A program made the translations under genes and the position numbers. The notes under the pieces are model-generated. The model made no database searches and had not been told where the DNA came from. It saw only the letters and a list, made by a program, of their open reading frames with translations. From Craspedostauros australis (Eukaryota), in contig JALAGF010000611.1 of assembly GCA_030167865.1 (NCBI GenBank), positions 1 through 39,090 on the forward strand: a DNA stretch of 39,090 nt, written 5' to 3'. The number at the start of each line of letters is the position of its first letter. The first letter of the stretch is position 1. This document shows positions 1 to 39,090 of this stretch, piece after piece.

Positions 1-423
1 AGACAGATCCAGAACCTTGAAGCGGATCTTCGGAATTCGTGTCAGGGAACCAATGGGGTTCCGATAACCAAGTTTCTGACACCCTCCATTGCCAAAACAC
101 CGACGCACGGAACTAAAGCCACAACAACGAGCACCATCGCCCGTTGTCTCTCACAGAACCCATACGACGGATCTCGACCCACGGTACTTGGGCTACACAA
201 CCCACACGCATTGTCATACAGGACATCACAGGAGATTCCCCTCGAAGAGAAGAACCATAGCACTAATCTCATAATCCGCACGTTTCTTCACCATCTACCA
301 GTATTCTAATTGACTACTTGTGGAACAGAAGACTCTCGTCCGGATCGCTTGCCAGTCAAGCCTCTGCCTACAGCTAAAGAACAGCCAACAAGACAACAGC
401 CATTACGTTTGGGCTCTATTACA

Positions 424-527
424 GGACAGGATGGAGAAAGATGAGTGAGATGCCAATACGACAGTTTGTGTGGATCCGTTCAACTGGAGATGCTCTTGAG
501 ACAGAGCTGTGAAAGTGTGGACGTGAC
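424..527. repeat. Diverged direct repeat, copy 1 (partner at 3882-3985)
   Basis: Ungapped manual alignment at offset 3458 gives 85/104 identical bases, including the exact 16-mer gatgccaatacgacag (449-464 and 3907-3922). Weaker similarity continues to about 570/4035. Confidence 0.85.
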
Positions 528-1450
528 GGTCTGAGGCGGAAAGGCGTCGTTGGTGATCTATTTTCAGCGTTGATGAGTGGTTTAAATGATACAGTTGGCA
601 TCGTCTGTGCGATTGTTGTTCGTGTCGTTTCTGGTTGTTACCGCTTCTGTTTTGTTGTTCTGTCGGTGTTGATTGGACACCATCTCTCCATGTATGGAGA
701 GATGGCTATGAGATGCGGTAGATACGGATCATTGCGGGTTGGTGGAATGTCGAACGAGTATCGGCCGGACCCAAGGACGTGATGAAGCCCACCCAACACA
801 GAAACCGATGTGGTGTTCGCCGACTCCATCCGATTGGCGGATGGGATGAGAGGGGTTCGCTCTCGTCAGGTCAGTCCACAATGACATTCTCACAAGAGCG
901 CATGCTGCTTCGTATGCCGTGTTGACACTGTTGTGCTTCGCACACGGAGGCAGAGAACGTTATCACAACATTCAGATTTATAGTGAAAGGTCCCAGAAAG
1001 AGACCCTGCTCCGGAACGTCTGTGGTGGCGCCAACAAAGAAAATCCGCTGTGAGTGTCATGTGGAACCGCACTCCAGGATGTCTCCGGGCGGCGAGCGCT
1101 ATCGCCAGTCAACCGATTCTGTGGTTCGAGCTCTGGCTATTCCAAACCAGCGCAGATGGCACTAAACTCGTCGAAGGCTGTCTCTATCAATGGCAGCACT
1201 GGAGAGCACTGAAGTACTTCGAGATGGACCTCGGATGTGCTCGGCTTAAATTTCACGAACCTTGGAAGATCGCAGCACAACTTCTCGTTTGTGGCGTCGT
1301 GCAATCGGGCAAATCGGGCATGGCCGATCTGTGGTCTCCTCGCCACCGTCGATGCCGCCGGGTGTGCATCCAACTGTCCAGCTGTGGCGTACTTGAAGTG
1401 CCGTGTGTGCACATGCACTAATATACAAATGTTACTCTCTTATGTTGTCT

Positions 1451-2671
1451 CTAAGCCCCTCTGATGTCGAAGAAATGCTGGGTGATCTCCGCATCGCAAC
1501 GGAAAAAGGAGCTGAAGTCGAAGGCGTACATCGAGAACCACTGGAGCAGAGCCATGCCAACATACACTATGTATGTCAGCTGGACGCCAGGAATCTTTTT
1601 CGGTCCCACCCTCATCTCGAGCGGTAATGTCGCATACAGTATATTGGTGATGATGAGGTTTGGTACGGAAGCATATCCCGCTGACAAGGCTTGCACCATT
1701 GACGACACGACGTTGTCTCTGTGGCTTGGACAGCCCGTCAACGGGAAGAGGGCGCGGGCGAAGCAACGGCCCGTCCCTGCTGAGAATACCACGAGGTTGA
1801 GCATACTCATATATGTGATGTGGAGAGCGTATCGCTTGCTGTCGCTTGGAATCCTCTTCTTGTCGAAGATGCTTCGTCCAGACCACCAGTACATGCCGGT
1901 CAGAGCTGGGGTGAATGCCGGAACAGCCACGAACAGGCATACGGCCGCCAGCTGTAGAGCTGTAGGATCGGCGGCGGCGTGAGCCCAGTGGGCTTGTGCA
2001 AGAGGGACAAGCTTGCTTGCTTTGAACGCCGGTGCTGCATTCGTGGAAAGTTCGGTGACGATGAAAGGTAGATGGATGTTCATGGCAAACCACCCAAGCT
2101 TTTTGTGAAGCTCGACGAAACCGAAGCAGATGGAAAGGATCATTGCGAAGGAGCAAAGCAACCAGAGCAGCATGCTCACGAAGTGCGTGTTCTCGCTGAG
2201 GAAGACGCTGAAGCTGACGGGGCCGGATCCGCCCCAGGTGACCTTGTACACCATGAAGATGAAGAAGGGAATGGTGCAGATGATGCTTGCGATGAAGTTG
2301 GTGTATGCGATGGTTCGGGTGGAGATGTTGAGAGTGACATTGCGGAATGTGTAGGTGGACAATGCAATCGAAAGGATGGCCATAACAAGCCACCAGTTCG
2401 ACGAGCCCATGGAAATGAACATGCGCGCAATGGTGTCGGCTTCCTCTTGCGACAAGACGAATGAAGGAATTGCCTCAACGTGAGTGGAGGTGGTGATGTT
2501 AGTCATCTCGAAAACGCCGGAGTTGTTCATCTTGTCCAAGTTGACGAAGGGCCCGAAGCGAGTCGCGTTTAGTAGAACCGACTCCGCATTCTGCGGCATC
2601 CATGGGCTCTTGACTATCTCTGTGTTCATCTTCAGGCTCATGCTCGTGCTCATGATTGTGCTGAGGCTCAT
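1451..2671 (-). CDS. Multi-pass membrane protein, 406 aa, DUF2306-like
   Basis: Long uninterrupted ORF with about 7 hydrophobic segments. His-containing motifs NTHFVSMLLW, LHKKLGW and LHITYM...FSAGTGR resemble the HxxxGR and HxxWM..F.A.T.R motifs of DUF2306-type proteins. The family call is inference. Confidence 0.75.
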   Translation of the reverse strand: MSLSTIMSTSMSLKMNTEIVKSPWMPQNAESVLLNATRFGPFVNLDKMNNSGVFEMTNITTSTHVEAIPSFVLSQEEADTIARMFISMGSSNWWLVMAILSIALSTYTFRNVTLNISTRTIAYTNFIASIICTIPFFIFMVYKVTWGGSGPVSFSVFLSENTHFVSMLLWLLCSFAMILSICFGFVELHKKLGWFAMNIHLPFIVTELSTNAAPAFKASKLVPLAQAHWAHAAADPTALQLAAVCLFVAVPAFTPALTGMYWWSGRSIFDKKRIPSDSKRYALHITYMSMLNLVVFSAGTGRCFARALFPLTGCPSHRDNVVSSMVQALSAGYASVPNLIITNILYATLPLEMRVGPKKIPGVQLTYIVYVGMALLQWFSMYAFDFSSFFRCDAEITQHFFDIRGA

Positions 2672-3422
2672 GGTTGCTTGTTTGTTTTTGCTAACGTGTT
2701 GGTTGGCGTGTTGAGTCTCTGCTGCTCTTTGTTGGTGTTTGTGGTTGACTTTGCTCTGATCTGATCGTATCTGGAGTGTAGAGTGCAGTCGTGTGGGTTG
2801 GCTTGGATTGGCCTAGTTTGGGTTTGTGAGGCCGGATTGGGTTTGGATAGACTTGGGATGATCGATTTATGGAATCTTCCATCGATTCACCTCGAGGTCT
2901 GCACCCTGACCTACCAACTAACACCAGCATACCATCATGCCACTAGGTCAGCCTCGACCTTCGCGCAACAGTTGCGTGCCTCCACTATGATATGCTCCTC
3001 GCCATGGGATGACGCCACATTCAATACTGCTTCACTTGCCTCTTCTCTCATCTCGTGCTTCGTTCCCTCCTCCACACAACTGCACTCCATGTGCTGTCAT
3101 GTCGGCCAACTCTCGAGAAGGCTCAAAAGGTCTGCGGTACAGAGGATCCACAGATGGATATGAAGACTGATGAGCGTGAAGTATGGAATTACATGTGCTA
3201 ATCGAGTGACTGTCGATGCTTGCAGGTGTCTGTACTTGTTGGATGGTTGCCCATGAATGCGAATGAGGCCAGAGGATTGAATGACATGGCTGATCTCATT
3301 TGATTGAACCGTGACACGGTGGAACCCTCCGGCACTGATCTGTTTGGTTTCGGTGATCACTCATGGCTTTTATCGTCACCGTGTCCACGGAGGTGATTGA
3401 CATGCCATGATGTGACGTTGAG

Positions 3423-3507
3423 GTTGATGATGAAGTTTGTGTGAAGGCTGATACGAAGGACGATGTCGAAGTTGATGATGACGTTGGTGTGAAAGCTGAT
3501 ACGAAGG
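3423..3507. repeat. Tandem duplication, 48-bp period (two 37-bp near-identical units)
   Basis: gttgatgatgaagtttgtgtgaaggctgatacgaagg (3423-3459) versus gttgatgatgacgttggtgtgaaagctgatacgaagg (3471-3507). Confidence 0.8.
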
Positions 3508-3881
3508 TTCACTTTCGTGGTCGGCTGGAGCGTGGTGTGATGGTGTGCGGTGCAGCGTGGTCTTATTACTCCACACACTCGCGCACGGAGCAATCGTACC
3601 GATTGGGCAGAGAACTTGGGGAAAACGGCATTGAGTGATGGTTCGGTTTGCTGGTTGGATCACACCAAGAGAACTTATTGGCGTGGTGCTTGTGGGTGTC
3701 TTCTTTCATCGTTTCACCCTCGTAGGTTCAAACAGACAACGGTGCTTTGTTCCACACTTCCTCAATCCTTCATGGATCTTTTGTGACCCTTCGTGATGCT
3801 TCTCCATCTGTTTGGGACCGAGAGACAATCAACTTCAGCCTCGGTTTCTGTACCCATTCGCTCCAGTTCAACTTTCTTCGG

Positions 3882-3985
3882 GGACAGGATAGAACAGGAC
3901 GTGTGGGATGCCAATACGACAGATTGTGTGAATCCGTACAATTGGAGATAGTCTCGAGACAGAGATGTGAAAGTGCGAACATGAT
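3882..3985. repeat. Diverged direct repeat, copy 2 (partner at 424-527)
   Basis: Same alignment as copy 1, about 82% identity over 104 bp with no gaps. Confidence 0.85.
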
Positions 3986-5366
3986 ACTATAGTCCCATCC
4001 AGAATGACGTTGTTGGTGTTCTGGTGTTATGCGTAATTTTGTGCTTTGTGTGCTTTGTGTGCGCTTTGTGTTGTTCTGCACAGCGTCCGCCAACAGGACA
4101 CATCCATCAAAAACGCGAATCGGAGGTGCGGTACATAACTTGTTTGGGATAATACAGTGATTCGGCCATTATTGCTTGGTGTAATGTCGAACGAAAATCG
4201 GACGAAACCAACGGAGGAGGCAAACTGTTCGACAAAAAACAAATGAGATGTTCGTCTACTGTGTCCGATTTGTAGGCTAGACAAGAGATGGGTCGTACTC
4301 CGCCGGATCTTGGAGCGCGTTGACTTCATTTTGACGAAAGCAGAGAATGAGCCCTGCTCCTGACCTCTTGTGGAACACGCAGCGAGGCGGCATCATCGGA
4401 TCCATGATGGCGGATGGCGATGCTGTCTTGATCTGGATGTGCACCTTGGCATTCCTCACGAGTTTAGCCTTTCTTGCAAGTTCTTCTCGCGACTCTTGGG
4501 TGGGCGAAACTAAACTCTGAACCAAACAGCATCCTTGCACAGATCACGTAATACCGGGCACAGGAATGTCGCGCGAGAAGCGAGTCCAAGTTGGTGCTGA
4601 TGTCGAAAGCATCGACGACAGCCAAGAACCATCCTATTGTACTTCGTTGAACAGAGAAGACGCGTGGCTTCTCAGATCATGCCCAGGTGTGAGAGGGGGC
4701 CAGCCCAAGCGAGCGATGACGACCCACGACCCAGTGGCAATGCGCAGTTCCGATGCCCGCACTATCCAACGAGGGTGGAGTCGGCAACTATCATCTTTCC
4801 TCGGCAGTTACAAATGGGTGGTGTCGCCAGCGGCCGTACTCTCCACGCGCAACCCGTACGAAAGGTTCAGCGTCCCATCCCATCCATTTTGGTGTCGCGG
4901 AAGAAGAGAATCTTGTGAAGCCGAACCCGGGACTCCGCGACACGTCATGACAGCTGTTGGAACAGAAAAGATGTATCAATGCAGAGCAGATGGCGCAGGC
5001 GGTACCCTTGCTCGCTAAGTATGCTCGAGTCCGTTGCGACATGGCATTTTCCATTCTGCGACTCATGTGCGTCAAGTGAGCACGGCCATTCCTTCCTGTG
5101 CCGATCTACGACATCACCAAAAGCCAATCCAAAGATCTTTGCTGTGTTCTTCAATCAGCTTGCTTCCGCGGTGGCATCGGCACAACAAAGATCTTGTGGA
5201 TCCTGTTGAATGAAGAGAGGCACATCCAAGGTGTCACGCCCAGATGCCGACATCACTCTTACGACCTATCCCATAAAAAGCGTACATCGGAACTCTCCAC
5301 CAGTGTGCTTTCAAGGGCTGTTTCATTCGGATCAGCATCACCGTGCCCTGCGCAACCATCGCCATC

Positions 5367-8300
5367 ATGAGACTCACCTTGTCCTTCTTCAACGCTCTGC
5401 TCGTCGCTGCTGCTTCGGGAGGTGGCGCGAACGCTTGGTTGCATGACCGCTTCCTCACCGCTCCCTTGTCCTCTCGCAAGCATGAGGAAGGCTCCTCCTC
5501 TGGCGCATCGGCAACTCCGTCTCGCCGCACCAACAGTGCAGGTGTCGGCAACGCCAACGCCAACGGCAAACCATCCGAGATCGGAGACAACGCTGCCAAA
5601 GGAGCGAAACCGCCGAACAACGCCGCTGGTGCAACGGAACGCTCTCTCCAGATGGACCCGCCACCAATCGACGTGTGCTCTGTCGCCATCCCGCTCGAGT
5701 TCCCTGTGGGACAAACCAACATCTCGGTGGTGTCCCAAATCACAACCGTCACCATCGCCGATGCGGACTTTTGCGCGAGTTTTCCAGCCGCCTATGAGGG
5801 CTACACGATCGTTGGGAATGGCAACACCTTCTACGCCACGACCTGCTCCAGTGAGCACAATAGCATCCGCACAGGTCTCACCGTGTCCTCCTTCATCGGT
5901 CCGGCTAACGCTACGTCCTGCCCATACGATGACTTCGCTTGTCTGGGAAGCAACTTTGGCGACATCTGCCCGTTCAACCAATACGGTGCAGCATCATTCA
6001 TTTGGAAGACGGAACCAAATGTGCTCTACCACATCGGACTCTATGACGTCGATGAGACCGCTGACACCTACGAGTTGACCATCGGCGAAATCCCCGGTCC
6101 TCATCCCGCCAACGACGATTGCTCCGCGGCCATCCCTCTGGTTCTACAGAATGGCACCGTCACTGTCTCTGGAAGCACCGCCAACGCCTTACCCGATGGT
6201 AACCCCGACAAATGCTTCAGCAGCGTATTCTCCACTGTGTGGTACAGCATTGTAGGTGACGGACAAGAGTTCACTGCGACGACCTGCTCCGAGCAGACCA
6301 CGGCTCCAACGGCCGTGAGGGCGATTCGATCTGTGGACGGATCCTGCGAGAAGCTTGAATGCGGACTGACCGGATTTGAAGATTTCACCTGCGGCACGTC
6401 TCAGAGCCAGGGCTCCGTGTCCTGGTTTGCTCGCAAGGGCGCGACGTACTTCATCCAGCCCATCGCCGCAAACCCTGGCAGCGGCGGGGACTTCGAGATG
6501 ACCATCACCACATCCGAGCCATCCATCTTTGCAGTCTGCGACGATGCCAGAAACCAAGCCGTGGAGGGGCTTCTCGGCACAGAATGCGACTTCTGCAGTT
6601 TCACTTTTGACTCTCTCTCCTTCGGGTGCTCTGTCCCGTGCTTTGCCTGCAGCTCCGATTTCAGCGTCTGCACACAGAGAACCACAACCACATCCGTCAC
6701 CCCTTCCTTGGTGACCACGACAGAACTACGCATCCAACACACCGAAGGCCCCATCGACGACATCATCTATCGCTACGCCGATGATGGAACATGCACAGTC
6801 ATGGTCGGCAGCCAGACCTGCACATCCTGCTCCGTCGGGTCATGTGGAAGGCCCATCCTCAGCTGCGCCAACATCGACGCCGATATGCCAGACCTTGACC
6901 TTTGCACCAACGAAACCTCTCCTGGCGTCGCTGGGTCATTCAACATGTCCACCAGCCCGCTGTACGCCCTCATCTCATCCGAGTTCGATGGATGCAGCAT
7001 CTACGAATCAACGCTGCAATGCGGACAGACGGCCGCAGAAACTATCGAAGAAGATGGCCTCAACTGCATCTGTGACTTCGATCCCACCGACGGCATGACC
7101 GTATTGAAGTGCAATCAAACGTGCGGAGTCGTCTGCAACCTCGAAGAGACGATCTGCGGTTTGCAGTCGCGTACCCAGGACTTCCAGCTTGATGGTGAAG
7201 CCACATTTTCACAAATCCAATTCGACTATCTCACAGGCTTCGATTCATCTTTCAACTCTCTGACCGTCGGCGAGTTCTCGGACTCATCCTGTTTTATGAG
7301 TGCATCTGATGGCTGGTCTTGCGACTGCGAGCCTGTGCAATGCGCCGACGACAGCACGGATCTTTCCTTTTCTTGCAACAAAGACACTGAATCCTTCGAC
7401 TACAACTTCTGCGAGCCAGGTCCTATCGATATCCCTGTCTTCTCAGTGTTGTCTGAGGATGAATTCGAGATCTGCCTCGACAAGAGTCCGCAGAACAAGA
7501 TTTGCCAAGCAGCAATTCTACTTGATGCTGCGGATGACTTCGTTTCTTCAAATACCGGCATCCAAATTGACCCGCAGCCAAACTTCTGCGATAGCGAGGC
7601 CGTTGGTGGGCTGTGGTACGACATGATTGGCTCGGGTGAAGTCATGAAGATCGAACCCTGCTTGGGCACCGATGAGGCCACGAAGATATCCGTGCAGACG
7701 GGAAGCTGCGATGCCGACGTGCAGTGCATGGACTCAACAGAGTTCACCTGCGACCCACTCTTACTCGATGCCAAAAACGGAACATTGTACCATATGCACT
7801 TTTTCACCCCTTACTCCACCAGCAATGAAAGTGTCACCTTCGCCGTCTCTACGGCAAACGCAGCGGAGGCCGCATGCGTCAAGGCCAAGGACGAGGAAGA
7901 AGCGACTGACGAATTGACATGCACATGTACAAGTTCACAGCTCGATTCCGCATCCCTTTCTTGCTCAACCAGCTGTGGTGAGTTCTGCAACACCGATGTG
8001 ACAGCCTGTGGCACAGTCTCTCTCTTCAGTGAGTTCAACTCGATGGGAGAGGCCACATTGGAATCCACCACTTATACCTACACATCGGGCCGAGAGGGAA
8101 TCACTGTGGGACTGTCTGTCTTCACGGGAGATTTCGTATTTTGCGAGGGCCTATTCACGGATGGGGCCCAAGCAACCTCCTGCACATTATGCAACTTCGT
8201 GGGCTGCCCATCCGGAGATGCGGCCGTGGTTCTGGACTGCTCCAACATCGACGGTGGTGAAATCTTCGACTTCTGTGGGAACATCACGGTCGACTCCGAC

Positions 8301-8645
8301 AGCCCATTCCAGGTATTCGATACTGACGAGTTCGAACTCTGCTACGCCAACGGAACGCTGCCACCGACTGATGCGCCCACAGGAATGCCGTCCGCATCTC
8401 CGTCTGTGTCACCCAGCGGGTCGCCATCCGTTTCACCCAGCGGGGCTCCGTCCATGTCGCCATCCGGTTCCCCGACCTCGTCACCATCTGTCACAGCGTC
8501 GCAGTCGCCCACCATCCAAACCTCGGCCCCGACCTCCGCTCCGACCTCCGGTGCAGCGTTCTCGTTCCGCATGACATCCATGAGCAGCATCATCGCACCG
8601 TGCGTGGTTGCAGCCATCGCATCTTGGATGCTGTCCGTGGTGTAG
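5367..8645 (+). CDS. Secreted, Cys-rich, modular cell-surface glycoprotein, probably GPI-anchored (1092 aa from ATG 5367)
   Basis: Signal peptide MRLTLSFFNALLVAAASG and an ERSL (RXL) site. Three modules of the type NDDCSAAIPL..WYSIVGDG..ATTC and three Cys-rich modules of the type CxC..LxCxxxC..CN....CG. PSxSPS/APT stalk, then a small-residue omega-like site (TSGA) and a hydrophobic C-terminal tail. Confidence 0.9.
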   Translation: MRLTLSFFNALLVAAASGGGANAWLHDRFLTAPLSSRKHEEGSSSGASATPSRRTNSAGVGNANANGKPSEIGDNAAKGAKPPNNAAGATERSLQMDPPPIDVCSVAIPLEFPVGQTNISVVSQITTVTIADADFCASFPAAYEGYTIVGNGNTFYATTCSSEHNSIRTGLTVSSFIGPANATSCPYDDFACLGSNFGDICPFNQYGAASFIWKTEPNVLYHIGLYDVDETADTYELTIGEIPGPHPANDDCSAAIPLVLQNGTVTVSGSTANALPDGNPDKCFSSVFSTVWYSIVGDGQEFTATTCSEQTTAPTAVRAIRSVDGSCEKLECGLTGFEDFTCGTSQSQGSVSWFARKGATYFIQPIAANPGSGGDFEMTITTSEPSIFAVCDDARNQAVEGLLGTECDFCSFTFDSLSFGCSVPCFACSSDFSVCTQRTTTTSVTPSLVTTTELRIQHTEGPIDDIIYRYADDGTCTVMVGSQTCTSCSVGSCGRPILSCANIDADMPDLDLCTNETSPGVAGSFNMSTSPLYALISSEFDGCSIYESTLQCGQTAAETIEEDGLNCICDFDPTDGMTVLKCNQTCGVVCNLEETICGLQSRTQDFQLDGEATFSQIQFDYLTGFDSSFNSLTVGEFSDSSCFMSASDGWSCDCEPVQCADDSTDLSFSCNKDTESFDYNFCEPGPIDIPVFSVLSEDEFEICLDKSPQNKICQAAILLDAADDFVSSNTGIQIDPQPNFCDSEAVGGLWYDMIGSGEVMKIEPCLGTDEATKISVQTGSCDADVQCMDSTEFTCDPLLLDAKNGTLYHMHFFTPYSTSNESVTFAVSTANAAEAACVKAKDEEEATDELTCTCTSSQLDSASLSCSTSCGEFCNTDVTACGTVSLFSEFNSMGEATLESTTYTYTSGREGITVGLSVFTGDFVFCEGLFTDGAQATSCTLCNFVGCPSGDAAVVLDCSNIDGGEIFDFCGNITVDSDSPFQVFDTDEFELCYANGTLPPTDAPTGMPSASPSVSPSGSPSVSPSGAPSMSPSGSPTSSPSVTASQSPTIQTSAPTSAPTSGAAFSFRMTSMSSIIAPCVVAAIASWMLSVV

Positions 8646-9471
8646 GCAAAGACCCTGATCAAGACCAGATAACATCCGAGCGCATGCTGCTTGCTGCTAC
8701 ATGCAGGAGGACGCAGATACACACACAAGCCTGCTTCGTGGTAGGCTCCTCGAGCACCTAACCGACAGACCCAAAACAGCCATTGTTGTCCCACACCTAC
8801 ATCACATGGCAGGGCATGACGCTGCATGGAAGTGGTCCGAAGTGGATGAAGTCGAAAGTTGTCTACCTCTTAGGAACGTAACTCTAGTATTCGAATGTGA
8901 ATCAGTTGGGTGTGCTGATGGGGCAACCTGTCTCTCGATCCTTTCGTTTCGAGAGAGAGAGTCGTATTCTGCGAACAGAACTTCAGCAGTTGCAACATTG
9001 GGACTCGTGAGATTCACGTGATCTATTGTAGTCGACATGGCAAACCTCTGACATTGCTGCCATGCCACCCATTCTGGTGCTGCGTGACCGAGTCTGATTT
9101 GAGCAGTTCCGCTTGAGATCGTTTGTGGAATCTCACTAAGTTCTCGTGTTGGTATCATGTGATGTGAGAAAGACGTATTTGTATGGTACCTGCATCTACG
9201 CATACACCTACACGTTCACCTCTTAACTTTGAAGGTGCGACTGCATGATAACCACACTTGTACGAGAGCAGTACTACTATGCGGCTCTCCATCCTAACTC
9301 CATCGGGCCAAACAACCAAACATGTGTCAGTGGACGAGTGTGTTCGTGAAAACAACTGCTCCGATTAGAGTGCCCTTCGATTCCATGCCAGCACATGTAA
9401 CAGTCGAATGTACGTATGCTGCATAGGAGTCGCATGGTCCTATCTTCCGCAGTATTTCCTGAAAAGCGCTT

Positions 9472-10380
9472 CTACGCCTTCTTCTTCTGCTTGCTGCTCT
9501 TGGCCTTGCCGGAACCGGACGCATGCAGCAGGAAGTCATCCCCGGCGCGTCCCACGACGCGGGACTTCTTGGGATACTTGTTCTTGAGTAACCGCTTCTC
9601 GATGGTGTCGAGGTTGGATTTGAACTTCTTGGGCAGCATGAGCTCGAGGTTCTCGGCCTCCGTCGTGAGCATTTCGGCCATCTTTCCGTCGTTGGGACCG
9701 TTGGGCGGACCGCCGCCGGGGCGCTTGCCGAGCTGGTGCAGCATCTTGCCGTCCTCCGTCTGCTCGAGCGGGGGGATGCCGACGACGAGCTTGAAGAATC
9801 CGCGCAGGCCGAACATGACGAGGAAGTACCAGCTGACGCTGCTGACGTAGGACGTGTCGAGGGTGGAGAGGCCTTCGAGGCCGCGCTGGAACATCTGCTT
9901 GAAGCCCATGGTGAGGGAGAAGGGGACCTTGAGCAGGATGAATCCCGAGAAGAAGTGCTGGATGGCCTGCATCATGACCATGTTCTGGACCATGAAGGCC
10001 ATGCTTCCCTTCATGCCTTCCATGGCCGCCAGCGGGTTGGGCATGTCGTCGTCGTCTCCCGGTTGGGCGGCGCGGCGGTCGGCCTCCTCCTGGAGGGTGC
10101 TGTCGCACCATTGCGACGTGTCGCTCAGGATCTTGGGGTAGGCGGCAGCGCGCGCGTGGAACTTGGACGAGGCCAGGAAGTTGAAGGAGCCACCGCGCAG
10201 GGCGGCCGTCATGCGCACGGCGCTCTGCGACCTCTGAGTGATCCTGGTCTGGTCCTTGGGACTGGCCTGCAGCAGCTTGCCGACCTCCATGCGCAGCAGC
10301 CCGGCGGCCACCATGATCACGAACAGCGGCAGCACCACCCAATCGCGGATGCTCGAATCCAGCAGGATATTCTCCGTCAT
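9472..10380 (-). CDS. EMC3: ER membrane protein complex subunit 3 (EMC3/TMEM111, DUF106)
   Basis: Hallmark motifs LLDSSIRDWVVLP, FFSGFILLKVPFSLTMGFKQMFQRG and LDTSYVSSVSWYFLVMFGLRG. Strong GC3 codon bias. Confidence 0.95.
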   Translation of the reverse strand: MTENILLDSSIRDWVVLPLFVIMVAAGLLRMEVGKLLQASPKDQTRITQRSQSAVRMTAALRGGSFNFLASSKFHARAAAYPKILSDTSQWCDSTLQEEADRRAAQPGDDDDMPNPLAAMEGMKGSMAFMVQNMVMMQAIQHFFSGFILLKVPFSLTMGFKQMFQRGLEGLSTLDTSYVSSVSWYFLVMFGLRGFFKLVVGIPPLEQTEDGKMLHQLGKRPGGGPPNGPNDGKMAEMLTTEAENLELMLPKKFKSNLDTIEKRLLKNKYPKKSRVVGRAGDDFLLHASGSGKAKSSKQKKKA

Positions 10381-10901
10381 GGTTGCTCTTTTTTGTTGTG
10401 TTTAAACTTGCTTGCTTCCTATGGCTAGATACCAATAGATGCCAATGGATGTTAGAATAGAATATACTAACAGATATTATATGATCCCTTGGTTGTAGTC
10501 AACACAGCAACGGCAGACCTGTTTTGGTGGATGGACACTCGAGCTTCTGTGTTGATGCTGAATGGATCGAACCGTGTTTCGGTTTTTGCCGCCACGCTTC
10601 TTTCGTGCTGTCACCAACAACATCACGAAAGAAGCGTGATGAAAAGTCTGCCACAAAATCCATCAGAAACGACCAATTCGACCACAGCTATCATCAAGCC
10701 GAGACTCAGGCCTCTGAGCATCCTTGGGTTCCGGATACAATGATGCGGTGGCCTCACCATCACGTTTGTCTACCCACAAGTCTCTCACATACATGTGTAA
10801 ATCGAAGTGCGTTGTTATGGCATGATATTCTTCCTAATTTCTAAATCTTCATTCGAGTACTCTCTCATTCTGCCTGAAGATAGCAGAGTACTGTATGGTA
10901 T

Positions 10902-12002
10902 CTACAACTCTCCTTCGGCGGCGCTGGAAGCATCCTCCTCTGGCTTCTCATCATCCTCGTCGTCGTCGTCGTCATCATCATCATCATCATCGTCGTCGTC
11001 GTCATCACTGGCCTCTTTCATTTCCATGTTGGCGAATCCGCTCAGCGAATCCGGGACGTTAGTCTTGATGGTGCTCTCGATCTTGCATTCCTGCATGTAG
11101 CTCAGCTCCGGAAAATCATTGGGCAGGTACGTGTCGTATCCATCGTCCTCGTAGATCTTCTCAGGCACCGGACCTTCGCCGTATGGTGGAATATCTCCGT
11201 ACTTCCAGTACCACTCCGCCACGACGTCGTCCAGATCCTTCTCATCGACGTACCCGAATGGTCGGTAATTCATCTCGTCGAACAATTCCATCTGCTCCTT
11301 GGTGGTATCCGGCATGACGATGAAGACCTCCGTGGAACGCGTGTCCGGTGCCTTGTCGCCAAACGCCATGATCCCCCTCTGGAACGGCACGCGCGTCGCG
11401 ATCTCCTCGTCGACGATGGTCATGGTGCGGTACTTGTTGCGCATCTCGGCGTTGGGCGAGATACCGAAGCGGGCCCAGTAGTATCGATCGACGTAGTGCA
11501 GGGCGTTGTTGTCGTAGTATCCTATGTCGACGAGCTCCAGGAACCGCGCCGCACCGAACGGTGCCCATGTCGGTTCGACCGTGATGTGGATGTCACCCTC
11601 GGACGATCCGCACGTGACGAGGACCTTCTCGGGATGGATGAGGTGGATGATGGGGCTGCCGGCCTCGACGGTCACGGTGATCTTCTTCATGACCCAGCCG
11701 TCCTCGGCGTTGGCGAATTCGTCCTGATCATCGATCTCGTCCTGCGTGAGGGGCAGGTAGTAGACGAATTTGTGGCCGACGACGGAGTTGAACGAGGCCA
11801 GTTCGTACGGTTGCACGGTCTGGACCTCGTGTTCGCGCGGCTTGTCCTTGGAGCTGCGCGCGTCTTCGACCCAGTGCATCTTCACCGGCTTGGGGTAGAA
11901 GTTGGCGAAGGTGATGTGGGCAGTCTTCTCCTCCTCCTCCGCGGCGACAGAGAAGGTCAGCGCGTTGATCACGGCGAGCGCGAGAACGAGATATCGCATC
12001 AT
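10902..12002 (-). CDS. Secretory-pathway cyclophilin-like protein (366 aa) with N-terminal beta domain, poly-Asp tail and C-terminal EGEL
   Basis: The ATG at 12002 gives signal peptide MMRYLVLALAVINALTFSVAA. Cyclophilin-like segment GDIHITVEPTWAPFGAARFLELVDIGYYD...RGIMAFG...TRSTEVFI...PFGYV...YGDIPPYGEGP...YL..DFPELSY. Acidic run at 10951-11006. Ends in EGEL. Confidence 0.85.
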   Translation of the reverse strand: MMRYLVLALAVINALTFSVAAEEEEKTAHITFANFYPKPVKMHWVEDARSSKDKPREHEVQTVQPYELASFNSVVGHKFVYYLPLTQDEIDDQDEFANAEDGWVMKKITVTVEAGSPIIHLIHPEKVLVTCGSSEGDIHITVEPTWAPFGAARFLELVDIGYYDNNALHYVDRYYWARFGISPNAEMRNKYRTMTIVDEEIATRVPFQRGIMAFGDKAPDTRSTEVFIVMPDTTKEQMELFDEMNYRPFGYVDEKDLDDVVAEWYWKYGDIPPYGEGPVPEKIYEDDGYDTYLPNDFPELSYMQECKIESTIKTNVPDSLSGFANMEMKEASDDDDDDDDDDDDDDDDEDDEKPEEDASSAAEGEL

Positions 12003-13961
12003 GGTGGTGCCTCGATTCCGTCTTCCAGAGTAGAGAGAGAGAGAGAGTAGAGAGTATTCCTGGAGTATTGCTGCTTCTATTGATGCTGCCGATGTGTGCA
12101 ATGACAAGGACAACAATGATGATGTCGGATGATGTCGACAAGGGACGAGTGATGAGTAATGAGTGATGAGGGATGAGGAGAGTTGTGACAATGACACGCC
12201 TGTGAGTTGTGGTGGTGCGTTCGCTGCTGTCTTGTGAATGGCAACGGAAATGATCGGGTTGGTTTGATGAGTGGGGTCGCGATGGTGCTCGGTCTACTAT
12301 TCGGATGGCGCACCCTGATGCGGGCTCTGATGTGATGTTGGGTGCGGTCCAATGTGGCGTGACCGTTGAGAAGCCAGATTAATTGGAAAGAGTTCGTCAT
12401 TGCTCTCACTCAACGGACACGCGGCATTTTTTGCGCTGGGGTCGTCTGTGTTCTGATTCGTTGTGGTCCATGTAGTCGGTAACGCATGACCTCATCGATC
12501 ACAAGATCAAACGCGGCGAAACCCAAACGTCACGATGACGGTATGACCGTTAGGTTCAAACAACAATCGTTGTCGCGAAATGGCCCGCAAGCCTGGACAT
12601 CATGTGTGTGTTGAGGGAAACACCGATCAAATCGTCCACATCTTTCATCACTGCCAAAAAAAGGAAAATGCAGCTCTGGGCGTTCCACAGTTGGAGCGTT
12701 TCTGGAGATGTTCATGTGCATGTCCATTGAGATTCGAAATGGAGCTGTCGCAATCATTGTTCATGTTGCTCCCACGTATGGCGCAGTTCACAGACGGTTC
12801 CCTTGCATCGCAGATACTCCTCCAGTCAAAATTCTGTCTTGGGCATGCTGCGAGGCTGTCCAGAGCAGAGCAAGCACGATTGCTCCTCCTTGTGGAATTG
12901 CTCCGAAGCAGATACTGTTTTGGGGAGTGTTCTGCATCACCCTTCTGCCCCATTTCCAGAATGTGCTGTCGGGTCCCAGTCCGCAAATACAATCTTGAAC
13001 GACTTGCCATGATCAACATCCGTAATTCGTCGTGACTGCACCGTTCATCACAGACGTTGATGGATTTCGAAACGCGACCATCCATGCAAAGTGACACGAG
13101 TGACGGATGGGACTACTACTATTGCTGATGAGTGCTCGTGACAACATTCGCCACACAGCGATCACAGTTGCGGTGCGCCACCTCTTCACCAAGTTCCCTT
13201 CCTATTAACGCCTCCAACGACCAGCACACTGCCGAATTGCTCCTGAATTTGGTCCACGATTTACTGCCGTTTTTGGCTTTGTGGAACAGCATGTGGGGTG
13301 GCCGAATTTCTTGGTCGTGGCCAAAATTTGGAGATTGCCTGCAATTTTTGGGATGGGCCATAACGGTCGTGTAAGCAAGCGCGCTTAAAGAAGGTGTTCG
13401 CGATTTGAAATATCTGACATGGTACTTAGACCCAGTGTCTTGTGACTGCGACTCACAACATGCTCCCAACGTCGTTCGTTTTCGCGACTTGCTGGCACAA
13501 TTGTTCATCTCCCACCAACGCAACGACGATGGGAGATGCAGACAGAGAGGATGCCAAGGTGGGACCACCCACAAGAGAGGACATACTCGCAGAGTGCCCG
13601 CCACGCATGGAGCTCGATAACAAGACTTCTCCATAGTGACGGTCATCGAGAGTGGAGTAGCAACCGCAGCCGCGACAAGAACAACATCATCATTGAAACC
13701 CAATCTCCATCCAAAACAAGACCGAGCCGTTGCCCCCTTTTACATGTGGCGCCACCTGTCATAAACAGCAGATCATCGCAGAGCCGATCACCGCAGAACC
13801 GATCATCACCGATAGCAGAGCATAGCACCTCGCGATTGCAGGATTGGAACGGAGGGCTCATAAAAGCAACAACCAGGACAGTGAGCAGGACAGTGAGCAA
13901 GGCAGTAACATAGACAGCAGGACAGCAACCAACCAAGAAACGAAGCAGACGCAACGCAATC

Positions 13962-14871
13962 ATGATGTTCAAGCACTCCATCATGTTCCTCATGGCACTG
14001 CTCGTGCTCATGGCTGTGTCTTCAACAGGTGCGTGCAAAGTGCGAGATTGGATGATCATTGACGATGCAGCATTGGATGGTGTCACCATCATCAATCGAT
14101 GGCCGAGACAGAGCGCATGAGACGCCACTGCAGCTCCCGCTGTGGCTGTGGATGGGATCCCATTCGATTTCGCACGACCATGGCGGCTTCAAGAGGTTGG
14201 TTCCATCTACACATGTCCATGCTGATCCTCATTGGCTCACTCTCATCGTTCTATACGCACTCTCATCGTTCTATCCATCCATCTACACGCGCATGCATAC
14301 ACGCGCATACACACATACACACGCAATAACAACAGACGCCGTCCGCACACGAGAACGTCAGCTGAACGAAGAAAAGAAGGAGATGACAGAGGAGAAGAAA
14401 GAGAAGCTGACGAAGGAACCCAAGGCCGTCAAGGCCGTCAAGGCAGAAGGCAAGGGCATCAAGGGAACGGGGGTCGTCGTGGATCCACCGTCCAAGGGAA
14501 CCAAGTCACCCAGCCACACCAAGTCGCCCGGCCACACGAAGGCACCCAGCCACACGAAGGCGCCCAGCGACACGAAGGCACCCAAGGCCACCAAGGCACC
14601 AGATTGCAACGGCAAGGGCAAAGGTAAAGGCAAAGGCAAAGGCAAGGGACTCGGCAAGGGATCCAAGGCATTCAAGGGAGACGATGACTGCATAGCCAAG
14701 GGCGGAGACGGCGCTGTCGATGTCGATGAAGATGAACCGATCGTCGACGAAGATCCCGATGAGGATGAACCACCGGACGATCACACCGAGGATGTCGAAG
14801 ATTCCAAGGCGACATCACCCAAGAAGGCCAACGGCCGCCGTCGTCATACCCGAAGAACCAACTGGCAGTAA
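13962..14871 (+). CDS. Silaffin-like Lys-rich secreted protein, 200 aa, two exons (13962-14028, 14336-14871)
   Basis: Exon 1 encodes signal peptide MMFKHSIMFLMALLVLMAVSST and ends at G|GTGCGT. The intron ends at AACAG (14335). The phase-1 join restores DAVRTRERQL (RXL site), followed by KxxK motifs (KAVK, KGIK, KGTK, KAPK, KATK, KGSK, KAFK), HTKAPS repeats, (GK)n and an acidic block. Confidence 0.85.
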
Positions 14872-15664
14872 ACCTGCGCTGTCGTGGAATACAGCACAAC
14901 ACATTGCATTGATGCGCAGGCAATCCAAACTGGTCGCATGAATCTCGATGCCTACCTGCTACGATCCCACCTGTCTCGGTGATTCCCTTGTAGAGTACAT
15001 ATCATAGTTCCTCGTCCGTACGTGTGTTCATGTCTTCAGCAGGAAGAAGGAGAGCGCGATACCACAGTCATACACATACCATACACATAGTAACAACAGC
15101 AATAGCAAACACAATGACACAGATGACAACAGCGCAGCTCCGACGCGATGTGATCTCGGGGGATGAAATGGACGACACCAAAGACGCAAATGATCTCGTC
15201 GATGTGTCCGGTCCAAACCAAAGCCAGACTGTCGCATGTGAAGCGCAATGACATCACAAGAGATCAACAGCGTCGCAAGCATCTCTTCATGGAACAGAGC
15301 TCGGCGTCCTGTTGACGCATGTCTCCATCCATTACACTCATCCATTCTCTTCATGCAGGTTGCAGCGAACTGACATTCAACCATGAATTCCTCTCTAGCT
15401 TTACTATTCGTAGCACGTTATTCTAAGTCGTGCATAATCGCATGTGGAAGATTCGATCAATCGGCGGTTCGGATCCGAACGATCTTGTCGCAGAACAAGA
15501 ACCCGCACATCAGTTCCGAATCCACCAAACAGGGCAATGCGGGTTGCGACACCGACCTCTGCCAGCCACCACAGCCCATCCATTCATCCATCCATCCATC
15601 CATCCATGCGCATGGTGACCAAGAAGGAGGCAACAAGTCGAAGTCAACAATCAAGACATGCACC

Positions 15665-16513
15665 ATGCCAGCCAAGCAGCGATCATCTTCATCCGCTGAC
15701 TTCCTGGAAGTCGGCATGTCGACAGCTGTACCGCACGGAAATGAGACTGACGGCACTTCCAGTCTGTTGAAACGAGCTTGTGATGACGTCAATCGCGACG
15801 ATCATGGCAAGGATCATGCTTCCATCGCAACTGCTGCGATCACAATCATCCTTTCGTTGCCCGCATTGATTGGTATGTGATGCTGGCCATCTCTTGTCAT
15901 CCCGCTGCTGGGCGGCACGGTGACGAGAGCAGCTCGGCATTTGTCTCACACGTTGAATCTGGTCGTCACTGCCATGCTCATGACTTTCATGTCATGCTAC
16001 ATGGCCCACGAGGCACGTACCAAACGTCGATACCGGCACGCTTCGTCTGCATCGTGCTGGATAATCCACGGCCCGACGATCCTGATGATCCTTGCATCAG
16101 GTTTGATCCTGATGGACCCCTTGCGACACTACCTGCAAGATCAAGGCTACCTGCGGGCATCCATGTACATTCCCAACTGCCCCACGCGCAGCTACCAAAC
16201 CCCGCCGCGATCCTGCACTCAATCTTCCGAATGCGGGGCACACCATTGTGGCGGTGAGTTCTACGCGGATCGGCAAGGACAGGATTGCTTCACGTGTGGC
16301 ATGGCAGATGGCGCGGCGGTCGGACTGACTGCCGGACACGTCGGTAGATGCAGCAAGGGCGCCGAAGCGTTTGCCTGTCTGTCGCGCATCGGTTGGATGG
16401 TCACGATTGCATGCACGTATATTGGGTTCGTCTGCTTTGTTGTTGGAGTGGTGTGGAATACCAATCTGCACCTGAAGATTCGGAATCGTTGGAAGCTTCT
16501 TCGAGGCACATAA
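15665..16513 (+). CDS. Probable membrane selenoprotein (MSP-like), 282 aa, with in-frame TGA at 15878-15880 read as Sec72 (LPALIGM-U-CWP)
   Basis: ORFs 15383-15880 and 15920-16513 are in the same frame and separated only by one TGA. Read-through gives hydrophobic segment-U-C-W-P-hydrophobic segment, then HGPTILMILASGLILMDPLRHYLQD, a Cys-rich loop, and EAFACLSRIGWMVTIACTYIGF..VWNTNL. A SECIS-like hairpin lies about 75 nt after the stop. Confidence 0.8.
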
Positions 16514-16567
16514 CAGAGAGGGGATTCTTGCAGCACGCACGCTGACCAGGTGAGAAACGACAGGAAA

Positions 16568-16683
16568 TTGCCACGCCGAATCATGCGAATGACGAACTTT
16601 GCTTTCTCACAACGCACACTGCGATCAACATCGACAGGGCGCAGGGAGGGAGGGCCAAGTTCTGAGAGCAATAGTGTGGGCAA
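16568..16683 (+). promoter_or_regulatory. SECIS-like element in the 3' UTR
   Basis: Core A-TGAC (16589-16593) lies opposite TGAG (16663-16666). Helix II gaactttgctttctc (16594-16608) pairs with gggagggccaagttc (16648-16662) with one mismatch. Unpaired acaac follows, then apical mini-stem ctgcg/cgcag. Lower helix ttgcc-acgc pairs with gtgt-g-ggcaa. Confidence 0.7.
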
Positions 16684-17003
16684 CGGCAACGGCAACGGCG
16701 GAATCTGACAACGCAGTGCAGTGTTTGGGTTTTGGGTTTGGTATAGGACGACACAAGATGGCGAAGACTTTGGAAGCTCCTATCGTGGAGTACAAACACA
16801 CATCACAGTTTCACAGACGAAACGGCCCAAGTGATGAGCGTATGAATACAGAGCATGGTACTAGTAAGACTGAGATGGCATACTTCTGCTACCGTGAGAT
16901 GCTGTGTTTGGAGATACAACGAAAGCTCCACTCTCACTTCGCGCGGATGTTGGAACATGCGCTGCTGCGGTACTATTCGTGTTCGAGTGAGGCGAGTCCG
17001 TAA

Positions 17004-17267
17004 GCCTGCGTCGATGAGGCCAGCGATGGACAAGATTATTCTCCACTGCACCACTCATGCGAAACAGGTCATCTGAAGATCGTCAAACAATTGATGGAAG
17101 CGTATGGATCAAGCACTTCCATCCAAACTCGATCTGGTGATACGCCGCTACATGCCGCAGACCGCAAAAGGCGCACCGAGATCATCAAGCAGTTTGTGCA
17201 GTCCTGCAGTGATGAATACCATAGTTTCATTGCTCCACAAATGCGTGATATACGAGTACGTACATAG
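17004..17267 (+). pseudogene. Ankyrin-repeat-coding fragment (pseudogene or isolated exon), absent from the ORF track
   Basis: The frame between TAA 17001-17003 and TAG 17265-17267 reads ...DGQDYSPLHHSCETGHLKIVKQLMEAYGSSTSIQTRSGDTPLHAADRKRRTEIIKQFV. This is two consecutive ankyrin-consensus repeats (G-x-T/S-PLH..G.L.IV..L) with no upstream start codon. Confidence 0.6.
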
Positions 17268-17805
17268 ACGAGGCATGATGGGATACGAGCCACTCCTGTT
17301 CGAAGATCTGTTTGGAAGATTGTCAACTGGTATAACTTGCTAACTCGTCCGTATAGATAGGCTCTACACTCATTCCGAATTTTGTGCCTTTCAAAGTACT
17401 CGTGAATCAGCATTGAGACTTCGTGACTTGATTCGCATTTGATTCTTCGAAGTTCCGAAACGCAAAGAACAATGACATCCACCAATCTTTTTGGGAGGGC
17501 AGACCCACACGCGCAGGCGACACAAAGAGCCGATCCGAACAAGTGAGATGCGATCTCCTCTTGACCCATCATCTGCCATCCCTAGGTAATCAGAATCTTC
17601 ATCTCCATCTCCATTCTCCATTCCCAGCGTCCTGCTACAAACGCATGGCCTGACCCGGTCACCTTGACGCTCCACGCATGCAACTAGCATCTGTCATCTG
17701 TCATCATCGTGGCATCACTGAGCTCTACCATCCACAGTTGTCAAGCCAGCATTTTCAGTCAGATCCAGATCCGACTTGAACCTCCATCATTGATTCGGTC
17801 CGACG

Positions 17806-20603
17806 ATGTCGGCAGGCAACAGCACAAAGACAATGGCAAGCTTCGTGAGATCCATGGATCCGAAGGCTGCCACGGCGATTGCGATTGGAATATCGACCAT
17901 CGCGCTCTGTGCCAGCTTCCTCTTTGCGGGGAAGGAGGACGAGGACGACGAGGACGTCTACTTCAAGAACTACAAGTCTCCTGCCTTCCTGGATTCCTCC
18001 TCGGAGGAGTACCAACCCAAGATCGCCAAGTTGCTTCGCAAGGCTGTCATTGGTGCGGACGACGGTAACGATGACGCGCCTCTCGTCACGGATACTGACT
18101 CGCTCATCAAGATCATTCGGCAGTTGAAGTTTTGGATCCAGGAATCCAAGGATACCGCGATCATCAGCGAGGATGACTTGCTGACCATGACAAAGCGATT
18201 GATCCATGTGGGAACGTGGCGTCATCGGTACGGATTGCTACCATCCAGTACCAGCGGCAGTGCAGCAACCCAGCAGGTTCCGAAGGTCCGCTTCGGGCGT
18301 ACCGAACTGCAGATGCCCATCATCACGTGCGGCTCCATGAGGTTCCAACACACCTGGATGCCAGATGATCTGCCCATCGCCCCATCCAAAGAAAAGGTGA
18401 TCAACACGCCCTCCCAGGCCAACCTCGTCGCGGTGCTGCGTCAGTGCCTCAAGATGGGCATCAATCACTTCGAGACGGCCCGATTGTACGGATCTTCGGA
18501 GCAGCAGCTCTGCGAAGCCTTGTGTACGCTGATGGAAAGCGGTGAGATCAAGCGATCCGATTTCATCGTGCAAACTAAGATCCCGGTGGCGAGCATCTCG
18601 GGGGAAGAATTTGAAAAGGCCCTCAACAAGTCCTGGAACAACCTGGAACGGCTGGGTCACATCGACCTGCTGTCCCTTTGGGTGGTCAGCTCGCCATCGC
18701 AAGTGAAGTGGGCGCTCAACGACAAAGACGATGGAATCCTGGCGGTCACGCGCCGATGGAAGGACACCGGAAAGATCCGGCATCTTGGATTCTCGACCCA
18801 CGGGTACTGCGAATCTATTTTGGACATGATCAATTCGGGGCTCTTCGAATACATCAATCTACACCATCACTACTTTGGAGACTATCATGCCACAGGAACG
18901 ATGCAAGGGTGGGATACTCCCGGCAAGAAGCCAGATGCTGCCACACAGGACAAGACGAAGAGTGTCAATAGTGGCCACCAGAACGTCCTTCAACGTCAGG
19001 AGGGCACGTGGGCCTGCGTCCAGCGTGCCAAGGAACTAGACATGGGCATCCTCGGGATCTCGCCAATCGACAAGGGCGGTCGCCTCTACCAGCCTTCGTC
19101 GACCGTGGCACGCACGCTGGGTCCGACCATGTCTCCCATCGCATTCGCATGCCTATACGCATGGCAGCAGGCCGGTATCGACACGCTGACGGTTGGATTC
19201 GCCCGCCCAGCCGACCTCGACGAGCTCATGGAAGCGGTGGAGTTGCTCCGGAATGAGAAGGAATCCAAGAAGGCGTGGCTGAGCGCCCACGGGCGCTTTC
19301 AGGAGCTCGCAGAACGCAAGCTCGGCAAGGAGTGGAAGGAAAGGAGCCTGCTGCATCTACCAACCTGCTTCGAACCTTGTACCATGGGCGTCTCCATCGG
19401 GCATACGCTTTGGTGTTACAACTGTAAGTGAGCGAAAGTGGGAGCGGGAGCGGGCAGCGTCTGCTGAGTGGCGTAACTTTGCGGTATGATGTACAGCCGT
19501 TCTTACCACGCGGAAGCCAAATGACGAACAGGCTCCGGCATACCAGAATGGGAGTTATCTTCGAGCATCGAGCATCAGGCTTCGCCATGCGCTTTCCTGT
19601 ACCGTCGCAAGTTGAATTTGCATGTCGGGTTGAGATCTTGACTCAATACATCCACTCTGTCTTGCACTCTACTCGCACCGCGTTCTGTCTGTACACACTA
19701 TCGCAAAATCCGATACCACTATACTCGTGCGATGCTTCCTTTGGCATCACGTGCTGCTCAAATCGTGTCGATCAATGCACACACACACACACGTGCATGA
19801 TGCCGACATCAGTGCTCATGTCGTTTGGGATGTACAAGCAAGCCAAGGCGCTGTATTTCAACCTCGAGACCTCCAACACATGGAACTACAAAAAGTCTTG
19901 GGAAGAGAACGTCTCCAAAATGTACGTCCTCCACCGCTCAGCACTGCCAACCCAGCCGATGGTGCGGCAGATACTGCAATTTGATTGCGATGGCGGTGGC
20001 AATGGTGATGGTAATAGTGACAGCGATAGCTCCAGTCACGGTCATGGCCATTGCATTGAGAGCGGATCATCTTGACACAGTTCCGTTGCACTGCCACGAC
20101 TTAGCTCCGCGCTGGCACTTTGCTGTCACCGGTGTCATTTCGCCTCACCTTACCTGCACAGTGTTGTCCAGTTGGTTTGCTTCCACATCGCGACGCCACC
20201 ACATTCTAACAAGACCATCTCTCTTTGCTTTGCTTCGCCTATGGATCACAGGGCCAGGGGCAATCCAGGACGATCATACGATTCCAAGGTGGATCTCACG
20301 GATGCCCTGAAGCACCACATGGACCCCAATGGTGCCATGATCAAGATCAAGAATATACACGAACTGATCAACACCAAGTCCACCCACACTCAAGAGCAAC
20401 TGAAGGCGTTGGGGTGGGATGATGCGTACGACCTCCGGGCTTGGATCGAGTTTCCTGACACAGAACGCATGTCGAAGAAAAAACTGAAGTTCATCATCCA
20501 GGCCATTACGGGGATCGATCTCGGAATTGGCGGCGGGTCAGGAACGCGACCTCACGCATTCGCACAAGAAGTGAGAGAGCGGCTGGCTTCTATTCCCGTC
20601 TGA
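17806..20603 (+). CDS. Aldo/keto reductase family oxidoreductase (cyanobacterial/COG1453-like) with N-terminal hydrophobic anchor; three exons 17806-19423, 19813-19921, 20252-20603 (about 692 aa)
   Basis: Motifs RFGRTELQMP, GINHFETARLYGSSE, IVQTK, GHIDLL and GKIRHLGFSTHG. Donors GTAAGT (19424) and GTACGT (19922), acceptors CAG (19812, 20251). Phases join in frame: WCYNLLMSFGMY...SKMARGNPG. Confidence 0.88.
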
Positions 20604-22340
20604 AGAGAGAAGTGGAGCGGAGTCGAACAATGAGAAGAAAGAGAGGCATCGCAGAAGAACAAGATAGTCCCTAAGAGAAGACGATGCACCAAATTAACAT
20701 ACATTTCCCGACTGGTTCCAGTCTCTTCTCGGTTTACCATGCGAACTAGGGTACCCCGGATGTACCTTTGAAGGTCATCGGCATTGCATATGTATTGGAG
20801 GCTACTGTCCGTGTTGCTGCCGCAATATTTGTAGCTGGGCCTTTTGGTTGCGGTATCGGTGCCTCATGGCATCGTACATGTACCTCTGGGCATTGGTGTA
20901 TGTGTGCGGCCTCTCGGTGGCTTTGTCGCGGTCTTGGCCATCGTGGGTGGCGACTGCGTGATGCTTGGGCGCATGTCTGCACCTCCTCTGCGTTGTTTGG
21001 TGGCGACCATCTGTTGCGAAGCATCGAAGAGTGCATGGCAGGCGGTGTGCAGAGCACAGTCTCACGCCACCGAGCACGAGTAGGTCGTGCGTATGGTACG
21101 AGCGCGCCATGGCACACACTCGTATGGTGCTCTGCGCTCTCCGAGTTGGCAGGGATGCCGCGGGTCGCCCTGTTTGGCGAATACTCTGTTCCGGCATCGT
21201 GTACTCTACTCTCGTGATGGGAGGTACAATAGCGCGCGTCTGGTAGGAGTCGGTAGGCGACAGCAGACGCGTCCAGAGGGACAAGTGTTACCGCGTTGAC
21301 GTTGAAGAGACGAGTCGCGATGAGTCGCGAGTACTTGTCGACGGAATACAGTGGAGAGCAGAGAGGACGCACCAAGCATTATTTCTGGCGCTGGTGCGCA
21401 CTCGCGATTGTTGTTCTTCATGATACTACACCTCGAAACTGTGAGATCTGACGCGAACCCAATCGTTCACTCATGGCATTCGAGACATGGTGTGGAGAGG
21501 ATGCAAAGAACCCCTACCACTGCCAAACGGTGACCACTTCAATCACGCTTCGACATCGGCGCGTCCATAGTTGTATCACTATCGGGAACAAATGAATGGC
21601 GGTGCACAAGATAGCACGCTGAGCGGCTGTGATGAAGACTGTATCGCTCCGGTCTTGTCAAACACGGAGTGCCCAAACAACCCAGCCCCCGTCCAAGATC
21701 GCCCTCTTCTCGTTCCGCACAGCATCGCTGAGGTAGAGAGGGAGCGTCTTGGGGGCAATCACTCTTGGGTGATGTGATAAAGTAGAAAGGTACATGCATC
21801 GCTGCGGAAACATGAGGCGTGGACCATCACGAATGCAGAACAAACAGCCATGAGTTGTTGCCGTGGCGCAACGGATGCAGCCGCATCGAAACCTGTACCG
21901 AAAGCAGTACCGTCTCCACGTGATCCGAAAGCGAACGTTGCCTCTCAGCCCAGGTACGAGCTACAGGTAACGAGTACTGGTAGGTAATATATAATATATT
22001 CTCGTACTGGTACTATACATGCAGAGTGCGAGGTATCGCAGGCGTAGTAGTAGGTGGCCAGACAATCGCCATAGCCGGAAACACGGTCACTCCACTATAC
22101 AACGAGTTCTCACACGACTACTCGGCTCTGTTGTACTATTAGCACAATAAAACAGCATGATGCGGCCGCGACTACGAGTATGTTGCGATCACAGCACAGC
22201 CAACATGGATTTGCGATGTCCATCATCAACCTCTCATAATCTCGGAAACATCCACAACTGCCAGCCAGCAACTTCACAACAACACAACAGCACTACAATA
22301 CCATACAATAAACCCTATTGCATCACATTTCACAGCCGTC

Positions 22341-23705
22341 ATGAAGTTCCTCCCACTCGCGGCCATCGCGTCTCTCTTGCCCCATTCCTGGGCTGCTGAG
22401 GTGCAAGATACAGAGCGCCAGCTGACCGTCACGTCGGATGGTCCAGAGCTCTGTCCCAACGACTTCTCGAAGATCCACCAAGTCGGTAACACACCGGTAA
22501 CGGCCCCACCGATCGAGATCATCGAGCAGAACGGAAGCACTGTCAAGTTCAAGATCAGCCAGATCTGGACGCCGCAGGTCGCGCACGAGGTCATCGTGCA
22601 GTACCAAACAGGAAATATGGGCGAGAAGAAGTGCGAAGCCTTCGATGACGTGCCGGGCGGCGATGAGCTCACGTTCACCGCTACTTGCGGCGTCACGGAC
22701 CCGGTTACGGTCGTTGACATCTTCATCGTGGACCAGGAAGTGGACGGAGACGCGCACATCCCGGCATGCTGCCACAGCGCGACCACCATCGACACCGTGC
22801 GGTACACCTACGGCATCCAGTGCACGCCAACGTGCCCGGAGCCGGAAGGCGACCCAGATTGCCCCGAGGTCAAGCTCGACTTCAACTCCTTCCCGGAGTA
22901 CTCGTACGTCTACGACGACTACTGGTACGACCTTGGCGTCAAGATCACTGGCGAGTCCAAGTCCAGCTCGAGCTCCAAAAGACACACGCCCCTACCGAAG
23001 AAGGAGTTCCCCATCGGCTCGGCCTGGGAAGATCGTTACGGTTTCACAGAGAACAGGAAAGACCGACGCAGCGACGATGAATGGGATACGTCGCTCCACA
23101 ACCAAGCCGGAGGTGCGGTGCGTGTCTTCAACACCAACAAACCGAACCGTGCCGGTGGCAACCCCAAGTGTGATCCCAATGACGATAACGATGGTGATCC
23201 AGATCTCGGATCTCCAAACCAAGCATGCCCATCCGGAACACCCGGAAAGAAGTCTTCAGGTCCCGGACAAGGAACTGGAGGCGAGTCTGGCCAGTGGAAG
23301 AACTGTCCATCCACACTGCTCGGTAACGTCCTCGTCATCCAAGAGGGGGCAAAGTCGTGCCCTGACGATTCCAGCGAAGGTGGCTGGATCACATTCGACT
23401 TCAACCCGGCCATCGCAGGGGAGATCCAGTTCACTTTCGCCAAGGTCCTTGATACAGACGAGAGCAACACCCCCAAGATCAAGGTCTGGAAGACTGGCGA
23501 GGACGTCAACTCCAACCCATCGACCAACGTATACACAACGCCCAAGACAGGAAACAACGGCCTGTGGCAAAAGTCCTTCAAGAATGATGGAACCTGGAAG
23601 AACCGCTACAAGAACCTGCAGCGCATCCAGTTCGAGTACCATGGCTCTGGATCTGTTGCCGAGATCAGTTACAAACCCTCCAAGTGCCCACCCACAGCCC
23701 GTTAA
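22341..23705 (+). CDS. Secreted two-domain protein, 454 aa, diatom-type
   Basis: Signal peptide MKFLPLAAIASLLPHSWA and ERQL site. Cys-containing domain (PIEIIEQNGSTVKF...IPACCH...YGIQCTPTC), then a domain with DPDLGSPNQAC..GPGQGTGG..NC..LGNVLVIQE..PDD..GGWITFDF. Strong codon bias and an AATAAA near 23801. Confidence 0.88.
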   Translation: MKFLPLAAIASLLPHSWAAEVQDTERQLTVTSDGPELCPNDFSKIHQVGNTPVTAPPIEIIEQNGSTVKFKISQIWTPQVAHEVIVQYQTGNMGEKKCEAFDDVPGGDELTFTATCGVTDPVTVVDIFIVDQEVDGDAHIPACCHSATTIDTVRYTYGIQCTPTCPEPEGDPDCPEVKLDFNSFPEYSYVYDDYWYDLGVKITGESKSSSSSKRHTPLPKKEFPIGSAWEDRYGFTENRKDRRSDDEWDTSLHNQAGGAVRVFNTNKPNRAGGNPKCDPNDDNDGDPDLGSPNQACPSGTPGKKSSGPGQGTGGESGQWKNCPSTLLGNVLVIQEGAKSCPDDSSEGGWITFDFNPAIAGEIQFTFAKVLDTDESNTPKIKVWKTGEDVNSNPSTNVYTTPKTGNNGLWQKSFKNDGTWKNRYKNLQRIQFEYHGSGSVAEISYKPSKCPPTAR

Positions 23706-24686
23706 GACAACTTGTCTGGAGAGACAGAGGGAGGAAAAGACGAATAGAGCGGGTAGAGAGGAAGACGGAACTTTAACACAATACATAACATTGCACAATG
23801 AATAAATCCAATACTATGACAATAAGTTGTAGAATACCATACATTCAGTCTTGGAAAAGCTCGTCGGTTAGTGTGCAGGCTGCGATCCGTCTTGTACGAT
23901 GATCGATGCTTGGCTGAAGCCGGAGCTCATGGCGCGTGCTGATTTTGTCGTGTCGATGACAAAGAACAGCCGTCCAAAATGTCGGCGCCAATCCGCATTC
24001 GTGATTCATGGACAGCACATCAATGTCTTCGCACTCGCTTGTCGAGTCCAGACTTGCACCTCTCCCTTGACCACGACGAAGTCCCACACCTCAACAACAG
24101 AACAGAAAAGGATGGGACATCTCCATTCGCGCACGACCTTTTGTGTACTCGACACAAGATGATCACCGCGACCACTTTGTCGCATGTGCTCTGAAATGCA
24201 CATGCTTGTGAAGAAGCATGGTGACTGTGTGACGCTCCTTTGTGATACGGGAGGAAGTTGTCTGAGGGTGCAGACTTGCCCTAACTTCCATCGCAGCCAT
24301 TGCTGCTGCTGCCACCGATGAGCTGATGCGTCAACTGTTTGGCCGCACAGCCAACGTCCAACACCAACCAGAGGTTGGCAACAAGAATGCTTCTGCAGGG
24401 TTCTTGGAGGAGGCGCCACGTGCCGTTAAAAGACGTTAAGTGTGCTTCGTGATTTGGCGCCCATTTTCCAAACTCAAAGAAGACGCCAATGATCTTCGTC
24501 ATTCCTTTCTCCCAACCCCTCGCGTGCCCGCTCATGTTGCCACACAAAGTCGCAGTGTGATGGTGTCGACGATGATGAGACGCGCAATAAACGTCAGGAA
24601 CGGCACTGATCGGAGCGACGCAGACACAAGCATGAACCCACATCGCTCGCGTATCACCAGACTTTGCGCATATGCGCGTCGGCTGG

Positions 24687-24702
24687 ATTCGGCTCGCAGA
24701 CA
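24687..24702 (+). repeat. Target-site duplication, left copy (attcggctcgcagaca)
   Basis: Identical 16-mer at 33114-33129. The flanking bases differ on both sides, so the boundaries are sharp. Confidence 0.93.
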
Positions 24703-24819
24703 TATATATACCTCACTGATTATAACTGTTAAGTCATGCGCCGGGGGCGCTTTCATTCCGCCTCGTTTATTCTACGTGTAGGCACGCAGCGGGAACGGAC
24801 CAGATGCTGTATATACTTT

Positions 24820-27800
24820 CTATGTGGGGGCGTGTGGGGAAGGGCGTCGGGGGAGTGGTGGTTGCGGCGGTGCGGAGCTGGCAGATGGGGCTGGCGCCTG
24901 GCTCCTCCTGCTGTAGTTGCGCATCCAATTGACGAGGACTTTGGCCGCCGGCGGTGCGGACTCGCCGAGTCCTTGTCGCATGGCTTGGATCCAGGCGACC
25001 AGCTGCTGAGTCTGGGTCAGGGGGGGCGGGTGGTGCCACAGCGGGTGGAGGACTGCAGGGATGGTGTCGGCTGGCCGGGAGCGCAGATCTTGCAGCTGGC
25101 AGTGCAACATGGCGACCATACCCACTGATGTTTGGGATGCTTTAACCTCGTTGCGGTCCCGCCACTGGGTGAGCACCGTGTGCCACAGAAGATTGGTGAC
25201 GCTGGCCTGCCAGTCGTGAAGCAGTCTTGGGGCCCGGCGGCGTCGGTGAGGAGGCATAGGAGGTGCCTCAGCGCGCCATCTGGACGACCATCCTCCCCAA
25301 ACCAGTGCTGTCCACCCCACCTGGCTTTGGCGAAGCTGTATAGCCGATGTCGGGGACGCCCGTATGCCTGATGGAGGCACCCCTCCTGTGGAGATGCGTT
25401 TGATGGCTGTGCACAGCAGCTGGGCGACTTCTGGTGGTGTGGTGGGCGGTCGCACGATTGACCGCACTTTCTCCACTGCCTTGGACCAGATTGCCTGGCT
25501 GGACTGGCTGGGGCACATGATGATGTGGGAGTTGTCTTCTGGTAGTCCACATCTTGGGCACCTGTCTGACTGCTCCTGCTGTCGTCGTGTCATGTTTTTG
25601 CCGCTGGCACTCGTGCCCGTCATGAGTTTGAGGAGCGTTCGTCGCTTGCCGCCTGTCCATTTGCGAGATGTGATCCTCATGGGCGTCCAGTCCACTTCCG
25701 CGGGAGTCGCCGACCCCCACCGGCGGCACCATCGTTGTTTGGTACTGGCCACATCAGAGGCTTGGGCCACCGTCCAGTAATCGAGGTCTGTCAGAGGGCC
25801 CTGACTAGTAGCCAGCGCCCAGCCGCTGGTGACAATTGTCATCCTGGCTGTACTCCACCCGTCGTCTTGGGAGATGCGTTGCCATTGTTGCCCTGCCACA
25901 TCGTCGGCGAGCACATTCATACTCTCCCAGGCCGTAAGTTGGCCTTCAGAGTCGTCGGCGTGGCCTCGCACTTCCTGCTGCCGGAACCGTACCGGCGACT
26001 GGCGAAGGCTTCGGACCAGCTCGGACCACAGGTCGTAGTCTTTCCGATTGGGCTGCGGCCACTGGAGCGGGTCCGCTGCTCGCAGCGCTCTGTTGTTGTC
26101 GCATGCGATGGTGGCACGTCCTCGCACTCCCGCCCACTCGGCTATCGATGATATGACCCATACCGACATCAGCACTCCCGCAAGCTCAGCACGGTTGGAG
26201 TCCATGTCGTGGGACCCTTCGGGGACTTCGGCGGCCGCTATCACTTGGTGGTCGGAGTTCTGGGGTGAGCACTGAATGATTGTCGCGGCTGATCCGTGGT
26301 TATCCTTAGCGGACGCGTCGCTGCAGGCGGAGCACGAGCCATCGGCAATGGAGGCGGCGATCCGTTGGATGTCTCCGGTGACCTGGATGGCTGAGAGCAT
26401 GCTTGCAGCAGCTGGGCCTTTCCGGTGGATCCAGCCTCGTACGGTTGTCGGACGTGTGACCTCGTGGATGACTCCTCTGGACACGATGGAGACTCCTGAC
26501 CGTCGCGGGGCCTGGTCGATTACGAACGAGAGCGCTGCGGTGGTCGGTGGTGCGGGCGTTGCGTCGGCACTCTCGGGCGGAGCGGTGCTGGGGAGCTGCA
26601 CCTGCCGTCCTGGCGGGATCCGTGCCCAGGGGCCAAGGGGTTGCCTGAGGTGCCATCCCGGTCGATCAGATGCTGCTAGAGCGGCCAGCATTTGATCCCA
26701 AGACTCCCACGACGCCTTCGACACTCGTCCCACGCTCGGCCAGAGGACGCTGTTGGCGGGCAGTCGCTCCTGTCTTAAGATCTCGGGCCTGATTTTCTCT
26801 CCTCGCGCCGTGGCGATATCAGACATCCAGAGAACGCGTAGGTGAAGTCTGGCGACATTGGCTTGGGCTAGCGTGCGCTTCGTGACTCCTGCTAGGATGG
26901 CTTGGTGCATGACAGTGTCGTCTTGCTGCCTGGGGAGTGTGGCTGGGTGCCCCATGTGTCGCATGCTGATGCCGAGCGCCGTTGCCGATTGAAAGGTGTT
27001 CTGCCACCAAGTGGCGCTGGTCCATCCTTTCCATATTGGCTCCGTCTGCTGCAGTGTGCCCGGAAGGCCTGTCCACAGCTCCAGGTGCCTCAATGACGTT
27101 CGTAGGAGTCGGCCTGTCTCGGTGGGTTGCTCGTAGTGTTGCGCGATCATTTCGAGATGTGATATCACTTGGGTAGTGTGTAGGTGTTTGATGCCCAGCC
27201 CCATGACGTCGGCGTGTCCAAACACGTAGTCTCTAGCGATCGTGCGGGCTATGCCCATCGACGGCAGCGCTGTTGTGAGTGCTGTACTCATGATCTTGGA
27301 CCATTGGGTGCGGGTCATAGTGGTCGCCGGGGACGAGTAAGCAAGCGACGGCCACAGGACTGCCTTGACGGCGATCTCCACGTCTTGGCGCTGGATCCTC
27401 GACGTCCTGATGCGTTCTGCCCAGGTGTTTGATTTCTGTGCCAGGTATGCAGCGTGCTCGGATTGTCGGCCGTCGCGTCGCGACACCATGCCGAGGTATT
27501 TGGATGCTGTGCGAGGGCTGTGGGCTGCCAGCTGGATCCTCTCTCCTGTGGGCGCGTTCATGTGCACTCCGATGTTTGGTTGAGACAAGTCGTACACCCA
27601 CTTGGTTTGCTGCCACTTGAACCTCATCAACTGCCAAAAGCTTTTGGATGGTTCCAGTGCTCCTCCTGTGGCTGTTAGTAGGCTGTCCCATCTGTCGACT
27701 GCTTTTTGGAAATCTGCCGCTTGCTCGTCTGGGGTGGAATGCGTCAGGCTTTGCATTATGTTGGTGTCGTCCACATATGCGGTGCCCACAATGGTGTGCT

Positions 27801-30426
27801 GCTCTCCCGTCACCGGGTTGGGTATGCGGAGCCCAAACCCTCGGTGCCGCATGTCGTCGATGATCGCGGAGCTGATGAGGAGCCACCCTGTGGGTGCGGA
27901 TCCAAGTCCCTGGACCAGGCCCTGAAGGTAGTTGTGATCCTGTTTGCCCGTGTAGGACGCGTCAGATGTGCCGGTGGCCATGCGAATGCGGTGTGTCATT
28001 GACTGTAACGTGTTGAGTGTGCTCGTGATCGGCTGAGGAGGCACTCCTTGGCGCTGCAGGGCGAGGCTGAAGATGGGGTGGGCTATTCTGTCATAGCAGC
28101 CTTTTGCGTCGTTGGAGCACACTGCGTATGGCTGCCCGGTGATCCTTGCGATATCGTCGATGAGTGTCGTGTTGAGGAGTACTTCCTGCGCGGTGTGCGC
28201 CTTCCTGCTCCCGTATTGCTCCGCCGCAAGTGTGCCGTTGGTTTCCGCATGTGACCTCGCTTGCTTCCCCAAGAGTCGGTTGTTCATATTGAAGTCCCCT
28301 TCCATGAGTCCGATGGTCCTTGTCTTGGTGACAGCTAGGTTGCCGGGCTTCTTGCGGAGTTGAATATCCACGCACTGTTGCCACCTCTTCAGGCTGTACC
28401 CCGTCCTGTATGGTATCGACCGCATGATGGCATCAATTTCCGCAAGTGCTGGGTCGGTGGCGTTGACCTTCCAGCACCCGAAATGCAGGCCGGATGGACC
28501 GGATGACGTGCTCTCTTTGATTCGGGCCCATCCTTTGGAGTGATCTTCCGCGCTGATGTGGAGGTTCTGGGAGCTCCACGCGGTGGTTTCCGAGGGCTGT
28601 TTGAGAGCCGAGAGCATGGCACGCGTGTTGGCGTTGGCCTGAGTTGGCACGATACCATGGAGAATGGCTGAGGCTGCTGTATTGGTGCCGAACCGCCCCA
28701 GACTGTTTCGCAGAGGCCTTTGGCACACTTCTGCTCGCCATGCTTGGCTGTATTTGTCCACGTTGTTGTTGCAGCATGCCCGTGCGACTTTTTCTCCGGA
28801 TGTCAGCAAGTCGCCGGAGCCTCCTGGGCCGTCGTCAATCACGATGGTGACCTGTGCGTCGGCGCCTTCAGCTTGTAGCGACCATCGGATGCGCTGATAT
28901 GTCGCCTTCGTCTCCTCACGTTGGAGGACTTGTGCTCGGTACTTCGCTGCGTCTTTGCCGTCTTGCTCTACCTCTGCTTCGTCTGCCGCAAGGAATGTTC
29001 TTCGATGTTGGGCTGCATGTGCTTTCTCTTGTTGGTAGGCTTTCCATGCCTGGTTGCGGCGCTGCTGCATCTCTGCGACTGTCATGTTGCGTGTTTGAAC
29101 TTGGAGACTCGCCTTCTTTTTGGCCTTGTCTGTCGCTCTACTTCCGATGTGGTGTCCCTTGCGCCTTTTGATGCTGAGCGTCCAAAACCGGTGTTCCCAC
29201 TGCAGCTTTGACACAATGGGAGAGAAGGGCACTCGACCTGCTCTGATCTTTCTGCATTTTCGCTCTGCGTCAAGCATGGCCGAGGTTCTGTCTCTGTCCA
29301 GCTTCTCGATGGCATGCGCCTGCTGTGGCGTAGGGGTCTGGCTGCCTATGGTTGAGTCAAGTGTTCGCGCTCGTTGTAGGAGCTGTAGGGATTCGGCTTG
29401 CTTCGCATACTCCTCTCTGTACTTGCGGACTGTGGCCGGTTGATTGATTTGGAGTCGTCTACCTCTGAACGGTGTCGACGGTTGTCGTGTGGAGCCGAAA
29501 AGGCTTGCCGTCCCAATGTCCATCCAGACTGCTCGGTGGTCCCAGTTACCATAGGGTGTCAGCCCAAGCTGGTTGGGGGCCACATCGCCTGAGGTCCAGA
29601 GTCCGTCGATGGGCACGTGGCTGCGGTTTCTAATCATGGTGGAGTAAGGCGGCCCAATGGTGTTGGTGTGGTGCTCTCTGAGCCCCGTTGCCGATAGCAT
29701 GTTGGCGACTTTCGATCTGCGTACATCCATGTTGATGTCTCCGCCGAGGATGATGGTCTCACCCGCCTGCCGCCACTGCTCTATTTGCGCCTGCAGGTCT
29801 TGGATGAGGAGGTCGATGGGGTCCAGGGTGGTTTGTCGTCGTGCTGAGTGAACTGCCTGCTGGTTGTACACTGTTCCCACGGTCTGAGTTGACTTGGTAG
29901 GGACGTACACAGAGACAACTCGCACTTTGATGTGTTGCTTGCCTTGTAGAAGTATGCTTGCCCACCTTCCGCATCGTTCTGGGTCGTTGCTGCGTGAGAG
30001 GACGCGTCCTGCAATGCTCCCATGAACCACCACTGCTGTGCCTCCCCACTGTCTCTGGCGGTCTGTCTCCGTGTGGCAGTGGGACGTGCTGGTCTTCGCC
30101 ATCTTCAGGTGATTCTCAGCCCGTCTGCGGAGCGAGGACTCGGTTGGGGCTACTCTCCAGTTGATGCCGACCTCGGAGATGAGGAGGACGTCGATGTCGT
30201 GCTGCTTCACCGTCTGCCACAGGTCGTCGTTCTTCGGGTCGGTCGGATCAATGGGGATGCTGCCTGTGTTGAGAGCGGCTACTCTGATTTGGTTGGTTGG
30301 TTTGCCCTTGGTGTGGCGGCCTAGGTGCTGCTGTTGGGCGTTCAAGTCGTCCGATCTTGAGCGTCCGTGTTGGTTGGGTCCGTTGCTGTTCGGGCTGGAC
30401 TGTGCCCGTCCGTGGCTGGCTGTCAT
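24820..30426 (-). CDS. LINE ORF2 polyprotein, 1868 aa: APE endonuclease, reverse transcriptase, RNase H, CCHC knuckle
   Basis: APE at about 29515-30290 (ALN, ISE, VSVY, GGDIN, PIDG, WDH). RT at about 27430-28510 (EQYGSRK, SNDAKGCYDRI, QGLVQG, YVDD at 27766-27777, KYLG). RNase H at about 25890-26340 (SDAS, RAELAG, ACDN, VRGH, NVLAD). CPRC-x7-H-x3-C at about 25513-25560. Confidence 0.95.
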   Translation of the reverse strand: MTASHGRAQSSPNSNGPNQHGRSRSDDLNAQQQHLGRHTKGKPTNQIRVAALNTGSIPIDPTDPKNDDLWQTVKQHDIDVLLISEVGINWRVAPTESSLRRRAENHLKMAKTSTSHCHTETDRQRQWGGTAVVVHGSIAGRVLSRSNDPERCGRWASILLQGKQHIKVRVVSVYVPTKSTQTVGTVYNQQAVHSARRQTTLDPIDLLIQDLQAQIEQWRQAGETIILGGDINMDVRRSKVANMLSATGLREHHTNTIGPPYSTMIRNRSHVPIDGLWTSGDVAPNQLGLTPYGNWDHRAVWMDIGTASLFGSTRQPSTPFRGRRLQINQPATVRKYREEYAKQAESLQLLQRARTLDSTIGSQTPTPQQAHAIEKLDRDRTSAMLDAERKCRKIRAGRVPFSPIVSKLQWEHRFWTLSIKRRKGHHIGSRATDKAKKKASLQVQTRNMTVAEMQQRRNQAWKAYQQEKAHAAQHRRTFLAADEAEVEQDGKDAAKYRAQVLQREETKATYQRIRWSLQAEGADAQVTIVIDDGPGGSGDLLTSGEKVARACCNNNVDKYSQAWRAEVCQRPLRNSLGRFGTNTAASAILHGIVPTQANANTRAMLSALKQPSETTAWSSQNLHISAEDHSKGWARIKESTSSGPSGLHFGCWKVNATDPALAEIDAIMRSIPYRTGYSLKRWQQCVDIQLRKKPGNLAVTKTRTIGLMEGDFNMNNRLLGKQARSHAETNGTLAAEQYGSRKAHTAQEVLLNTTLIDDIARITGQPYAVCSNDAKGCYDRIAHPIFSLALQRQGVPPQPITSTLNTLQSMTHRIRMATGTSDASYTGKQDHNYLQGLVQGLGSAPTGWLLISSAIIDDMRHRGFGLRIPNPVTGEQHTIVGTAYVDDTNIMQSLTHSTPDEQAADFQKAVDRWDSLLTATGGALEPSKSFWQLMRFKWQQTKWVYDLSQPNIGVHMNAPTGERIQLAAHSPRTASKYLGMVSRRDGRQSEHAAYLAQKSNTWAERIRTSRIQRQDVEIAVKAVLWPSLAYSSPATTMTRTQWSKIMSTALTTALPSMGIARTIARDYVFGHADVMGLGIKHLHTTQVISHLEMIAQHYEQPTETGRLLRTSLRHLELWTGLPGTLQQTEPIWKGWTSATWWQNTFQSATALGISMRHMGHPATLPRQQDDTVMHQAILAGVTKRTLAQANVARLHLRVLWMSDIATARGEKIRPEILRQERLPANSVLWPSVGRVSKASWESWDQMLAALAASDRPGWHLRQPLGPWARIPPGRQVQLPSTAPPESADATPAPPTTAALSFVIDQAPRRSGVSIVSRGVIHEVTRPTTVRGWIHRKGPAAASMLSAIQVTGDIQRIAASIADGSCSACSDASAKDNHGSAATIIQCSPQNSDHQVIAAAEVPEGSHDMDSNRAELAGVLMSVWVISSIAEWAGVRGRATIACDNNRALRAADPLQWPQPNRKDYDLWSELVRSLRQSPVRFRQQEVRGHADDSEGQLTAWESMNVLADDVAGQQWQRISQDDGWSTARMTIVTSGWALATSQGPLTDLDYWTVAQASDVASTKQRWCRRWGSATPAEVDWTPMRITSRKWTGGKRRTLLKLMTGTSASGKNMTRRQQEQSDRCPRCGLPEDNSHIIMCPSQSSQAIWSKAVEKVRSIVRPPTTPPEVAQLLCTAIKRISTGGVPPSGIRASPTSAIQLRQSQVGWTALVWGGWSSRWRAEAPPMPPHRRRRAPRLLHDWQASVTNLLWHTVLTQWRDRNEVKASQTSVGMVAMLHCQLQDLRSRPADTIPAVLHPLWHHPPPLTQTQQLVAWIQAMRQGLGESAPPAAKVLVNWMRNYSRRSQAPAPSASSAPPQPPLPRRPSPHAPT

Positions 30427-33029
30427 GGTGACTCTTCTCCATTAGGCTGCGGAGCGTCGCCTTGGGGTTTACCCAATTCTCGTCTGAGGGCTTGGACTTG
30501 TGCTAGCAACTGGGCTTCTCGGGTCTGTGGTTGGTTGTACCTCGTCTCCGCGCCTGTGCGCAGGATGCCGTCGGTTCTGGGCTCTGGGTTGTTTTGGTTG
30601 GTGGTCGTTTCTGTGGCTGATTGGGTCTCGTTGTTGCCTCGGGTGGGTGCTATCGTGTAGGCCGAGTCTATCGACTTGTTGGTGGTGCCGATTGTTGAGT
30701 TTGGATTAAAGAGGCTTCGGTTGTCTAGGGCTGCTGGGCGGTGCGTGGTTGGCATCATTTCTGGAATGTTCGTGATGATGACGCTTGCTGGGAATTCTTC
30801 ATCCGCGATGTCTTCCAGGTTGTGCACGTCAGGGGAGGTGTAGTCGTTGGTTGCCGGGTCATGGACGATGTTGATGCTTGCTATCCAGACCTCTGGGCTG
30901 AACCATTTCTCCGCTTTTGGTCCAATTTTGTGCCGTGCGATTGCTGGGAGTAAGCTCATAAAGTGCTTGGCTTCCTCAAGGTATTCTGGGAACGAGTGCG
31001 CCACGATCTGGTCTTCCGTTCCTCTGGCTCTGTCGACGCTGTGAAAGATGCGTTTGCCGCTTTCGTTGGTTTCTCGAAGTATGAGCTTTCGGAGGGTGAT
31101 TGATTGGTTGGTGAGGTCTTTGACTTTTTTGTCCAGATGGACTACGCCGTCGGCGTCAGTGTATTCGATGACTGACAGTATGGCTTGGTGTTTTGCCACT
31201 AGTCCTTCCCTGAATTCCATTTTCTTCTTGGACATCTGCTCGTACTTCTTGTCTGGCAGAAACCGAAAGTTGGTTGCTCCTGGCCTTTCTGCGCGCGTGT
31301 TGAACAAGTTGGCGATTTCGGTCACAGCGCTGAAGGCTTGAGATCTCTCCACTTCCAGTTTTACTGCTCGCCATGGCTGTACAGTCCAGTGTCGTTTCCC
31401 TTCTCTGAATTTTTCTCTCGTCTCCGTGCTGACTTGAACAATGTTCTTGATTTTGCCTCCCACTCTGATTTCGCTGTTGTTGCGGCGTAGGCTTCGATTG
31501 ATGATGTCCACTGTGCCATTGGTGTCGGTGAACCCGCCTGAGTACAGTAGGAATCCAATCTCCTTGACTTCTTCTGCGTCTTGCAACTGCGCCTCGTACA
31601 GTCCTTCGTGCTCGTTGTAATAGTAGGCGTTGAGTTCCGAGTTTCTGTCAGCGGTGATGTCGAACGGATTTTCTCTGGTTGTGATGCGCACTTTTGCGTA
31701 GGTGATTCCAGTGGCCCCTGATGGCGCTCTCAGCCCTGGGAAGAACGCGCGTAGCTCATCCATCCGCTCTGGGATTTGTCCTGAGTGTGCGATATGAGGT
31801 CCAGTGTTGCTGGCCTCACGCCATGGGAGGATCACTGCGGTCGGATCAATTCTTCGGACTTGCCGGAACCAGCGTCTGATTCTGTCTCTGACTGCTGCGG
31901 TGGTGTCCTCCTCCGTTCTGTCGACGTTGAGTTTGATGGTGAATCTGGTGGTGAATTCATGACGGGGCGGAGCTATCTTCGTTTGGGAGGTGTTGGATTC
32001 CTTGTCGGAGCTGACTGAGATGTCATCTGTGTTGTTCTTCTGGGTGCCTTTGGGCCGGGATGTCTGTGTGTGTCTTGTCCTTCCTGAGTCTGTGGACGTG
32101 TCGCTGCTCATCGCCGATCCGGTGGATTGGGTGCTTGATGCGCCGTGTTGGCTGGCTGAGTTGAAGTGCGTGGTGTGTCTTGGGGATTTGAATCTTGTGC
32201 GTTTCGTGGGGTGCTGGCTTGTGTATGAGTCACTGTCAGTGCTGAGCGATTCCGTGGTCGGATTTGGTGGCATGGCTGCTACTCCTGTGTGTGGGGTTGC
32301 GTGTGCTTCCTCCTGGTGGGAGGTGTCCGTTTGTAGCGTCAATCCTTCCATCGCGGTGGAGCCGTTTTCCGTGTCTGTTGGAGGCGTGCCCAAATCGTAG
32401 TTTGAGCCGAGGACGCGGTTGGCTGCTTTCCACACTTTTACTGCGCGTGCGCTGCGTACTGTGCCGTCTTGGTTCAGGTGTGCTTTGAACACGTCGAGGG
32501 GGTTGGTTGATGCCACGTTAATGACAAACTGCAGGAGTCTCAGCCTGGTTGGATCGCGATTTGGCAGTGTGATCGGCCCGAACGCGGTAACCCGCCCGTC
32601 TGCGAGGTCTCTGAAGAAGTGCTCCCATTGCTTGGTAGTGGGGTGTTCACGGTCGGCTGTCGCTTCGTCCTTGTTGTACCACACCGCTCGTGCCCTCCAC
32701 GCTGCCTTGGCCGCTCGATCAATTGAGCCGTCTCCTGTGGCACGTTCGAATGGCTGGACGTCTATGCCTGTCTTGTTGGCCGCTGTTTTGAAGGTGCTGG
32801 ATCTCGGCTTGTATGTGATGGACACGTTGTCGGGGTCGTTCTCATCCATTCCGCCGTCGTATGGGATGGCTCTTTTTGCTTGTCGTCGTGCTCGGTGTTG
32901 GTTACTTGCATCAATGGCTCCTTTGGCGGGAGGTTTGTCAGGTTCCTTGGCTGGTGGGTCCAAAGTTGGTGCTTCCTCTGGTTCCTTGGCGTCGCGGTTG
33001 CTCGTGTTGGGGTTGCTGTTCGAAGTCAT
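30423..33029 (-). CDS. LINE ORF1 protein, 868 aa, function unassigned
   Basis: Long ORF directly upstream of ORF2 and inside the TSD-bounded unit. Its TGA overlaps the ORF2 ATG. Low-complexity Ser/Thr/Pro regions flank a globular-looking core. Confidence 0.9.
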   Translation of the reverse strand: MTSNSNPNTSNRDAKEPEEAPTLDPPAKEPDKPPAKGAIDASNQHRARRQAKRAIPYDGGMDENDPDNVSITYKPRSSTFKTAANKTGIDVQPFERATGDGSIDRAAKAAWRARAVWYNKDEATADREHPTTKQWEHFFRDLADGRVTAFGPITLPNRDPTRLRLLQFVINVASTNPLDVFKAHLNQDGTVRSARAVKVWKAANRVLGSNYDLGTPPTDTENGSTAMEGLTLQTDTSHQEEAHATPHTGVAAMPPNPTTESLSTDSDSYTSQHPTKRTRFKSPRHTTHFNSASQHGASSTQSTGSAMSSDTSTDSGRTRHTQTSRPKGTQKNNTDDISVSSDKESNTSQTKIAPPRHEFTTRFTIKLNVDRTEEDTTAAVRDRIRRWFRQVRRIDPTAVILPWREASNTGPHIAHSGQIPERMDELRAFFPGLRAPSGATGITYAKVRITTRENPFDITADRNSELNAYYYNEHEGLYEAQLQDAEEVKEIGFLLYSGGFTDTNGTVDIINRSLRRNNSEIRVGGKIKNIVQVSTETREKFREGKRHWTVQPWRAVKLEVERSQAFSAVTEIANLFNTRAERPGATNFRFLPDKKYEQMSKKKMEFREGLVAKHQAILSVIEYTDADGVVHLDKKVKDLTNQSITLRKLILRETNESGKRIFHSVDRARGTEDQIVAHSFPEYLEEAKHFMSLLPAIARHKIGPKAEKWFSPEVWIASINIVHDPATNDYTSPDVHNLEDIADEEFPASVIITNIPEMMPTTHRPAALDNRSLFNPNSTIGTTNKSIDSAYTIAPTRGNNETQSATETTTNQNNPEPRTDGILRTGAETRYNQPQTREAQLLAQVQALRRELGKPQGDAPQPNGEESP

Positions 33030-33113
33030 TTTGGTTTGCTGTTGTTTGTGTTGTGTTAGGGGATTAATTAGTTTTTATTTTCTTTTGGTTTGGTTTGTCG
33101 GAATTCCGAATCT

Positions 33114-33129
33114 ATTCGGCTCGCAGACA
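33114..33129 (+). repeat. Target-site duplication, right copy (attcggctcgcagaca)
   Basis: Identical to 24687-24702. Confidence 0.93.
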
Positions 33130-33196
33130 GAAGAGTTGTATGATAGAATATAAGTGAAGCTTGGTTTGCTCTACTACGAGGATCCGCAGATTCAGT

Positions 33197-35217
33197 CTAC
33201 AGTTCCTGCGCAACCACGGTCGGTTGGGGCGTGGATATCGTCATGAGCGTCGAGAGGGAGTGTCGCTTCTTCTTGACCTTGTTCGTGTTGGGCGGCGACG
33301 ATTGTATCGCCGTGCGCCTGCCTCGCAGACTGCCCTCCGTGTTGGCATCCGGTTTTCGCGTGCTGTGCTTGTGTTTGTTCTTATTCTTGTACTTGTCCGA
33401 GCCCGTGATGGGACTGACGGCGACCGCGATGGCCCGGCCCGTCGTCTTGGCAACTCCCGTGACGGCCTTGCCCGTCGCCGTGACACCTTTGACCGTGACC
33501 TTGGTGCCGGCCTTGACGGTGGTGGTGACGATGCCCGTGACGGCCTTGCCTGTTTTGTTGGCGGTCTTGCCGACCTTCTTGGCGCCGACGACGACGGGTG
33601 CCGTGACGGCGCTGCCCGCCTTGACGACGCCTCCCGCCACGTTGGTCGCGACGCCCGTGACGGCTCTGGAGCTGCCCTGGACACCGGAGACGAGGAGCTT
33701 TCCCGTGGCCGTTGTGATGTCAACACCCACGCCGACGACAGCATTGACGCCCTGGACGGAGGCGCGGACCGTTTTGCGCGTGGCTCCGCCGACCGCACCG
33801 ACGACGACACCCACGCCTAGGACATCCGCCTTCTTCAGCGCCGCGCCCGTGGTCTCGACGGCGCCGTTGAGGAATACCCATGGATTGGAGATGTTCCAGC
33901 CCGTCGATTTGAGGGAGTCGGCACGTTCCTTCTTTACCTTTTCAACCTCCAACGTGGCTCTGGCGAGATGTTCGATGGAGTATCCGGCACCTAGCAGGCT
34001 GTGATGTTTGTCAGAGTTTGGTGTGTCACAGTGTGTGGCGGTGTACGGCGATGTGTGGCAGGGAATGATGGTACAATATGGTAGAATATTATCCGATGTG
34101 TCATGATGCGATGCAATGATTGTGTGAGCGACTTGAATGAGAAATGGGCGCGATCATACCATGCATGTGGCAGACACGGGGTTCGAATGGCAGGCATTAT
34201 GAAGATCCTCACAGCACATTTTGACCCATTCAGCGACAAGAATTGAATGCAACGCATGAGCAAGAATTGCACTCACGTATTGGCCCGACGCCGCACCGAA
34301 AGCGCGAGCTTATGCTTGGACGACTTGCGCTGCGATTTGCGACAATACTCGTAAAAATCTAGATCGATGACGGACTCGTTGCTGGGTCTCCATCCGATCG
34401 TGACGGGTGCACCCGAGGAGACGGCGGGATGGTCGCCTAATATCATGGGGAATTCGTAGATGGTGATCTCATCGAACCAGAGGATGGTCATGTTGGGTGG
34501 ATGCTTTTTGGTGGTGCGGTTGTACGACGATGACAGGCAGCTGGGCAGCGGTTTGTTGGTGATGGGATGCAACGGCGGCATGGCGGATTGCGTCGAGACA
34601 TGCGACGACGCGGATCGCGACGAGGCGTTCTTGCGGGCGCTCTTCAATAGTTTGGAGCTGGAGGATTTGGAGCTGAACATGTTCCTCGTTGGCGTCTTGC
34701 TGCGTCTGCTGCTTTTTCTGGATGAGGAGGATGTGGGCGACACAAGGGGATTGTTGGGGTGCATGTTCTCGTTGCTTTTGGCACGACGAGGGTGCGTGGT
34801 TGGGTGTGGCCGATGGGGAGTATTTTCTGGTGTGCTTCTGTTTGTGGTCGCATGTCTGCGCGTATCCAAATCGCTGCGCGGAGGTGAAGATGCTGGAGGC
34901 ATCGGCGGTTTGTGCGCGATGCTCGTCGGCGAAGGCTGCGGTATTGGGTTTGGTGAGGATACGGGTGCTGGAGGTGGTGTTGTGGTTGTGGTTGCTTCTC
35001 CTGTTGTCAATGTTGTTGTTGTCAATGTTGTTGTCAGTGTTGTTGTCAGTGTTGGTGTTGCCGTTGCGGTTGGATCCGCTTTTGCGGGAGCTGGCATAGA
35101 CACGAGCGGGAGACACGGATTGTGGATTTCATTGATGAGCGCTTCATCTTCCTCATCGTATTCAACTGCGTACTGGTGAGGCATGGGGCTGCTAGGAGTG
35201 CTTGCTGCTTGCGTCAT
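33197..35217 (-). CDS. Diatom-type hypothetical protein, about 580 aa, two exons (35217-34277, 33998-33197)
   Basis: Donor GTGAGT at 34276 and acceptor CACAG at 33999. The phase-2 join gives RRANTLLGAGYSIEHLARATLEVEKVKKER. This completes the conserved-looking block WFDEITIYEFPMILGDHPAVSSGAPVTIGW..DFYE..R..L.LSV.RR..L...GYS that I recognise from diatom hypothetical proteins. The start codon is uncertain. Confidence 0.8.
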
Positions 35218-37488
35218 GGTCAGCTGTTGCCTTTGACTTTGTGTCTGCGTGTTTGCTTCCGTGTCTATCTGTATCTGTAGCTGTATCTGAGTCTGTCTGT
35301 GTGTCTGCTGGTCTATCGGTGTCTGCGTGTATGGCGGGTTTGGCAGCAGTTGTTCCCTTGTGGAGGCTGGATGCTTCGCCTCCTTGGTTCCTTGATCACT
35401 CCAACAAGGATGATGTAGTTGTTCCCCTCTTGGATGAGTCGAGCAGCACGCCTTCTGATGGATCTGCCAGACTTCACGGAGCTCCACGAACGTCGCAACA
35501 ACTTCTCTCGATGTTGTGTGTGTATTTCTCGCGCCAACAAACAAACAAACCAAGACCGTCGCCAACTCTCCGATTGCGCTTCGCTTCTTGTTTTTCTGTC
35601 CTTTCTTTTGTGATGAATGGAGTTGTGCAGTATGTGCGGTATGTTCGCTGTCGTGTGTGCTATCGCAGTCTATGTCGTTGGAATGCAAGAGAGCACGATC
35701 ACTCTGCTATTTGACTATGGCACAGCTGCGGGATGGTACCGATCTCAATGGTTGATGATGCTGCTGGCGCGGGCTGCGATCTTCGCCAGTGGTCGGAATA
35801 GACGGTGGATTGCTATGTCACGCGTTTGTGGTCCTGTTTTGCGCCGAACCCGTTTGGCTCAGTATGTGTGTGTGTCTGTGTGTGGTGGCGTGATTGTGGA
35901 CTGCTTCCTACTTGGGCCAGCCTTTCTTTCCTCCCTCTTCCCCTTGTTTCTCTCCTTTTGTCTCCTTGGCGGGTTGTGGTTGCCCTCGCAAGACACAACA
36001 CAACACGACACAGGAGAGAGCGAGAGGCGGGTTCTCGTGATACTCTTGTACTCTGTCCTCCCTCTTGCGCGTTCCCTCACTTTGTCTCTCTGTCTGTCTT
36101 GCTGCCTCTATCTCTCTGTCTATCTCCGCCTTTCTGTCTATCCTTTCTGTCGTTTCTTCGCGCCTGTTCGGACCCGCTTTTGCCAAAGAGGTGCCCTTCT
36201 CTCTCGGGATCGTCCTTTGTCACCTTTGGCGCCGCCTCTGTCGATCCTCTGTTGCTGAGGAGAGGTGAGGTGAGTGAATGAGCGATGATGGTGATGATGA
36301 TGCTCAAAACAGGGAATGAGAGCTGATCGTTCGCGGTACTCCGTCACACAATCGCTCTCTGTGCGCAGAATTCTCGCGTTGTCATCACACACATCTCTTG
36401 TGCACAACCATTTCGTTCTACCTCCCAAAGTAGAAAACGGCCTGCCTGAACAACACAAAACACGGCGAGCCTGCGTTGGTCATTGTGATAAATTGCGAAG
36501 CCCACCACGCGACAGTCGTCGAGTTCTTTTCCTTTGCTTCCACTTATCGTTGTTGACGCCAGAATGTTGAACCATGTGCTTCGAGGTCGCTGCTTCTCTC
36601 ATTGCGAGGTCCGGGATCACTCCGAATTTTGGTTCGTCTCTGTTTCCGTTCACGTGTTGGAGCGGTCCCGTTGCACAGGCAGACTGAACATATGATTGAT
36701 ACAAATGATTTCTGGGATACGCGGTGATATATGTACATATGTTTTATAACATGGCCGCATCGAGAAACCAACAAACCATCAAACGAGAATCATCAATTGC
36801 GGCTTCGGTTTCGCGATGTCTTTGACAAGATGGCGCCACAAAGTGATACGCTGCACCCATGCCGACAGTGCGCAGATGGCGATTCCAATTCCTCCATACC
36901 TTTGGCGAGAAAGATCAAATGGGCGAAGGACGTTGCGCGGTAGTCATGAGGCAATGGGATGAGGGACAAGTAGGTAAGCAATGGCAATGGAATAGCAAGC
37001 AGTATCGTAGTCGTGTGTTAGATCCTCATCGTTCGCGTTGATCCAAGGTGATGGCGAACGCGTGCTATCGCAAGACTTTGTCGCCCAGCGCTCGCCTTGG
37101 CATCCGAAGCGCGGAGGAAATCAGGCGATTGCGAACTTCGTGTGATCGCCGTTGTCGCCTTGTTCCGTGGTTGGTCCTGTGGTACCGTACAGCCCAAGCA
37201 CGTATCTGGCGATGTGACACCCTGTGATGCACTGTGCTGTGCTTTCGCTGCTGTTGCTTGTGTGTGATGTGCATGACATGGTGTGACATGGCATAAGGGT
37301 TTTCACCGTGTTCTGGAGCAAAGGAGAACAATTGCCATCGCATCACCCATAATCTTATCAACATCACTCTCTTTGTTCGCACAACTCGAAAGCAAACGCA
37401 CACACACGCACGCACGCACGCACGCACACAAACTCTCCAACGGCCCAGGTCCAAAATCGCACTCAACAACATCCCAGTACCCTGCACC

Positions 37489-37758
37489 ATGTCGACAACA
37501 CAATCAACGCCCACGACGAGTACACAGCCAACTCTACGATACCACCCTGGCCTGCGGCGTCCAACCGCTCATGTGTTGATGCTGCTGATCGGATTGTGCA
37601 TCCTCGTCGTTCCCAGCATCGATGCGTGGCGAGGCAGCGGCATGCGTGGAACTCCACAGCCTGCACCGAAGGTCGTGCTGCCATGTCCTCCCGTCATCAG
37701 CGTGGACAACTGCGTCAAGTATCTCCTACAGAACTATCCGGATCAGGAACTCAACTGA
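37489..37758 (+). CDS. Possible small secreted or membrane-anchored protein, 89 aa
   Basis: ATG in an ACCATG context after a CA-rich leader like those of neighbouring genes. One hydrophobic segment (VLMLLIGLCILVVPSIDA) followed by a short two-Cys tail. Confidence 0.4.
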   Translation: MSTTQSTPTTSTQPTLRYHPGLRRPTAHVLMLLIGLCILVVPSIDAWRGSGMRGTPQPAPKVVLPCPPVISVDNCVKYLLQNYPDQELN

Positions 37759-39090
37759 ACGTGGACTCATCACTACATACTGCACTTCCAACCAAGCACG
37801 CCAAATAGCAAAAGGCAGCATCATCGACACCGACGGCAGCGTCAACCATGGCAACATCAAAAGTTGCACTGTCCAACTGCGCTGCTTCGCAACCCATAGC
37901 CACAGCATGACGACAAACATCACCAAGCCGGCAGCTTGAGATCGCGGTGACGCGCCACGTTTACCCCGATGGGTGTCAACCCGTTGGCGCTCATCGTGCG
38001 ACATGGCTGATCTCTGCTCGATGGCACGGTGCGGTCTTACAGACGCATCCTGGCCGATCTTTTCACGTCCAACCAGCTGCTGCTGCCTCATAATTCTCTT
38101 TGCACACCATAAGCGACCCTCGCTTCCAATCCAAGAGGGTCTGCTCGCATCACACATACACGCATCCACAAGCTTATCGCGAACGTCCACACTCCATGGC
38201 CTGCTCCTTGAACACACTCACTCGCATACCTACTCGTCGCTCTGCGCGTTGAACCACAGGCAATGAAGACTAGCGCGTCTCCAATGTCGCAAGCTGCATG
38301 ACAGCAAGCCACAGCACATACTATCATACCCATCCATACATGTAACAACAAACACTTAATAGTTCCCCACCAAACAAGAGCGCTGACTTTCTCGTCTCGC
38401 CTTGAATCTCACACTCGCCGCCATCGCTGATTCGTGATGCGGAATGACGAATCAAGATCCAAAGGGATCGAGAACAGGAAGAAGTGCGAGTGAATCTAGA
38501 ATCTCACCTCTCCGTGCCATCCTTGTTCGTCTCCGGGCACGAATTCTCACGACACCGATTCCCGAACGTTGTTGAATTCAAGCCAGAAGGAACACAATTG
38601 TCGGCACGAATCCGAAGATCTCATCCTCGCCATACTTTGTGAAGCACACGTGCTCTGTGAGCCCCCAGAACGTTGACGCTGAGGCGGAGGGGCAGATGCA
38701 AAGGTGAAGACAGGGTGTTCGTGCCTGTCCGTGCTCTGCGCTCGCCAGCGAATCCAGCATTGTGGAGATTTGGCACGATTTGTGAGGTTGACTCCGACGA
38801 ATCAAAAGTCATGCACAAGCCCACGCAGCGTCCGTTGATGGCGATGACCGTTAACGAGGAGTTGCGAAAAGGCATATGAATCGATGACTCAATGCTCCGA
38901 GTTGAGATTCAATGAGGGACAGACTAGTACCGAACACGGTATCAACCCGATGGGAGAAATTCCTGTTTTGGCGCGAAATCTTCCGACTTGATTGACCACC
39001 AAACCTTTTTCTCCTCCTTTCTCTCCTCCATTCACGAATCCATCATGACTCAAACCTGACCGACCTGACTCACACCCCACCTGGGAACTA

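Follow-up and report, generated by a model that had tools for sequence, protein, structure and literature searches.

A gene of the diatom Craspedostauros australis contains a single TGA codon in the middle of what otherwise reads as one membrane protein, and this raises the question of whether that codon ends translation or is read as selenocysteine (Sec). The gene lies in a stretch of 39,090 nucleotides (contig JALAGF010000611.1), here called the window. The window is eukaryotic nuclear DNA, in which the neighbours of the gene include a LINE-type retroelement, EMC3, an aldo-keto reductase and a cyclophilin. Open reading frames called under translation table 11 at 15383-15880 (165 aa) and from 15920 or 15974 to 16513 share the same frame. 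The initial annotation had read them as a single frame cut by one TGA, with the local sequence IILSLPALIGM-U-C-WPSLVIPLLGG, and translation of 15665-16513 reproduced both the continuous frame and these residues exactly. The frame spans 282 codons including Sec; its sole internal TGA is followed directly by a cysteine codon, and it terminates with TAA at 16511-16513. Position 15665 is provisionally taken as the start codon, a second in-frame ATG being found at 15383. Reading frames of 1868 and 1092 aa in the window stay open under the standard code, so TGA does not act generally as a sense codon. A tRNA search within the window returned none. The elements of the proposed coding sequence are as follows.

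15665-16513, forward strand: predicted selenoprotein coding sequence, from translation, with an N-terminus that aligns with that of P0003
15878-15880, forward strand: TGA most likely read as selenocysteine (U72), from the codons aligned to it in related loci
15881-15883, forward strand: TGC, Cys73 adjoining Sec in the U-C-W-P motif, invariant in 35 of 35 aligned members

As set out below, the single in-frame TGA most likely encodes selenocysteine in a real membrane-protein gene. We hold with high confidence that the product is a 282-residue, four-helix membrane protein in which UGA codon 72 is Sec, directed by a SECIS-type hairpin of the 3' UTR at 16589-16665.

Alternation of TGA and Cys codons at one aligned position is a classic mark of Sec, and a selenoprotein gene is expected to carry an in-frame UGA that faces UGA or Cys in its homologues, with protein conserved on both flanks. 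This is the pattern that we found. A scan of metagenome contigs yielded 51 related loci, in which the codon aligned to U72 was TGA in 48 and TGT (Cys) in three (L011, L015 and L020), within the consensus P-A-L-I-G-x-[U/C]-C-W-P-x-L and with conserved protein on both sides, so that the alignment check proposed in the initial annotation was answered in favour of Sec. Once near-identical loci had been collapsed, 29 of the 31 remaining groups had TGA and two had TGT. In each related locus the frame stays open beyond the TGA as far as the conserved C-terminal motifs, with no further TGA on the way.

The first protein search gave five matches, including a Cys form and forms truncated after the Sec site: a 179-aa fragment of the window gene itself, a 284-aa protein whose residue at this position is W, the 444-aa protein P0005 with Cys there (HMCCWP), and two proteins that start past the site, a Seminavis robusta entry and P0006. 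A profile search of 1.84 billion representatives extended this to 658 proteins at E<=0.001, of which 397 reached 1e-10 or better and 114 reached 1e-30 or better. The public products of the window gene are P0002 (179 aa, listed under UniRef and a transcriptome-project source) and P0275 (197 aa), pieces of just the kind that the truncation foreseen for standard annotation would leave; the 179-aa fragment lacks membrane helix 1 and, with it, the likely active site. The same error recurs in hundreds of related entries, most of the best 150 of the 658 profile matches starting right after the Sec position, as would be expected if gene callers stop at TGA. Among 27 database proteins that span the motif, with the window's own P0001 left out, the residue at the site is W in 14 and C in 13. 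The W forms are most likely products of gene callers that translated TGA as Trp, because TGG occupies the aligned codon in none of the 51 DNA loci.

The initial annotation had further pointed to a SECIS-like hairpin beyond the true stop. A hairpin does stand there, with cores that are kept in the closest related locus, but its spacing is long and non-canonical and it matches nothing in Rfam.

16589-16665, forward strand: SECIS-like hairpin in the 3' UTR, with ATGA at 16589-16592, GA at 16664-16665 and an unpaired AA 18 nt after the ATGA

This element was the best found by a relaxed scan and has a 15-position stem. Folded as 87 nt it reaches -28.9 kcal/mol (z = -3.04, one of 200 shuffles being equally stable), and folded in 115 nt it gives z = -2.16; its relaxed-scan score was attained by 3 of 100 UTR shuffles. 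A lower stem is possible within about 16575-16685. In the comparison with the closest locus, L001, the cores GGAATGACGA and AGTTCTGAG..CAAT are conserved and the middle diverges; the A-run of the L001 element lies 17 nt past its core. A strict scan required an A/G-TGA core with a stem, an unpaired AA at a distance of 8-14 nt, a GA on the 3' side and a lower stem; from the window's 3' UTR it returned only weak candidates (best -8.6 kcal/mol). Searches against Rfam gave no SECIS family at E<=10 in positions 16400-17400 of the window and no SECIS at E<=5 in 20 homologue loci.

Among the homologues, the strict scan found canonical ATGA..AA..GA elements soon after the stop in L007, L041, L013, L025, L051 and others, the L025 element having a GTGA core, and the relaxed scan added further canonical-looking elements in L024, L042, L008 and L002. 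At a threshold of -20 kcal/mol or lower, strict elements occurred in 6 of 30 distinct 3' flanks versus 3 of 300 dinucleotide shuffles, and the strict scan of two Cys-form loci gave no SECIS match. A covariance model of the family's SECIS elements was attempted and abandoned: the MAFFT alignments, of 11 and then of 7 elements, were out of register and RNAalifold returned 0 pairs. The window hairpin is probably a SECIS with a lineage-specific long upper stem. With the TGA/Cys alignment, the truncated products and the SECIS-type hairpins of several homologues, the proposal of a hidden selenoprotein is strongly supported.

The same observations bear on the possibility of readthrough without selenium, in which near-cognate decoding would, for instance, place Trp or Cys at the UGA and give a full-length protein that is not a selenoprotein. 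The non-canonical form of the window's own element, with its lack of an Rfam match, and the 14 database proteins with W at the site would suit such decoding. However, those W forms most likely originate with the gene callers, given that TGG is absent from all 51 DNA loci; SECIS-type hairpins are enriched after the stop in the TGA-form relatives, with none in two Cys-form loci; and TGA and Cys alternate at the site. We regard readthrough of this kind as very unlikely.

Still less probable is the removal of the TGA by splicing. The in-frame stretch of 60 nt at 15873-15932 on the forward strand contains the TGA, begins with GTATGT and ends with CAG, and if it were spliced out as an intron (GT at 15873, AG at 15932) an ordinary protein of 262 residues without Sec would result; its borders and its length, divisible by three, agree with this. 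The stretch nevertheless encodes 20 codons of the best-conserved motif of the family, M-U-C-W-P...G-G-T-V-T, which is present in 51 of 51 loci and in the Cys-form proteins. Furthermore, a contig from a public run, X1, crosses it without a joint.

15616-17255 (no strand assigned): extent of the X1 contig, transcript-like, a 0-difference match

This contig, 1647 nt long, runs colinearly with the window and shows 0 differences, 0 gaps and no joint. The coverage by X1 consists of two gene-sized pieces, about 15152-15571 being left out, and because of this pattern it looks like a transcriptome, which is a guess. Of the check suggested in the initial annotation, unspliced reads over 15873-15932, the lack of splicing was obtained from the X1 contig, whereas the RNA nature of X1 carries that guess. 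With conserved residues inside the stretch and a colinear contig across it, we rejected the intron. The weakest reading, that the TGA is a true stop, whether the gene is a pseudogene, a nonsense allele private to the strain, a product of faulty assembly or in fact two small proteins, has scarcely any credibility: gene callers do report separate products (165 aa upstream, 179 and 197 aa downstream), but the same codon is TGA in 48 of 51 loci from many lineages and Cys in the other three, the Cys forms keep both halves as a single polypeptide, and the X1 contig has identical letters, though possibly from the same strain.

We therefore continue with the selenoprotein reading and turn to the architecture of the protein, which was modelled with AlphaFold2 from an alignment of 35 sequences (mean pLDDT 71.5, pTM 0.63). 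Helices were predicted at residues 49-70, 74-81, 88-124, 131-160, 241-266 and 268-279, with low confidence at the N-terminus and at residues 193-231, and correspond to the following parts of the gene.

15809-15907, forward strand: predicted membrane helix 1 (residues 49-81), broken at 71-73 by Sec-Cys; from the two AlphaFold2 helices 49-70 and 74-81
15926-16036, forward strand: predicted membrane helix 2 (residues 88-124), with the invariant His95 at 15947-15949; from AlphaFold2 and the alignment
16055-16144, forward strand: predicted membrane helix 3 (residues 131-160), ending in D-P-L-R-H-x-L-x-D (16115-16141); from AlphaFold2 and the alignment
16145-16384, forward strand: variable acidic Cys-rich loop (residues 161-240); from translation and the alignment, with low pLDDT
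16385-16462, forward strand: predicted membrane helix 4 (residues 241-266), leading into a basic C-terminal tail; from AlphaFold2 and the alignment

The further membrane helices and the loop with about eight Cys that had been expected downstream of the TGA agree with the modelled helices and with the eight Cys counted on the translation of residues 161-240. The Sec-Cys pair had been placed between two membrane segments; it does lie beside helices, but within a break of the first membrane helix. We locate U72 and C73 in that break because the model ends one helix at residue 70 and begins the next at residue 74.

P66, G70, C73, P75, H95, R154, H155, D159, G243, T251, G254 and K271 are invariant in 35 of 35 members, and W74 (34/35), D151 (34/35), S240 and W264 are nearly so. 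Across the members, Lys and Arg average 3.0 in the loop between helices 2 and 3 and 5.9 in the C-terminal tail, both of them basic; loop 1, with an average of 0.1, is almost free of charge. Loop 3, by contrast, is acidic and very variable: its length ranges over 20-219 aa and its Cys number 0-12, while NxS/T sequons amount to about one per protein. From the helix positions, the charge distribution and the sequons, the N- and C-termini would be cytosolic and the Cys-rich loop would lie outside the cytosol. The same one-dimensional data would put Sec72-Cys73 where helix 1 kinks in its outer half, and would bring Sec-Cys, His95 and D151/R154/H155/D159 to the same outer side of the membrane, beside the Cys-rich loop.

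Searches for a described family or fold gave few leads. Pfam returned nothing above cut-off for the window protein, and Pfam with NCBIfam gave no match above any cut-off for the 35 members. DUF1218 (PF06749) matched 13 of the 35 weakly, with a best E of 0.0045 and 17.8 bits against a gathering cut-off of 25.3; these matches always covered the Cys loop and helix 4, and the window's own protein had none. Three of the 35 matched MerC below threshold (best E 0.18, 12.9 bits versus a cut-off of 27.6), the match in L013 aligning residues 14-160 with positions 3-107 of the 108 in the profile, and one of the 35 matched the NCBIfam model merT_RC607 over the U-C region (E 0.097, 13.1 bits versus 130). 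A single match to TsoY_fam (E 0.03) and matches to CCC_membrane were judged to be noise; a literature search on TsoY gave nothing relevant. By structure, a Foldseek search of the PDB found no match at E<=0.001, and VIA-align, run on 48,161 chains, reached a Z of 7.6 at best, all of its matches being generic helical bundles. The Cys homologue P0005, used as query of the ESM Atlas, had no usable feature match there, and its structure matches had TM <= 0.51 to unrelated families.

One named family remains to be compared, the membrane selenoprotein MSP. It was introduced as a novel predicted membrane selenoprotein of O. tauri, O. lucimarinus, Dictyostelium, Chlamydomonas and Volvox by Lobanov et al. 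(2007, PMC2375036), and in the passage of that paper concerned with it MSP 'had two Sec residues'. That sentence may concern the Dictyostelium protein only. For T. pseudonana, a diatom, no MSP is entered in Table 2 of the same paper. Jiang et al. (2020, PMC7539508) place MSP among the families that occur almost exclusively in the Sec form, and a plant proteome paper (PMC6681478) mentions an annotated 'membrane selenoprotein' in Volvox.

The named relatives of the family are an Ostreococcus mediterraneus record, in the P0022 cluster, and proteins of Chlamydomonas eustigma and Chlamydomonas sp. UWO 241, both with GSCCWP, so that members occur in Ostreococcus and Chlamydomonas as they do in MSP; no Volvox or Dictyostelium entry was seen among the named relatives. 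The integral membrane character of MSP is matched by four long predicted hydrophobic helices with a positive-inside charge pattern. As to the two Sec of MSP, the count here differs: the window gene has a single in-frame TGA, and so does each related locus. None of the matches from the protein searches bore the name MSP, and our literature search on diatom or Phaeodactylum membrane selenoproteins and on MSP found no description of a U-C-W-P motif. The two thus share a predicted membrane protein with Sec, nearly always in the Sec form (here 48 of 51), and differ in that the published MSP is described with two Sec and is not listed for T. pseudonana, while this diatom gene has a single TGA.

Chlamydomonas-type relatives end in C-G-C-(D/E)-V, and one might speculate that this end is the place of a second Sec in species that use it. 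A second Sec at the terminal TGA of Ostreococcus-like loci was considered and rejected: what follows that codon as a 'frame' is the SECIS region, without conservation at the protein level, and the stop of sister loci is TAG. We consider it likely that the family is MSP, because the taxa of the named relatives and the Sec-dominated state fit it, in a comparison made by description and taxa. The window gene is, most probably, a diatom-lineage member of MSP with a single Sec.

For the function of the protein, the mechanism that we find most likely, with somewhat better than even confidence, is a redox cycle. The Sec72-Cys73 pair would pass between a selenolate/thiol and a selenenylsulfide, and the protein would act as a membrane-embedded oxidoreductase exchanging electrons with its own outer-loop cysteines, with lumenal or extracellular clients or with a small oxidant. 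This redox role we infer for the window protein from its motif and predicted topology. The main rival mechanism leaves Sec decoding unchanged and takes the intramembrane Sec-Cys pair, with the invariant His and Asp, as a binding site for a soft metal (Hg, Cd, Cu or Zn), in transport or sequestration. The sub-threshold matches to MerC (3/35) and merT_RC607 (1/35) point in this direction, as do His95, His155, Asp151 and Asp159, invariant or nearly so and on the Sec-Cys side; however, no Mer match is significant or at its curated cut-off, no transporter fold stands out, and the Cys-rich outer loop would fit a thiol relay equally well. Such a metal site is therefore possible but unlikely.

Comparison with known systems sets the redox proposal in context. 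The bacterial proteins MerT, MerC and MerF carry a vicinal Cys pair in helix 1. The window protein shares with them a vicinal thiol pair with a Pro after it in membrane helix 1, and differs in being eukaryotic, in using Sec, in its other set of conserved His, Asp and Arg residues and in the sub-threshold level of the hmmscan matches. In thioredoxin reductase, the C-terminal Gly-Cys-Sec-Gly redox centre contains an adjacent Cys and Sec that form a reversible selenenylsulfide. Here, too, the neighbouring residues could form one, but their order is Sec-Cys, they lie in a predicted membrane helix instead of a flexible soluble tail, and the protein has neither a flavin domain nor any sequence relation to that enzyme. 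DsbB and VKOR are four-helix membrane thiol oxidoreductases with a CxxC pair. The predicted protein agrees with them in the number of its membrane helices, in the place of its putative redox pair towards the outer end of a helix and in its outer-loop cysteines. It differs in that the pair is a vicinal U-C; it has no sequence match to either, and neither is among the fold matches listed. The selenoproteins SelK, SelS, SelT, SelN and SelI are membrane-bound, have Sec in a soluble segment and need a 3' UTR SECIS. Like them, the window protein is a membrane-anchored Sec protein; unlike them, it has its Sec predicted inside a membrane helix, and it shows no Pfam similarity to them.

The DUF1218 proteins, finally, are also small and multi-pass with conserved cysteines, and 13 of the 35 members resemble them weakly. 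Those matches are below cut-off, with none for the window protein, and DUF1218 is described in PMC4773003 as land-plant-specific, comprising plasma-membrane proteins such as MWL-1/2. It is conceivable, though we think it rather improbable, that the U-C-W-P family represents an undescribed catalytic centre, a selenenylsulfide or Sec-based metal site at a broken membrane helix, surrounded by invariant His, Asp and Arg in a four-helix fold without a solved relative; the family may also be a Sec-using algal ancestor of DUF1218, with Sec lost when plants left water.

Together, these results describe a mis-annotated member of a little-studied selenoprotein family that probably already has a name, MSP. 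What is new is the diatom-lineage member, the size of the family (658 representative clusters), the prediction that Sec lies within the membrane, the polar residues that are invariant, the candidate long-stem SECIS variant and the weak DUF1218 lead. The diatom lineage probably gains a poorly known membrane selenoprotein family, one absent for Thalassiosira from the table of the 2007 survey (PMC2375036). If the family is not the published MSP, its 658 representative clusters would make it an unreported and very widespread selenoprotein family. For functional work, the target is the likely active site, the vicinal Sec-Cys pair within a predicted membrane helix, near the D-P-L-R-H-x-L-x-D motif and the invariant His95. 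Among the micronutrients that are limiting for marine phytoplankton is selenium, and because of this an abundant and conserved membrane selenoprotein merits study.

The genes and repeats surrounding the selenoprotein gene (15665-16513, plus strand) are as follows.

9472-10380, minus strand: EMC3/TMCO1-like gene
10902-12002, minus strand: cyclophilin gene
14059-14871, plus strand: upstream gene, Lys/Gly/Pro-rich low-complexity protein
15571-15615: short CATC/CATCC tandem repeat, a little 5' of the start codon
17806-19431, plus strand: aldo-keto reductase gene
22341-23705, plus strand: DUF7633 gene
24820-33029, minus strand: two long ORFs side by side (1868 and 868 aa)

The EMC3/TMCO1-like, cyclophilin, aldo-keto reductase and DUF7633 genes are ordinary eukaryotic neighbours. 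The 24820-33029 element is a LINE-type non-LTR retroelement, since Exo_endo_phos (endonuclease) and RVT_1 (reverse transcriptase) domains occur in its first ORF; AT skew is strongly negative across the element. The protein of the upstream gene contains KGKGKG and HTKAPS repeats and matched no Pfam family, and a separate 931-nt contig of X1, a public run guessed to be RNA, spans this gene and reaches 15123. The X1 contig matching the selenoprotein gene ends at the CATC/CATCC repeat, which was masked during read placement, and the true 5' end of the transcript may therefore lie elsewhere.

Among the related metagenome loci, the Ostreococcus-like L025-L031 have GTGA, not ATGA, as their SECIS core, in agreement with the published O. 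tauri pattern, in which a G precedes the core in nearly all elements (PMC2375036).

In one subgroup of loci (L036, L041, L042, L049 and L050) the outer loop is much enlarged, to as many as 219 aa, with many Cys residues and NxS/T sequons; its sequence suggests an extracellular domain grafted into the four-helix scaffold.

Relatives also differ at the C-terminus. Relatives with Cys at the Sec site (loci L011, L015 and L020; database proteins P0087, P0088, P0077 and P0005) bear long Ser/Ala/Gln-rich extensions and total 438-722 aa, whereas Sec forms are compact. Chlamydomonas-type proteins (P0278, P0279, P0276, P0280, P0076 and P0080) share a conserved C-G-C-(D/E)-V or C-N-C-E-V terminus, which the diatom-type protein lacks. 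This terminus may serve as another redox centre, and the second Sec reported for the membrane selenoprotein family MSP may lie there.
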